From: Guillardia theta CCMP2712
Taxonomy: Eukaryota; Protista; Cryptophyta
Assembly: GCF_000315625.1 (NCBI RefSeq)
Contig: NW_005434657.1
Location: forward strand, 575,407 to 639,406
Reading direction: 5' to 3'
Length of the DNA: 64,000 bases
In this document: piece by piece, positions 1-64,000 of the stretch
Position numbering within the stretch: position 1 is the first letter of the stretch
Layout of the letters: each line of letters begins with the position of its first letter
Program-made: the position numbers and the translations under genes
Notes under the pieces: generated by a model
What the model saw: only the letters and a program-made list of their open reading frames with translations
The model's database searches: none
What the model was told of the DNA's origin: nothing

Positions 1-1091
1 ACAAGGATTAGTGTGAACAACACAAATCCACCGACAAAGAACCAGACACCTGTGGTGTGATCAAATGATCGAAACTATTCAATACAATGTTCGCGTACCA
101 TCCTCAGCATGTCTCAAACATGCAGTAGCAGGCGCAGCCTGTCACTCAATCAAAAAATGCTAGAACCGTGCAACATAGATCAAGGTTGAGAGATGGTATT
201 CGAATCATGGCATACCATCTTCGTGGTGATCTTCAAGTGACCACAGGTCTTCTCCCTCTCCCTCTCCCTCTCCCTCTCTTCCTCGTCCCTCCTCCACCAC
301 TTGGATCCAAGCACCACCATAGTCGGGGCGTCTCCTGGCCCCCTCTGAAGGTTCCCTAGTTTACTACGGTAACTAAATTATTTAGTCAAAAATTGTGTTG
401 ACCATTGAGGCGGGCCGGTCCAGATGACATGAGGTGCGTTACAGATACCGTTACAACTTTGAAGGACTGCCATCTTTCGCAACTTCCTCGTCATGCTTGG
501 CATGATAGAGTCTACCCCACCCCTTCACTCAAGGATTCAATTGGGTCAAGGAAGGGGGTACTCGGTAGAGGGGAGGAATGGCTCAGCCGCAGATGGCAGA
601 TCAGGTGCGTGTACGCGAAGGCGAGAAAATGATGACGATGAGGGAGAAGAGTAAGTCTAGAACGATGAAGAGCGTTGAGATGAAGGGTGGGAGAGAGAAG
701 ATGGCTGTAGATGGATTGACATCATGGTGGAGAAAGAGTCGGGGATAGTGGTCGCGATGCGATCTCAGGGGAGGTTGAAAAGCAGCAAGTGCGGGAGAGG
801 AGAAAGACAACAAGCAGAAGAAAGCAAAATAGCGAGAAGGCGCCAGGTTGATGAAGCGAGGAGCAGAATTGGAGATCCAGGACGAGGAATATGAAGGGAA
901 GGGATTCACGAAGGGGGACGTATGATTCGTAACTATAGTGAACTTGTGAAGCAACAGTGAGCTTATAGGTTTATATCCCTATAGTGATCTGTTCAACTCT
1001 AGGTGTGAGGCTGACGAATCAAAGTCGACCTGGAGATCCCCATCGGGAGCGAGACCCTTGATACACCGCTGGACTTGGTCTCGTTTCAAGA

Positions 1092-2081
1092 ATGGCAAAC
1101 ACGATGGAACAGGTGGCCGTAACTGATATCTCTCTGCCATTATGACATCTGTGGAAGGAATCTATGATGGAACAGATTCTGAGAGCCAGAGACCACTATC
1201 AGGTAATGACCTGAGCTCATGTCCCCGGCCCGGTACGCTCACGTTGCTCGAAAGGTCCTGGGATTGGAACGAGATTGCAATGAGATGGACATTAAGAAGT
1301 CTCATCGGTGATGCAAATGGCTCGTGTGTGCCTTGGCTTCTGTTCTGAGGAGACTTCAACAGAAACTTGGTGAGGCTTGTTCATCCCGACAAAGTTCACT
1401 GCAGGTATGACAATCAGCTGGGCTACTATGGTTGCCCCTCACTTGCGTGCACTTCTAGCTCCGACAGCGAGATGAAACGGACAGAACGAGCGTTCAGAGC
1501 AGTGCAGGTATAACTTAGTTTGGTACTTGTTTGGTGGAAGATGCTTCTTCATTGCAAGCTCTCTAGGCGATCGCAGGTTTGAACTTGAGTGCAGGTCGCG
1601 TATGAAACCCTGTCACTTCCACACAAACGCAAAGCGTATGACCTGCAACTTAAGATGCAGGTGTGCACTGGGTTGTTGAGAGTTTTCATCGCCCACGATT
1701 TTGACAGGGGAAGAGTGCGCAGTTTGTACCCGGAGAAAGCAGGTTGGATCGATTTTCAACATGGGTAAATTTTTTGATTTGAACTGTGAAGCAACTCCGG
1801 AGAGGATTTGGACGCAGAGGATGGTCCGACGACTGTTCAAGTGCTTTGTGTATATGGCCGAATGTCTTGTTACCAACTCTCTTGCTCTGCAGTTCTTCAC
1901 GATGATTCTGCAAATTCTGCTTGCTGTCACGATTCATGTTGCAAAGACAGCGTTAGCTGAACTTCTTATGTTCCATACTGCACAAGCGCTTCCACTTCAG
2001 GCAATGAAAATACATGTCTTTGTTTTTTTTACCATTTTTGTAGATTGCGATGTTGGCACACATATTTTTGTGGGCAGGTAA
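1092..2081 (+). CDS. DnaJ-domain (Hsp40 type III) protein, multi-exon, hydrophobic C-terminus; 5' end uncertain
   Basis: Joining short exons across GT-AG introns gives MEQILRARDHYQ|VLGLERDCNEMDIK|..LVRLVHPDKVHC|..TERAFRAVQ|VAYETLSLPHKRKAYD, a J-domain with the HPD motif near 1383-1391. Confidence 0.75.
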
Positions 2082-3297
2082 CGGTTCGCCGTCGTGCTTG
2101 CGCCATTGATTTGAGAATGAAAGGTTTTGGATGCGGGTTTCTGACCTCGGCGATTTGGGTCGGTCTGGGTTATACACTGAACAATGTATTATGTCATCTA
2201 GGCTCAATCCAAGACTCTTGACGTTGCTTTCTTTGACTTCAGCTTGTCGGAACGAAGAAATTGTTTATTTGGATCCTCCGTCTCGGAATCTTGCAGGTTG
2301 AGATTGGTGGTTGTAGCATGTCACACAGTGATCATACCTTTCACAGTTCGAAAACTGGAATACAAAAGGAGGAATTCCTTTCTGGGCCTTCGTATTTGTC
2401 ACAATCCACTTACAGATAGGTTCATCAAATCACATCCACAGTCATGTATCTAATATTTGGCTCCTCGCCTGCAGCCTATCAGACTTCGTTCTCCTCTGCT
2501 TTCATATCAGGAGTGATGGCAGGCCTGACAATATTGATCGGTACCTCATGTACCATCTTAATTTTCTTCTTACCTTACTCAACAGGACTCTTAATGCCGA
2601 ACATGTCGTTTGGATCGAACGCGATCTATGTTGGAGGAGGTGCATGTCCACCGCTGCCGGCATATTGACAGGAGTGAACATTTACTTGCAGTCATCGCAT
2701 TTGTCGGAGTCTATTATTGCAGTGTCGACGTATTCGGTGCAATCTTCGTCGGAATCCTTGCCTGGCACTTCCTCCAGGGACTCCCGACGGTAAGAGAGCT
2801 TGTGTTACAATGGCCTTGTTCGTGGGTTTCACATCACAGACTTTTGATCTGCGACACAGGTTTGTCTCGGGACATTGGGTATGGTATTGCTGTACATCGT
2901 ATATCGGTGAGCCTTTGACTCTTGCGTCTCTATGGTGTTATTCGGTTGACTTGCGATCAGATTAAGCATATCAGTCTTGCTGTTTGTCTTTGCATTGGTA
3001 ACTTCCGATGGCGATGCCTTTCTGTTTAGGTCACTTTCTTTCTGTCAGGTCATCCTTTTCTTGGGGTCTGAGCAGGTAGAGCTTGTTTCTCTACAAGCAA
3101 CGAGCTTTGTTCGTTCGGTGGACTCAAAATTGGCTTGCAGAGCTTACTCCTCGTTGTCATCGTTCTTCTTTCGGCCATCATCTCGGTGGACACGTTTTTT
3201 GTGCATCTCAAGTCCCGTCTCATTCACTTCTAGATCTCCAACTATGGCTTCTGGAGCTTTTTCCTCTACTTCCTCGCGGTGTACGGGGGGAGGAGAA

Positions 3298-6200
3298 TGA
3301 TCAAGGGGAAGCGCCTCGGCAAGAGGATGGTGAAGCCTCAAGCTAGAAGCAGGCACGAGCTGAATAGAACGCTGCAGATCCTCTCCGTCGGGCTAATCTG
3401 GTGTCTCGAGTGTGGTTTCCTCTCCGGCATGCTGGTGAATGAGAAGCGCTTCATGCTCTCCCTTGCTTATGCAGCTTTCAGTGTGCTTTCATCTCGTACA
3501 TCGCAGGGGAGATCCTCGTGGCGACAAGGGATGTGGAGCATGACGATGGCGTATGTGAAGCCCAGCGGCAGGACGAGCAACTGATGTCTTGACAGGAATA
3601 TCGACCTCGCAAGGATGGAAGCGCAGGAGACGATGGTGATGCTCTTGACAAGAACGATGGCGCATGTTGAGAATCTGTGACAGGCAAGAGCAAGAGCACG
3701 CCCAACGCGAAGAAGAACAACAAGAAAGGTCGCAAGTGAAGCCTGGAAGGCGCTGACTCGAATATTCTTTCAAGTAAAGATCCTTTCTCTTCTTTCCAGC
3801 TGCTATGTCGCCACGTTCCGATCCGAGCTCGCCTCATTTTGGTTGGCTGGAAAGAGTGAGGGCAGCAATTAAAGGTCTCCCTGATTCCCTGTAAAAAATG
3901 AAGAGGCAGCAATTGCCATTATTCCAAGCCCACCTCAGAATGATATGAAAGTGATCCGCAAAACTGGGTGACCGTAAGGATCCATGCAGACCAGAGGAGG
4001 CGATGGAGGAGGCGGAGGACGAGAAAGAGGAGGAGAGGATCGAAGAGGAAGATAACGAGGGATACCCAGAGGAGGATTCTCAGCACGGACTGCTGAACTC
4101 AATCGTCTAATCGATGTATGCTGCTCTCCCGACGCGCTACTTCTGTTGTTATGTTGTCGCCATCGTCCTTGTACTCAAAGGACGACAAGTCGATGGCATG
4201 TCTGCGACTTCCGGAGGACATCTCAACACCTACATACCGAAGGCTTCAGTCGAAATGTTGCTAGATGAAGCAGAGGCCGCGATGAGGTTCTCACGATTCT
4301 CCTGCTACTCGTCCTGACCTCGAATGCTAGTCGTGGGGAGGTAGAGAAGGCATTGCAAACATACAACAGAGCGATCGCAGAGGACCCTTCCTGCGAGAAG
4401 TAAGCTTGATGTCACCGCATGGCGATCCTAAGGCTCCTGTAGGCTTTATGCGTCCAGAGCAAGTGCGCTGTTGAAGATGAATCGTCTGCAGGAGGTTTGA
4501 CGCGCAGTTGGGTTTGTGAGCATGTGATGTCGAGCAACAGGCGTTGGATGATGCGTTCACTGCCAAGAGACTGTCAGGTTGCAAGATACTCGTTGAGCTG
4601 ACAAGCAAGAATCGGTGGACTCATGTCAAGCAGGCGATCGCAACAAGAACATAATGCAGGAACTGCGGTGAGAGCCATGTGCTGAAGAAAGCTGTTCTCA
4701 TAGAGCGTTAGGGAGGACGCGATCGAGCAGGAGGAAGAAGACGTTCTGATCAAGTTTCGAATCAAGACGACTCACCCCTTACGTGTCGGAGAATGTGTCT
4801 ACATCGCTGGTGCTCGCCAAGGGCAGCGCGGAACATCATTGATGGCTGCGTTCAGGAAATCACGCAAAGCTTGGAGGTTGGGATCCAGAGAAAGGACTCA
4901 AGTACTTGATGTCTATCTTCTTGCAGCTCCGATGAATTTGATTGCTTGCTTCAAGGCTGCAGGAAGTAGCGGAAGGAGATGAAAACTCGGCGACTTCAGA
5001 GCGCTTGTGGGAGGGGTGTCAGATGGTTGATTGCAAGGATGCGGTAAGGACTTGTTCGCATGTCGACCTGCTTGCAGTCAACTGCTCCTGTCCTCTAGGA
5101 ATTTCTGCTGTACAAGTACGTCACTGGGTACCCAAAGAAGGGAAAGTGGAGGTGCGAAGCACTGGCTGATGCTGTTGTTGAGGCGTGAGCCAGGTGGGAA
5201 GACAAAGTGAAGCTGAGATCGTTCTCTTCAAGTGAGAGGGATACGTTAAAGAAGCACAAGGAATGATCTCTGCTCCCCTGCTCTTGCCCCTAACAGTCTC
5301 CTGCAGGCGAAGACGCAAGAGGAGAAGGGCAACGTCACGATCTTCCTCAAGGATGACGGGGAATTCAACGTGTTCGTGGACGAAGACGAGGAGCCGGCGT
5401 CGCCTCAACGAGCGCCGCCGGGGTACTCGATCTCGGAGTGTAGCTCTCCTACCTGTGATGCTGCCTTTGATTTCAGGTCGAGACACCAACAAGGTCAACA
5501 ACTTGCAGTGGTGAAAGACAGTCCAAGCACAAGCTGTGTCTCCTTTCAGATTCAGGTGAGTTGATTTCCTGGACGGGGGCAAGAGGTGTATGCAATAACT
5601 ATGAAGAAATTCTTCTCCCTTCCTCTCTTTTACTCTCCCTCCCCCCCGTCCTCTTCGTCTCCATCCTGTCATTCCCTGACAAACGCTCTCGTTTCCACAG
5701 GTAGAAACACAGTTTGGGGATGAAGTCTACATCTGCGGCTCATGTCCTGAGCTCGGGAGTTGGGTACCAGCACTTAGCAGGAAGCTGATGACCAACAAGG
5801 TCAACTAGTTCTGTCCTCCGAGACGTTCTGCCCTGCTAAACTGTACACGGCTCGCAGGAGATCTATCCGGTCTGGTTCACGGACATTCAGTTTCCTGTTG
5901 ATGGTTGAAAGGTAGCCTCTACGCTCCCTTGCTCTGACCTGCCTGCAGGAAACACAATCAAGTACAAATATCTCATCCGTCATGCTACGGTTCGATCCTC
6001 CTGTCCTCCGCACGCTTCACTCCTCGTTCTGCCTTGACTCCTCCCATTTCCCGTCTCTTGCTGATTTTTGATGCCCCATCTTCTCCCTTTCCCCTGCTCC
6101 ACCTTGTATCGTCCAACCCCTTCCTTTACCCCTTCTCGCCCCCGTTGCCTCGCCCTCTCTCCCCCTCACTTCCGCTTCCTTCTCCCTCCCTATCTCCCTG

Positions 6201-7887
6201 CCTCTCCATCCTCTCTTTTTTCTGCCTTGCTCCCTCTCATCTAACACGTCAACAACAGCAAGACGAATGGATGTGGGAGGAATCGATTCACGACCGAGAG
6301 GTAAAGGGAATGGGGCACAAGCAACCTATGACTCAACTTGATCAGATCCTCCCCATCGGTGAAGCTTTCTCTGTGAACGACGGCAGGTCAGGCTGAATTT
6401 TCTCCTCCTCCTCCTCCTCCTCCTCCTCCTCCTCCTCCTCCTCTCCCGTCCTCTTCCTGCTGTCTATCTGCGAAATGCTCCTTGTTCCCATGCATCTCCT
6501 TGCTACCGATGAACCTCTCCAATCCTTGTGTCCTACCTAAATTCTCTGTCCCTTCATCCTCTCCCTTCCTCTGCCTCCTCCGCTCTCCTCCTCATCATCC
6601 TCGACAGGTTCAACGTGGCAAGACGGCAAATCACTTTCCAGAAGCTGCGGCCAGCAGGAGGTGAAGGTCAACCCATGATCGACGACAAGACGATCAAGTC
6701 TCAGATACTCACCCTCGAGAAGAAGAATGCTGCACTCGAGGTTTGAAGCGACTGCTCCTCTCCCACCTCCTGCCCACCTGCGAGTTCTTCCTCTCGTATC
6801 TCCTTGCTCTTCACCCCTGTTTCCTCTCCCTCCTGCCTTGCTCGCCTCCCTCTCGCCTCATCCTCTCACTCCCCGATCAGGCAGATATCTCCGAGCTGCA
6901 GAAGAAACACTCCCTCGCCCTCCAAGAGGTCGAGGCCCTCCGAGTCCAGGTGAGGGTCAGCAGGAGCGTCAGCTGGGGATTGACGCTGATGGACATTCAG
7001 TCGGGGGAGGAAGGAGCCGAAGTTGCCCTCGGCCTCCTCACCAAAGTTCAGGTGAAGCGAGAGCAGCGAAAGTTTGACCGACTGACGAGCGGGACGAGCA
7101 GAGCCAGCTGTCAGCCCTTGAAACAGCCAGGTGACATCTGCCCCCAATGCTCATCACCATCGTCGTCACCGGCCACCATTATCAGCAGCATCTCTACATC
7201 ATCAGCATCATTGCATCATCACCAGCACCAGCACCAGCACCAGCACCAGCACCAGCATTTGCATCATCATCCTCACCTCCAACAATATGAACATCAGCAG
7301 CGGAGTTGTCGTTCGGGCAGAGTTTGTCACCACTGATCTCCTCCCCTTCACTAGGTCTGCCATCGAAAAGAGGACGGCAGAAGCAAAGGTAACAAGAGGG
7401 AGAGAGGGCGCGACATGACTGACGACGCTCTTTGTTTTCAGATGCAAATTCGAACTTTGAACGAGACCGCGATCGTAAGTCTGTCGTTCCCTCAGCTCCT
7501 CGGGCTCACGACCGACTTAGGAATCGAAAATCGCCTACGAGAAGTGTGACGAGGAGATCAATGCGACTAAGGAATCGTCTCCTGCTCTCTCAACCTCTGA
7601 CTTCATCCCTCCTCTCCTCTGCTTCTCTCTTTCTCCACTGCCCTCGTGGCTGATTGTCGACGTCACAGGCGGATTGCGACATGTTGGCAACAGAGCTTGT
7701 TCAACTGCAACATGCTCTGAAGAAGGAGAGTTGAGATGACCCTCTCAGCAAGACATTGATTGTTACTCTTCGTGATCTCAACAGGTCGTAGAAGATGTCA
7801 TGCTGAAACGAGACGCTCTGCAAAAGATCGAAGAGCAAGACAAGCAAGCTGGACAGGTCGCCAGCTACCCCTTGTTCAATCTCAAGC

Positions 7888-7941
<54 letters not shown>

Positions 7942-10900
7942 GGTTTTCTCCTAAACTCTTCCTCTCTCCCTCCCTTCTGTTGATTCCGAGAGCCTCGGCT
8001 CCAACTGCCGCATCGCGCAGCTTTGTCACCTTCTGGGCAGGAGCTGAGAATGGAAGTGATCAAGATAGGAGAGCGCATCAACAGCATCGAAGGTCATCGA
8101 CAGGCCTCTGCTGTCTGAGTCTTATCTCAACTTCTAGGACAACTTGACGACACCGGGCGAGAAGAGCTGAAGCGAACAGTACATGACCTGGAGGTCCAGG
8201 TGACGGGATTGTTGCAGAGAGAGTCTGGGATGACAAGTTGGGAAAGGTCAAGGATGCAGAGAGTGAAGCGCAGGCGAGGTCCGATCAGCAACAGAAGAGC
8301 ATCGAAAAACTCAAGAAGGTAACGATTTGCCAAGTTTGAGGAAGGAGGAGGGGAGGAGGGGAGGAATATCGTAGAGAATTTAACGTGCGGGTCAAACTAT
8401 TAGATGCATAATGAGTTCCAATCAAACATGGAAGCTCAACTTTCCAAGATCGCATCGGAGGAGAAGGTACCTGGGCTTCAGCACTGTTCCTCCTAACTCA
8501 TGCAGGCTACTGAAGTACAACTCCGGGAAGTTGAAACAGAGATGGAGAAAGTATGTTCCTTTCTCCCCTCCTCTGCTATCTCATGCTTCATTCGACCTTC
8601 CCCCTCTCTTCCCACCTCCTCCTCTCCTCCTCTCCTCCTCTCCTCCTCTCCTTCTCTCCTCCTCTCCTCCTCTCTTTCTCTCCTTCTCTCCTCTGCTTCG
8701 TTCGTTCCCACCTCCCTCCATGCTTGCTTGTTCCTCGCTCTCAAGCAGCTTCAAGGTCGCAAAGGAACTGGATGAGCTGCAGCTGCAGCACGCGCGGGTA
8801 GCTGCTCGTCTCACCGTCTCACCGCCATCACCAACATGCTTGCAGGCAAACAACAAGACGAGCGAGCTAGCGGAGAGCATGCGAGAGATGCGAGACAAGT
8901 GAGGGAGGGAGGCAGGAGAGAGGAGACTTTGACGTCACGTCAGACTGGAGCAGCAGCAGCGGGAGGAGGCGGAGCTCGATCAATCGGTTCGCCTCCTGTC
9001 AAGACCCTCTGATGATGACGTCGAGATGGATGCAGATGAAGGAGAGGAAGACGGAGAGCCAGCGAGATATCGAGGACCTCTCTCGTGATCCTCCTCCTTT
9101 GCCACTGCTCCGACTCACGTCCCAACCACCAGGAAGGCTAAAATCATCGGAGGAAGAGCTTGCTCTGCTCAAGGTTTGCTACAACTACTTCTCCTCCATC
9201 TCCCATTCCCCGCTCCCGCCCCCTGCTGTTCTTCCCTGCTGACCATCTCTGCTAGCTGGAAGAGCAGAAGAACACTGCCAAGAAACGACAATCAGAGCAG
9301 ACTTTGCTACATCTCAAGGGACAGGTGGCTGGGTTGAGAAAGCGCGAGCCATTGAATTGAGCGAGGCTGGCAGATTCTTGCCATCACCCGCTACTTCGAG
9401 AAAGCTGTCAACTCATCGCAAACGATTGAGACTGATGTGAAGCTCCTCTCCTCCCGCTCCCTCCCTCCCTCCCTCCCTCCCTCCCTATCTACCTACCTAC
9501 CTCCCTCCCTCCCTCCCTACCTCCCTCCCTCTCCCCCTCTCTCCTCTTGTTCTTCTGCTTTTTCTACATGTTCTTTTGTCGCTCCGTTCGATACTTCTCT
9601 TCTCTTCTCGATTTGTGACGAAATTTGACGAGTTGTGCTCACTTTCACATACATGCGCATCAGAGAATGCCTTCAGTGATGGGGAGCTGCAGGTTGAGAG
9701 GCTGAAGCAAAACATCACCGTGTTGGAATCAAAAGCGCGTGACATGTACCAGCAGGTCCATCCTGCCCATTGAATGCTTTCAAGTCCACAATCTTATTCC
9801 TTTGCAGTCAAGTCGGATCCAGCGGTTGGAGCAGGACAAGCTCAAGTTGTCTGCGATGTTGACAGATGCTGTGATACCTGTTGATGAGATTCGACTCGTT
9901 TGACAAGGATGTTCGATAGCAAACGACGCATGATCACTTGAACGACGAGTTTGTGCAAATCAAGGTAACGAGAGGACTTCTGAGGGCACCAGCCTGTCGT
10001 TGACATGCATCCAAGACTCGGCTGAACGAATCAGACTCGAAGCTGCTGGTAGAGTTGCGCTCCCTCTTGATACCTCGCTGATCGACACGTTGAAAGGAAG
10101 TTGAAAGGAACAAAACCAAGGAACTAGCGCAGCTAAACGACACAAAGGTGACAAACTCCCGTGCTGACCTTGATCGTTGACTTGCCTCCCCGAAGGCCCT
10201 CTTGACCCTGAAGAGACAAAACGTGACGTGGCTGTCGGGCAATGTGCGCGGGCAAGCAGGAGGAGAAGAACAGGATGGTGAGAAGTTGCTGCAGGTGTCG
10301 CTGAAGATCGAGGAGCTGCAAGAGAAGAAGTACCTGCTCGACTCGATCAACTCCGAGCACGACAGTCTCCATCAGAAGATCATGGAGGTTCGGAAGTGAC
10401 GAGCTGACGTGGATGGGATGATGATTGTTGTCTCTGTCAGGTGCAAAAGCAGAATGCGCAGATGACAGAGAAGGCGAGCAAGGGCGAGGTGAGAGGCAGC
10501 AGAGGGAGGGAGGTGGGGGGAGACAGCACAGGGGAGGAAGAAGGGGAGAAGTCGGGGGAGGGGGAGGGAGCATGGGGGGGAGGGGGGTTCACCACCCCCA
10601 GGGTTTGATGGTACCATGTTCGTGCCAACATGAATTCGGTGCAAGCAGTCAGGATCAGTACATGCTTCTTCCCATGTTGGGCTGGGCACCTGCTCGAGTG
10701 GTCAACTTCGTGACATGCAAGCATCGCATCATCAACGCACCGACGCCTGCTGTATACGCTCCTGTCACTCCTCTTCCCTGCCAGGGTCGTCAGCTGACCG
10801 CTTCCCCGTACCCACCCGTTCAATCTCTCTGCCACACTCTCCATCCCCTCTCCATGACCAAACTTGGTACCGGCAGCCCAGCTCGCGCAAGGTTTGCTTG

Positions 10901-13370
10901 TGTCATACGATTCTGCACAAAACGTCAATCAGAGAGGAGGAACTCCGAGACTAGATCTTAACCGGGTCTATTCCAGAGCCCGGCAGGGTACCAGCAGGAC
11001 CTGCTTCGGTTCGGATGCCCANNNNNNNNNNNNNNNNNNNNNNNNNNNNNNNNNNNNNNNNNNNNNNNNNNNNNNNNNNNNNNNNNNNNNNNNNNNNNNN
11101 NNNNNNNNNNNNNNNNNNNNNGCTCCTCTTCCTCCATCAATCCTGCAATCTCCTCACCTCAACATCCCTGAAATCGTCTTCCTCCTTTTATTCCCTCCAT
11201 CTTAACTTTCTCCCTAGGAATCTCTCTGCAAGGACCTCGCAGGCCAGTTGTCGAGCGTGTGGGATCAAACGGAGGAGGTCAGCCTGTCCCAACCTCCCTC
11301 CTCCCTCCTCCCTCCTCCTTCCTCCGTCTTCCCTCCTCCCTCCTCCCTTGTCTTACAGTCTTCTCAGCTCAACGCCACGATCATCAGGGAGCAGCAGCGT
11401 GGAGACAGACGGGTACTTTGTCGTGCCCAGCTGTGGTTTAGCTGAAACAATTGGAAGGTGCAAGAGATCAAAGACAGGATCCGCCTACAGGAGGAATATG
11501 TCCATGAACATGCTGTAAGTTATTGCATCCTATCCTGTCCTCTCCTCTGCTGCCCTCTCCTCTCCTCTCCTCTCCTCTCCTCTCCTCTCCTCTCCTTCCT
11601 CTCCTCTCCTCCCCTCCCCTCTCCTCTCCTCCCTCTAATCCCCTCACTCCTCTCTCCTTTCTGTCTTACCTCCATTTCTCTCTACTCTCCCCTCCCGTCC
11701 AATACTCTCCTTTGTTCTGTTCGCTTCTCGTTTCCTCTTTCTAATCCTCTTGGAAGCATTCCTTTGCAAGGCTTGATGCCGACAGCACAAGGTTGAAGAG
11801 AGAGCTGGACAGCGCGACGATGGAGGTAACGGAGGAGGAGGAGGAGGAGGAGGAGGAGGAGGAGGAGGAGGAGGAGGAGGGAGGGAGGAACACTCATCAT
11901 TCTCGCAGCTGGAGTTTGGGGATCAGCAGCTGCAGGTTGAGCTGAAGAAGAAGGAAGAGCTGGACAACGAGAGGCAGCAGGTGAGGACGTCCCCTCGTTC
12001 CCTGCCTCCTCTCATCGTTGATCCCACAGGCGCTCAATCGCGCCATCGCGCTGGGTCGTTCAGCCGAGCAAGGGAGAGACGTGCTGCTGCAGGTGAGGGT
12101 GTAGGAGAGTGCTCTCAGCGGCTGACCCGTCGGTCAAAGATCCAGGAGGCGCTCAAGATGGAGCAGGAGGTGCTGGAGACCGTGAAGAAGGTGACGAGGG
12201 GGCGCCTTGACGAGCGATGGGTCTGACTTGCCGTCAGGACCTGGAGAAGGCGAGGCTGAAGACTTCAAGGGCCCAGAGGAGCCTGCAGGAGTTCGAGCAG
12301 AGGCGAGAGCACCTTGACTTCATGGTCCACCGCGCGGAGCTCGAGAGGGACCAGGTCGAGGAGCTGGCTGCTGTTTCAGCGGATGATGGTGATGGTGATG
12401 GTGATGGTGATGGTGTGTAGACGAAAGACAAGTTCGAGTCGATCAAATACGTGGAGACGTGCCAACTGGTGGCAAACCTGACGCTGCACCTGAAGCAATC
12501 GGAAGAGAAGGCTCAGAAGTGACGCTTATGACCTGTCATGCCGCGCGTGTGACATGGTTGGCAGGCTGGCAGACGAGCTCGAGGAGTTGCAGGTCAAGTA
12601 CGACAGGGAGAAGAATGACTTCGACATGTCAGAACTCGCAACAGGAGCTCCTGTTGCTCCTCCTCAAGTTTGACGGCATGCAGGCACAAGGAGGAAAACC
12701 GCAAGGTTTCGAAAGAAAACCAGAACTTAGACGATGAGATTGAGGTGAAGGCGAACCCTTGTGCTCCCCTTGTTGACCCTCCCTCGCATGGCAGAGATAT
12801 CAATCGGAGGCCAACAAGCTCGACTCGCAATCTAGCTTCCTCCTACAGCAGCTCGAGAGCATGTCCAAGGTGCCTCCGCTGGCCGCTGTTGTGCCATCGC
12901 TCGTGACTGCCGAGTCAGGAGGAGGTTGAACTTCACTCCAAGTTGAGCGCCATGGACAAGAAACTAGCGCACCTCGACGCCAAGAATGGCTACCTCGAGT
13001 CAGAGGCGGGCCTGCTGCGCAAGGAAGTGACGCAGCTGGAAGAGCAGAAGCACAAGAACAGGTGGAGGGATCTTGTGCTTGGCTCCGCTCATTCCTTGCG
13101 CGCGCAGCTCCAGTGACGCCGCGGCGGCTGAAGAGAGCAGAGCGAGTGACAAGCCAGCGCCCTCGTTGTTCCCCTTCGAGATCCCAGGTGCTCCCTCCCC
13201 CCCTCATCCACCTTCCTCACTCACTCACCTTCACCAGATGTACTCAAGCTCGAGACGCTCGACAATCAAGTATGGGATGCTTCTGCTGTCCTCGGCAACT
13301 TGACGGCTTCGATGCCCTTCCCGCCATCCATCCCTCTGCTGGACCTTGAGATGCCTGACCTCGAAGTTTG
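3298..13370 (+). CDS. Large multi-exon protein: TPR + two CBM20 starch-binding domains + long coiled coil; ends approximate, spans an N gap
   Basis: Spliced TPR near 4250-4580 (EAEAAMSRGEVEKALQTYNRAIAEDPS..LYASRASALLKMNRLQEALDDAFTAKRL). CBM20-1 near 4740-5230 (IKFRIKTTHPLRVGECVYIAGNHAKLGGWDPEKG..YKYVTG..WRWED). CBM20-2 near 5530-6390 (VSFQIQVETQFGDEVYICGSCPELGSW..YPVWFTDI..IKYKYLIR..WMWEESIHDR). Many E/K/Q/L-rich exons follow to about 13.3 kb. Continuity as a single gene is not fully verified. Confidence 0.65.
7221..7257. repeat. (CAGCAC)n microsatellite, intronic
   Basis: Direct hexamer run. Confidence 0.9.
7889..7941. repeat. (CAT)n microsatellite, intronic
   Basis: About 17 CAT copies. 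Confidence 0.95.
11022..11121. other. Assembly gap (100 N)
   Basis: Run of n. Confidence 1.
11831..11889. repeat. (GGA)n microsatellite, intronic
   Basis: Long GGA run directly after a GT donor. Confidence 0.95.
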
Positions 13371-13775
13371 ATCCTACTGACTCATGTTATAACTTAAACT
13401 CTCCGAATCTAGCATCTCAGCCTACTGACTCATGTTATAACTTCAACTATCAGTCACAAGGGATTATCTATAGGAAAGTGTCTGACAGATGCCGGACACG
13501 AGCATCATGTCTTGTCCGGCAGGGAGGGCAAAGTTGAGTAAATATTTTGTCCTGCATCTTCAATGAATGACAAATAATACCTTTGGAAAGCAGGGCACGA
13601 TTTTACTAGGGTACTTGAACTGTTTAGTAGGGGTAGCACAAAAATTATGCTACTTATTAAACTTCTTATATAACACATGCCGGACAATCCAATTAGTGCA
13701 TTAGTTTTACTCAACTTTGGAACCTCTAATTGCTCCTACCCCCTTGCCCTGCACTGTCCGATCTTATAGAAATGT

Positions 13776-15597
13776 GTGGCCCCACCACCCCACCCCCTTC
13801 CACAAACAGCTTCGCGCCATTCATGGCTTCTTCACACACATGCTTGTTTGGCAATCAATGCAAGGTACATGATGAAAGCATTCGATTGTATCAATGCTGA
13901 AGATGCAAGCCTGATGTGCCATCATCTTTGCGTGAATGAATATGTTGATTCGGAAGGATACACCAGCTGTGAGTGTGAGCAACGTGGGAAAACAGCCATT
14001 CCATCAATTCCTCAAGATGCACTTGCTTGCAAGAAGTCATGTAGAAGGATCTAATCATGGCACAGAGTGGATGATGATGATGATGATGTGATTTTGATGA
14101 TGCTGAGGAGGAGGTGGTGGTGGAGCACGAGCTGGAGCACATGCAACAGGACGAGGACGAGGAGAAGAAGAGCAAGATGTAAGGGGACAGATAGAATCAG
14201 TAAGTGGAATCTGTAAGAGATTGGATGGGAAAGAGATTGGATCTGTAAGAGATTGGTCAACCCGAAGACCTCCTCTTGGAGTTCTGTAAGCCAACTGATT
14301 ACTTTGCTGTGTGAGAAGAGAGCATGTTGCTTGTCAGCTTCGGAGTTGAGCACGAAATCGCAGTCCAACCCCTGAGAAGATCAAGAGTTGCTGGCAAGAC
14401 GGGGGTTGGTTTCTTTGTACATGAGGAAATGCTCGCACCAGCAAATATCTTCGTTGCTGATAATGAAGCGAAAAAGCTACTTGAAGTTTCAGTCAAACAT
14501 GTCTCTAAGGTCTGGCGTCAGGCATGTTTACAGAAGGAACAACCACTCAAAGACTTTCGGTGGAAGATTGATACAACCATATATTGGAGTCCTACAAAGG
14601 TCTTCATAGATGAGGCGGCAGATGGTGTCACGAAACTCAGCTCGGGAAAGGATGCAAATCCGTTGACGGAAGAGAATTACATATGCATCTGCATAGGCAT
14701 AAGAAGATAGGATCGTGGGCAGCCTGACATATGTCACATTGAGTTGGGATGTCATCTGTAGATCCGTGAATACGGTTCAGATCCTGCTGCATGCAACACA
14801 TCTGATGGCAAGATGATCATATGTTCGTTGGTGTTCCGAGCCTGGAGGATTTGAAACGCAACATTGCAGAAAACAACGATTCAGTCGCAGGCATGCTGAA
14901 GGAGATTCCGGAGATAGGGCAACATGCGACAGAACACCAGGAACAGGAAGAGGAACCTGACCTCGGAGACGTAAAAGCTGGCGCACTGCTGAATCGAAGC
15001 ACTGTACAGTGTGTCAATGGCGATCGAGCTGGCGTTATTCACACTGTGACTCAGACTGCTCAAGCTGATCTGAAAACGATTCGAATTTCTGGTGAAGCGA
15101 AATGTTTCAACAGTGCATGGAATCTGTATCACTCTGGCAAACATGCCAAAGGGATACCTCCTTCGGAGAAACTGCAACGAGCAAATTTTAACAGAGCATG
15201 AAGCAAATGGTTTGCAGGCATAGCTTATCTCATGAAGTGCTTTGACCAATTCATCCGGCGAAGTGTAATGGAACTGAATTCCTTCTTTTTTATAGTCGGT
15301 GAGAATCTTTGATGTTTTAAGGCCGAGATGAAACATTCAAGAAATATCCAAAGGATTTCATCTCGTGGCTCAATCAGAGAGAAGGGGCAGAGAGCTCAAG
15401 TGATAGGAGTGGGCAGTTTGCACAGGCAACGTACTTCAAGAAAATGCGAAAGAAAGAAGCAACGCGACTAGATGAGATCAGGTGGTCGTTCGAAATGCGA
15501 ATGATAACGAGACTGATGGCTTAGATTTTGCCTGTAATTGGATGGTTTAAGGTTTGCAAAACATATACGAAAGCTACATTCGGAAACGAGTGATATC
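13776..15597 (+). pseudogene. Fragmented coding-like region, possible degraded transposon-derived gene
   Basis: Several same-strand ORF pieces (13776-14054, 14324-14710, 14821-15201) broken by stops, without clear intron signals, ending at a gap. Confidence 0.3.
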
Positions 15598-15842
15598 NNN
15601 NNNNNNNNNNNNNNNNNNNNNNNNNNNNNNNNNNNNNNNNNNNNNNNNNNNNNNNNNNNNNNNNNNNNNNNNNNNNNNNNNNNNNNNNNNNNNNNNNNNN
15701 NNNNNNNNNNNNNNNNNNNNNNNNNNNNNNNNNNNNNNNNNNNNNNNNNNNNNNNNNNNNNNNNNNNNNNNNNNNNNNNNNNNNNNNNNNNNNNNNNNNN
15801 NNNNNNNNNNNNNNNNNNNNNNNNNNNNNNNNNNNNNNNNNN
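15598..15842. other. Assembly gap (245 N)
   Basis: Run of n. Confidence 1.
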
Positions 15843-16442
15843 CTCTCAAAAAACTACAAAAGTGTATATATTTGTCCGGACTATATCTTACACCTCTAAT
15901 TATACATTGTTTATACCAGCTTATACTTGTTATACATTTCAAGGGTCAACCCTGTCCTTTCACTCATTACCCCCACCCTCACCTGCTCTATTTGACTACC
16001 CTACCTGACTATTTAATCTTGACCACCCCTACCCTCATTTACTCTGATGATGACCCTTTCAAAGTCATATCATTCTTTCTCACACTACCCCCTACCACTA
16101 CCCAGATTAACCCCACCCTGTCGGGGTGTGCACGAAAATGCAGAAATGATCACCTGACCAGTATCAGATGCTAGCGGCATGAAAGATCAATGCTCGAGCT
16201 TGTCTCTTTCCTCCGATCCTTTTTCTTCTCTGATGTTCCCTACTTGCTTGTGCTTGATCCGCTTTGTTCTTCGCTGGTATCCTTTCAACTGCCTCATCTC
16301 CTCCGCTATGCTATCCTTTCCTATTCAATCTTTCCTGTTGCTATTTCCTCTTTCTCAGCTCTTTCGCAGCTTCCCTCTCATCTCTTTCGCAGCTCTCCCG
16401 AAAATGTGCTTAGCTCCCCTCCTCGGTCGACTTCAATCCAAC

Positions 16443-16540
16443 CTCATCTCATCTCATCTCATCTCATCTCATCTCCTCTCCTCTCCTCTCTTATCATCTC
16501 ATCTCATCTCATCTCATCCCATCTCATCTCATCTCATCTG
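16443..16540. repeat. (ATCTC)n/(CTCTC)n microsatellite
   Basis: Pentamer run. Confidence 0.9.
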
Positions 16541-17589
16541 TTCATGTCTCGTTACTTATATCGCCTTTCTCCTCGTCTATGGTCTCCACTCGAATCTAAC
16601 ATTTTGATTGATATTTCTTGCCACCATAACTCCCAAGATTGCTTTTGATTTTCTTCTCTCTCACTGACTCACTGACTTGCTTGCTTGCAATGTTTTCCCA
16701 CGTTTGCTCAATCTTCCTTGTGTTGTTCTCTTCCCCTCCATACGCAGCCGTATTCCTCCCGTTCTTATGCCTGGGACTATGATTACATTATCCATATTGC
16801 TACAACGTATGCTTGCAATGCTACTTTGTCTGGACGGACATCGCGAAACTAATTCGCGAAACTAATTCAATGCTCGTCTGGCTGTGAGGTGACATGTTGT
16901 TCCTCAGCATGTTGCCCTTGTATTCTCTTGGATCATCTGCGATGCTCATGGGCGGAAGGTTATCTTTATTCGGGAGTGGATGATGTGAAGTGATCGATCC
17001 TCCCAGGCCTCAGGTCCTGACCTCTGGTCCTCCCAGCCTCGCCGGACACATCATCTTCATGGTATCCTCGCAAGCTGCCATGCTATGCAGACTCCTCACG
17101 TTGCGCCTTGGTAGAACGGTCAGCCCTTTATGCTGGAGGAGTGCTCGGGCTCGGATGTCTACTGTAAAGCGTCGAAAGCTTCTTATCTCCTGCTGAAAAT
17201 GTTGCTGCCAGGCAACGCTTTGATCGGTTACGAGCCTCTTTCCGAGGGAGCCGATGGCCCTCACAAGTAAAGAGACGTCTGGCTCGGACGTGGCTGGGCT
17301 GACGTGGACGGCAGGTGGAAGACTCCCTATGACGTCGATCCTAGCTCCGTGAGTGCTCGTGATTGGGTGGTTGACCATGTGACCGTCCTATGCAGGTGGA
17401 ACCCTGGCTTTTCAATATCGGCGGCGGAATCTACTAAACTCCACGTCTTGTGTATTAAGCTCATTTAAAAAGTCACGAACGGCGCAATTTTCAGCATTTA
17501 CACATCTTGGCATAAACGATTGATGTTGCATGACTGATGCATAATTCACCTTAGCAATCCATTGTTTTTCTGTATCTTCATCCATGACT

Positions 17590-24974
<7,385 letters not shown>

Positions 24975-26177
24975 GATGTAGCAATATGAAACAATTCACA
25001 ATTTGCCAAAAATTCCAGAGCCAAGATCAATATTTGTCAGATAGACAAGAACTTGCTCAGGGAATTTGAAAAAGTTCAGTGAGTATACATTTCCCTCGTG
25101 CTGCTTTGTTGCAGACCAAGAGAGACTATGCACCTGCTGACGAACAACATCAGAACAGTGCCAAGTACAAGATATCAGAGTCAGGTATAAGGAAGAGCAA
25201 CATTGTACGCCAGATACACATGAACAAATGAGTTTAAACTGGCAAAGTAAAGAAACCACACTACAAGGAGTTGCACCATACCACAATTGAGGCAAGTCTG
25301 TTACATATGACAGACTTGTGGATCGTGTCTTGAGGATTGCATAAGTCAGACAATAGAAGGTTGATTAGGCGGTGGATTCCATGGAATGCAGCACGAGGTT
25401 TGTGGAGAAAGGTTCAGTCTGATGGGGGTTTGAGAGAGAGCAAGCAGTAGGATCAGAACAGGAATCAGCACACAAGAAGCCAATGAAGATAAGCATATGA
25501 ATATGAGGTGGTTATGCATGAAGAGCATGGAGATGCGCGCAGAGTAGCCACTGCAAAAGAGGAAAATGCGCATGCGCCGGTGTGCCGCGGCGGGAAGGCG
25601 GCTGTCGAACTAGCTCTTTAAACTTTGAAGATTTGAAATGAAATTTGAAATGTGCGTTTCAAGCCTAGAGTTCCAATTTCAAGCATCGCAAAGTTGAGGG
25701 CGGGCTCGGATGTTTTGATGCCAAAAGCAATTTTAAAGGTCAAATTTCAAATTTAAATTGATCTTTGAAATCATATTTACAAAATGCTGCGGCAGGGCCG
25801 CCCCGGAGTCTCAGTGGCCCGGGCCTCGGAGGCGACTGAGCCGACTGAGCCCTGAGCCCTCACCCCGCGGCCGCGGTCCGGCCGGCCTCGTCAGTGACAA
25901 CGCCGCGGGGCGAGTCCTCAGCGGAGTTGCCCAGGCCGTCCCGGTACTAACAGTGAGTATTTCGGAACTTGGAAGTGAGTCGCCGTGACAACCGTCGTTG
26001 AACCTGACCGTTGATCAGTGATGCACCGGGCGCGGCCAGGCATTGAACTTGACTGGGTCGACGTACTAGGTGGCTTACTGAAGGCGTGATGTATGGTACT
26101 ACGGGGCTCGCAATCCTCCACTGTATCGCGAGCAAACAGCGGGACCGTGGAGACAAACCCGGCCCGTGACAATAGCT

Positions 26178-28519
26178 TTAAACACGTTTGTTGACTGGTG
26201 ACAACAGTGCAACTGTTTCAATACAATCGAACACGGAACTTGGAAGCACCATCCTTGTTCCGACGTCTGTGAACCGTACCTCATAGTGGAGCGCCTCCTC
26301 GACCGACAACCTATATCCCAATCCGAAAATTAGCGCACATCGAAACCATAGAAGGGGATCATGGCGCAAGCAGACACCTTGTTCAGTTTAGACTTGAGCT
26401 GTCCGCATCCGGCATCGATGTCAATGCCTCGTCGTACCCTAAGAGCACTGAGAACACAACCTCCCTACACAGCCCACCCCTTTACCTGGTAGTGGCGGTC
26501 ACTCCGTACTTGGACAAGATCTTGATGAAGATGTCACATTCCGCCGCCTTGGTCGGCTTCCCGTCGAAACCTTGAATCAGGCTCAAGGAAAAAGAAATTG
26601 TCAGCTCCTCTCTGGAAGTGACAAACCAGCAGTAGGATTCAGAGGGATGAGATTGACGTGACACATCTTGTTAAGGCCCTGCGGATTGAAATCATTCCAC
26701 TGATACCAATGCGACTGAGTTCAACTTTGAGAAGGTGTCCAAGCTTATTTGCCACCTCCGGTGTATCATTCTGCAAATATTTAAATTCAAATATCATTTT
26801 CCCATTGTATACCTGGCCGGCGATCAAGGCCCACTCGAACGAAATTCTCCTTCCTGGATTGTGGTCAAGCACAAAGCTTGAAGACGATGTTCTCTACCAG
26901 TCTTCTCGACGTAGAACTTGCAGGTTTCCATGAGATCGGCCAAGGGAAAGCGCAAGTTGACTGGCATGATTGCGTTTCGTTCTGCAGACAAAGAAGGAAT
27001 CACAGGTATTATTGCAGAGATTACAAGCACCTTCATCCGAAGCTGCATGCAGACTGACCGCAAGTTTTATCTTGTCACCCAGTGTCATCAGAAAATAGTA
27101 TCGAACATTCATCACCTGCATGTTTTCTTCTGCTAGTCGGCGGATCCTTGGAACAAGTCCTACGGTGCTGATAGTTATGTGCCGGGCTCCTATCCCCAGA
27201 TCTTGATTGATACGTCGGACTGCCTGCTCGGAGGTCAGTTCCCAAAACGCGTGTGAAACTGACACGGAGACAGTGTCATGACATGAAGAAGCGGGGATTG
27301 TGTGTCGATTGAACCAGATGGAAACCACATACGAAATAGACGATAAACCGAAGTGAAGGATTACCTCCATGACATTGTTGTAATTGCCGAGTGGCTCTCC
27401 CATCCCCATCAGAACGACATTTGAAAGCCGTTCTCCTTTGCTCAAGAGCTGAAGGGACCAATTAAGATCTACATGCTGCAATGGGAAAACAAACGACTCT
27501 CACCTCAACATGAAATCGTTGCACCTGTTCCAGGATCTCGACTGAAGTCAGCTGGCGTGCGAAACCCATCTGTCCAGTTGCACAAAAAACGCACCCCATC
27601 GCACATCCCGCCTGCATTGCACGTGAAAAATATTGCACTGATATGGAAACAAGCACCTGAGACGAAATGCAAGCTGTTCGCCTCCCGTCATCGTAAGGCA
27701 TCAATACAGACTCAATCATTTGTCCATCCTTGAGCTGCTCATTGACATGAGCATCTGAGGAGCACCAGAAGAGGCTACCTTGTAGGCACGTTTTATAGTT
27801 CCATCCTTGCTCACCTGCTCAACTGCAATCTGCCATCCATCAAGGGTTAGCCGAAGTTTGGTAGGTTGGTTTCGAGCAGAGCATGATGCGAGGTGATAGT
27901 TTGAGACAAGAGAGAATAAGCAAGAGCACGAATGGAGTACACAACAAAGAAGGATGAAATGGGAAGCACAAATCTTGGATTGCCTCTAGGTTGCCAAGAA
28001 CAGCTTTTTCGGCGAGTTTGGCTCTCAGCCCCTTTGGCAAGTCTTGCATTTTGTCGAAATCAGTAGCTCCCTTGACGTTTATCCATTGCCAGATCTGCTT
28101 CGCTCGAAATCTGCTAGCACGTTAAGTCACAGTGACTACATCAACTCAGAACTTCACTTGGGCTCTCCCCAGTCAAGCAGCAGCTCTTCCATTCTTGTCT
28201 GGTTGAGCGCATACAGATTCACTTTCCCCTCCAAGTCTGCAGGCGCTTCCATGGCATCGTCCTTTCTGAGTTGCTCTTCGATCTCTTTGACCTTACCGGA
28301 CATGCTCCGCATTCCCACAAGAGACAGTCGAGCAAGCTGGTTGCGGTTGGGCAGGGAATGTATCATCGTTGGTAACTGCACGTTCCTGTTGCATACAACA
28401 TGACGGCGAAGTGTGAAAGTCGCGTGCCCTGTGTATGCTCGTGCTGTCGACACTATCATCGAGGTGAAGGCAAACCGCATGATGGTGAATGAATGCAGAT
28501 GCAACGACCTGGCCTTCAT
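26178..28519 (-). CDS. rlmN: RlmN/Cfr-family radical-SAM RNA methyltransferase with N-terminal targeting extension; 3' end approximate
   Basis: IESVLMP..TACISSQ|[13 protein letters not shown] (CxxxCxxC), [53 protein letters not shown]. Confidence 0.92.
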
Positions 28520-29062
28520 CCCCTGCTCGGCCCCCTGTGACCATTATCACATGATTCTTCTTTGCTCGACTCTTTCAAGCTGCGTGCAAGTAGAACAGTC
28601 CTCCCATGCATGCTATTCTAATAGTCAACTACTCTCTGACCGATCATTAGCGATTGAGAACCGCCAGGTAACAGGCAGAGTGCATCGCAACACTTTGTGT
28701 AATCCTAAACCCTCATCATCTCTCTTTGGTCCACCCCCTCCCGCCTCGCTATCTCAAGTGAACTCTTGCAATCATCGTTATGTCTATCCAGGTCCTCCTG
28801 TCCACACTCCTCCTTCAACTCCCTCCCTCCCTCCCTCCTCTCCCTCACTTCCTCTCCCTCCCTCCTCTCCCTCCTTCACTTCATTGTACACGATATGCGT
28901 CCCCTGCAAGTAAATGTGACAAGCCCGCCTCAGCGATTGTAAAAGGCAGCAAGTTCTTTCGCTTTTTCTGATAGTGAGACATCGCTGTCCTGTAACCTCC
29001 ACGTCTCATTCGCCCGACAACTGGGCAGGGAGGAGGGAGGGAGGAGGGAGGGAGAACGGGCG

Positions 29063-32000
29063 ATGGGGAGGGAGAGGTATGCGCAGGATGGGGTAGCTTT
29101 CCTGCGGCTCCTGCTCCTGCTCTCTTCCGTCTGGTCGTGTGTGGGACAGCAAGTGAAGACCCGCAACCTCAAGGGCCCGGCGTCGCAGCCATGGAAATGC
29201 AAGCCGGTGAAGATACAGGGGAACTGGCATGGACACTACCTGCATGATACAACTTTCGTCAAGTGGGAATGCGAGATGACGTCATCAGTGCAACAGGTCT
29301 ATCAGGCCACAGTGAACTACCGGCCATCGAGCGAGATGTTCATGGACGTGAACAATGTCTTCGGCGTAGCCAAGTCTCGAACTTCCACCGGAACAGTGAT
29401 CTTTCTCGGAATGTTCGACAAGGTGGATGACTGTGAGCTTGCCTGCTTCCGATATTCGTCAGGAGGAGCGAAGTGCAATGCTTACTCGTGGCATCGACCG
29501 GCATTTGGGTCTCATGAATGGCGGCGGCAGTGTTTTGCTGTCGTCGATGGCCACTGGGTACCTCATCAACAAAAGGGAGTTGTGAGCGGGCGAGTGGTGC
29601 GCCACAGCACTTCCATGCAAGATGCAGATGGTAGAGGATGTGTCGATCGCTGCAGCGGTCATGGAGTCTGTCAGAACACGACGGGAACATGCATCTGTGA
29701 CACAGGCTTCTCTGGTTTTGACTGCAGCGTGGAGGTGGCCTGCGACTCGGCGACAGTGGGAGGAAGGTGCTACACTGTCTTCGAGAAGAAGACTTCATGG
29801 AAGAAGGCGCAGGAAAAGTGTAAGCTGGGAGGAGGAACGCTGGCGATCCTGCAATCGAAAGAGCAGCAGAATGCGCTGCTCGGAGTGTTTGGAGGATGTA
29901 ATAGTGCGTGGATAGGTCTGAATGACATGAAGGAGGAGGGATCGTACGTGTGGCAGGATGGGCCCCGTGCCACATGGTTCAACTGGGCAAAGAATGAGCC
30001 CAACAACAAGGGCAACGAGGACGTGGTGTTGTTGCGGAAGGACACCAAGCAGTGGTATGACAGCGCCGGGAAGGCCGGGATGGCAGACTGCTATGCTTGC
30101 TCCTACAAGGAGGGACAGAGCAGCGCACACGGAGAGGAAGCGTCCTCCTGCGCGAGAGACTGCTCGGGACATGGAGTGTGCGGCGCAGTCACGGGGATGT
30201 GCACGTGCGAGGAGGGATATTTTGGTGCAGATTGTTCTAAGAAGACACCCTGCGAAGGGTTCACCCTCGACCAGATGTGCTTCGTGGTGTACCCGGAGGC
30301 AGGAAGTAGGACAAAGGCTGAGGAGAAGTGCCGCAGCAGGGGAGGGCAGCTGAGCGGGGTTTACTCGCACCAGCACGAGCAGAAGCTGCTGCAGCTGGGC
30401 AGGGCGAAAGGATGTCGGATGCAGGAGATGTGGATAGGGCTGAATGACCAAGAGCGGGAAGGATCGTGGGAGTGGTCTAGCAGGGAGATGAGCGACGTGG
30501 ACTACGTGAACTGGCTGCCGTGGGAGCCCAACAATGGAGCGGCCGAGATAGGAGGACTCTCGCAAGAAGAGGAGGATGGGGTGGTGATGGACAAGTTCGG
30601 CTGGACAGACGTGAACATCGCGCGGAGCAACATTTCCTGCTTCGCCTGCGAGTTTGCAGGAACTGGTCTGCACGAAGCATCCTCAGCCTTGAGCCGACAT
30701 GGCGAGAAGGCTCTTGACTCGCCCGTCCTCTTCAACTTCTTCGCTCCTGACTTGGACCCTGTCCTTCGTCGTGTCTCCTGCCCTCCAGGGGTCGGCGAGT
30801 GTGTCGACGATGAGGAAGTTGGGGACGCAGAGCCGTTTGTGTGCTCTGCTCACGACCCCAACTATATAGACGAGGAGGAGGCCGAGGCGGAGGAGGAGGA
30901 AGAGGTGACTCCCCTGGCCAAGACTTGAAGTTACTGACATGTTGATCGTGGTGGCAGGGAGCAGAAGCTGAAGGACAGGAGGGAGATGAACAGGTCATTC
31001 ATGCCCCTCTTGGTTCTGCCCCTGACATCTCGCCTCGCAGACACTGGAGGAGGTGGTGCAGGAGGAGGAAGACGCGACGAACATTCCTCCAGCAGCTGTA
31101 GTAGAGCTCCCGCCCAGCAAGTGCCGAGGGCCCCTGCCTCTCATGAACACAACAGCGGAGCGATGCTGGCGGTCCTGCTTCAAAGTGCAGGAGAGGTTCG
31201 GGGAGGCGGCGGGCGACAACTGCAGGCAGATGTGTGTGAGGCTGGCCGGGTTGATCAACGAGGACATGGTGCTGGTGGCTGCAGGGGAAGGCCAGGACGT
31301 GCTGGACTTCTATGCGGGAGTGAACATATCTGACCCCTCCAAAGTTGGGACTCAGGGGAGCGAGGAGGAGAAGCAAGTCAGGACAGAAGCGCTGGTCAAT
31401 AACGTCTGGGCGGCGGCTGTGCATGTCGGTCAGCACGAGAAGGCGGAGAGAGCGATCACGAAGCTCCTGCAGGCGCATCCCAACTTCCTCATGCTCCACT
31501 ACACCCTCGGGGTTGCGCTGATGACTCAAGGGAGACTGCAGGAGGCGAAGTCGTGCTTCCGTCGCTGCATGGACAGCGGGGCTGTGAAGGCTCAGTGCCT
31601 CACGAGCATGGGCAACATCCTCCTCAAGCAGGGCCACGTCGAGGAGGCGACGCGCGTCTTCCTGCTGGGAACTTCTTCATTCCCCAACTACCCTCCGCTC
31701 TTCAGCGGCCTTGCAGCAGCAAGACTGCAGCGATCCAACCCCGAGGAGGCGTTCGCAAGCGCCCTGCGTGCTGTCCGTCTCCGCCCTTCGGTGGTCCACT
31801 ACCGGCTGCAGGCAGCCCTTGCAGCCAGAAGGTCAGGCAACTCGACGGCAGCGATCGAGATCCTCCAAGAGGGGCTAAAGCAGCCGGGAGGACGCGACGA
31901 GGCGGCGCTGCACGTGGTGATCGCAGAGGTAGCGGAGGGGATGGTGGAGGAGCTGCAGAACAGGCGGTCACTGCGGTACCTGGAGGCGAACCTCTGCTCC

Positions 32001-32840
32001 GATCGATGTGCATGGCAGCAAGGAAATTCCTCCTTGCATGGCGGAAGGATCCCCCTGTTCTCCGAGTCAGCTCGCATGGCACTGCGATCTTATCGTCTTG
32101 CTATCCGTAGCCTGCGAAGGCTACGGGATGAGGTGAGAAGATGGAGGGGAGGGAACCACGGAAGGCAAGAAGGAAGGGAAGGGAGGGCAAGAAAGGAAGG
32201 AAAGAGGGAAGGGATGCAAAACGCACTTGAAGAGAAAGAATTGCTTGGACAAGTTTCGCTCTGACTCGCAGCAGGCTGAGAGGTGCGAGGAAACGTTCGG
32301 GAACGAGACAGTGATGAAGTGCGGCCGCGCTCCTCCTCTCGTTGAGATTCTTCGCCTTCGGGCGTTGATGGCGAACCTGCTGGGAAAGCTCGGGGGATGG
32401 GAGGAATCCCTTGCCATCCACTCCCAGATCCTCGCGCAACGAGCAGGTCAACCTGCGCTCTTTTTCCCTCCCTCCCTCCCTCCCCTCCTTCCCCTCCCTC
32501 CCCTCCCTCCCCTCCCTCCCTTCCTCCCTCAACTCATACGCAGGCTTTGTTCCTTCTCTTTTGGGAAAGGCATCGGCTGCTGCAAACTTGCAGCAGCACA
32601 AGGTAATATGTCTTCGAGGAAGACGACGAGATTGAGGATGAGAAGAGGAGAAGAGAGAAGAAAAGATGAGAGCGAGGAGGAGAAGAGAGGAGGAAATGAC
32701 AGCAGTTGGCAGGTGGTTGGGGAGGCGATCGAGATTGCGATGCAGCAAGGGATGCAGATGAATCAAGCTCCCTCTGAGACTCGAGTGCTCTACGGAAATG
32801 CGCTGCTCGAGCATGCGAGATCTCTCATTCAGGTATATAG

Positions 32841-32937
<97 letters not shown>

Positions 32938-34448
32938 CCTTCCTTTTCCACTCCCCCTGTTCCTTCTCAATTTGCTTTTGCTCCCCGATTTTCTGGTGTT
33001 GCTTTTACGAGCTGATTTGGGTACAAGGAGGGGAAGCTCCGAGAGTCGCTTCCTTTGCTGAGAACAGCGATGAAGGTGAGGCGACTAGATGATACAGAGA
33101 GGGTCGAACGAGAGGAGTGGGAGAAGCAGGAGGCAGCGATGAGATTGCGGTGGCGCACGAGGAGGAGGGAAAGGAGGGAAAGAGAAAGCAGGAGGGTGAG
33201 GCAAAGGTGATGAATGAATTTACTAGGTCGATTCCTCGAGGACGCTGCCGTATGCTGTAGATGCCTGGCGTCTCCTGTGCCGGGTCTACTACAAGCTGAA
33301 GCATCCTGAACCAGGTCTCTTCCTCCTGCTCAACCCGCGTGTCTTCTCTTGTCTTCCCTTCCTCCATCTTGTTGCTGCTGTCGTCTCCTTCACGTCTCCA
33401 ACTCGCTGACTCTCTGCCAGCGACCTATGCCTGTAGCTGGAGTGTCAAACTCTCCCCACAGGCTGTGGAGCCTCGACAAGCTCTGCAGTGGGCTGAGGAG
33501 GAGGTGAGGGAGGGACGGGAGGAGGAAGCGGCTGATCTCGTGGAGTAGACGAAGGAGCTCCGCAGGCAGAGAGAGTTCAGAGAGCGAGCAAGGCAGCGCG
33601 AGCAGAAGGAAAAGCGCAAGGCGGAAGAGGCGAAGAAGAAAGTCGAGGAGGACAAGTGGAAATATCAGGTTCTTTCCTGCTCGATCCTCTTACGCTGAAG
33701 CCTCCTGTCAGTTCGGAGATGGCAGTTGGAGGGAAGGGAAAGGAGGAGGGCGAGGAAACAAGAAGGGGAAGCAAGGAAAGTCGCCTTCGCAAACCAAGAA
33801 GGTTCCTCGGTTGTTCCCACCCCCTCGCCTCCTCCTCCTTCCTGTGACCAAGATTGCAGCGGGTTGTACGACATCCTCGAGCTCAAGCCCTCCTGCACGC
33901 GTAGCGACATCAAACGAGCATACCACAGGTGGGAGGGAGGAAAGGACAACGGAGGATGAGCTGGTGGTGGTGATGGTGCTTATGGTGGTGGTGATGGAGG
34001 AGGGGGAGGGGGAGGGAGAAGGAGGAGAGGGGGAGGGGGGGTGGGGAGATTGCTAGTGCGGATTCACGCCTTGACGACCACTCAGACTGTCGCTCAAGTG
34101 GCATCCAGACAAAAATCCTGACAACCCAAATACGCCAAAGAGGTGAGGGGAGGCGGAGGAGCTGGTGCAGTGTGAAGGGCTTGAGGATGGGAGGGGAGAA
34201 AGTAGGAAGACGAGGGGGGGCGGGGGGCGGGAAGGATGAGAAGAAGGGTGGGGCGGGGAGGCAGAGGAGGTTCTCTGAGCTATGGAGCAGAGACGAGAGG
34301 AAGGAAGCAGAGTCCAAGTTTCTCCTCATCGTGCAGGCCTACCAGGTGCTTGCTAGTCACGTTGGCAGCGTCTGACGTCGAGTAGGAGCTGCTGCTACGA
34401 CATGAGGATGGAGCTGCAGATGACGACGTTCACTGCGTTAACTGCTAA
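29063..34448 (+). CDS. Secretory-pathway multidomain protein: signal peptide, PAN/apple-like, EGF, C-type lectin, EGF, C-type lectin, acidic linker, TPR repeats, coiled coil, C-terminal DnaJ domain
   Basis: Exon 1 has FLRLLLLLSSVWSC, CSGHGVC..C.C..GF.G.DC twice, WIGLND..EPNN twice. GT-AG splices join it in frame to the TPR exon (about 31041-32131) and onward to LYDILELKPSCTRSDIKRAYHR|LSLKWHPDKNP..|EAESKFLLIVQAYQ|ELL..NC* (stop 34446-34448). Confidence 0.8.
32842..32940. repeat. (GCTCCT)n microsatellite, intronic
   Basis: About 16 hexamer copies. Confidence 0.95.
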
Positions 34449-34559
34449 GCAGGAGGAGGGAAAGGGAAGGGGAGGGTGGGGGAAGGGGAGGAGGACGAGG
34501 ACGAGAGGTTTCTATCCTTCATTCATCGCCCTCGACCTCATTGTCTGAGTAAAAGAATA

Positions 34560-37102
34560 TGCTTACTGTACAAGTTTGTCGTTCTATCCCCATCGTCCTC
34601 TGCTTCCGCTTTTCGCTCCCTTGTCTTCGTGGACCAGACGGTCTGACGACATGCAAGTCAGTCTTCCCCCGTCTCCTCCCCTCTCATCTCACTCAGCGAC
34701 TGTCGCAACCGCAGAGCTCTCTTCCTGCTCTCTGCCAGCTGACGATGAAGCTCCTCGTCGCTGCTCATGTCCTCCTGCATCGACTTGGTCAGCTGAGCGT
34801 CGCCGGGCAAGGGTCGGGGGTGGCTAGAATGAGGCAGGAGGAGGAGGAAAGGAGAGAAAGCGGAGGGAGGAGAGGTTACCTCCATCCCATTCAGCGCCAG
34901 TCTGTCAACAGAGGATGCAGCAGCTTCTTCGCCAAGTCGAAGCCCTGCAGCACACATCACGAGACCTCAGCCATCAACCCCTCCCCTCCCACCTCTACTC
35001 TGCTCTGCATCCTTCATCACAAGCGAGCTGCTATTCCGCATTGTAAGGCGGCGGATCAATCTCTCCCACGCAGACTCCGCCTGCTTGTTTCCTCCGATCG
35101 CCTTCGGGATCGCATCCAGATTGTGCTCCTTCATGCACGACTGCACCTTCTCCTCGTTCTGCTGCAGGGCCAACCGCACCACCTGCTCCTCCTCTTCATT
35201 CAGCACCAGCTGCTCCGCGATCGTCTCATGCAGCGCAAGGTTCTCGGACGATCGATACTTGAACTGACTGTGAGCGTCAGACACGATGCTCGAGAGCAGA
35301 GAGATCCGGCTCGTCACGTTCCTCATCGCCTCTGACGACGCCAGTAGGCGAGCCTGCAGCTCCACAGCCAACGCTTCGCTCTCCTCCTTGAGCTTCTCGA
35401 CAACTCCCAGCTGATGGTCCAGCAGCTCCAGCTGCTCGTTCAACCGCAGGAGCAGCTCCAGCAGGATACTCTTCACCTCCTTGACCTCCTCCGTGTCCTC
35501 AATGTGGATCTCGAGCTGCTCGCCCCTGCTTTGCCTGCGATCCTGCAGCAGCGGGTCGAGGCTGTCGATCCTTCTCTCCATCTCTAGCAGGCGTCCAGTG
35601 TCAGAGCTGGCTCGTCTAAGTTGGTTTTGGCTCAAAAGCTTCAGAATGTACAAGATCAGCTCCCGCTCATCGAGGATGTTCTTCTTGCTCTCCTCGTTCC
35701 TCTGTACGGATTGTTGGTAGTGTCTTGCAGCAACCTTAGCAGCCTCGGAGACAGAGAGATTCTTCATCGCCTCATCGTTGTACAACTCTTCAAGACGATT
35801 CAACTTGCTCTGCTTATCTAGCAACTTGGACTGGATTGTGAGGAACAAGGAGCTAGAGTTGTGAAGTTTTTCTTCAGCCTTGCTGTCTGCACTTGAAAGG
35901 CTCGCATTCTTTGCCAGCAGAATGGAGAGCATGGCGCGCAGCCCTTGTGACACCATCATGGTCCCTAAGCAAGGTTGCATGCCGACCGCAATCTTCTCGA
36001 TCAGCTCATTGAGTCTCCTTCTCAATCGCATCACGTCCTCTAGATTCTGCTGGTTCCCCTTGTGGACGAGCGACATCGATGATCCGACGCCCTGAATGAG
36101 GTCAGCGAAGCTCGAGTTGAGCGAGAAGATGCTGATGAAGCTCGCGTCCTTCCATGCCTCCAGCATCGGCTGCAACTTTCCTATCTCACCTTCCGCTTTC
36201 GCAACCAACGAGGAAACTTGTACGACCATATCATTCCACATGCGCAGCTTATTCTTCACTCCTTGCTCGGCGGTGTCGGTGAGATTTCGAGCTAATCGAC
36301 TCCAGAAGCTCATCTTGCCGTCTTGTGCAGCAAACAAATCTTTCTTCACCTCGTCTCCTCTTGCACGAAGAGTGTTGCCATACTTTTTCAGCGTGTCTTT
36401 GATAAAAGTGCGGTAGGACTGACTCTGGCTGTCTAATACAACGTTCAGCTTGTTTGCATCTCTTGCCAGTGCTCGGACATTTCGGTCTCGTTCATCAAAC
36501 GCCGTCGTCTTAAGCACTGGTGGAACCCTTGTGTAGAGGTTCTGAAGCGCTTTCAACGCTTTGTCTTGTATTTCGTCTCTCTGCCTGTTGCTTTGACGCA
36601 TGTCAATCGCCTCCTCCTTGATGCGATGGAGGGTCTTGATCTGTTCCTCCAAGTCGAACTTCCTCATCACCGCTTCCTCTGCCGCGTGGAGCCTACCTCT
36701 GGCATTTAGCAGGTCGGTATGCATAAGGCTTCTCCACACCCCTCTCTCCCCCAGGTAAGCTCTAACCATGTCCGCAGAGGATTGCAACTGTTTGTTGACC
36801 TGCGGTTGGATTTCGTAGAAGGCTTCTATCTTCTCCAGCTTCTCTTTCACTCGCTCTTCCTCAGTCTGAATGTCTTCCCCATCCCAGTCTACCATTGCTG
36901 TACTCTGTCTCCGTCCAAATTCCCGGCGAGCTTGGGCCAGGAAAAGGTCTTGATCTCTTCCTTTTTCATTTGACATGAGCTCGATCTCATCACTCCTGAC
37001 CTTGCCGTTGGATCCCTCAGATCTGATCACGAGCAGCAGGACCGTCCCGATGAAGCAAGCGGCAGTCCCGATGACAAAGATCTTTCTCCCCCACTCAGCC
37101 AT
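34560..37102 (-). CDS. Long coiled-coil protein with N-terminal signal anchor (type II membrane or secreted), unknown function; 3' end approximate
   Basis: Open frame of about 2.1 kb from MAEWGRKIFVIGTAACFIGTVLLLVIRS (ATG 37102), then L/E/K/Q-rich heptads; probable short 3' exons near 34600-34950. Confidence 0.75.
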
Positions 37103-37495
37103 ACCGCCGGCAGTTCGATCAGTAGAGCAAGAGGGAGGAGGAGGAGCGAAGTTGATCCTCAGCTGGAGGGCGACCATCACCTTCCTACCGCCATGTGCGC
37201 CCAATATAGTTTAACGGTTGTAACTGTCGTTCACAACAATCCGTAACGACTGTAACGATTGCTGAAGGGTACCCCACCCGATACCGAACAAGGGTAGTCA
37301 AAATAACGAAGTACCCCCATAAACTACCCAATATAACCCCACCTTTGTACTGGATTTCTCACCCCACCCCCCTTGATGCTACCACCCTTCATTTATTACT
37401 CCCCAAGGGTCCTGCCACGTACCCCCAGAGGAGACTACCCCCTTTCTGCCAATGAAAACCACCCGTCCTCCATCCTCTAAGAACCCTCGTGCGCG

Positions 37496-39369
37496 ATGCT
37501 GGACATCAACGGGTTCAGGGAGGAGAAGGGCGGAGACCCTGAGAAGGTGCGAGAGTCGCAGAGAAGGAGGCACAAGGACGTGCAGATCGTTGACAAGGTC
37601 ATCGAGGCCGATGTCCAATGGCGCCAACTTCAGTTCAAGGTTGACAACTTGAGGGGGGACTATGGCAAAGTCAACAAGGAAGTGGCGATGAAGAAGAAGG
37701 CGGGAGAGAACGCAGATGAACTCATTGCCAAAGCGAAAGAGATCGATGCCGAGATCAAGGCAGCCGAGGAGCTTTGCAACAAGTGCATGGCTGAGAGAGA
37801 TGAAATGTTGTGCAAGATTGGCAACTTGGTGCCTGATTCGGTGCCCGTCAGCGACGACGAGGACAACAATGCCATCATTCGCACCTTCGCTCTCGAGAAG
37901 GTTCTGCAGACCGAGAGTGTTCCTGAGTTCAAGATCGTCAAGGAGCTTGATGCTGCCGCCTCGAAGCACGAGGGCAAGCTTAGTCACGTGGATCTCGTCC
38001 CCATGCTCGGACTAGCGGACACGGAGCGAGGGGCTGCCATTGCCGGTGAGATTCGTGCCGAGCAAGCTGCTGCTGGCTGAACTGATGTTGCCTGTGTAGG
38101 AAACAGAGGCTACTTCCTCGTTGGTGATGGCGTCTTGCTCAATCAGGCGCTCATCAGCTACGGTCTTGCGTTCCTCTGCCCCCGCGGATATGTTCCCATC
38201 CAGACTCCATTCTTCATGCAGAAAGATGCCATGGCGGCGGTGGCCCAGGTGCAGTCGTTGAGGTCCGAGTGTGCTGAGCGTGACTCGTTGGTGCAGCTCG
38301 CGCAATTCGATGAGGAGTTGTACAAAGTCAGCGGCGAGGGCGACGACAAATACCTCATCGCCACCTCGGAACAGCCGATCTGCGCTTACCACCGAAATCT
38401 GTGGGTTGATCCCAAGGAGCTGCCAAGAAAGTTGGAGATTGATCGCTCGCTGGCTGTGCGTGCTGAGAGCTCTGACGCAGGTACGTGGGTATCTCCACAT
38501 GCTTCAGAAAGGAGGTTGGCTCCCACGGGCGTGACACGCTCGGCATCTTCCGCGTGCATCAGTTCGAGAAGATTGAGCAGTTTTGCGTGACGTCACCAGA
38601 GGACAACAAGTGATCGTGCGCTGCGACTGTTTCGGGGCGTTGAAAGTTGCTCTGTAGGTCGTGGGAGATGCTAGAAGAGATGATCGGAACGTCAGAAGAA
38701 TTCTACAAGTCCCTTGGGATCCCTTATCGTGTTGTCGCTATCGTTTCTGGTGCTTTGAATGACGCGGCAGGTCTGTTTTACTCTCTCCTTTCTCCCATCT
38801 CTCTCTCCTTTCTGCCATCTCTCTCTCCTTTCTCTTATCTCATCGTGCTCTCTCTTACGTGTTCTTACGTCTTCTCACCAGCCAAGAAGTACGATCTTGA
38901 AGCGTGGTTCCCTGGCTCCGGAGCATATCGTGAATTGGTGAAACCTTGCAAGAGCAGGTCAAGATGTTCACTGATGTGTTTGTGGCAACAGGTCAGCTGC
39001 TCCAACTGCACTGACTATCAGGCTCGACGTGTCGAGACTCGCTTTGGTGCCTCTGCTGCTCAGAAGAAGCAGGTGTGGAGTGGAGGAGAAAGACAAGGCT
39101 TGTATGACGCCTTCCAGGTCGGCACCAACGTGAAGAGCTACGTTCATATGCTCAACTCGACGCTGACGGCGACTGAAAGAACTCTGTGCTGCCTGGTCGA
39201 GAACTATCAGGTACAGCAGATGACGACATTTGTTGTTGATGATGATGATGTGCGGCAGACGGAAGACGGGATGAACGTCCCTGAGGTGCTTCAGCCATTC
39301 ATGGGCGGCAAGAAGTTCATTCCATTCGTGAACCCGAAACCTGTTGAAAAGAAGGACAAGAAGAAGTGA
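37496..39369 (+). CDS. SARS: Seryl-tRNA synthetase, cytosolic eukaryotic type, 9 exons
   Basis: [107 protein letters not shown]. Confidence 0.97.
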
Positions 39370-39913
39370 TAGCAGCTCTGCTACCACTCACACAACTCGA
39401 CTCTGACCCTCTTCGTCTGCTGATGGAGGTTGGCTTCGAGTGTGCGAAACGGCCGGGAGAGTGCGAGGACAACTTTTCGATATTCTTTTCGTTGTCACGA
39501 TATCTTTGAGACAAACCATTGTGACTGTCTGGTACACCACCAAAGGTCGATGCATCACATTGTGTTGCTTCGGGAGTTACCACAGACTTGTCCGCAATCG
39601 TCAGGGTTTCCTGAGATTGAAGTCACGTTTCTTCAAGTTCACTCGCGAGTGGTAGAGGTAGTGGAAACTAGTAAGCAAGTAGGTGAAATTTGAAGTGATG
39701 TTGGTAGAGGAACCGACAAGCTTGTCTGTGTTGCAAGACATGACGGTACAAGTCCATGGTCGTGCCTCTAAAAAGGAACCTAAACTGCCTGATAGAAACA
39801 CCACCCCTACCCCCCTGAAATACGATAGAAGGAGGGGAGGAAGATGAAGTATTCCTTCGGATCGTGGCGTGGCGACATGGAGCAGTGGAAGAGGGAGGTA
39901 AGACGAAGAAAGA

Positions 39914-40008
39914 AGAGATGAGATGAGATGAGATGAGATGAGAAGAGATGAGATGAGAAGAGATGAGATGAGATGAGATGAGATGAGATGAGATGAGATG
40001 AGATGAGA
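39914..40008. repeat. (GAGAT)n microsatellite
   Basis: Pentamer run. Confidence 0.95.
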
Positions 40009-40245
40009 GAAAGACTGGAGAAGAGAAGTCAGGGGAGACGAGAGAAGTAAATGATTGTTGGGGAATCGGTTTGGGGCAAGAGGAGGAGGAGGAGGAGGAG
40101 GATTGGACTATTCTGGATAAGTAGAAGGAGAGGAGGGAGGCGAGAAGAGTTTTCGACAGCAGACTGAAGAAGAGAGAGGTTGATAGCATATCAGAGATCT
40201 CTGAAGGCAGACTAAGAGATTACTCTGAAGGCAGACTGAAGGAAA

Positions 40246-41891
40246 TGGACGCAAAGATCTTTTGGATGGTGAGGAGGAACAAAGTTACAGGAGAGAAGCA
40301 CTAGGGGAGAGCAGGTGAAGCACGGAAAGAGTTGGAGACAAGACTAGCCTGCTGGATTTGAGTTGAATAGCTTCTGATCGCTCCGTTGCCTGCCTGTGTG
40401 TTGAAAGAAAGAAATTGATGCTGTTCGCAGATCGACGAGATGCGGAGCGAGGTGAGGAACGTCAATGCGCGATTGGAGCAGATGCTGGATAAGATGAACG
40501 AGTGGCGAGCTGTCAATCACGACAAGGAAACATTCCCTGCTGGTGGACGGCAGGCGAAGCAGGTGATTTCAAACTTGACGAGATGTTTGAGGAGCTTCTG
40601 ATGTCATTTCAGCCGCATGCACAGGAAACAGATGCGTCAAACACCTCAGTCGAGTCATCCGCCAGGGACGCGAATGCGGCGAGCAGCGAGAAGGAAGATG
40701 AGGATGCTGAAGCGATCAACAACATGGCGAAGAAGATGTTTGACATGTTTGAAAGGCTCAATCGAATCGAAAGCGGATCACACCAACGAAACTTCGATCC
40801 CTCCTCGCTGCAGTTGCCCGTGCAGGCAGGTCACAGGACGAGCTCGCCCTCTAGCCCCACGAGGCGGAGGACCAGGACAGCAAGGGAGAGCTACAAGAGC
40901 GAAGCCCTTGAGAGGCAGCAAGAGTTTGAGGTCCTCGCGTCTCTCCTCCGCTCCCGTCTGAGGGCTGGTGCAGGCGAGAGTCGAGGCCGCAAGATCGAAA
41001 GTCTCCAAGTCTCCAGCACAGGTAGGGAGAGAGCGATCGAGACGCTCTCTGACAGCCTCTTCAGACCCCTGACCTCGGCAGGGTCTACGTGTGGGAGAAG
41101 AGCGACAAGAAGCAAGTCGGAGGCTCTCGGAGTGGGAGGAAGCATTTCAGCCCGAGATCGTCGCTCAACGGTCTTACTGAGATGTGACGTGTCAGTTCTT
41201 GACGGCCAGCAGAGGAGCCGAGCATCATCCCTCTGTCCAAGAAGTCAACGGAGAACGACTCCCTCAAGCTCTCTCGCATCGCTCACTCTGACTTCGGACT
41301 GAAACCTAAGGAGGGAGCTCCCACTTGTGACTACCCGCCGGCAAGACATAGCCCTGAAGGTTCCTCCTCCTCCTCCGCCTCTCCTCCGTTGCTCGTGTAT
41401 GCTTGTGTTGACGCTGGTTACAGGCAAATCTGTCGTCCCCTGGATTCCCGAGACCTTGCCGCAGGAGAGCACGAGCCAGAAGCATCGAGCTCCGGTCGAG
41501 CAACCGGATCGACGCGAGCGATGGCTAGACTTCAGTTCCAACAGATCCCTGGTTCGACGAGTCCAGCTGGAGGACTTCTCAGGTCTGACTCTCAGCCGCT
41601 CGTACTCGTGACGCCTCGAGCAGACGCTGCTGGGTCGCGGAGGAGGACCTCTGGTGAGACCTCAGCTGGAGAGGGTGAGGGTGAGAATGCTCGGCTCTTG
41701 TGGGTTGTGGATGAATGAAGAGGACAGGTCGAGGAAAGCGCATCGTCCACTCTCCTCGAGTGGGGAAGGAGGACGATCGGGCTGAAGACGTCAAGACTGG
41801 TAAGAGATACTTCAAAGAGAGATTAGAAGCTGCTCCTCGCCCTTACGGAACAGACCGTCAAGATGTCGAGTTCAACAAACAAAGCAGCTGA
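40246..41891 (+). CDS. Hypothetical multi-exon protein (coiled coil plus Ser/Arg-rich); boundaries uncertain
   Basis: Coding-like exons (IDEMRSEVRNVNARLEQMLDKMN; EAINNMAKKMFDMFERLNRIE) separated by GT-AG introns. Confidence 0.5.
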
Positions 41892-41985
41892 CGAAACTCA
41901 AAGACTTCTGAAAGACTGTCTGTCTGTTATGCACAAACTTCATTCACATATCATCTATTCACAACTCTATTCACGATGAGGCTTC

Positions 41986-44900
41986 TCAGTTGCGCTCGAC
42001 GGTGTTGGGAGTCTGTCCGTCGTTCGCGCTGTAGTAGTTCTTGTTCAGGAGAAGCGCGAGAGACTCTGAGCTCCACACGTCGCCGCTCTCTCGAGTCGGC
42101 GAGCTGGAGTCTTGGCTGTACTTGTCTTTGGAGGACATTTGCCGGACAGGAACGAGCGTAGTCAACTTGTACGTCCCGCCGCTGTCCAGCTCTACCACTT
42201 TCATCTTCTGCTTGAGCACCTGCTGCCTTGTCAGAGCCATCCCGACGTTCCTCCTCCTCCTCCTCCTCTTCTCACCGGATGTTGTGAGCTCCCAAACACA
42301 GACTTCTGACGATTCTCCGATTTCGCCCAATCCTCGACATCTTTGAAGGGGTTGTTCTTGATGGCCTTGCGCAGCATTGAGTCCACGATCTTGAGCAATG
42401 TGAGCAGCGCGACAAGAGAAGGACGGCAAGATACTCTTTGCTGCTCCTCTCGCACTTGTTTCTCTTTGGCCCGCATGGCAGGTGTAGTTCCAAACCTGGT
42501 CTTGCCGTCACTTCTCCCGAGGAAGATGTCGACGATGGTCTTGCTGTCCTCCTGCATGTGGGTGAGCTTGTAGAGACGAGGATGAGGCGCCTGCGGACCT
42601 TGGCCTTGAGGACTGTGTCCTTGTTCTTCCTCTTCACAACCTCCATGTCCAACTTCCCCGAGACCGGGTCAATCAGAGGCATCCCGAAGTACCTGCAACA
42701 CGCTGAGAACGCTGCTGCGCATGTGACGGCAAATCTACTTGTCATCTGACTTGACATTTTTGCGCTGATCGCCTTCGAAGAAGCTAAACCATTCGTTCTG
42801 CGTCTTCTGATTCGGCTGGAAGCAAGCTTAGACCTGACAACTTCTGCTCTCGCGCCTGCACTCACCTCTTGGTTCTTGTCGTTTCCAAACAACTACACAC
42901 GACATGCTCAGCGTTCAGCGCTTCAACTCACACCTCATCGCTCACCGCATCAAACTTGTCTTTTGCACTTTTCCAACCCTCGAGGGCCTCACGAGGCAAC
43001 GCCAGCATCACTTGCTTCGGTAGAGGCATTCCTTGACCGAGCTCAAGGTATTCCAACTCCAGCTCGAGGGCTTTGATTTCCTGCCAACCTAGAATCACTC
43101 CTGCGCTCTCCCCGCGTTCTGAGGAGCTCACATAATCTTCTCGGATGACGCGATATTTGAGCTTCTCCAAGTCCCGTTGAGCCGCTTCGATCTTCAACCA
43201 ACATCAAAGCTTTTCCCATAAGTTCAACGATTTGTTACATTTTTCTGGGAAAGGGCAATTTTATGCCTCCCGTGCTCTTCGATCATCTTGGGGGGGTCTG
43301 CTGTACATTTCTTGATGACATCTTGTATTGACAACTCTTCTGTGGTCAGCTTGTGCTCCAACTCTTTGATCTTCTCAGCTAAAGATGACTGAGAAATCGC
43401 GCTATTAGTCAGAGCCCTTTGAGGTAGAACAGCAATCTCAGTACTTGTTTTTGTTTCTTTCGCTCGAGCAACGTCTGTTTATCAAGAACGCCTTGTCCGA
43501 AGCTGTTGGTCTTTGTACGCCATGTTTGCTTACTCTCATACAGTGTCGAGCCCGTTAAAGTCGCTTGTACTTTGACCTGGAAACTCAGCTGAGTCTACTG
43601 TACAACAGTTAGTGAAGCAATACATCTGTAAGAAATCGTCCCCCATCTGGGAATTTGATCTTGGAATATCCACCCTTCACTATGTCTCTCACTCTGCAAG
43701 CCTTGTCAACCGCTTTAAGTGCGAGCACAAGCAGCATCTCACTCGACTTCTCTCCCCTGTATCGTCTTCTCGGGAACTGAAGACATCTTCTTCCCTTTCG
43801 AGATATGCTGGAGCTCATGTCAGAACTTGAACTCTTCCGCGTGTGTCAGCTACTTCAACAAACTCTTTCGATCCTGTCGCCTCGATGATGACCTGCACCC
43901 ATCAGTCCGCACGCCCTCTGCCCGCACAACAAGCGACGTACAGGTGCTATAGAGGACATTGGCTTCCAAATCAGCTGATCCAACAAGGTAGGATTCTCTT
44001 CTGGTCCTGTCCACACGAGGCCCCCGGAGTAGAACCTGTTGTGAAGGTCATCGTTGTAACTTCAACAGACACCAAGAGACTTTGGCAGGCTAGTCACGCT
44101 CAGTTTCTTCTTCAGAATTCCTTGCAGCTTAGTTTCAGAGAAGATCTGTTCATGTATGATGATGTCTCCTTCCACCTGAGACATTGATACATTCAATCAA
44201 TGAGTGTCTCCAATAGCAATCATCTACTTTGTCTTGAACAAAAATACGGATCTGATACGCATTGGCAGAATTCTTCAAAGACACGGTGATGTCGTCCTCT
44301 TTCAACCCATTTGAGTCCTTTCCATGAGAATTCAAGCATGTTCTAGCTGAATCAAACACTGTCGCCTTCAAGTTTGTTTGAAACTCCTCGTTCATGCCGT
44401 CATCTTCTTCGTAGTTGACTGTGAATTGCACTGATGGCCCTTGGGCTTGCAGGTATCCTTCCTCCCACACGACAGGACCGAGGATGGGTTTCTGATGTGC
44501 TCCCTCCCCCTCTTGCAGCTTCATAGTGCCGAAGATCGTGCGATCCCTACTGCAGATCAGCGCAAACAAGACTCGACACAATGCACAACCATTCTACTTC
44601 CGTGTCTCCGGGTTTCTTCTTCCCCAGCAACCTGTGGGTGAGTGTGAAGAGTATGAACTGAATGAAGGCTCAAGTCACTCAAGCTACCTCTCCACCATCT
44701 CAACCTTCGATTGTTCGGGATTGTCTGTACTGGTTTGAGCTTGTTCTTTCTTTTGTGGTACCAAGTTCTGATTGAAAGGCCATCCTATCACGCATCATAT
44801 CATTCGAAGGAGACAAAGCAAAGCAAACAGATTACCTAAGTTTGCGTTAATTTGATTTCCCAACCTGCAATACATTCAATCTTTCAAGGAATTTGAGAAC

Positions 44901-45280
44901 ACCCGTCCATTTACTCGATCTTCTCGATTCGATCATCAATTTCTGCTTTCGCCTTCTTGCGATGATACTCGATCCTTCTCATTTCCTGCGAGCCGTGAAG
45001 GGTGAGATCAAGCATCGCAAGAGCATGACATGGTTACATCGACTTGAGCAAGGGCCGCGCTGGCTCGCCGACGGTGAGTGTCAGTAGCTGCAGCATCTTG
45101 AGGGCCTCCCTCCGGGTTCATGACTGTGCAAGTCAGTCGTGTGCCACTCCGACCCTCATGCTCACCGCAGCGACGCCGCAGGTACTGCTGCGACATCACA
45201 TCCCGATGCTCGTTGGAGGCCCCGAGCCCTCCTTGCGCTGCTGACCAGCCGGGAACGAGCTGCGACCGGGCGTTGAACAT
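41986..45280 (-). CDS. Hypothetical multi-exon protein, acidic and coiled-coil segments; boundaries uncertain
   Basis: Exon-like pieces (EEGYLQAQGPSVQFTVNYEEDDG.., KIEAAQRDLEKLKYRVIREDY, YFGMPLIDPVSGKLDMEVVKRK) separated by short introns; family not recognised. Confidence 0.55.
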
Positions 45281-45701
45281 GATGCGGGTAGGCGATGGCT
45301 CCTACGTAGCCGCACACTGATACTGCAGCTGGTGATGAGATCAGAGCCAGTGATCGAACCCAAGCAGACGGCTACAGCAAGAACAAGGGAACATCACACT
45401 ATCGTTGTGACAATCATTCACAAGTGATAACTAGAACATTCTACCCAGAGCTCTCTCGTGCCTCACTCGTGGGATATGTGATGATATCAAATGATGCTCT
45501 ACGGTGATTAGCCAGAGATGGGGTGAGATAAAGGCAAGGTGACAGAAGAGGGAACGAGCTTGTAGAAACAAGGATAACCAGGATGAAACGAGGACGAGGG
45601 AAAAGAAGAGGGATCCCAGTAGGTGGGGGCTCAGAAAAGAAGCAGGCGGACGGAGGGAAAGGCAAGGCATCAAGAGTAAGTGAAGCAAGAGAAGATCGAG
45701 T

Positions 45702-46068
45702 GGGGAGTAAGGAGGAGGGTCAGGGAGTAAGGAGGAGGGTCAGAGAGTAAGGAGGAGGGTCAGGGAGCAAGGAGGAGGGTCAGGGAGCAAGGAGGAGGGT
45801 CAGGGAGCAAGGAGGAGGGTCAGGGAGCAAGGAGGGTCAGGGAGTAAGGAGGGTCAGGGAGCAAGGAGGAGGGTCAGGGAGCAAGGAGGAGGGTCAGGGA
45901 GCAAGGAGGGTCAGCGGGCAAGGAGGAGGGTCAGGGAGTAAGGAGGAGGGCCAGGGAGCAAGGAGGGTCAGGGAGCAAGGAGGAGGGTCAGGGAGCAAGG
46001 AGGGTCAGGGAGCAAGGAGGAGGGTCAGGGAGCAAGGAGGAGGGTCAGGGAGCAAGGAGGGTCAGGGG
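45702..46068. repeat. Minisatellite of 20-nt GGAGGAGGGTCAGGGAG(C/T)AA and 17-nt GGAGGGTCAGGGAGCAA units
   Basis: About 19 tandem copies with no unique spacers. Confidence 0.95.
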
Positions 46069-46514
46069 GCAGAGAGTGATTGAGGGCGGGGATGGAAAGT
46101 GAGGGCGGATGATAAGTTTCCCATCGGCATTGCAATGTGAAAGGTCGAAAAGGGTTGTTTGCATACGGGTGGGGTACTCAAATGTTGGGGTGGGGATTCC
46201 ATTGATTTTCCTTATAAGTAGGGGTGGGTACTGTGACGATATGGGTGGTAGGGTCCTTGCCCCCAAGACAGATAGTAACTGGACTTGTCCCACCCTCTGT
46301 GAGATAAAAGGTTTCTAAACCCCTACCTCTGCATTTCCCTTCAAAGTACCCACCCTTTGTGAATACACAAAAACTTTTTCCTAACCCCCACCCCAAGAAA
46401 TCAACATAAAACCTTCTTGCAACTTATCACCAGGCCAAAGATGTTGCCGGGTGGAAAAACTTGGGGGCAGAATGTCGGGGAGACGGAAAGAGTGGAAGAG
46501 GGTTTGAGAATCGA

Positions 46515-46705
46515 GGAGAGCAGAGCAGGAGAGGAGAGGAGAGGAGAGGAGAGCAGAGCAGAGCAGAGCAGGAGAGAGGAGAGCAGAGCATAGCAGAGCA
46601 GAGCAGACCCAGCACAGCACAGCACAGCACAGCACAGCACAGCACAGCACAGCACAGCACAGCACAGCAGGAGAGAGCAGAGCAGAGCAGAGCAGAGCAG
46701 ACCCA
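46515..46705. repeat. Compound (CAGAG)n/(CAGCA)n/(GAGAG)n microsatellite
   Basis: Pentamer runs. Confidence 0.9.
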
Positions 46706-47190
46706 GCATAGTAGCCCTGAAGAGAGATGAGAGGAGCACAAAAAGATTATAGGGGTATATGGGAGGTGACATGTGAATTGCAGAACCTTTACCAAGATTT
46801 GAATTGACTGAAAGCAAGCAGACAATCTTGATAGAAATTTGAAAATAAGAGATTTTGATTTCAAAGCTGATGAAATAGTGATGGTTACGGATGAAGATCG
46901 GATTGACGGGTGTGAGGATGTGAGGATGCTTTAGCAAAACCATCTGAAAGTTCGAAAATGAGAGACCACAGAGGATACAAGAGATCTCTAAATCTTTAGG
47001 TATTCGTATCATGATCTGAGGTATGCTAGTCGAATTATGTTTGTGATAAACCATTGTTATTTCATCCTTTTAACTTCTGCTCTGGTGATGGTGGGATTGG
47101 CATGCTCCATTGTGCTGCCAGCTGTTGATAGTGTTGCCGATCATGGTGACGCTTCATTCTGGAGGAACAACTCATCTTCGGAGCATGGCA

Positions 47191-48294
47191 TCACCAGTAT
47201 GGGTACGCGTCCGGCACCAGAAATGGTTGGAATGAGACATTGACGCATCCTTCTCCTCCCCTTGCGATCACTATGCTGAGATTCGATACGCTCGTGTAGC
47301 CGCTACCCGTGTCCACCAACTCCAAGCCGCTCAAAGACCCGTTCACGATGGCAAACCTGGCGCTGAAGCCGCTTCCTTGCCCGCCTGCTACCTCATGTTT
47401 CGCTACTAGCTCTCCTCCGTTGATGCAGCCCGACCCCGTACTCACGACATAGACGCTCAGCCCGTAGAACTCACCGGGAAAGATGTTCGATGCCGGCAGC
47501 GTCCAGGTCTGATAGGAGGCGTCTGAAAGAGGAAGAAGCTCCGGCGGGTTCTCATGCCAGGCTGGCAGGATGCTACCCGGGTAACAGCCTTGAGCAGAGC
47601 AGTTCACAGCTCTTCCTTGCATCCTCAAGTCCTCCTCGACATCCCAGTTGGGGACGAAGGAGATGGTTCCGTTGGTGTCGACTTGTTCTACAGAGCCGAA
47701 GATGCCATGATACATGTAAATGTTGTAAACTTGAGAAACTTTTCCTTGAACAACGATCGCGTCTGAGCTCGAATTACGCAAGGCAACATTGCTCACTGAG
47801 AAGAAGCCTCCTCCTTCAACTTTGATCCAGTATGACCATGGCGCAAGATTCACGGACACGGGGAAGTTGCATGCCCAGTCTGGAGGTTGTTCTGCGCAAG
47901 GGAACCTCGGGTCTTTGATGATTACGAGCGAAACATCTCGAGGGAGAAAGAGCTCAATGTTCTCGTTCATACCTCCAGAATATTGTCCTGCTCGTACAAA
48001 AATCACAGCCGAGGTTTTCAGTGACGAGTCTCCGCAGTAAGGGGCACATCTTCCTGGTTTCAGCCACCTCCTCAGGGCATATCGGAAGCTCTTGTAGGGA
48101 GAGATAGCCTCCCCGGTTCCCTCAGTGTCACTGCCTTGCTGGATGTCAACGAAGATGGGTTTGATGAGAGCTTTCTCAAGGTCTGAGAACAGCTGGTTGA
48201 CCACAGGGTCTGAGTTCTGATAGAGCAGCGAGCATGAATCATCCAGACATGCCGGGAACTGCGTCCATGAGCCTGTACAATGCAAGAGCAGCAC
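47191..48294 (-). CDS. Putative extracellular protein, uninterrupted 1.1-kb frame; start not resolved
   Basis: 367-codon non-repetitive ORF with a beta-helix-cap-like motif (GTGEAISPYKSFRYAL..IFVRAGQY) and a Gly-rich GSGFSARF..LVDTGSGYTS segment. Confidence 0.6.
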   Translation of the reverse strand: MLLLHCTGSWTQFPACLDDSCSLLYQNSDPVVNQLFSDLEKALIKPIFVDIQQGSDTEGTGEAISPYKSFRYALRRWLKPGRCAPYCGDSSLKTSAVIFVRAGQYSGGMNENIELFLPRDVSLVIIKDPRFPCAEQPPDWACNFPVSVNLAPWSYWIKVEGGGFFSVSNVALRNSSSDAIVVQGKVSQVYNIYMYHGIFGSVEQVDTNGTISFVPNWDVEEDLRMQGRAVNCSAQGCYPGSILPAWHENPPELLPLSDASYQTWTLPASNIFPGEFYGLSVYVVSTGSGCINGGELVAKHEVAGGQGSGFSARFAIVNGSLSGLELVDTGSGYTSVSNLSIVIARGGEGCVNVSFQPFLVPDAYPYW

Positions 48295-48977
48295 AAAACC
48301 AGCAACCCCCTCCCTCGCATCCGACCGCCGCCCGCCGAGTAGTTAGTGACTCTGATTGAGCCGCACTGCGAGTACGGTCCCCTGTCCGACGTAGACGGCT
48401 GAGTGAGCTGGGCTACCGTACCATGATCCCGCGCTGGGGCTTCAGCTGCTCCGACTGCCTCCCCCGTCCATGCCCGTCGCTTCCGATCTCGCCTGCCCCG
48501 GCGACCGACGGCCCGACGGTTGAACAGATCAGTCCGTTACAAAAACGTTACAACTGGTTCTCCCCCTTTATATGTGACTCGTAGGTTATACCAGAGATAG
48601 GACATACGCCTACAAGCTACTGCATAGCTTTCCTAAGACCAGAGGGTCTGGCAGACTACCCTCACTTTCAAAGCGCAACGTTGGGGTGGGCGATGACCTC
48701 ACTACCCCCATTTGTCGTGATGATTCATCTGAAACCCCTTCGAGGGAGGGTCTGAGGAGGGGTACACTAGATACTCGATCACGCCCTACCCCCCTACATT
48801 GACTCTGCGCAAGATCCTTGCCATGCAGCCTCTGTTGTAGTAGATAGTGCCCTGCGTGCAAACCTTGTGGATTCTTATCTTATCTCTTCTCCCTCAGCTC
48901 TCGTCCGCTCTTCCCTTCCTCTTGTCTTCTTTCCATTGCCTGTACTTTCTCCCTTCGCTTTCAACTTGTTCCAAGGG

Positions 48978-50087
48978 ATGCCAGCCAACAAGCAGAGCAA
49001 GCTGATGAAGGCTCTTTACCTCGTCACGGGCGTGATATACTTCGTGCTCAGCTTCGTCTTCATGTTTGTGAACTGCAACATAGTGCCAGTTCTTTCCCTC
49101 TTGTTCATCTCGGTCGCTTTTCCGAAATTGCACCAGCTCCTGCTCAGTTACCTTGCAGAACCTGCCTGGTTGACGCTGGTGTATTGGGGACATAGGATCG
49201 GTGGACTCACCCCGATCTTCACTGGAGAGGTAGATAATCTTCTGAAAAATTATCGTGGAAGCAAAGTTCTCATATCGAACCATGCATCCTTCACCGATTC
49301 TTTCTTAATCTTTGCTGTTGGTATCCTTTCGGGAGACGTTGGAAAGATACGGGCATTCGCCAAGAAATCTCTCGGGATCTATCTACCTGTCATGGGATGG
49401 TTCTGGAAGTTTCTGAACTTTGTGTTTCTTGAGAGAAAATTTGACAAGGACAAGGCAAATATTATAAAGCAGCTCAAAGCCCTTGCGGAGAAGTCGAAGC
49501 AACACAAATCTGGCTCGTTTTGGATTGTTATCTTCCCAGAGGGCACCCGACTTCGTCCGCAGAAGCTGAAAGAGTCACAGGAATACGCGAAAGAGAAGAA
49601 TCTGACAGTATTTCAGAATGTCCTCGTGCCCAGGATCAAAGGGTTTCAAATCACTCTCAACACTCTGCGAGAGGATGTGGACGGAGTCGTAGACCTCACC
49701 ATTGGATACCCGCAACTCGAGGACGACAAGAGAGTGCAGAAGGGAAAGATCCGTCCTTCTGTTCAGGATCTGCTGTTTGGTGGGGGGAAGAAATGGCATG
49801 TGCATGTGCATGTCCGTGTGATTCCTGTGAAGGAGATCCCGGAGGAGACTGAAGCAGTGCAAGATTGGATGATGAAGGTGTTTGAGGAGAAGGACAAGCT
49901 TCTCACTCACTTCAAGCAGCACGGTCATTTCCCTGGCGAAGTCTACAAGTACAAGAGTATCTCCATGTTTCAGGTTCTGGCGAATTTCTTTGGATTTGGC
50001 CTCGTTGCTGTTTCTGTTATGTACTTCCTGTCTGTTGGACTCCTGCCGACAATCGGCGGCTTGCTGCGCCTCGTCTGGTCGAAGTGA
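48978..50087 (+). CDS. Lysophospholipid acyltransferase (PlsC/AGPAT; LPAT2-5/LCLAT1-like), intronless
   Basis: NHASFTD (HxxxxD), FVFLERK, IFPEGTR, VLVPRIKGF, DLTIGY; hydrophobic helices at both ends. First ATG at 48978. Confidence 0.93.
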   Translation: MPANKQSKLMKALYLVTGVIYFVLSFVFMFVNCNIVPVLSLLFISVAFPKLHQLLLSYLAEPAWLTLVYWGHRIGGLTPIFTGEVDNLLKNYRGSKVLISNHASFTDSFLIFAVGILSGDVGKIRAFAKKSLGIYLPVMGWFWKFLNFVFLERKFDKDKANIIKQLKALAEKSKQHKSGSFWIVIFPEGTRLRPQKLKESQEYAKEKNLTVFQNVLVPRIKGFQITLNTLREDVDGVVDLTIGYPQLEDDKRVQKGKIRPSVQDLLFGGGKKWHVHVHVRVIPVKEIPEETEAVQDWMMKVFEEKDKLLTHFKQHGHFPGEVYKYKSISMFQVLANFFGFGLVAVSVMYFLSVGLLPTIGGLLRLVWSK

Positions 50088-52859
50088 AGTCAGATACGGT
50101 AGACGACACGTTTCTGCCCTTTGGTTGCCTCTGTGGACTACAATCATGCAACACCTTAGCATATTTCTTGCTGCTTGGGTGAAAGCGATGGTGATTGATG
50201 TCCATAGAAGTTTAGCCTTGGATCATTCCTTGCAACGGAAGGTTGGTGGTTATGCTCCAATACCTGCACTTCTTTCTTCTACTGCATTTCAAAGGCAGAG
50301 TGTGCAACACGAGGAAACTGGAGGGCTGAATGATTGTAGGCCCCAGTAGAGTACAACTTGCAACTGCGCGCGGCAATGGCTTTCACCCCATCTGACTTGA
50401 AGAATTGAGAGTCTTCACGTTTCACTAGTTTTGGATTCCTGGCAATGACAGTACGTCAAAAAATTATTAAAAACACTTCACTGAACTCAGTGTTAACTTG
50501 ATCATCATCATTAGTGGCAGCCGGGCGTCGCTCGGCCAGTCTTGACCTCGGCGGTTTAAGTCGGACTGAGCCTGCCAGTCACCAGCCGGGCGCGGCTGCC
50601 GCGGCCCGGGCGGCGCCGCCGAGTCACGCCCGAGTCCCGACCCACTGGGGCCGCGTGGCCCAGTGGCACCGCACCGGGCGACCCGGCCGGGCCCTGAGTC
50701 CCGGCGCCGAGTCACACTACGGCACGGTGACTAGCAGTGTCTTGTCACAGGCTCTTCTGAGTCTCCGTTTCAAGTTTGGCCAGTGCGACAGCCTGAGTGT
50801 CAAGAGTCACCGGCAGCGCCGCGGGTGCCTGTACTACCGTACCCGGCCAGTCCGACGACAGGCTCCGAGGCTTCCGAAGTTCCGACGCGCTGAGACTGTT
50901 CGACTAGCATGCCAGTGCTAGTCTGGGTAAAACATCTGTTATAGGCTGCAACAGATGTCCCTACAACAAGCTGTACCACTCACGTTTAAAACTATTGAAA
51001 AACTTTTGTACAATTTTTTTATAGTAAATTTTCATACGACTCAAAAATACATTTTTGAAACTCGGTACGCTTTCAGCTTGCTGGACACGTCGATTACAAG
51101 CAATTATATATCACAACCTACCTGCCTGTGAGATGGATTCACCCTATAACCCCTTGCATGGACCAAAGTGTTTCAATTCACCCTATATTTTTCCAAATCT
51201 CATACCCCCTACCTACTGCATCAAGGACTACCGGTGTAATATCAGACAAATGGACCCCTCTGAGCCCTTTGAAAAAGGTCAGGACAATTTAAGAACCCCC
51301 ATATCTCATGCTCATTTGCTAAACACCCACCCCCTTCAACTATGACCCCCTCAAAGACTGTCCCGCCTAGCTGTGAGGGTGGTCTTTTCCTCTGCAAAGA
51401 CATGGTCGACCACCCTGTCTTCTACCACCACTCTTTCTTACCTCCTTAGGACCCGTGATCCAATCTTTCTATAGGCCCCCGTGCAGGAACCCCTCCAAAG
51501 ATTGCCACTACCCTCATTTGAAAGAATCACCCCCAGAATACGCTTTCAGTACCCCACCTTTTCATAGTTCTACTTGTCCACCCACCACTGATTACCCCTT
51601 TGAATTCCCCCCCACCCCATTCTCTGGTTTATAACTCTATGTTTCCTTCTGTAGGGTAGGGCTTGAAGATGTGAGGGTAGACATACCGCGAGAGAGATGA
51701 AGGGGGGTGGTACTCGAACACCTCTAAGTGTACCGGTACATCTAGATCAAACTATTGGTCAAGTACCCGGTAGTTTCTCGTTTCATCCTCAATTGCCAGC
51801 TCAATGGAGGGGTAGAGACCCGAGCAGGTATATTATAGATGAAAATGGGGTGGGTAGTGGGTCTTGGTTGGGGTTCTTATGATAGCTACAAGCAGGGTAG
51901 GGTAGGGAGACCTGAAGAAGTGTTACCTTGGAAGGGGGTAGGGTTGTGGAGAGGCCAAGGGTAGGGTGGTGGTGGTTGGGGTTAAAGCCCAAGAGAGTCA
52001 AACGGGGTGGGTGATGCTGTAGGTTTGTGGAGTCGCAGAGCTCTTGGGGTGGGGTAGAGGAAGGGTATTTGGGGGGTGAATTGAAATTTGTTGATTACCA
52101 TCGGGGGTAAGGGGTGCGAATCATAGTCTATTGCAGACAATAGGTGGGTAGTGGGTAAGGGGGTACTACAGGGGTGGGTGTACGAAGCAAGGGTGGTGAA
52201 TATCGAAGGAATAGGGGGTGGGGGTGGAATAAGGGGGTGGGGGCTGTCGGGCGAAGTTTCGTTAGCAGAGGGGAAAAAAGAAGAAAAAAGTGAAAAAAAA
52301 CTCACAGAGAAAAACTCAGACAAGCAAATGATAGTTACAAGAAGAGAAAGCAAGAAGAGAGAGAGCAAGAAACGATGAGGTGAATTGGAGCGAAGGGAGG
52401 AGGAAGGAGGTGCAAGTGCAAGAGGAAGGGAATACGGTCAGAGGATTTGCAGTTTCCTTGTCTCCCACTTTGAAACAGAGAGGAGCAGGAAGGAAATTTA
52501 GGTATGGGATGGGAGGTTGGAACGATGATAAGGTTGATAACTAGTAATCTAGCTTGGATTGATTGTTGTCAGCTACAACCCTTGCTCATTGTCTTGTTGT
52601 CTGCAGGCTTCTTGTGGTTCAAGGCTGAGGAACCTGCACCGAGTGCCCCGCAGCTTCCAGTCATGTTTTTTTGTCTCACCCGTATCTGACTTGACGACTC
52701 GGTCAGGCAGTGAGTTGGACAGCTGAATTACTGTTTTGTGCTTCGGAGGTTCTGGTTGATCTTTTGTTGGGTTGTTGGGGTCAGGGGACAGGAGATGAGG
52801 TCGAGGAACATTTCTGGCAAGTCAAGCTGCTGCATCTTGTCGTGGTGAAACAGTTCTCA

Positions 52860-55800
52860 ATGCTTCTCAAAGGGACCTCTGTTGCCTTTCTTCTCGTTTC
52901 GCTTGTCGCTGTTGTCGCAAACTTGATTCCTTCGGAGTCACTGGATTTGCAGCATGCCAGAAGCGAAAGCAAGGACTCCTTGTCTTTCATGGGCCCTCGA
53001 CCGCTGCATGACACGTACATGAGCTTGCTTTGTACTTTGATGCAATAGTCTTGACTATAGTTGCAGGGCTGTGGTGATTCTGAACACGATTGATGGAGGA
53101 ATTTTTGCTCTTGATGCCTCTACAGGAGCATTGAGGTGGACCAAGTCATCGGGGGAAGCAGTTGCACGAGCATCTCCGAGCTTTGGATATCAGGATAATG
53201 CGAATACAGACGGAGAATCAGAGGCAGTCGGGAACCAAGGTGCTGCTGGAGGAAAAGAAACCGTCTCAAGTGAAGGGGAGGATGCCAGTTCGTCGGAGAA
53301 CAAAACGTATGGGTCGGAGTTGTTCCATCAGAATCCTATGGACGCAAATTGGAAGTTTCAGCAGGAAGAAGAGTCTGACTTTGACATCATCCCGCTCTAT
53401 GCACCGGGAGGTGGCTTGCTCACAGTGTCGAATGGCGTGATGGAGCCCTTCGGGTTGCGTGCAAATGAAATAGTCGATCAGTCTCCGTTTGTTGACAACG
53501 GTGTGGTGGTGGTTGGCAGCAAGAGCACCAAGTTGTATGCTATAGATCCTGAGACAGGTCAGACCTCATGGACGCATTTCGACAAAGTGGAGGATGAGCA
53601 ATGCAATAGCGCAAACCCCGATGCAGACACACTGATAATAACTCGATCTGAATACAGCTTGAAGGTCAGAAACGCTAAGACTGGTGCGCATAGTTGGAAT
53701 GTTTCTATCGCCGAATTTCGAGCCCACGGTCCACATTCGAAGCATGATCACTTCAAAGGTGAGAGCATCTGCTATCTGTGCGTGAGGACTGTAACGGACA
53801 CTTCGTGTCGTTGCAGGTGTTCAACTTCCTGTGCTCGTCAGTGGCAGCAGAGTGGGTGGAAAAGAAATTCAGTGTTATGACTCGCGGTCAGGAGAACTCC
53901 TTTGGATTTACAGCCTCCCTTCTACTGCGATCTGTGCGCATGTATGGGAGATGCAGCATGCATTGGAGTTGCCTCTTTACGCGGACGAGGACGTCCTGAT
54001 GAGAAGCCCAGGAGGGTTGAAAGTAGGAAGGCATGGAGGAGCGCTGTTTGCAAGAGTGACTCCTCCACCGATGATTCCACTCCTTGTTGCAGAGAGTGTT
54101 GAAAATACAGCGAAAGATCGCTACGGTCTCGAGCCGCCAAGGGTTGGTGGTTTGATGCCATCCGATCCAGCAAGAGGAAGTGAAGTCATCTCGTTGCAGG
54201 ATTCTCTCGCTGAAAAGAACGAGCAAGGGATATTTGTCACTGGAGCTCTTGTGCGGATGAGCAGCGATCTGTCTGAACCTGCAGCCAATCCTTGCAGGAA
54301 AGGCTCCAAGGACTATCCGCAATGCCTTGTGGGTTCATATGCAGTGCGAGAAGACGTTCGTGAGATGCTGAACTATGGAATGAAGCGGATTGACCGTCCG
54401 CCACAAGATGTCGAAACGAAATGGGATGAGCGTTTGGATCCCAGATTTGGAGCTCAAGGCATTCTGTCCGGGTCTGAATCTGTTTTCTTGGCGAGCCCGC
54501 GACGCCTGGGCTATTCTGAATTCTCAATCTTCATTGCTGCCGTTGGCCTCGTGTGGCTCGGATGGGTGTTGAGAAACGTCTTCGATCGGTCCCCGTATCC
54601 TAGAGAATCGGATGTTTCCAACAGCGACCTCCGTGACATGTGTCCTCTCGACGAGGTTCCGCTCAATGGGGGAGGAGAGAATGCTCTTTCCAAGGCCACC
54701 ACTGTCGGGGATTTTCCTGCGGCCGAGACCGAGAGCGATGCCTCCGCTGCATTGAAGTCCATGAGTAACCAGGACAGCTCAGAGGAGGAGGAGGAGGATT
54801 TCGACTCCGAGCCCTTCAACTCCAGCGCGGACGTGGTTCGCACTTCCTCAAGCCAGTCCGCCAAGGCGACTCAGTCCAAGATCTCAGCAGCATCCACTAA
54901 GGCAGCTGCGAGCAACCCTTCGCACAAGCCTAAGCTTTTCATCCCCACGTTAGGAGGGGACATGCTGCGGTATGGCTGCGCAAGTACGTTCGAGAGTCTT
55001 TGCCAGGACATCGACGATGAGCGAGTGTCAGGCAAGGCTAGAGTGAGAGATCTGTCAAGAGAAACCTCCGACGAAGACAGCTCTTGGGACGAGTCGAGGC
55101 TTAGAAACAACAGCTGGGACGATGACGATAGGAGGCAGCGAAGCATCAGCCTGGGCTCGAAGTGGAGTGTGCAGAAGGATCTTGATGAAGTGATGAGGTC
55201 CGAGTACTCCAAGGCGACCAAGACGGCCAGTGCTCCCAACAGCCCGAAGATTCCTCCTGCAAGCCCAGGTTTCTTTCGGCAGAACCAGGAGTCTCGATAC
55301 ACCACCGACTTCGAGGAGCTTGGCAAGATCGGCAGAGGAGCGTTTGGATGCGTATTCCGTGTGAGGCAGCGCCTGGACGAGCGAGAGTACGCGGTGAAGA
55401 AGATCCGACTGGACAAGGACGAGAAGAGCGCAGATAACCAGCGGATCATGCGAGAAGTTCGTTGCTTCTCCATCTTGAGCGACCACCCCAAGATCGTGCG
55501 TTACTACGGGACGTGGCAGGAGACGGAGATGCCGAGCCCCAAGGACAAGTCGCTCGGCGACAGCGGGTCGTTGGCTGACACGACGTGGGACGCGTCTTCC
55601 AATCTGTTTGGAGAAGAATCGGATATGACCAAGATGTCTTGCTGCGAGGAGCCCGTGAACTGGCTCTACATCCAGATGGAGCTGTGCAACACTTCGTTGC
55701 GGCAGCTGCTCAACTCGGAGAGGTGGGAGGTGAACCTGGAGGTGGTGCGGAGGTACCTGAGGGATGTGACGGAAGGGCTCACGCACATTCACTCGCTGCA

Positions 55801-56554
55801 GTACATCCATCGGGACATCAAGCCTGACAACATCTTCATCGTCAACAATGTGGCGAAACTCGGCGACTTCGGGCTGAGCTGCAAGACCAACTCAGACCTG
55901 GTCGACATTGCCGCTGAATCCTCGCTCGGGATTGTGCACGAGGACGAGGAAGGTGCGGGGGGCGAGGAGCTGACCAGAGCCTGCGGGACGAGGATGTACT
56001 TCAGTCCTGAGCTGGAGCACAGCGGGATCTACAACGAGATGGTGGACATGTACGCGCTGGGGATTGTGACGTTCGAGATGCTTCACAGTTTCAAGACGGG
56101 GATGGAGAGGATCAAAGTGATAGAGAAGCTCAAGAGCTCGATGTGCTCCCCTGCCGCCTCTGCCTTCGCTGCCATGCCCATGGACTCCGTGTTTGGTCCC
56201 TTGACGAGGCGACGGAGGGAGTGGAAGGACGCCAACGTCAGCGAGGCGATCGCCAAGATCGCGCTTCCGCAGGAGCTGTTCGACCTGCAGAAGGACTATG
56301 AGTTTGAGTTCCTCCTCATCCTCCGACTGCTGGGCGAGAAGCCGAGGACGAGGATGACGGCCAAGCACATGTCGGACCTCCTCCGGATGAAGGTGCAGGA
56401 GGCTGAGCACGCAGACAAGTTCCCTTGGGCTGACGCGCATCTGCGGCTGGAGAAGACAACGTCAATGTCCCCCAAGCACGTGGCATCTGTGGGGGACCTG
56501 CGGAGTCTGAGCAAGTCGGAGCGAGGGACGCGAGTACAGACGTCATGGAGCTGA
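52860..56554 (+). CDS. PERK-like transmembrane eIF2-alpha kinase (signal peptide, IRE1/PERK-type luminal domain, TM, eIF2AK kinase with insert), 3 exons
   Basis: MLLKGTSVAFLLVSLVAVVA; VILNTIDGGIFALDASTGALRW; VDQSPF..VGSKSTKLYAIDPETG; TM FSIFIAAVGLVWLGWVL; SRYTTDFEELGKIGRGAFG, YAVKKIRL, HPKIVRYY, LYIQMELC, HRDIKPDNIF, DFG, GTRMYFSPE, DMYALG, TGMER. Confidence 0.9.
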
Positions 56555-57026
56555 CGAGGAGGAGGAGCCTCGTGTGATTGTAGGGAGTTGCTTCCTGGTG
56601 TGCTTCTAGTGTAAATACGACACTTGTTCTAGTGACCCTCCCTTGTCTTGTCTGCCCTTCCCCCTCCTGGAGGTAGCGCAACGTGCAATACGCTCACACA
56701 ACTACTTGCGCTTATAGAACGTTTTCTATCGTGTAGCATGCATGCTCTTAGAGTAGGTGCCTCCTCCTTCAGAGTCTCCTCCTCCAGAGCCTCCTCCTGC
56801 TCCTCTCTCCTTTCATTCACCGATCTCTTCTCCATCTCCATACCTGTTCGGCCTGTCGTTTGCCGCACAAGCTAACACCACAAGAAGCTCGTCTGAATTC
56901 ATTTGCCCGATGAGTGACAATTTTCGTGATGCTCCCTTCAGATATTCAAACTTTCGAGAGAAATTTGAACTTTCAAACGAAAAGAATCAGTTTCAAAAAC
57001 AGAATTGACTAGTAGTAGCTAGGGGC

Positions 57027-58580
57027 ATGGCTGCTCACTGTCGCTCCTCCTCCTCCTCCTCCTCCTCCTCCTCCTCTCCATCTGTCTCTCCCTCGCCCTC
57101 CTTCTCTCCTCCTCCTCTTCTCCCTTCGTGTTCTCCCTGTCCGACTGCGAGCCCTCCTGCCCGATCCTCCCGGTCCCCCTCCGTCAAGTCCCAACCTCTC
57201 CGGTCGCGGTCGGCGCGTCAGAGTGGCGCATTGCGTTCGTTCATCGCTTCTGTCCATCCGCGGTCTTCGCTCCTCCTCGCCTCCTCCATGCCAACGTCTC
57301 CTCCCGATGCTTCCTCTGACTCTTCTCCCTCTCCCTCTCCCTCTTCCTCTCCCTCTTCCTCGCGGCGGCACTCCAGCCAACATTCGCAGCCTCATCGAGG
57401 AGAAGTGGAAGGCGAGGATGAGGTGGGGGAACTAAGAAGGAAAGTCGAAGGGCTGAAGAGATCGAACGTGAGGCTGCAAGCTAAGCTGCAGATGTCTCAG
57501 TGTCTGGTATGACTTCAACTCTCCTCATGGCCTCTCACATCCCGTGCGCCAAGTCACCTCAAGCCTTTGCTGAGCGAGAGGAGACGATAAAGCGGCTGAG
57601 GCTGCAGGTAGAAACGCTCGACAAGGAGAACAAACGGCTCAAGACACAGGCGAAGATCTCGCAAGACAGACTGAAGCGAATGATGGAGGAGAAGAGCAAC
57701 CAGTCGGTCTACTTGTCACGATCATGCTAAACTCACCAGCTGCCAGGCACCCGCGCGAGGCTGCTAGAGGAAGAGGAAGCGACGTACAAGCGGGAGGGGG
57801 GAAGGAGGTGAGGGAAGTCTTCCTCCAAGTCCGCCTTGACGTGTCGCAAGGCGAGTCGTGGAGCTAAAGGCGTAGGGAGCTCGATGGCGGAGAAGCGGGT
57901 GAATGCGATGGAGCAGACAACAAGAGGCCTGGAGCGAGTTTTGACTGCTCTAGAGGTTCTGATCTCGTTCTACCTGAGGAGAGAGATGAACGTTTGACGT
58001 CAGAGCTGCTGGAGGAGCCAAGTGAACGATCTGCACGTGAAGCTGACAGAAAGAGACAAGGTTCGATTTCATCACGCTGAGATGTCATTCGAAAATGATG
58101 CTGATGATTTTTTAATATGCAATCGAGATTATGATCTAAGATTAACATGTGTGATTGCAATCATGACATGTGTGATATCTATGTGAAGATAACATGTGTG
58201 ATTGTTATGATGACATGGCAGAGCTGTCGCTGGGTAATGTCATGATGACATTCATGATGTTGTCAATCGATAATTTCATTGTACATGCTGTGACTGTCGA
58301 CATGATTGTGACTATCCCGCATTGCAACAAGAGAAGACTGAGGTTGTACACGTAGGAGGTTAAGGGCCTGAAGGAGATGCTCTCTTCCTCTCTCAAGGTC
58401 TTGTCTCCCTCCTCCTCCTCCTCCTCCTCCTCCTCCTCCTCCTCCTCCTCCTCCTCCTCCTCCTCCTCCTCCTCCTCCTCCTCCTCCTCGCTCTCACCGT
58501 CTCACAGAGAGAGTCGATCCTCCTCTTCGTGCGGACTCAAGAGCTGTCGGCAAGCACAAGAGAGAAGAGATGATATGAAA
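57027..58580 (+). CDS. Hypothetical Ser-rich/coiled-coil protein, multi-exon; 3' end approximate
   Basis: Ser/Pro-rich N-terminus, then EVGELRRKVEGLKRSNVRLQAKL and AEREETIKRLRLQVETLDKENKRLK. Confidence 0.55.
58409..58489. repeat. (CCT)n microsatellite, intronic
   Basis: About 26 copies. Confidence 0.95.
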
Positions 58581-58659
58581 TTTACAACTACTGTGTCTAT
58601 CACATACACTCCCTCCCTTCATCACTCTCTCCTTCTCTGTCGCTCCTCCTCTCTTCTTC

Positions 58660-61600
58660 ATCCGACTCTGTCCGTCAGTGATGTCTGCAAGGAGTTGCGA
58701 TAGTCAGCGAAAGTTCTCGTGGAGACGACTTTCTCCTTCCAGGGATGGACACCTGCTGATCGTCAGGAGCGGCAGCAGCAGGAGAAGGAGCAGGAGGAAA
58801 GAGTAGGGAGTTGAAGGGCGACGGGAGGAGGAGGGAGAAGAGGTGGAGTACCTTGATCTGTGAGGACTAGCGAGTCGTGACGAGAATTTGAAGAACTCGC
58901 AAGCATACGAATGTTTCCTGAGTCTCTTCTGACAACAGTAGGGGCAGCCGCAGGAGCTGCAGCAGGGAATTCTTTCTGCTCCTCCTCACCCTCGATCTTC
59001 AGATACCCGATGGAAGCTTTGATCCTGGCGGAGAAAGGAGATCTCCGCTCTAACAACCTCTCCTGCATTCCTATCAGTCCTCCTACACCACCACCATTTC
59101 CTCCTCCTCAACCACTGCCTCCTCCTCCTCAACCACTGCCTCCTCGTCCTCGTCTTCGTCCTCGTCCTCCTCGTCCCACTCATCTCTCTCCTCTCGCATC
59201 CTCTTCCTCCGCTTTCTCAGCATCACCACCTCTGCTTCACCTCTGTTCGCTTCATCGACGGTTTGCGCAGGACAGGCTGAAGTGCTGCGAGGTCCGAGGG
59301 ATGGGCAGGGGAGGTAGACAGGACGGGAACAGAAGCAGGGGGAGCAGAAGAGGCTGGGATCGAAGAGGAGGAGGAGGGCAGGCGGAAGGTGGAGGCAGCG
59401 ACTGCGGATAAGGGAGGAATGAAGGATGCGGAGGAGGGAGGCAGGGCGTAGGCCGGCATCGACTGTCTCCTGGTCTGCAACGAGGCTCCTATCGACTTGT
59501 TCGATCCTCCTGCTTCCTTGTTGCTCTGAGACTCAGACTCGCCGGCAGAGGATGAAGGAGGAGGATCAAGTTTGGCAGTGGTAGGAGGAGGAGGAGGAGG
59601 AGGATCAAGTTTGGCAGTGGTAGGAGGAGGAGGATGATGAAGCCTGCTCTCCCTCAGCTCGACCATAGCCCCGCTGATCTCCTTCAGACTCTCCGCAACC
59701 TGGAGGCAAGTCAGCTCGATGTCAGCTGGACCTTTCTCACCTTATGCATCATCCTCTCCATCCCCTTCATCCACTCTTGATCCAATTTCAATCCTCCTCC
59801 TCCTGCTCCTCCTCCTCCTCCTCCTCCTGCTCCTCCTCCTGCTCCTGCTCCTCCGCCTGCATTCTTCAGGCTCGAGCGCGAAGCAGCGGACTCGAGGTTG
59901 TCCATGGAAATGATGAGGAGCTTGAGGATGAGAAGGATGACGCGAATCCTGTATGAGGCGATGAGACACGAACAGAACCTGCGAAGAGGAGGAGGAGGAG
60001 GAGGAGGAGGGAGGAGGAACAAGAAAGAAGCAGAGGAGATCGGACTGAAGGGGTGTGAAGTTCTTACTGCTTGCTGTCTGCTTCTGTCATTGCGTTTGAC
60101 ATCTCACGCATGGCATACCTCTTGAGCTCGATAAACATCCTGAAGATTCATAACTTCTTCTTCTCCTCCTCCTCCTCCTCCCTAACCACCACCTCCTCCT
60201 CCTCTCACATGGATTGGAACTGATTTGAGTCAAATTCTCCATTCTCGTGGCACAAAAGTCCGTCACACGTGAGCCTGTCAATGGATCAACAAGAAACAAA
60301 TCTCCTTCTCCTCCTCCCCCCTCCTTCCCTCCCCTTCCTCCTCCCTGCTCTTCTCTCCTTCAGGTCTTCTTCCTCCATCTCCCTCCCTCTCCTCCCTGCT
60401 TCCCCGCTCTAGCATCTCACGTTTGGAAATCGTTCTCAGTGAGATGGATGGGAGAGGACAGCGGCAGCTTCCTCCTTTTCTCTCGATCAGTCCCGTCAGT
60501 CTCTTCCTCTCCTCGTCTCACAGCCCGTTCTTCAACTCGCTGAAATCCAGACCCCCGCCCTTGTCCGCGTCCAGTCGCTGCGAGACAAGCAAAGATGAGG
60601 AAGACACGGGGAGAGGGAGAGAGGAAGAGAAGCGAGACATAGAGGAGACGAGGTGATGATGAAGAGTCGAAGAGAGAGGGAGCGATGGATGGAGGGATGG
60701 AGAGCAGAAAGACGATATGACCGAGTAGACATCTGAAACTTTTGCGTTGAAGTCATTCATGTCGTTGAAGGAAGCCATCGAAGATAAGAGAGGATCGAGG
60801 ACTCCTGCACCACATTCATTCTTCTCCTCCTCCAGGTGCTGCTGCTGCTGTCCCTTCTCTTCCTCCCTTTCATTTCTCTTCCTCCTCATACTTCTCCTCC
60901 TCATCTCTGGCAAACTTCACATCCCCTTTTGCACTCTCTCACCGTTGATCCTCGCTGCCTTGGCTTGACGCTCCTGCTCTTCTTGGATCCTCTTCCTGTT
61001 CTCCTCTTTCTCTCTTGTCACCTGCATCCCGTCACCTCCTCCTCCTCCTCCTCACCAAGTCTCACGGTGGAGATGAACTCGTCGAGTAGGACCTGAGACC
61101 CTGAGAGTCAGATGTGCGAGAGAAGGGGAGAGAGGAAGGGAGGGAGGGGAGGGGAGGGGGAGGGGAGGGGAGGGGAGGGGAGGGGAGGGGACGAGTGGGA
61201 GGGAGGGTGGAGGGAGGGAGAGGAGGGAGGGAGGGAGGGGAGGGGAGGGGNNNNNNNNNNNNNNNNNNNNNNNNNNNNNNNNNNNNNNNNNNNNNNNNNN
61301 NNNNNNNNNNNNNNNNNNNNNNNNNNNNNNNNNNNNNNNNNNNNNNNNNNGAGGGACATGGGAGGGAGGGAGGGAGGGAGGGAGGGACATGGGAGGGAGG
61401 GAGATAATCAGGAGCAGCTGTTTGTGTACAGCAATCACGATGTTGACTAGCACGACCTGCCGGTGAATCAGAGAGGATCCGAGAAGGAGGAGGGAGTGAG
61501 GAGGGAGGAAGAGAGAGGGAGGAGGAAATTTACCCCAGCGATGAGCACGTAGGAGATGAAGAAGAAGGCGACCTGAAGCGAACAATAATTCAACATGCTG

Positions 61601-63575
61601 CTTGCCCTGCTTCCTTCTTTCACCCCTTCCTCTCCTCCTTCTCCTCACCAATCTGTCAATCTTCCCGTCGATGAAGAGCGTTCGAGTCACTGACGATGCC
61701 CAGCTGTCGCCGGTCACGATCTTCAAGCTTGTCAAAGTCACCCTGTCATTGGAGCTTTGGAGCACCTGGAACATGGTGAAGAGGGAGGCGCTGAAGGTGC
61801 CGAAGAACTGCGGCTGTATGTCGCCGAAGAGGTGGGTGGCGAGGACGGCGTAGACGCAGGTGATGAGCAGCTGGATCATGAAGGCGTTGGCCAGTGGGAT
61901 GAGAGCAGCCCCGAGGGCCCCCATGATGCGGTTGAGGTCGTGAAGCCCCTTGAAGATGCGGATGACGCGGAACATGCGGAGGGTGCGGAAGAGGGAGACG
62001 TAGCGGAGGGTCTTGGAGTAGATGACGTAGGAAAGGATGGAGAGGCAGACGATGAAGACCTCGAAGACGTTCCACATGTTGGAGTAGAAGGGCCTGAAGA
62101 AGTCGGAAGAGCGCGAGAACAGATTGACGGCCAGCTCCTGCCGGTGTCAAGTCAGGAGGGAGGAGGAAGAGGGCGAGGGCGAGGAAGTGGTGGTGAAGGA
62201 GAGGAGGAAGAAGAGGAGGAGGAAAATAAGGACAGGGAGAGTGAGGAAGCGAAGGCAGACTGCAATGGCCTTACAAAGGCGAAGAAAAGCTGATCATATA
62301 GGTCAGCACGAGCAGCAGAGGAGGGGAGAGGTACCGTGATGACGAAGTTGAGGGTGGAGAGGATCTGAAATCTGTTGTCCGACTCGTCTGGCTGGAGTTC
62401 AGCCTGCACGCAGTCGATGGAGAAACTGGCGATGATGGAGAAAGCGATGATGGCTTGTACCATCATCGACTCGTAGAGCTGCAGCGTCTTGAACCTGAAC
62501 CAGATGAACTTGTTCCCCCCGTACTCGCTCAGCTCGTGCGCCCTCTTCCTCTTCAGCTGCTCCTCTCGCACCGCGTGCTGCAGCGTCAGGCACCACGACG
62601 TCACCTCCTCCTCCGTCGAGGCGCTGAACACGTAGGACCGCCCGCTGTTTCTCCCCTCGGGCAGAGTTTGAATCACGAAAGAAACCTCGTCCTCCGCTCC
62701 GCTGTCGTCGTCCACCTCCTTGACAAATGCGATCTCATGCAGGGGGATCCAGTCAGCGACGCTGTCTGACGCTCCCAGTCAGCGACGCTGTCTGACGCTC
62801 CCTGCAGGAGTGCGAGGTGCTCGAGGCAGAGCACGAGATGCTGCTCGTGCCAGCTGACCAGCGCTGCCACCTCCTTCTTGAGGAGGCGACCATGCTTGAT
62901 CCACTGCTGGGATGGGGGCAGGACGAACTTCTGCTCGGCATCCTCTGCTGTCACGGTGATGGTCCCCAGGTCCTTGGAGCCCAGATCCTCTACCTCCCCC
63001 ATCAACTTGCACTGCGTCACTCTCTTCTCCACTATCCATTGAATCTCCGTCTCATAGCGCCCAAGGAAGTCGTGCTTTGACAGCTCCTGCACGTTGTCCT
63101 TGTCGATGTCGTAAATTTCGAACAAGATCTGCTGACTCAGCGAGGGGACGTAGTCGACTTCTATCTTCTTCTTGAACCTGCCGACTGCCGTCACTCTCCC
63201 TCCTTCCTTAGCGGTCACATGAGCACCTGGGGTTGAGGTTGTTCTTTATCCTCTCCGTCCTCCCAATCTGCGACAGCGTCGCTCAGTGAGAGTGACTTGC
63301 GGGGATCACGATCACCTCCTTCCAGATCCCTTTCTTGTTCTTCGTGTATACCTTTGTTGTATCACCACCTGCTGCACAAGGAGAGAGAGAGGTTGGAGCT
63401 CACCACACAGGATGGATCCGATTTGGAGAGGAAATCTTTGTTGACCAGGTTGCTGGAGTCTTTGTCATCCTCATCACTCATCAGCCTCCTTCGACTCACT
63501 CGCACTGGATGGTGAGAAGGAGAGCAACCGACCTCCCCGATGACCCTTCCCCATGTTGCTCTCCTCCTCCTCCAT
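58660..63575 (-). CDS. Single-domain (6TM) voltage-gated cation channel with N-terminal C2 and PH domains and C-terminal EF-hand; ends approximate, spans an N gap
   Basis: Copine-like C2 (NKDFLSKSDP..IGRTERIKNNLNP|RFKKKIEVDY..FEIYDID..HDFLG). PH (KHGRLLKK..DWIPLHEI..FSASTEEEVTSWCLTLQ). S3 WNVFEVFIV, S4 RTLRMFRVIRIFK, pore FGTFSASLFTMFQ|IVTGDSWAS, S6 VVLVNIVIAV|LLDEF, EF-hand DADKGGGLDFSEL. Confidence 0.85.
61251..61350. other. Assembly gap (100 N)
   Basis: Run of n inside a polypurine intron. Confidence 1.
62749..62802. repeat. Perfect 26-bp tandem duplication inside the channel gene
   Basis: CCAGTCAGCGACGCTGTCTGACGCTC at 62749-62774 and again at 62775-62800. Confidence 0.95.
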
Positions 63576-63836
63576 TCGTGGCCTCGAGCTCAGACTCGCG
63601 CCTTTCTGCAGCAACGGGAGGCATTTGCCTGCAAACATTCTAGTGACTGTCTTCCTGCACCCTCTGCTTGGCCTCGCGGTGAGAAGGGAGGGAACGTAAA
63701 GGGTGAGGAAATTCAAACGAGACATCTATGATACAAAACTGGACCAGAGACATTGAGTGGGAATGGGGGGAGACAGGTGAGCCATGGCGAAGGATAAAAC
63801 TGATCCTTGGGAAAGAAAGTGGGCAAACGGAAATGA

Positions 63837-64000
63837 ACGGTAGGTAGGTAGGTAGGTAGGGGAAGGAGGGAGGGAGGGAGGGAGGGAAGGGAAGGGAGGG
63901 AGGGAGGGAGGGAGGGAGGGAGGGAGGGAAGGGAGGGAGGGAGGGAGGGAGGGAGGGAGGGAGGGAGGGAGGGAAGGGAGGGAGGGAGGGAAGGGAGGGA
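63837..64000. repeat. (GGTA)n then (GGGA)n polypurine tract
   Basis: Direct tetramer runs to the window end. Confidence 0.95.

What the first reader, a model, noticed from the sequence alone, without database searches (positions are those of the whole stretch)
29063..34448. Lectin-TPR-DnaJ fusion: candidate glycan-guided Hsp70/BiP co-chaperone
Seen: what the ORF track shows as separate ORFs splices into one open frame through GT-AG introns (e.g. ..EEEE|GAEAEGQEGDEQ|TLEEVVQEEE.. and ..KWKYQ|LEGRERR..NQE|DCSGLYDIL). The product is signal peptide, PAN-like, EGF, C-type lectin, EGF, C-type lectin, TPRs, coiled coil and a J-domain with intact HPD. I see no internal TM helix and no KDEL/HDEL. Both lectin domains carry EPN. 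Established: EPN marks mannose/GlcNAc/fucose-type C-type lectins, and signal peptide + TPR + C-terminal J is the layout of ER-luminal P58IPK/DNAJC3. Inference: one protein could bind high-mannose glycoproteins and hand them to BiP, a quality-control route distinct from calnexin or OS-9. I do not know of a characterised protein with this architecture.
Basis: partly seen in the sequence, partly recalled or inferred. Interest (0 to 1): 0.85.

Follow-up and report, generated by a model that had tools for sequence, protein, structure and literature searches.

The report
Lectin-headed TPR J-domain co-chaperone gene
One expressed 15-exon gene of the alga Guillardia theta encodes a secreted-pathway protein that joins two C-type lectin domains to a TPR array and an Hsp70-recruiting J domain; at least five other organisms share this layout and no paper I searched describes it, but its function is untested.

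Summary
RNA contigs from three studies join 15 exons (29063-34448, +) through 14 GT-AG introns into one 1333-aa frame. Both reader junctions around the 12-codon microexon are exact. Two later junctions were slightly misplaced.

The product runs: signal peptide, PAN/apple-like domain, EGF, CTLD, EGF, CTLD, acidic linker, twin-CX3C hairpin, TPR array, charged helix, Gly/Lys linker, C-terminal J domain with HPD. There is no second hydrophobic segment and no HDEL. The protein ends in a conserved HC[VI]NC.

Collinear orthologues exist in metagenome and run assemblies. One is from a marine metagenome and has a single intron. The gene is single-copy in G. theta.

49 of 50 mature cysteines are conserved in that orthologue, including 16 of 17 in the TPR-J half. 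This argues that the whole protein sits in an oxidising lumen. G. theta BiP ends in HDEL.

An ER-lumenal BiP co-chaperone with a lectin-type head is the best reading. It is inference only.

The glycan claim is weaker. EPN and E-D are kept, but the WND asparagine is absent in every orthologue, and one orthologue has lost EPN.

The TPR-J module belongs to the DNAJC3/DNAJC7 class. Specific kinship to DNAJC3 is only hinted. No paper found describes the fusion.

The parts
29063..30904 (+). Exon 1 (aa 1-614): start codon, signal peptide, PAN/apple-like domain, EGF1, CTLD1, EGF2, CTLD2, start of the acidic linker
   Evidence: RNA contigs start at 29065-29071 and run to the donor at 30904/30905. Pfam Lectin_C 9.4e-24 and EGF_2 1.5e-11.
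29063..29146 (+). Signal peptide (about aa 1-28; cleavage probably after SCVG)
   Evidence: Highest hydrophobic 19-mer, KD 1.78, at aa 10-28. Orthologues P0029, P0180 and P0181/L026 also have a hydrophobic N-terminus, followed within 6-11 residues by the conserved Q[VTA]KTRNLKGPA..QPWKCKP. That gap is too short for a plastid transit peptide.
29147..29632 (+). N-terminal beta-rich region plus PAN/apple-like domain (aa 29-190; Cys 46, 70, 124, 128, 138, 157)
   Evidence: The AF2 model is of low confidence (pLDDT 52.8; 70-79 over model residues 81-150). The top structural matches are mostly PAN/apple domains: plasma kallikrein Z 8.6, FXI/kallikrein apple 8.5, leech antiplatelet protein 7.2, SML-2, plasminogen, TgMIC4, HGF N domain. 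ESM features point to PAN clusters at 0.92. Pfam PAN_4 E=0.058.
29633..29734 (+). EGF-like domain 1 (aa 191-224)
   Evidence: Pfam EGF_2 / EGF_Teneurin, aa 193-224.
29738..30109 (+). C-type lectin-like domain 1 (aa 226-349); EPN at 29996-30004, E-D at aa 319-320, W-Y-D at aa 331-333
   Evidence: Pfam Lectin_C. PDB sequence hits: DEC-205 7.5e-35, PLA2R, Endo180, mannose receptor, DC-SIGN, MBP-A. Column statistics over 1155 CTLD segments place Y332 in the WND Asn column and V321 in the EDC Cys column.
30143..30241 (+). EGF-like domain 2 (aa 361-393)
   Evidence: Second stretch of Pfam EGF_2 / EGF_Teneurin. Six Cys at 363-391, all conserved.
30248..30658 (+). C-type lectin-like domain 2 (aa 396-532); EPN at 30524-30532, E-D at aa 504-505, W-T-D at aa 514-516
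   Evidence: Pfam Lectin_C second stretch. PDB hits to DEC-205, mannose receptor and others. Column statistics.
30958..30993 (+). Exon 2: 36-nt microexon (GAEAEGQEGDEQ) inside the acidic linker (aa ~575-650)
   Evidence: Joints 30904|30958 and 30993|31041 appear in X1, X2 and X4. It is in frame.
31041..32132 (+). Exon 3 (aa 627-990): end of the linker, twin-CX3C helical hairpin (Cys 654, 668, 672, 687, 691; 31122-31262), first part of the TPR array
   Evidence: Pfam TPR_2 3.5e-14 and other TPR families. The AF2 model shows 13 helices from residue 108, with pLDDT 80-96 over 120-280. The hairpin Cys are conserved in L026, P0001, P0071 and P0180.
32275..32446 (+). Exon 4 (TPR array, continued)
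   Evidence: Joint 32132|32275. The donor at 32446 is inferred from contig arithmetic.
32544..32602 (+). Exon 5
   Evidence: 61 unplaced contig letters between pieces fit 4+59-2 nt. Joint 32602|32713 is listed.
32713..32832 (+). Exon 6
   Evidence: Contig pieces at 32711-32830.
33028..33075 (+). Exon 7
   Evidence: 48 contig letters between pieces. Joint 33075|33227 is listed.
33227..33314 (+). Exon 8 (last TPRs; Cys1141)
   Evidence: Joints. The Cys1141/Cys1157 pair aligns with the P58IPK Cys313/Cys329 disulfide.
33421..33503 (+). Exon 9 (Cys1157; start of the charged helix)
   Evidence: Joints 33314|33421 and 33503|33549.
33549..33668 (+). Exon 10: E/K/R-rich helix (aa 1181-1220)
   Evidence: Joints. 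It aligns without a break to the uninterrupted ORFs of P0188 and L026.
33712..33809 (+). Exon 11: conserved Gly/Lys-rich linker (GDG.W..G.GGG.GNK.G)
   Evidence: Joints 33668|33712 and 33809|33860. Conserved in L001, P0188 and L026.
33860..33928 (+). Exon 12: J-domain helices I-II
   Evidence: Pfam DnaJ profile positions 2-23. Joints.
34086..34142 (+). Exon 13: J-domain HPD loop (HPD = 34102-34110)
   Evidence: Joints 33928|34086 and 34142|34291. HPD is conserved in L001, P0188 and L026.
34291..34345 (+). Exon 14: J-domain helix III
   Evidence: Pfam DnaJ profile positions 35-54. Joint 34345|34386, a 40-nt intron, appears in three runs.
34386..34448 (+). Exon 15: end of the J domain, conserved C-terminal HCVNC (34431-34445), stop TAA at 34446-34448
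   Evidence: The same ...AYQELL.RH....HC[VI]NC* ending occurs in L001, P0188 and L026.

Best explanation
This is one single-copy, expressed nuclear gene of Guillardia theta. It encodes a soluble 1333-aa protein that enters the secretory pathway and stays entirely on the lumenal side. The C-terminal half is a class-C J-domain co-chaperone of the 'TPR array + C-terminal J domain' type (the DNAJC3/DNAJC7 class), with an intact HPD. The only Hsp70 in that compartment is the HDEL-bearing BiP. The protein therefore most likely works in the ER lumen, where the J domain triggers BiP ATP hydrolysis and locks BiP onto whatever the rest of the protein holds. The N-terminal half (PAN/apple-like, EGF, CTLD, EGF, CTLD) is a ligand-binding head of the kind found on extracellular adhesion and lectin proteins. 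I infer that it selects the client or the site, which may be a glycan or a protein surface. The TPR array would add a second, peptide-binding platform as in P58IPK. Shown here: gene structure, expression, domain order, lack of a TM segment, conservation, and Cys conservation. Inferred: ER residence, BiP partnership, and client selection by the head.
For: One transcript: in-frame GT-AG joints link all exons in contigs of three studies.

One protein in other organisms:
- P0071 and P0180 carry CTLD2, the acidic linker and the CX3C hairpin in a single uninterrupted ORF.
- L026 (marine metagenome) has the whole gene as two ORFs split by one intron of about 105 nt. It is 50-60% identical from aa 29 to 1333.
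- L001/L020 are collinear over aa 31-1333.
- P0188 is an uninterrupted ORF that matches aa 1004-1333 end to end.

The gene is single-copy in G. theta.

Topology: there is a signal peptide and no other hydrophobic segment. 49 of 50 mature Cys are conserved in L026, including 16 of 17 in the TPR-J half.

J domain: Pfam DnaJ scores 3.3e-13 and 3.6e-13 in orthologues where it is unsplit. HPD is invariant. PDB J domains match at down to 2.5e-11.

TPR-J class: ESM features place the C-terminal 330 aa among DNAJC7 and DNAJC3 clusters and algal TPR-DnaJ clusters, at 0.94-0.95. The last TPRs hit only DNAJC3 chains at E<0.01 in the PDB, with both Cys of its 313-329 disulfide aligned.

Partner: a G. theta Hsp70 ending in ...HDEL lies at C52:344306-346120.

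P58IPK itself is an ER-lumenal BiP co-chaperone with an N-terminal ER signal, nine TPRs and a C-terminal J domain (PMC3143134).
Against: There is no retention signal, since the protein ends in HCVNC, so ER residence is not shown. The head is built from modules typical of secreted or surface proteins, and G. theta has many such proteins. There is no localisation, binding or ATPase data of any kind. The TPR array looks generic by sequence and fold: OGT and consensus TPRs score best, and P58IPK is not in the top 50-60. The DNAJC3-specific hit is marginal (E 0.004-0.007) and is not reinforced by a three-sequence profile. The one raw-read RNA run sampled (X19) gave almost no reads over the gene.
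Confidence: 0.55

Rival explanations
1. Both CTLDs are Ca2+-dependent mannose/GlcNAc-type lectins that bind high-mannose N-glycans of folding glycoproteins and pass them to BiP. This would be a third lectin-chaperone route beside calnexin/calreticulin and OS-9.
For: EPN and the following E-D are present in both CTLDs and kept in G. theta, L001, L002, L003/P0029, P0180 and L026. The ER is rich in Ca2+ and in high-mannose glycans (established knowledge). The long acidic linker resembles the low-affinity Ca2+-binding tails of ER residents (inference).
Against: The fifth Ca2+/sugar ligand, the Asn of WND, is never present. It is Y/A/S in CTLD1 and T/V/A/R in CTLD2. The canonical EDC...WNDxxC disulfide is replaced by a different Cys pair. 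Orthologue P0071 has EP-R plus a degenerate loop in CTLD1 and EPD in CTLD2, so a mannose-type site is not a conserved property of the family. Many CTLDs bind proteins rather than sugars (established knowledge).
Confidence: 0.2
2. The protein is exported as a secreted or surface-associated adhesion or recognition lectin. The TPR-J half would then act only during transit as a built-in escort, possibly cleaved off at the acidic linker. Alternatively, it travels out with clients as secreted ERdj3 does in animals.
For: There is no HDEL, whereas G. theta BiP has one. PAN/apple, EGF and CTLD modules are typical of extracellular proteins. G. theta encodes many surface-lectin fusions.
Against: An invariant HPD, a conserved J domain and a conserved extreme C-terminus over 40-60% identity argue that the J domain is used, which requires an Hsp70 and ATP. 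From general knowledge (not checked here), P58IPK and ERdj3 also lack K/HDEL yet act in the ER.
Confidence: 0.15
3. The protein is a chloroplast-ER factor. In cryptophytes the ER lumen bathes the second plastid membrane. The protein would hold plastid-bound (glyco)preproteins with BiP and present them to the SELMA translocon.
For: Only circumstantial. It is a lumenal TPR-J protein. TPR domains serve as preprotein receptors elsewhere (established knowledge). The family was found so far only in G. theta and in unnamed intron-bearing contigs.
Against: There is no evidence on localisation or partners. The taxonomy of the other carriers is unknown, so no link to plastid-bearing lineages is shown.
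Confidence: 0.05
4. These are two neighbouring genes, a secreted lectin and a TPR-J protein, or a membrane receptor with a cytosolic TPR-J tail.
For: The ORF track shows a stop at 30926-30928 after the lectin ORF. Prokaryote-style gene callers split the orthologues in the same way.
Against: In-frame spliced joints across 30905-31040 appear in three studies. Single ORFs span the junction in P0071 and P0180. No TM segment is found in any orthologue. Cys are conserved throughout.
Confidence: 0.02

Closest known systems
DNAJC3 / P58IPK / ERdj6 (ER-lumenal BiP co-chaperone)
   Same: It shares an N-terminal ER signal, a TPR array followed by a helix, a flexible linker and a C-terminal J domain with HPD, and lumenal disulfides in the TPR part (PMC3143134). 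The last TPRs of this family give DNAJC3 chains as the best PDB hits, and the Cys1141/Cys1157 pair lies on P58IPK Cys313/Cys329.
   Different: Here about 650 extra N-terminal residues (PAN/apple-like, EGF, CTLD, EGF, CTLD, acidic linker) and a twin-CX3C hairpin precede the TPRs. The TPR region is longer, about 430 aa, and is not organised as 3x3 as far as I can tell. Most of it resembles generic or OGT-type TPRs. The similarity to DNAJC3 is marginal (E about 0.005). There is a Gly/Lys-rich linker and a conserved HC[VI]NC end.
DNAJC7 / TPR2 (cytosolic TPR + C-terminal J protein)
   Same: The order is the same: a TPR array, then a J domain. ESM features score it as high as DNAJC3, at 0.94.
   Different: DNAJC7 is cytosolic, has no signal peptide, and binds Hsp70/Hsp90 EEVD tails. 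The protein here has a signal peptide, disulfide-type Cys conservation and a lectin head.
Yos9/OS-9 - Hrd3/SEL1L - Kar2/BiP lumenal ERAD surveillance module
   Same: The logic is the same three parts: a lectin, a TPR-like scaffold and Hsp70 recruitment on the lumenal side. Here they would be united in one polypeptide (inference from established knowledge of ERAD).
   Different: Those are separate proteins. The lectin there is an MRH domain, the scaffold is made of Sel1-like repeats and is membrane-anchored, and BiP is not recruited through a J domain of the scaffold. No homology was shown here.
Calnexin / calreticulin lectin chaperones
   Same: They are ER proteins that use a Ca2+-dependent lectin domain to pick glycoprotein clients and recruit a folding factor.
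   Different: They have a legume-lectin-type fold, not a CTLD. They recruit ERp57 and cyclophilin B through the P domain, not Hsp70 through a J domain.
Mannose-receptor family CTLDs (DEC-205, PLA2R, Endo180, MRC1)
   Same: These are the best sequence matches of both CTLDs. Both are long-form CTLDs with the N-terminal Cys pair.
   Different: Those are animal type I membrane receptors with 8-10 CTLDs. Here there are only two CTLDs, a non-canonical second disulfide (a Cys before WIGL paired with a CxxC at the last strand), no WND Asn, and a fused co-chaperone.
ERdj3 / DNAJB11
   Same: It is a soluble lumenal J protein without K/HDEL that can leave the ER with clients (established knowledge).
   Different: It is a class B J protein with an N-terminal J domain and a G/F region, and it has no TPR or lectin domains.

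Membership tests
J-domain proteins (Hsp40 co-chaperones) | J domain of four helices, recognised by the DnaJ profile | tested here: met
   The window pieces hit profile positions 2-23 and 35-54. Unsplit orthologues score 50 bits against a 27.8-bit cut-off: P0188 3.3e-13 and L026 3.6e-13. PDB J domains match at down to 2.5e-11.
J-domain proteins (Hsp40 co-chaperones) | Intact His-Pro-Asp between helices II and III | tested here: met
   HPD is at aa 1282-1284 (34102-34110) and is invariant in L001, P0188 and L026.
J-domain proteins (Hsp40 co-chaperones) | Stimulates the ATPase of a partner Hsp70 | not testable with these tools
   This needs a biochemical assay. A BiP with HDEL exists in the genome.
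DNAJC3 / P58IPK | N-terminal ER signal sequence and lumenal location | tested here: inconclusive
   A hydrophobic N-terminus is present in four orthologues, and the Cys conservation fits an oxidising compartment. No signal-peptide predictor or localisation data were available.
DNAJC3 / P58IPK | Nine TPR motifs in three subdomains (PMC3143134) | tested here: inconclusive
   The model of exon 3 shows 13 helices with 5 confident TPR pairs. More TPRs follow in exons 4-9. The number and the subdomain structure were not resolved.
DNAJC3 / P58IPK | C-terminal J domain joined by a helix and a flexible linker | tested here: met
   A charged helix (aa 1166-1220), a Gly/Lys linker (1221-1252) and then the J domain to the C-terminus.
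DNAJC3 / P58IPK | Specific sequence or fold kinship to DNAJC3 rather than to TPR proteins in general | tested here: inconclusive
   The exon 3 TPRs match OGT and consensus TPRs best, with P58IPK not in the listed top. The last TPR segment has 3ieg and 2y4t as its top two PDB hits (E 0.0036 and 0.0066), with both Cys of the 313-329 disulfide aligned. A three-sequence profile gives no preference. ESM features tie DNAJC3 with DNAJC7.
Ca2+-dependent carbohydrate-binding C-type lectins | CTLD fold recognised by Lectin_C | tested here: met
   Pfam 9.4e-24 with two stretches. Many PDB CRDs match.
Ca2+-dependent carbohydrate-binding C-type lectins | EPN (mannose-type) or QPD tripeptide, followed by an acidic E-D/N | tested here: met
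   EPN 312-314 with E319-D320, and EPN 488-490 with E504-D505. These are kept in five orthologues and lost in P0071.
Ca2+-dependent carbohydrate-binding C-type lectins | WND motif supplying the Asn and Asp ligands of Ca2+ site 2 | tested here: not met
   The motifs are WYD and WTD. The Asn column (N in 195 of about 386 aligned CTLD segments) holds Y/A/S and T/V/A/R in all orthologues.
Ca2+-dependent carbohydrate-binding C-type lectins | Canonical C3-C4 disulfide (EDC ... WNDxxC) | tested here: not met
   V321 and G506 occupy the Cys column. Conserved Cys279/Cys343 and Cys451/Cys526 appear instead.
Ca2+-dependent carbohydrate-binding C-type lectins | Ca2+-dependent sugar binding | not testable with these tools
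   This needs a glycan array or mannan binding assay, with and without EDTA.
PAN / apple domains | A helix packed on a curved beta-sheet with the PAN Cys pattern | tested here: inconclusive
   Most of the top structural matches are PAN/apple domains, at Z 8.6-4.6, but the model has pLDDT 52.8. ESM score 0.92. Pfam PAN_4 reaches only E=0.058.
TPR proteins | Tandem 34-residue helix-turn-helix repeats | tested here: met
   Pfam TPR_2 3.5e-14, TPR_14 and TPR_1. The model's pLDDT reaches 96. Foldseek assigns probability 1.00 to TPR superhelices.

The most novel reading that the evidence does not exclude
A lineage-restricted ER quality-control or sorting factor that carries, in one chain, what other eukaryotes spread over several proteins: a lectin-type recognition head, a TPR client platform and a J domain that loads BiP. 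Recognition by the head, of a glycan or of a specific surface, would be coupled directly to the Hsp70 cycle. This would be a route not described for calnexin/calreticulin, OS-9/Yos9 or any ERdj protein. In cryptophytes it might also serve the traffic of plastid-bound proteins through the chloroplast ER.
Probability: 0.2. Interest if true: 0.8.

Novelty: new variant of a known kind. Interest (0 to 1): 0.6.

Why it matters
J-domain proteins give Hsp70s their specificity, and each new client-binding module attached to a J domain marks a new job for the chaperone. I found no described ER J protein that carries a lectin domain. The two known ER lectin systems, calnexin/calreticulin and OS-9/EDEM, do not act through a J domain. 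A conserved, expressed protein that fuses C-type lectin domains to a P58IPK-like TPR-J module would give a directly testable case of glycan-coupled or adhesion-module-coupled BiP recruitment. It also shows that animal-type CTLD, EGF and PAN modules were put to lumenal, chaperone-linked use in a protist lineage. If the head turns out not to bind sugars, the finding is still a new J-protein architecture with a defined family of at least six members.

Tried and rejected
1. Alternative transcripts ending at exon 1. Contig loose ends at 30897 and 30905 map to scaffolds C27 and C31, so they are acidic-repeat collisions. A 1756-nt CG..CC 'joint' in one X2 contig has a 21-nt side and non-canonical ends, and I ignored it.
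2. Finding the annotated G. theta protein. No 100% hit appeared in either protein library. The window's own genome seems to be withheld, so I could not see how public models split the gene. P0179 (97% identical, 621 aa) is a close strain called through intron 1.
3. The search for related loci. With a single sequence it returned only generic TPR loci, without lectin or J matches.
4. Synteny of flanking genes with L001-L004: none.
5. Kinship of the main TPR array to P58IPK by sequence and by fold. Only generic TPR matches came back. A three-sequence profile did not sharpen the DNAJC3 hit.
6. The N-terminal domain model is of low confidence, so 'PAN/apple-like' remains a lead.
7. Paralogues. There are none. 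The only other matches are a distant CTLD on C59 and two weak TPR matches.
8. Complex prediction (J domain with BiP) was not run. A generic J-Hsp70 docking would also not tell BiP from other Hsp70s.
9. The taxonomy of the orthologue carriers could not be established with the tools.
10. The raw-read run X19 gave 20 reads, nearly all at the 3' end or the neighbouring gene, so transcript ends and strand could not be read.

Full report
**What is in the sequence.** The window comes from the nuclear genome of the cryptophyte Guillardia theta. Earlier notes of the scan say so, and G000 has 87.1 Mb in 669 contigs. The ORF track between 29063 and 34448 shows a 621-aa ORF, a 403-aa ORF and a string of short ones on the + strand. 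Pfam finds two EGF and two Lectin_C domains in the first ORF (Lectin_C 9.4e-24). It finds a TPR array in the second (TPR_2 3.5e-14) and fragments of a DnaJ domain in two small downstream ORFs.

**Gene model.** I laid contigs of three runs from three studies (X1 2014, X2 2018, X4 2019) and one raw-read run on 28850-34849. In each of the three contig runs, spliced contigs cover the region: one contig in X1 and X4, two in X2. They show 12 GT..AG joints on the + strand.

Two further introns (32447-32543 and 32833-33027) lie in simple repeats that the tool skips. The number of contig letters between the flanking pieces (61 and 48) fits exons 32544-32602 and 33028-33075 to the base. The 15 exons add up to 4002 nt and translate into 1333 aa without a stop, and all 14 introns are GT-AG, 40 to 195 nt long.

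The acceptor after ...KWKYQ is at 33712, so the exon reads FGDGSWREGKGGG...KKVPR. The next exon starts at 33860 with GLYDIL.

Contig loose ends at 30897 and 30905 belong to genes on other scaffolds that share the acidic GAG repeat. The X1 contig runs on into the convergent minus-strand neighbour (CT..AC joint 34642|34693), so the 3' end of the mRNA is not defined. The raw-read run gave too few reads to help.

**The protein.** The domains, in order, are:
- aa 1-28: a signal peptide, the only strongly hydrophobic 19-mer (KD 1.78; the next best is 1.28 and contains charged residues).
- aa 29-190: a Cys-containing domain. Its model is of low confidence (pLDDT 52.8) but still matches mostly PAN/apple domains at the top of a structure search (Z 8.6 to 4.6). 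ESM features (0.92) and a weak PAN_4 hit agree.
- EGF, CTLD (226-349), EGF, CTLD (396-532).
- A short conserved segment and an acidic linker of about 75 residues that contains the microexon.
- A twin-CX3C helical hairpin (Cys 668/672 and 687/691).
- About 430 residues of TPR-type helical repeats (model pLDDT up to 96).
- An E/K/R-rich helix and a conserved Gly/Lys-rich linker.
- A C-terminal J domain with HPD at 1282-1284.

The protein ends ...HCVNC. There is no K/HDEL, whereas the G. theta ER Hsp70 found on scaffold C52 ends ...HDEL.

**Relatives.** The gene is single-copy in G. theta. The large protein libraries hold only fragments of relatives, because prokaryote-style gene calling breaks at introns. 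Those found are P0029, P0041, P0044, P0071 and P0080, P0001 and P0002, P0179-P0186 and P0187-P0188. Their contigs show the same gene:
- L001/L020-L024 (GC 71%, seen in six or more samples) is collinear with aa 31-1333.
- L002 is collinear with aa 30-986.
- L003 is collinear with aa 29-675.
- P0071 and P0180 carry CTLD2, the acidic linker and the CX3C hairpin in one uninterrupted ORF.
- P0188 is an uninterrupted 322-aa ORF that matches aa 1004-1333 end to end, which validates exon junctions 4-15.
- L026, from a marine metagenome (record ERR599315, PRJEB4352), holds the whole gene as two ORFs of 697 and 998 codons separated by one intron of about 105 nt. It is 50-60% identical from aa 29 to the last residue.

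Identity to G. theta ranges from 97% (a close strain) through about 55-68% for most fragments (57% for the GC-rich form) down to 41%. At least five other organisms therefore carry the gene. I could not name them. All full C-termini end HC[VI]NC.

**Topology.** No orthologue has a hydrophobic segment between the head and the TPR part. The conserved mature N-terminus starts 0-11 residues after the signal peptide, so there is no room for a plastid transit peptide.

In L026, 49 of the 50 Cys of the mature G. theta protein are conserved. That includes 16 of 17 in the TPR-J half, which is only about 50% identical overall. Such conservation of paired Cys (CX3C pairs; 994/1006; 1141/1157; 1330/1333) is what structural disulfides give. 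I conclude that the whole protein, J domain included, lies in the oxidising lumen of the secretory pathway. This is inference from sequence, not a measurement.

**What the C-terminal half is.** It is a J-domain co-chaperone of the 'TPR array then J domain' class. The J domain scores 50 bits where it is not split. ESM features place the last 330 residues among DNAJC7 and DNAJC3 clusters and algal TPR-DnaJ clusters at 0.94-0.95, without choosing between them.

The first TPRs look generic: OGT and consensus TPRs score best by sequence and by fold. The last TPR segment is different. Its two best PDB hits are the mouse and human P58IPK chains (E 0.0036 and 0.0066). The alignment puts the family's conserved Cys pair (1141/1157 in G. 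theta, 16 apart) on Cys313 and Cys329, which form a disulfide in the P58IPK crystal structure (PMC3143134).

This is a hint of descent from a DNAJC3-like ancestor, not proof, because a three-sequence profile did not strengthen it. P58IPK is an ER-lumenal BiP co-chaperone with an ER signal, nine TPRs and a C-terminal J domain on a flexible linker (PMC3143134). In layout the resemblance is close.

**What the head is.** Both CTLDs are most similar to those of the animal mannose-receptor family. I aligned 1155 and 886 CTLD segments from the hits to the two domains.

EPN, and the E-D six or more residues later, sit in the canonical columns. The Cys of EDC is Val or Gly here. The Asn of WND is Tyr (CTLD1) or Thr (CTLD2). 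Across orthologues that position is Y/A/S and T/V/A/R, and it is never Asn.

Four of the five ligands of Ca2+ site 2 are thus kept. The canonical C3-C4 disulfide is replaced by a conserved pair, a Cys before WIGL and a CxxC at the last strand. The most divergent orthologue (P0071) has EP-R and a degenerate loop in CTLD1, and EPD in CTLD2.

Sugar binding is therefore possible but not implied, and a mannose-type specificity is not a family-wide property.

**Most likely mechanism.** The protein is most likely a soluble lumenal protein whose J domain recruits and activates BiP, the only Hsp70 of that compartment. Its TPR array offers a peptide-binding platform as in P58IPK. Its PAN-EGF-CTLD-EGF-CTLD head determines on what, or where, BiP is loaded. 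I give this about 0.55.

A secreted or surface lectin whose TPR-J part acts as an escort, or travels with it, gets about 0.15. A role at the chloroplast ER in handing plastid preproteins on gets about 0.05. Two separate genes, or a transmembrane receptor, is essentially excluded.

**Novelty.** Searches of 8.4 million papers for CTLD with DnaJ or J domain, for J-domain architectures with lectin and TPR, and for cryptophyte ER chaperones found nothing that describes such a protein. I could not query domain-architecture databases.

I class it as a new variant of a known kind: a class-C, P58IPK-like J protein with an unprecedented lectin-type head. It forms a small conserved family. Interest is moderate to high for ER proteostasis and protist cell biology. 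The score is limited by the absence of any functional data and by the doubtful sugar site.

Noticed in passing
window 34446-34850 and 34967-37204 (-): The convergent minus-strand neighbour (a 745-aa coiled-coil ORF) has an intron on its own strand at 34643-34692 (CT..AC joint), beyond the end (34967) of its long ORF. RNA contigs run from the lectin-TPR-J gene straight into it. The two 3' ends are therefore very close or overlapping.
   Followed up: partly
window 32447-32543 and 32833-33027: Introns 4 and 6 consist largely of microsatellites, a CCCTCC-type repeat and a (CTCCTG)n run of about 100 nt. On the other strand these produce long spurious RS/AP-repeat ORFs in the ORF track.
   Followed up: no
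window 30905-34385 versus L026:2205-2311: G. theta has 14 introns, six of them only 40-53 nt long. The marine orthologue L026 has a single intron, just before the CX3C hairpin. L001 shares the G. theta intron inside the J domain (after ...AYHR). This is a large difference in intron load within one small family.
   Followed up: partly
L001:6840-7045: Near the J-domain intron donor of the GC-rich orthologue, the motif CTACCACAGG occurs twice about 90 nt apart. Only the second copy is followed by GT. This may be a duplicated donor region.
   Followed up: no
window 34431-34445; L001:7196-7210; P0188 C-terminus; L026:5213-5227: The extreme C-terminus HC[VI]NC is conserved in all four complete orthologues. 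It is a terminal CxxC of unknown role. It could be a redox motif, a thiol-dependent retention signal, or a staple to Cys1265 of the J domain.
   Followed up: partly
L026:3433-4238: Relative to G. theta, the marine orthologue carries an insertion of about 268 codons between aa 995 and 1002, within the TPR region. I did not examine it.
   Followed up: no
G000:C52:344306-346120 (-) = L011; G000:C31:298772-303016 = L008/L009; G000:C13:810189-811391 = L015: The G. theta ER Hsp70 (BiP) ends ...EEEEMPDHDEL. Two near-identical cytosolic Hsp70 genes lie head to head on C31. A further Hsp70-superfamily gene with a signal-peptide-like start on C13 could be the lumenal Grp170-type exchange factor.
   Followed up: partly
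P58IPK was first known as a PERK/PKR inhibitor. The proximity is probably coincidental and I did not examine it.
   Followed up: no

Follow-up and report, generated by a model that had tools for sequence, protein, structure and literature searches.

In animal PERK (EIF2AK3), a signal peptide is followed by a luminal domain that has the IRE1/PERK fold, by one transmembrane helix and by a cytosolic kinase of the eIF2AK type, which carries an insert in its N-lobe and a (T)xMER motif in helix G; it has no RNase. Outside animals, the literature already describes PERK-like kinases of the ER in apicomplexans and trypanosomatids (PMC13076163). The membrane-anchored eIF2-alpha kinases of these parasites include Toxoplasma TgIF2K-A, Plasmodium PK4 and the K2 kinases of Leishmania and Trypanosoma. 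TgIF2K-A and Leishmania K2 are reported to reside in the ER and to respond to stress, and the trypanosome kinases are placed in the membranes of endosomes, with heme and not ER stress as their signal (PMC13076163). Topology alone is therefore no proof of ER stress sensing. We compare the parasite kinases here by description. To our knowledge, their luminal parts have not been reported to resemble the luminal domains of IRE1 or PERK.

Here we describe the complete PERK design in a free-living alga, the cryptophyte Guillardia theta CCMP2712, encoded by a gene whose structure is supported by RNA. The gene lies in a window of 64,000 nucleotides, by which we mean the whole stretch of DNA analysed. 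Unlike the parasite kinases as described, its product has a luminal part that does resemble those of IRE1 and PERK. A preliminary description of this DNA took the source to be an alga and not an animal, and so it is: a protein of this cryptophyte matches the product at 100% identity, and the genome is not holozoan. The same description treated PERK as a sensor of the animal lineage. The algal gene is real, but it is less new than was assumed, since parasite PERK-like kinases are published (PMC13076163) and GenBank names the gene "eIF-2alpha kinase 3 PEK/PERK, ER-targeted". The gene was thus already known, under a PERK name, before this analysis. A search of the open literature found no paper that discusses PERK in algae, cryptophytes included, or in oomycetes.

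The gene occupies positions 52860-56554 of the forward strand, the limits first proposed: its ATG stands at 52860 and its stop codon ends at 56554. It has three exons and an open frame throughout, and the product is 1194 amino acids long (Table 1). All the motifs quoted earlier are present: NTIDGGIFALDASTGALRW, VDQSPF, VGSKSTKLYAIDPETG, ITRSEY, WNVSIAEF, SRYTTDFEE, YAVKKI, LYIQMELC and TGMER. The exon joints are exact in transcript contigs from three independent studies, which span 52700-56635 and begin at least 100-450 nt upstream of 52700; the luminal exons and the kinase exon are seen joined in the mRNA. Exon 3 is unspliced in the contigs of all three studies, and only two GT..AG introns (52 and 58 nt) are removed. 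A poly(A) run follows 56635 in the X2 contig, about 80 nt past the stop codon; the X1 and X4 contigs stop at 56632. Because the mRNA ends so soon, no RNase exon lies downstream, as expected from the first reading of the open frame. The KEN/RNase domain (Ribonuc_2-5A, PF06479) has no match on contig C17, which carries the gene; the genome's only matches are on C31 and C559, where a separate, intron-rich IRE1 gene is found. The PERK-like gene is single-copy in the genome.

Table 1. Features of the PERK-like gene of Guillardia theta; positions are those of the window
Feature	Positions	Strand	Basis or remark
5' leader with two short upstream ORFs	52663..52848	+	52663-52689 (8 codons), 52795-52848 (17 codons)
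Exon 1: start codon, signal peptide aa 1-27 MLLKGTSVAFLLVSLVAVVANLIPSES, luminal part begins	52860..53014	+	joint 53014/53067 in contigs of three studies
Intron 1, 52 nt, GT..AG	53015..53066	+	transcript joints
Exon 2: N-terminal half of luminal sensor domain, with acidic insert	53067..53758	+	PQQ_2, 2hz6 and 4yzy matches
Disordered acidic insert, aa 80-156	53149-53379	+	AF2 pLDDT <50
Intron 2, 58 nt, GT..AG	53759..53816	+	contig joint at 53757-53814 'cut +2', frame checked
Exon 3 in full	53817-56554	+	transcript contigs, reading frame
Exon 3, first part: remaining luminal domain; folded core ends at about aa 337 (53980)	53817..54520	+	AF2, Foldseek, cryptophyte alignment
Single transmembrane helix FSIFIAAVGLVWLGWVL, aa 518-534	54521..54571	+	sequence; aligns with hydrophobic segment of relatives
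Cytosolic Ser/Asp/Glu-rich linker, aa 535-773	54572..55288	+	no Pfam match
eIF2-alpha-kinase-type protein kinase domain, aa 775-1138	55292..56383	+	Pfam Pkinase, E 7e-43
Kinase YAVKKI Lys	55388-55405	+	motif alignment
Kinase N-lobe insert	55517-55660	+	motif alignment
252-nt stretch wrongly called GT..AG intron in GenBank model; codes aa 928-1011	55753..56004	+	retained in mRNA
Kinase HRD	55808-55831	+	motif alignment
Kinase DFG	55865-55873	+	motif alignment
Kinase activation loop ELTRACGT	55967-55990	+	motif alignment
Kinase helix G FKTGMER	56090-56110	+	motif alignment
C-terminal tail, stop codon (to 56554), short 3' UTR to poly(A) site	56384..56635	+	X1, X2 and X4 contigs

The GenBank protein differs from this product in one important respect. 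At 1110 amino acids, P0002 is missing the 84 residues 928-1011, which hold the HRD, DFG and activation-loop motifs, and taken at face value it implies a catalytically dead pseudokinase. The RNA rules this out: the 252 nt are kept in frame in the transcript contigs of all three studies. The segment is also kept by the Hanusia phi transcript P0001 and by all other cryptophyte relatives, with HRD and DFG intact, and we give a dead kinase almost no credence. The public model thus lacks the catalytic core of the protein and needs correcting before it is used.

The catalytic motifs of the full product are complete: the Gly loop, the Lys, HRD, DFG, the activation-loop Thr and the helix-G (T)GMER motif of eIF2-alpha kinases. 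Which kinase family does it belong to? In a search of the sequences of solved structures, GCN2 (1.9e-45), PERK (8.6e-39), PKR and HRI score best, and no IRE1 is found among the 60 matches listed. Together with the kinase tree and the motif alignment, these sequence matches assign the catalytic domain to the eIF2AK family and not to that of IRE1, as had been proposed. Unlike IRE1, the protein has no KEN/RNase. GCN2 (EIF2AK4) is the nearest relative of the kinase domain by both score and tree, yet the Guillardia protein differs from it in being membrane-anchored with a luminal domain, and a Pfam scan of the product finds only PQQ-type and Pkinase domains, with no RWD, pseudokinase or HisRS-like domain. 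The genome encodes GCN2 separately, on C72, with a HisRS-like domain (an HGTP_anticodon2 match beside the kinase gene). Compared with animal PERK, the N-lobe insert is short (52 amino acids against 230-280) and the acidic cytosolic linker is long. The docking motif in helix G reads FKTGMER.

The signal peptide and the single transmembrane helix, called by hydropathy only, predict a type-I topology, which IRE1 shares. Pfam assigns PQQ_2 to the luminal part (E 1.5e-11). Is it then a generic PQQ propeller? Several comparisons point instead to the sensor family. The region encoded by exon 2 matches 2hz6, a luminal domain of IRE1 (E 2e-6), and 4yzy, one of PERK (E 4e-4). When a profile made from cryptophyte luminal domains only is compared with the PDB, human IRE1-alpha comes first (42.7 bits, E 4e-10), followed by PERK at about 28.7 bits, IRE1-beta at 28.1 bits and BamB at 24 bits or less. 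An HMM of 53 animal PERK luminal regions, the kind of check suggested earlier, gives the Guillardia lumen 59.4 bits, split over two colinear pieces.

Structural modelling gives the same answer. A first AF2 model of the luminal domain, from a 15-row alignment, was unusable (pLDDT 44.6); a 58-row alignment gave a model with a mean pLDDT of 69.5 and a core at 80-95. Queried with this model, Foldseek ranks only luminal domains of IRE1 and PERK among its best 15 matches (E 1.7e-12 to 1e-6, target-normalised TM 0.56-0.72), human IRE1-alpha being the best, and the next is BamB with a TM below 0.1. The 58 rows are mostly animal PERK luminal domains, so the model's resemblance to structures of PERK and IRE1 cannot count as independent of the alignment. 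From the profiles and the model we conclude that the domain has the predicted fold of IRE1 and PERK lumens and is not a generic PQQ propeller. With the domain order, this bears out the PERK architecture first read from the sequence: signal peptide, IRE1/PERK-type lumen, one transmembrane helix and eIF2AK-type kinase.

Identity to the animal PERK lumen is about 15-21%. The Guillardia lumen further differs from it in a 77-residue acidic insert and a cryptophyte-specific C-terminal half. Beyond the folded core, the cryptophyte alignment shows a lineage-specific, poorly conserved stretch that contains a conserved C..YP.C..G.Y motif, and a profile search of the PDB with the C-terminal half finds no solved relative. 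A word-index search with the luminal domain returned cryptophyte relatives and repetitive prokaryotic PQQ proteins and no IRE1 or PERK, which reflects a limit of the method and is not evidence of absence. An atlas look-alike search, with scores of at most 0.82, was uninformative. We also considered whether the domain was copied recently from the lumen of the alga's own IRE1, and found no support for this: neither resembles the other more than it resembles foreign luminal domains.

The protein is, we think, probably a type-I ER membrane protein that works as a PERK-like stress sensor. We infer its ER residence, activating signal, substrate and physiological output. The luminal domain would sense the load of unfolded proteins, either directly or through release of BiP, and then oligomerise. 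The cytosolic kinase domains would trans-autophosphorylate in the activation loop ELTRACGT, and the active kinase would phosphorylate eIF2-alpha at Ser51, reducing translation initiation. The alga would in this way gain a translational arm for its unfolded protein response (UPR) beside its separate IRE1.

Could the kinase answer to something else? A membrane-anchored kinase of the eIF2-alpha family might sense a ligand or metabolite rather than the folding load of the ER, possibly in another secretory compartment, and might also have substrates besides eIF2-alpha. Trypanosome K2, with a PERK-like topology and an endosomal, heme-responsive life, is a precedent (PMC13076163), and the luminal part offers room for another signal: its C-terminal half (about 180 amino acids, with the conserved Cys motif) is cryptophyte-specific and without known relatives, and the acidic insert is absent from IRE1 and PERK structures. 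The folded core is nevertheless specifically of the IRE1/PERK luminal type. For such domains, we know of no role other than ER stress sensing. The kinase moreover retains its activation-loop Thr and, in helix G, the motif with which eIF2-alpha kinases typically dock their substrate, and the Ser51 motif of the alga's own eIF2-alpha is intact (LSELSRRRIRS). We therefore regard a signal other than folding load as improbable and prefer the PERK-like sensor.

The design is not confined to Guillardia. Among other cryptophytes, Hanusia phi (96% identical) and Teleaulax amphioxeia have orthologues, and there are several metagenomic relatives; a full-length cryptophyte transcript from MMETSP (P0416, 1468 amino acids) has its own signal peptide and the same layout. 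The oomycetes Phytophthora, Peronosclerospora and Albugo have eIF2AK-like proteins of the same topology (P0080, P0087, P0091, P0107 and P0118-P0120), in which a signal peptide and a luminal region of about 450 amino acids precede a transmembrane helix near residue 500 and an insert-bearing kinase of the eIF2AK type. Their luminal regions score 31-44 bits with the animal PERK lumen HMM, in two colinear pieces, except for P0107, which is weaker (14.9 bits, one piece). The oomycetes thus share the design by topology and a weaker luminal match; identity between the oomycete and Guillardia lumens is only about 17%.

How did these proteins come to share one design? The preliminary description left two answers: either PERK is older than assumed, or an IRE1-type lumen was fused independently to an eIF2-alpha kinase. 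It called for separate phylogenies of the two domains. For the kinase we built a careful maximum-likelihood tree from 49 rows, drawn from a set of 91 by omitting redundant rows and the long or compositionally odd rows P0034, P0116, P0227, P0096, P0019, P0357, P0133, P0135, P0212, P0214 and P0219. The animal reference was PERK/EIF2AK3, as in Branchiostoma (P0246), Strongylocentrotus (P0255) and the shrimp Palaemon (P0141). Reference PERKs came from an exhaustive search queried with P0141, an incomplete sequence obtained in a length-windowed word-index search. The best 150 proteins of this library-wide search all score at least 219 bits, and the six checked by name are animal.

In the kinase tree a branch supported at 97/94 (387 columns) has the cryptophyte clade and GCN2 on the same side, and a second trimming regime gives the same grouping at 96/92 (290 columns). 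The animal PERKs stand elsewhere in both trees. In the first they form an exclusive clade at 100/100, which rules out a recent transfer from animals. The oomycete kinases make up a separate, strongly supported clade that joins neither cryptophytes nor GCN2. The luminal tree gives no guidance: it is saturated (central branch 58/5), and Guillardia's own IRE1 is the single IRE1 in it.

Because the kinase domain falls beside GCN2 and not beside animal PERK, a separate joining of an IRE1/PERK-type luminal domain to an eIF2-alpha kinase is likelier than orthology to animal PERK, and we lean towards it, if only slightly. Orthology would place a single fusion before cryptophytes, stramenopiles and animals split, with later loss in plants, fungi and many protists; the proposed function would stand and the history alone would differ. 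The domain order common to animals, cryptophytes and oomycetes speaks for such a fusion, and so does the animal PERK lumen HMM, which ranks the PERK-like lumen of Guillardia above the luminal exon of its own IRE1 (29.8 bits). AU tests reject neither a single clade of the cryptophyte kinases and animal PERK (p 0.35) nor one that also takes in the oomycetes (p 0.33), and with the 91-row set the tree constrained to unite cryptophytes and animal PERK lies 18 log-likelihood units above the quick free tree. Against it, besides the two kinase trees, similarity to shrimp PERK is lower for the cryptophyte kinases than for GCN2 and HRI (128.7 bits for the Guillardia protein, 158-181 bits for the latter two). 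The cryptophyte lumen profile rates human IRE1-alpha 14 bits above vertebrate PERK, and many independent losses would be required. We consider orthology possible but doubtful. With the AU tests rejecting neither grouping and the luminal tree saturated, we only lean to a separate fusion over an ancient PERK: the kinase trees favour an origin apart from animal PERK, and the AU result leaves room for a common one.

Each history would have its own interest. If the fusion is ancient, the PERK design is not an animal invention: in an early eukaryote the UPR would already have comprised an IRE1 arm as well as a translational one, and the latter would originate far back in eukaryote history. If the designs converged, they would be a clear case of evolution reaching one sensor-effector solution more than once.

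In cryptophytes, every plastid-bound protein enters the ER lumen first. A sensor that throttles translation according to ER load could therefore, we speculate, matter for plastid biogenesis.

The PERK-like gene of Guillardia theta is real and its structure is verified by RNA. On contig C17 of strain CCMP2712, three coding pieces are joined in frame through two short GT..AG introns to encode 1194 amino acids (see the table), and all of the motifs quoted in the preliminary description are found in the translated sequence. Identity to the NCBI protein model for this gene, P0002, is 100% across the overlap. When transcriptome contigs from three separate studies were aligned to 52700-56700, each study supplied one contig of 3.9-4.3 kb that spans the entire stretch and contains exactly two joints. 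The luminal exons and the kinase exon therefore lie on one mRNA, as had been supposed from the DNA. The contigs show no splicing within exon 3 up to 56632-56635, and in one of them a run of A follows 56635. Thus the message ends about 80 nt past the stop codon, with no RNase exon downstream. Across the whole genome, the IRE1 KEN/RNase domain was matched only on two other contigs, C31 and C559; the earlier claim that the reading frame ends without this domain is borne out.

Positions of the PERK-like gene, its upstream ORFs (window coordinates) and related genes (genome contigs) of Guillardia theta
Feature	Position	Strand	Source
Upstream ORF, 8 codons	52663-52689		
Upstream ORF, 17 codons	52795-52848		
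Exon 1	52860-53014	+	ORF list, DNA
Intron 1	53015-53066, 52 nt	+	transcript joint
Exon 2	53067-53758	+	ORF list, DNA
Intron 2	53759-53816, 58 nt	+	transcript joint (read out as 53757-53814 with "cut +2", equivalent)
Exon 3	53817-56554	+	ORF list, DNA
IRE1 locus L005	G000:C31:309300-314600		
GCN2	G000:C72:324965-327604		
eIF2AK-like gene	G000:C5:1208724-1209191		
eIF2AK-like gene	G000:C46:470109-470615		

The gene is already in the public annotation, where its GenBank name is PERK, so its existence is not new, but the model there is defective. P0002 (1110 aa) equals our protein minus residues 928-1011, which were removed as a predicted GT..AG intron of 252 nt (55753-56004). The HRD catalytic loop, DFG motif and activation loop are all encoded in this segment. 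It is retained in the transcripts of all three studies, and the product of a Hanusia phi transcript (P0001, 96% identical) also keeps residues 928-1011. The kinase core of the real protein is thus complete.

As first described, the kinase is of the eIF2-alpha kinase type, not of the IRE1 type. In a sequence search of solved structures its best relatives were GCN2 (1.9e-45) and PERK (8.6e-39), then PKR and HRI; IRE1 was absent among the 60 matches listed. The alignment shows the Gly loop, the lysine of YAVKKI, the helix-C Glu, LYIQMELC, HRDIKPDN and DFG, together with an activation-loop threonine placed as in PERK and GCN2, and the motif FKTGMER in helix G, common to eIF2-alpha kinases. The N-lobe insert is 52 aa long.

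In the lumen domain, Pfam reports only PQQ-type propeller repeats, and a single-sequence search of solved structures returned the luminal domains of human IRE1 (E 2e-6) and PERK (E 4e-4) amid bacterial BamB-type matches, which is weak alone. The highest-scoring match of a profile built from three cryptophyte sequences only (Guillardia, the relative P0003 and the MMETSP transcript P0416) was the luminal domain of human IRE1-alpha (42.7 bits, E 4e-10), with PERK luminal domains at about 28.7 bits, IRE1-beta at 28.1 and BamB at 24 or less. The preliminary description had assigned this region to the IRE1/PERK type, and an HMM built on 53 lumen regions of animal PERK agrees, matching the Guillardia domain in two colinear pieces with 59.4 bits. 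The same HMM gives 29.8 bits on the lumen exon of Guillardia's own IRE1 and matches prokaryotic PQQ proteins only blade by blade. An AlphaFold2 model from 15 sequences came out too poor to use (pLDDT 44.6). A second, from 58 rows that include animal PERK lumen domains, reached pLDDT 69.5 (core 80-95), though it depends on this PERK-rich alignment. In Foldseek, luminal domains of IRE1 or PERK take all of its first 15 places (E 1.7e-12 to 1e-6, target TM 0.56-0.72), after which matches fall to BamB at TM below 0.1. Because IRE1 and PERK structures score alike, the fold cannot tell which is nearer. Residues 80-156 form a disordered acidic insert. Conservation of the C-terminal half is limited to cryptophytes, and no solved relative of that half was found.

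Relatives with the same lumen-TM-kinase layout, at 50-64% identity, are present in metagenomes and in cryptophytes known by name: Hanusia phi, Teleaulax amphioxeia and the MMETSP transcript (1468 aa, with its own signal peptide). Five proteins called from metagenomes (P0005, P0007, P0008, P0009, P0013) all start where Guillardia exon 3 starts (MEIPLLVTS...). This points to a second intron kept in the same place across cryptophytes, and to models cut short by prokaryote-style gene calling. Another relative, P0402, shares a 90%-identity cluster with P0003 and is filed as 'MAG: protein kinase domain-containing protein, partial [Promethearchaeia archaeon]' (NCBI MGB1592831.1); it is probably a cryptophyte contig misbinned into an Asgard archaeon MAG.

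Judged by sequence, the oomycetes are a second non-animal lineage having the PERK layout. In seven proteins of about 1400 aa (P0080, P0087, P0091, P0107, P0118, P0119 and P0120, from Phytophthora, Peronosclerospora, Albugo and relatives), a signal peptide precedes a lumen region of roughly 450 aa, which is followed by a TM helix around residue 500 and an eIF2AK-type kinase. The animal PERK lumen HMM hits six of the seven at 31-44 bits, each in two colinear pieces, and the Albugo protein P0107 in one piece at 14.9 bits. Most are annotated only as hypothetical or unnamed. A third group of metagenomic protist proteins with an AT-rich coding style (P0212, P0214, P0219) repeats this topology, from a signal peptide through a lumen part of some 340 aa and a TM helix to an eIF2AK kinase, and matches the HMM weakly (8-14 bits).

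Is this PERK older than assumed, or did an IRE1-type luminal domain fuse independently to an eIF2-alpha kinase? The preliminary description posed these two readings, and both the lumen and the kinase phylogenies that it called for were run. In a carefully searched kinase tree of 49 rows, the animal PERK, cryptophyte and oomycete groups are separate clades (100/100 each), and the cryptophyte kinases lie on the GCN2 side of a branch supported at 97/94 (387 columns) or 96/92 (290 columns). With this topology, cryptophyte and animal PERK cannot be exclusive sisters, wherever the root is placed. An exhaustive search with one truncated shrimp PERK (P0141) gave 150 best matches all of at least 219 bits; the six checked by name were all animal, two of them labelled EIF2AK3. 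The Guillardia protein scores 128.7 bits against P0141, lower than GCN2 and HRI (158-181 bits). Constraining cryptophyte and animal PERK together cost 4.3 log-likelihood units and was unrejected by the AU test (p 0.35), as was the constraint with oomycetes added (p 0.33). With 91 kinase rows, the constrained tree outscored the free tree from a quick search. The lumen-domain tree is uninformative: it is a four-branch star whose branches are 2-5 changes per site long and whose centre is supported at 58/5. The pairing of alternatives stands, and we lean to independent fusion on the kinase trees, with the AU tests not rejecting a clade shared with animal PERK. A separate origin, to which we give slightly better than even chances, is somewhat more likely than an origin shared with animal PERK, which we hold to be rather doubtful. 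There is no support for a recent transfer from animals, nor for a lumen domain recently copied from the cryptophyte's own IRE1.

The PERK-like gene is single-copy. Guillardia has a separate IRE1 on C31, whose exons encode a lumen domain, TM helix, kinase and KEN domain of its own; the stretch for the last two is broken into many small exons. C559, a fragment contig of 4 kb interrupted by N gaps, holds a second, differing IRE1 kinase/KEN copy (L004, L006), perhaps a paralogue or else an allele left unplaced. The gene on C72 is identified as GCN2 because a HisRS-like anticodon-binding domain adjoins its kinase. At least two further eIF2AK-like genes are present, on C5 and C46, and the tree puts the former amid HRI-like kinases and unplaced ones.

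Reviews still treat PERK as metazoan-only (PMC3359775) and its archetypal architecture as that of animals (PMC10512342). Apicomplexans and trypanosomatids are known to have PERK-like ER kinases (PMC13076163). In full texts outside subscription journals and books, we found no paper on PERK in cryptophytes, oomycetes or other algae. The gene is moderately interesting for how the unfolded protein response evolved. Its signal peptide and single helix would put the IRE1/PERK-fold domain into the ER lumen, where folding stress would cause oligomerisation; the kinase domains would then autophosphorylate and phosphorylate eIF2-alpha at Ser51, lowering translation initiation. Guillardia eIF2-alpha retains the phospho-site LSELSRRRIRS. 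The transcribed 5' leader carries two short upstream ORFs shortly before the start codon at 52860, and these hint that the predicted sensor may itself be under translational control.

What the first reader, a model, noticed from the sequence alone, without database searches (positions are those of the whole stretch)
58660..63575. C2-PH-single-domain voltage-gated channel-EF-hand fusion
Seen: one 6TM unit with an Arg-every-third S4 and filter TGDSWAS, preceded by an Asp-containing copine-like C2 and a PH domain and followed by an EF-hand loop. Established: single-domain Nav/Cav-like channels occur in bacteria (BacNav, TLESW) and some marine algae (EukCat); C2 and PH bind Ca2+/lipid and phosphoinositides. 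Inference: a homotetrameric channel integrating voltage, Ca2+ and membrane-lipid signals, or tethering a second membrane.
Basis: partly seen in the sequence, partly recalled or inferred. Interest (0 to 1): 0.75.

Follow-up and report, generated by a model that had tools for sequence, protein, structure and literature searches.

The report
C2-PH voltage-gated channel gene, frame broken
This stretch of the alga Guillardia theta holds a real 18-exon gene for a one-repeat voltage-gated cation channel with a copine-type C2 domain and a PH domain in front and an EF-hand behind; that layout is undescribed in the papers I searched, but as assembled a 26-base tandem duplication breaks this copy's reading frame.

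Summary
On the minus strand lies an 18-exon gene (63575 to 59223, not 58660). It encodes a copine-type C2 domain, a PH domain, one 6TM voltage-gated channel unit (S4 with four Arg and one Lys at every third place, filter TGDSWAS) and an EF-hand.

- **N gap:** it sits in intron 9, inside S6. The S6 pieces on both sides add up to the same length as in relatives, so no channel repeat is hidden there.
- **One gene:** the end of C2 and the first half of PH share one open stretch, and the second half of PH shares one with S1-S2. A paralogue 125 kb away on the same contig has all of this in one 270-aa open frame. The scan noted that paralogue earlier (s1-444024).
- **Defect:** a perfect 26-bp tandem duplication (62801-62750) shifts the frame inside PH, giving a stop after 236 aa. 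No canonical intron removes exactly 26 bases.
- **Family:** PH + channel + EF-hand is common among cryptophyte and environmental relatives (PH in 13 of 60). C2 was found in none (0 of 60). It derives from copine C2A, with four introns at matching positions.

Expression and function are untested.

The parts
63496..63575 (-). Exon 1: start codon and first C2 strand (MEEEES...GRLLSFSPSS)
   Evidence: The N-terminus aligns with the paralogue (MESSEES...YLLSIECS) and with the copine first strand (KLLLSIECK). The exact donor is uncertain: GTCGAA with a 43-nt intron, which is the homologous phase-2 site, or GTGAGT with a 40-nt intron.
63404..63452 (-). Exon 2: C2 loop 1 (NLVNKDFLSKSDPSCV)
   Evidence: 12 of 16 residues match copine C2A. 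The intron after CV is in phase 0, as in the copine gene and the paralogue.
63316..63351 (-). Exon 3: C2 strand (VYTKNKKGIWKE)
   Evidence: Canonical AG/GT boundaries and a phase-0 intron at the same place as in the copine gene.
63227..63267 (-). Exon 4: C2 (IGRTERIKNNLNP)
   Evidence: 9 of 14 residues match copine. The phase-2 intron is shared with the copine gene and the paralogue.
62335..63177 (-). Exon 5: rest of C2 (63177 to about 62946), PH (62921 to about 62590), linker, S1 and the first part of S2
   Evidence: Two long stop-free stretches tile the paralogue's single 270-aa open frame (alignment A2). C2 part: E 1.9e-5 and 2e-11 to copine. PH: 22.8 bits here and 36 bits in the paralogue.
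62750..62801 (-). Perfect 26-bp tandem duplication (copies 62801-62776 and 62775-62750) that shifts the frame inside PH
   Evidence: As assembled there is a stop after 236 aa; with one copy the frame is open for 884 aa. The paralogue and relatives show only one copy's worth of residues.
61766..62137 (-). Exon 6: end of S2, S3, S4 (62005-61949), S5 and the start of the pore helix
   Evidence: Pfam Ion_trans 59.2 bits. 3748 relatives at E<=0.001. 77% identical to the paralogue.
61721..61765 (-). 45-nt in-frame GT-AG intron inside the pore helix
   Evidence: Most relatives lack these 15 residues; two Hanusia transcript-derived proteins, P0005 and P0028, carry unrelated extra residues at this point (alignment A1). 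The paralogue has an intron at the same point, after MFQ.
61649..61720 (-). Exon 7: selectivity filter TGDSWAS (61714-61694) and the pore-S6 loop
   Evidence: TGDSWAS is the commonest filter among the closest relatives.
61534..61572 (-). Exon 8: first part of S6 (VAFFFISYVLIAG)
   Evidence: Matches relatives' S6.
61430..61456 (-). Exon 9: middle of S6 (VVLVNIVIA)
   Evidence: Canonical splice sites.
61093..61429 (-). Intron 9, GGGA-rich, containing the N gap 61251-61350
   Evidence: S6 assembled from exons 8-10 has the same 30 residues as relatives, so no coding sequence is missing.
61066..61092 (-). Exon 10: end of S6 (VLLDEFIST)
   Evidence: Conserved VLLDEFIS motif in relatives.
60943..61021 (-). 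Exon 11: charged helix after the gate
   Evidence: Aligns with relatives.
60722..60804 (-). Exon 12: entering helix of the EF-hand
   Evidence: Aligns with relatives (GVLDPL...KV..Y).
60522..60577 (-). Exon 13: EF-hand loop DADKGGGLDFSE (60571-60536) and exiting helix
   Evidence: Pfam EF-hand_1 13.2 bits alone. The aligned EF-hands of P0003, P0004 and P0005 score 26-47 bits.
60421..60474 (-). Exon 14 (RKLPLSSPIHLTENDF)
60209..60274 (-). Exon 15: degenerate second EF-hand-like segment
   Evidence: Aligns with relatives.
60068..60139 (-). Exon 16
   Evidence: Aligns with relatives (ELKRYA...NAM).
59741..59948 (-). Exon 17: helix and Gly-rich stretch
   Evidence: Weak match to P0028; canonical splice sites.
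59223..59699 (-). Exon 18: Pro/Ser-rich tail with an in-frame 39-bp tandem duplication (59556-59634); stop codon at 59225-59223
   Evidence: The 3' end is the least certain part of the model.

Best explanation
The locus is a nuclear, intron-rich gene of the cryptophyte Guillardia theta. It encodes one subunit of about 884 aa of a single-repeat, BacNav/EukCat-type voltage-gated cation channel.

Shown here:
- One Ion_trans unit with a charged S4 and the filter TGDSWAS.
- An N-terminal C2 derived from copine C2A, followed by a PH domain.
- An EF-hand about 60 residues after S6.
- The same layout in a paralogue 125 kb away.

Inferred:
- Four subunits form the pore.
- The Asp at the filter's high-field-strength site makes the pore permeable to Ca2+ as well as Na+.
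- The N-terminus is cytosolic, so C2 (Ca2+-dependent) and PH dock it on the inner leaflet. The EF-hand senses the Ca2+ that enters. Gating or placement of the channel would then depend on voltage, local Ca2+ and membrane lipid together.

In the assembly this copy carries a perfect 26-bp tandem duplication in the PH domain that ends the frame after 236 aa. Whether that is a real recent lesion, one allele, or an assembly error is unresolved.
For: Modules and coordinates.

One gene: C2's end and the PH N-half lie in one stop-free stretch, and the PH C-half and S1-S2 in another. The paralogue has C2 end, PH, S1 and S2 in one 270-aa open frame, with Pfam PH at 36 bits, followed by an Ion_trans exon at 61 bits.

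Model quality: 18 exons, all with GT-AG boundaries. With one copy of the 26-mer the frame is open for 884 aa.

Gap: it is intronic and S6 is complete.

C2 origin: 34% identity to the genome's own copine C2A (E 1.9e-5 and 2e-11), with four intron positions and phases as I read them by eye matching.

Family: the closest relatives are Hanusia phi and G. theta proteins with PH + Ion_trans + EF-hand. In the tree this gene and its paralogue are sisters (97/89) inside a clade of 19 sequences supported 99/97.

Ca2+ permeability: changing TGESWSE to TGDSWSE in EhEUKCATB1 made that channel pass Ca2+ and Ba2+, and its EF-hand pair is linked to Ca2+ dependence (bioRxiv 10.1101/2020.04.29.068528).

Tetramer: NaVEh is a homotetramer with an EF-hand-like domain (PMC9114117). 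It is the best single-repeat solved match, at 58-60 bits.
Against:
- No protein model or transcript-derived protein of this gene or its paralogue turned up in the protein collections.
- The frame is broken as assembled. The only rescue that keeps the conserved DWIPLHEI strand is a 35-nt intron with a weak GTCAGA donor.
- Pfam does not recognise C2 exon by exon.
- The EF loop has Gly at positions 5 and 7.
- The PH domain lacks an obvious basic phosphoinositide motif (read by eye).
- The paralogue's filter, S6 and EF-loop exons (from just after the start of the pore helix) are missing in an assembly gap. No single intact copy is therefore seen.
Confidence: 0.7

Rival explanations
1. This copy is a freshly inactivated pseudogene. 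The 26-bp duplication is real and is not removed from the mRNA, so only a 236-aa product is made: C2, half of PH, and 35 out-of-frame residues.
For: - The duplication is in the assembly and no GT-AG or GC-AG intron of exactly 26 nt exists.
- Other perfect tandem duplications occur naturally nearby, including an in-frame 39-bp one in exon 18.
- No protein of this gene was found in the collections searched.
Against: - Everything else in the gene is intact: 18 exons, canonical splice sites and no other stop.
- The two copies are 100% identical, so any decay is very recent.
- A second intact allele or an assembly error cannot be excluded without reads.
Confidence: 0.4
2. The duplication is an assembly or consensus artefact, or is one allele only, and the cell makes the full 884-aa channel.
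For: Removing one copy restores residue-for-residue colinearity with the paralogue and with relatives. There is no other sign of decay.
Against: - The duplication lies inside a contig, not at a gap.
- DNA runs of 2011 hold 58-88% of the region's words, but they were not inspected at this site.
- No transcript-derived protein was found.
Confidence: 0.35
3. The C2 and PH exons belong to a separate upstream gene, and the channel starts at its own promoter.
For: No cDNA was seen. Several relatives lack C2.
Against: The PH C-terminal half and S1-S2 are one open stretch here. C2 end, PH and S1-S2 are one 270-aa open frame in the paralogue. PH directly before S1 is the rule in relatives derived from transcripts.
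Confidence: 0.04
4. More channel repeats are hidden in the N gap, making this a two- or four-repeat channel.
For: The true size of the gap is unknown.
Against: The gap lies between two pieces of one S6 helix, and their joined length equals that of relatives. No further Ion_trans match lies downstream to 58000 or in the readable sequence upstream.
Confidence: 0.02

Closest known systems
EukCatB / NaVEh (EhEUKCATB1) of Emiliania huxleyi (PMC6509283; bioRxiv 10.1101/2020.04.29.068528; PMC9114117; PDB 7X5V)
   Same: [quoted passage not shown] It is the best single-repeat solved match (58-60 bits). Papers state that cryptophytes have EukCatB channels.
   Different: The filter has Asp, not Glu; this is the natural form of the E305D mutant, which passes Ca2+. 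C2 + PH replace the short N-terminal helix that plugs the NaVEh gate. The C-terminal tail is much longer. In my tree the TGESWSE clade with NaVEh-like N-termini is well separated from this gene's TGDSWAS clade.
Guillardia theta GUITHDRAFT_112959, _112542 and _122197, and Hanusia phi transcripts (P0003, P0004, P0005, P0028, P0185)
   Same: PH directly before S1, the TGDSWAS filter, an EF-hand after S6 and similar length. Identity over exon 6-7 is 42-57%.
   Different: None has a C2 domain. UniProt names them only 'PH domain-containing' or 'EF-hand domain-containing' protein.
Paralogue on the same contig (C17, about 449-451 kb; earlier scan note s1-444024)
   Same: The same C2 exons, PH and channel; 77% identical in exon 6 and 47% in C2-PH. 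It has no 26-bp duplication.
   Different: Its filter, S6 and EF-loop exons (from just after the start of the pore helix) are absent from the assembled sequence; an N gap lies there.
Copine (gene on C50, about 564-567 kb, of the same genome)
   Same: C2A is 34% identical. The KSDP, GRTE, NNLNP and YDID...DFLG blocks are shared, and the four C2A introns I read are at the same positions and phases.
   Different: Copine continues into C2B and the Copine/vWA domain. Here C2A continues into PH and a channel.
Bacterial BacNav (NaChBac, NavAb) and sperm CatSper
   Same: One-repeat subunits that form tetramers. The filter is T-x-(E/D)-x-W; CatSper also uses Asp (from general knowledge).
   Different: Weaker matches (NavAb about 50 bits; CatSper not among the 60 best). 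BacNav and CatSper carry no C2, PH or EF-hand. BacNav genes are bacterial and have no introns.

Membership tests
Voltage-gated cation channel superfamily (Pfam Ion_trans, PF00520) | Match to the S1-S6 profile above the gathering score | tested here: met
   59.2 bits against a cut-off of 25 on exon 6-7 alone.
Voltage-gated cation channel superfamily (Pfam Ion_trans, PF00520) | S4 with basic residues at every third position | tested here: met
   The segment FRTLRMFRVIRIFK at 62005-61949 holds four Arg and one Lys at every third place.
Single-repeat eukaryotic channels (EukCat in the broad sense) | Only one pore repeat per polypeptide, encoded by a eukaryotic nuclear gene | tested here: met
   One Ion_trans region only. 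S6 is continuous across the gap. There are 17 spliceosomal introns.
EukCatB clade (Helliwell et al.) | Placement inside clade B in a tree with EukCatA, EukCatC, BacNav and CatSper | tested here: inconclusive
   Reference sequences could not be fetched, and the papers' supplements are not held. In my own tree the gene sits in a TGDSWAS clade supported 99/97, apart from the TGESWSE clade that resembles NaVEh.
C2 domain (PF00168), copine C2A type | Match to the Pfam C2 profile | tested here: inconclusive
No Pfam hit exon by exon.
C2 domain (PF00168), copine C2A type | Homology to a verified copine C2A, including gene structure | tested here: met
   E 1.9e-5 in the whole-genome search and 2e-11 pairwise. 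The copine gene is verified by its Copine domain at 251.7 bits. Four introns are at matching positions and phases as I read them.
C2 domain (PF00168), copine C2A type | Acidic residues of the Ca2+-binding loops | tested here: met
   Asp is present in NKDFLSKSDP and in YDIDKD...HDFLG. That these bind Ca2+ is inference.
PH domain (PF00169) | Match to the Pfam profile above the gathering score | tested here: inconclusive
   The C-terminal half scores 22.8 bits against a cut-off of 25.1, because the domain is split by the duplication. The paralogue's intact domain scores 36 bits.
EF-hand (PF00036) | Twelve-residue loop with ligands at positions 1, 3, 5, 9 and 12, flanked by helices | tested here: inconclusive
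   The loop exon alone scores 13.2 bits. Positions 1, 3, 9 and 12 are D, D, D and E, but positions 5 and 7 are Gly. Aligned EF-hands of relatives pass the cut-off.
Copine | C2A-C2B followed by the Copine/vWA domain | tested here: not met
   Only C2A is present. PH and the channel follow it.
CatSper | Sperm-specific heterotetramer with auxiliary subunits; membership of the CatSper clade | not tested
   No CatSper chain is among the 60 best solved matches. No tree with CatSper was built.

The most novel reading that the evidence does not exclude
Marine protists have a large, undescribed class of one-repeat voltage-gated Ca2+-permeable channels with a lipid-binding PH domain fused directly in front of the voltage sensor. 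In G. theta two members also carry a Ca2+-dependent C2 domain captured from copine. In this reading the fused modules gate or position the channel, so that a single polypeptide acts as a coincidence detector for voltage, inner-leaflet lipid and the Ca2+ it admits.
Probability: 0.3. Interest if true: 0.75.

Novelty: new variant of a known kind. Interest (0 to 1): 0.55.

Why it matters
Single-repeat voltage-gated channels of algae (EukCats) are a recent discovery. They are used to study how fast Na+/Ca2+ signalling arose outside animals.

The characterised members have a bare N-terminal helix, which is the inactivation plug in NaVEh. A widespread branch with a PH domain in that place, and two genes with an added copine C2, would bring lipid and Ca2+ control of a voltage-gated pore into the same polypeptide. 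In animal channels comparable control needs separate partners such as PIP2 or calmodulin.

The shared intron positions also give a clean example of exon shuffling from copine into a channel gene.

The case is weakened because this copy is frame-broken in the assembly, the paralogue is incomplete, and nothing is known about expression.

Tried and rejected
- **Reads:** I have no read evidence on splicing, expression or the duplication. By my model they lie in intron 14.
- **Pfam on C2:** scanning the C2 exons one by one gave no hit.
- **Solved structures with the C2 part of exon 5:** only chance matches.
- **ESM Atlas with the paralogue's C2-PH-S1S2 exon:** no usable hit.
- **Word search for proteins of 148-472 aa with that exon:** none.
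- **Metagenome scan:** the alignment A2 was not usable. The scan with the single paralogue exon found no relative.
- **AlphaFold2 on the paralogue exon with a 3-row alignment:** mean pLDDT 45.6, so it is uninformative and was not searched further.
- **Supplementary tables of the two EukCat papers:** not held. I could not check which G. theta proteins were called EukCatB.
- **A 28-nt intron after MGKGHRG:** considered first, then rejected. Comparison with the paralogue and copine shows that exon 1 runs on through the first C2 strand.
- **Splicing the duplication out:** no GT-AG or GC-AG intron of 26 nt exists. The 35-nt and 53-nt alternatives have poor donors or delete a conserved strand.
- **The joined 18-exon model:** it was built only inside a local script, to check frame and length. 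It was not sent to any search, family scan or fold tool; all searches were made exon by exon, by reference.


Full report
**Organism and strand.** The window is G000:C17:575407-639406. A GenBank protein of Guillardia theta CCMP2712 (EKX40954.1, P0067) matches another contig of the same assembly at 97-99% over its two longest matched stretches (88% over a third, short one). This agrees with the earlier scan note that the genome is G. theta. The feature lies on the minus strand.

**Gene model.** From these I derived 18 exons, all with GT-AG boundaries. Most introns are 41-77 nt long. The joined model was made only inside a local script, to check frame and length.

**Channel.** Exon 6-7 scores Pfam Ion_trans 59.2 bits, E 4e-16. 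S4 holds four Arg and one Lys at every third place, and the filter reads TGDSWAS. A 45-nt in-frame GT-AG intron (61765-61721) sits in the pore helix. Most relatives lack those 15 residues; two Hanusia transcript-derived proteins, P0005 and P0028, carry unrelated extra residues at the same point. The paralogue has an intron at that point.

S6 is split over exons 8, 9 and 10. Together they give the same 30 residues as relatives. The N gap (61251-61350) lies in the GGGA-rich intron between exons 9 and 10, so it hides no coding sequence and no further repeat. No other Ion_trans match lies downstream to 58000 or in the readable sequence upstream. Directly beyond the window end, 2259 bases read N.

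**PH and EF-hand.** The PH C-terminal half scores 22.8 bits, against a cut-off of 25.1. The paralogue's unbroken PH scores 36 bits. The EF loop exon alone gives EF-hand_1 13.2 bits. It aligns with EF-hands that pass the cut-off in P0003, P0004 and P0005. A degenerate second EF-like segment follows, as in relatives.

**C2.** Pfam sees nothing exon by exon. A six-frame search of the genome with the C2-PH part of exon 5 found three places:
- this locus;
- a paralogue at C17, about 450 kb (47% identity, E 3e-33);
- a gene on C50 (34% identity, E 1.9e-5).

The C50 gene is a true copine, with a Copine domain at 251.7 bits and C2B at 56 bits. The pairwise BLASTP E-value is 2e-11. Exons 1-4 carry the matching first strand and the KSDP, GRTE and NNLNP blocks. 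As I read them by eye, the four C2A introns have the same positions and phases (2, 0, 0, 2) in the copine gene, in this gene and in the paralogue. The phase-2 first intron rests on the less canonical of two possible donors for exon 1. The C2 is therefore copine C2A captured by exon shuffling. The break point lies inside the exon that in copine runs on into C2B.

**One polypeptide.** The end of C2 and the PH N-half share one stop-free stretch, and the PH C-half and S1-S2 share another. In the paralogue all of this is a single 270-aa open frame, followed by an Ion_trans exon. Alignment A2 shows this gene's two halves tiling that frame with an 8-residue overlap.

**The duplication.** That overlap is the 26-bp perfect tandem duplication (62801-62776 and 62775-62750).
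- As assembled, the frame ends after 236 aa. With one copy it is open for 884 aa and colinear with the paralogue.
- No GT-AG or GC-AG intron of 26 nt exists. A 35-nt GTCAGA...ACAG intron would restore the frame but has a weak donor and no pyrimidine tract.
- Perfect tandem duplications do occur naturally here, including an in-frame 39-bp one in exon 18.
Those places were sent to no search tool afterwards; by my model they lie in intron 14.

**The paralogue is also incomplete.** Its filter, S6 and EF-loop exons (everything from just after the start of the pore helix to the EF loop) are missing at an N gap. No single intact copy is seen in the assembly.

**Relatives.** The exhaustive search with exon 6-7 gave 3748 relatives at E<=0.001.
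- The best single-repeat ones are Hanusia phi transcripts, G. theta paralogues and environmental proteins.
- Of 60 long single-repeat relatives, all have Ion_trans, 23 have EF-hands, 13 have a Pfam PH domain and none has C2.
- A local family-specific PH profile finds the N-terminal domain in many more.
- The G. theta genome has at least 40 matches to the channel exon.
- No protein of this gene or its paralogue was found in the collections, so both seem to lack a usable public model.

**Tree.** In a maximum-likelihood tree of the exon-6 region, this gene and its paralogue are sisters (97/89). They sit inside a clade of 19 sequences supported 99/97, in which every filter I read is TGDSWAS or SGDSWAS. 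They are apart from a TGESWSE clade, which includes a sequence whose truncated source name begins 'Chrys' and which I took for the haptophyte Chrysochromulina, and whose N-termini resemble the NaVEh plug.

**Comparison with the literature.**
- EukCatB channels are reported in haptophytes, cryptophytes and pelagophytes (PMC6509283).
- EhEUKCATB1 has the filter TGESWSE and an EF-hand pair, and its E305D mutant (TGDSWSE) passes Ca2+ and Ba2+ (bioRxiv 10.1101/2020.04.29.068528).
- NaVEh is a 542-aa homotetramer with an N-terminal plug helix and an EF-hand-like domain (PMC9114117). It is the best single-repeat solved match to exon 6-7.
- None of the papers I searched mentions PH or C2 on such channels.

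**Mechanism.** Shown: the domains and their order. Inferred: a tetramer, Ca2+ permeability from the Asp filter, a cytosolic N-terminus that places C2 and PH at the inner leaflet, and Ca2+ feedback through C2 and the EF-hand. All of the inferred steps are untested.

**Verdict.** The PH-channel-EF-hand core is a common but undescribed family layout. The C2 addition was found only in these two G. theta genes among the sequences searched. This copy is frame-broken as assembled, and expression is unknown.

Noticed in passing
G000:C17, about 448.8-452.2 kb (L002, L004): A paralogue with the same C2-PH-channel layout and no 26-bp duplication. Its filter, S6 and EF-loop exons fall in an N gap (L004 4950-5049). 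The scan noted it earlier as s1-444024.
   Followed up: yes
G000:C50, about 564.5-566.8 kb (L003, L006): A true copine gene (C2A-C2B-Copine) whose four C2A intron positions, as I read them, match those of the channel's C2. It is the likely donor lineage of the captured domain.
   Followed up: yes
window 61721-61765: A 45-nt in-frame intron inside the pore helix. If retained it would insert 15 residues just before the selectivity filter. Two Hanusia transcript-derived proteins (P0005, P0028) carry insertions at the same point, which may be retained introns.
   Followed up: partly
window 59556-59634: A perfect in-frame 39-bp tandem duplication in the Pro-rich tail exon, doubling PPPPTTAKLDPPP. 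It shows that slippage duplications occur in this gene.
   Followed up: partly
window 58410-58490, 61120-61410 and 63830-64000: Long CCT and GGGA microsatellites flank the gene and fill its introns. The assembly gap sits inside one of them.
   Followed up: no
L005 508-2766 (just beyond window base 64000): 2259 bases read as N immediately upstream of the gene, so the promoter region and the upstream neighbour cannot be seen.
   Followed up: no
G000, many contigs: At least 40 matches to the channel exon across the genome. Several lie in open frames of 600-1000 aa without apparent introns, which points to a large expansion of single-repeat channels in G. theta.
   Followed up: partly
P0019 cluster: One member of this channel cluster, whose N-terminus matched my local family PH profile (Pfam itself found no PH in P0019), is labelled in GenBank as a Promethearchaeia archaeon MAG (MGB1597082.1). 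Because its relatives here are eukaryotic algal channels, I suspect a eukaryotic contig binned into an archaeal MAG.
   Followed up: no
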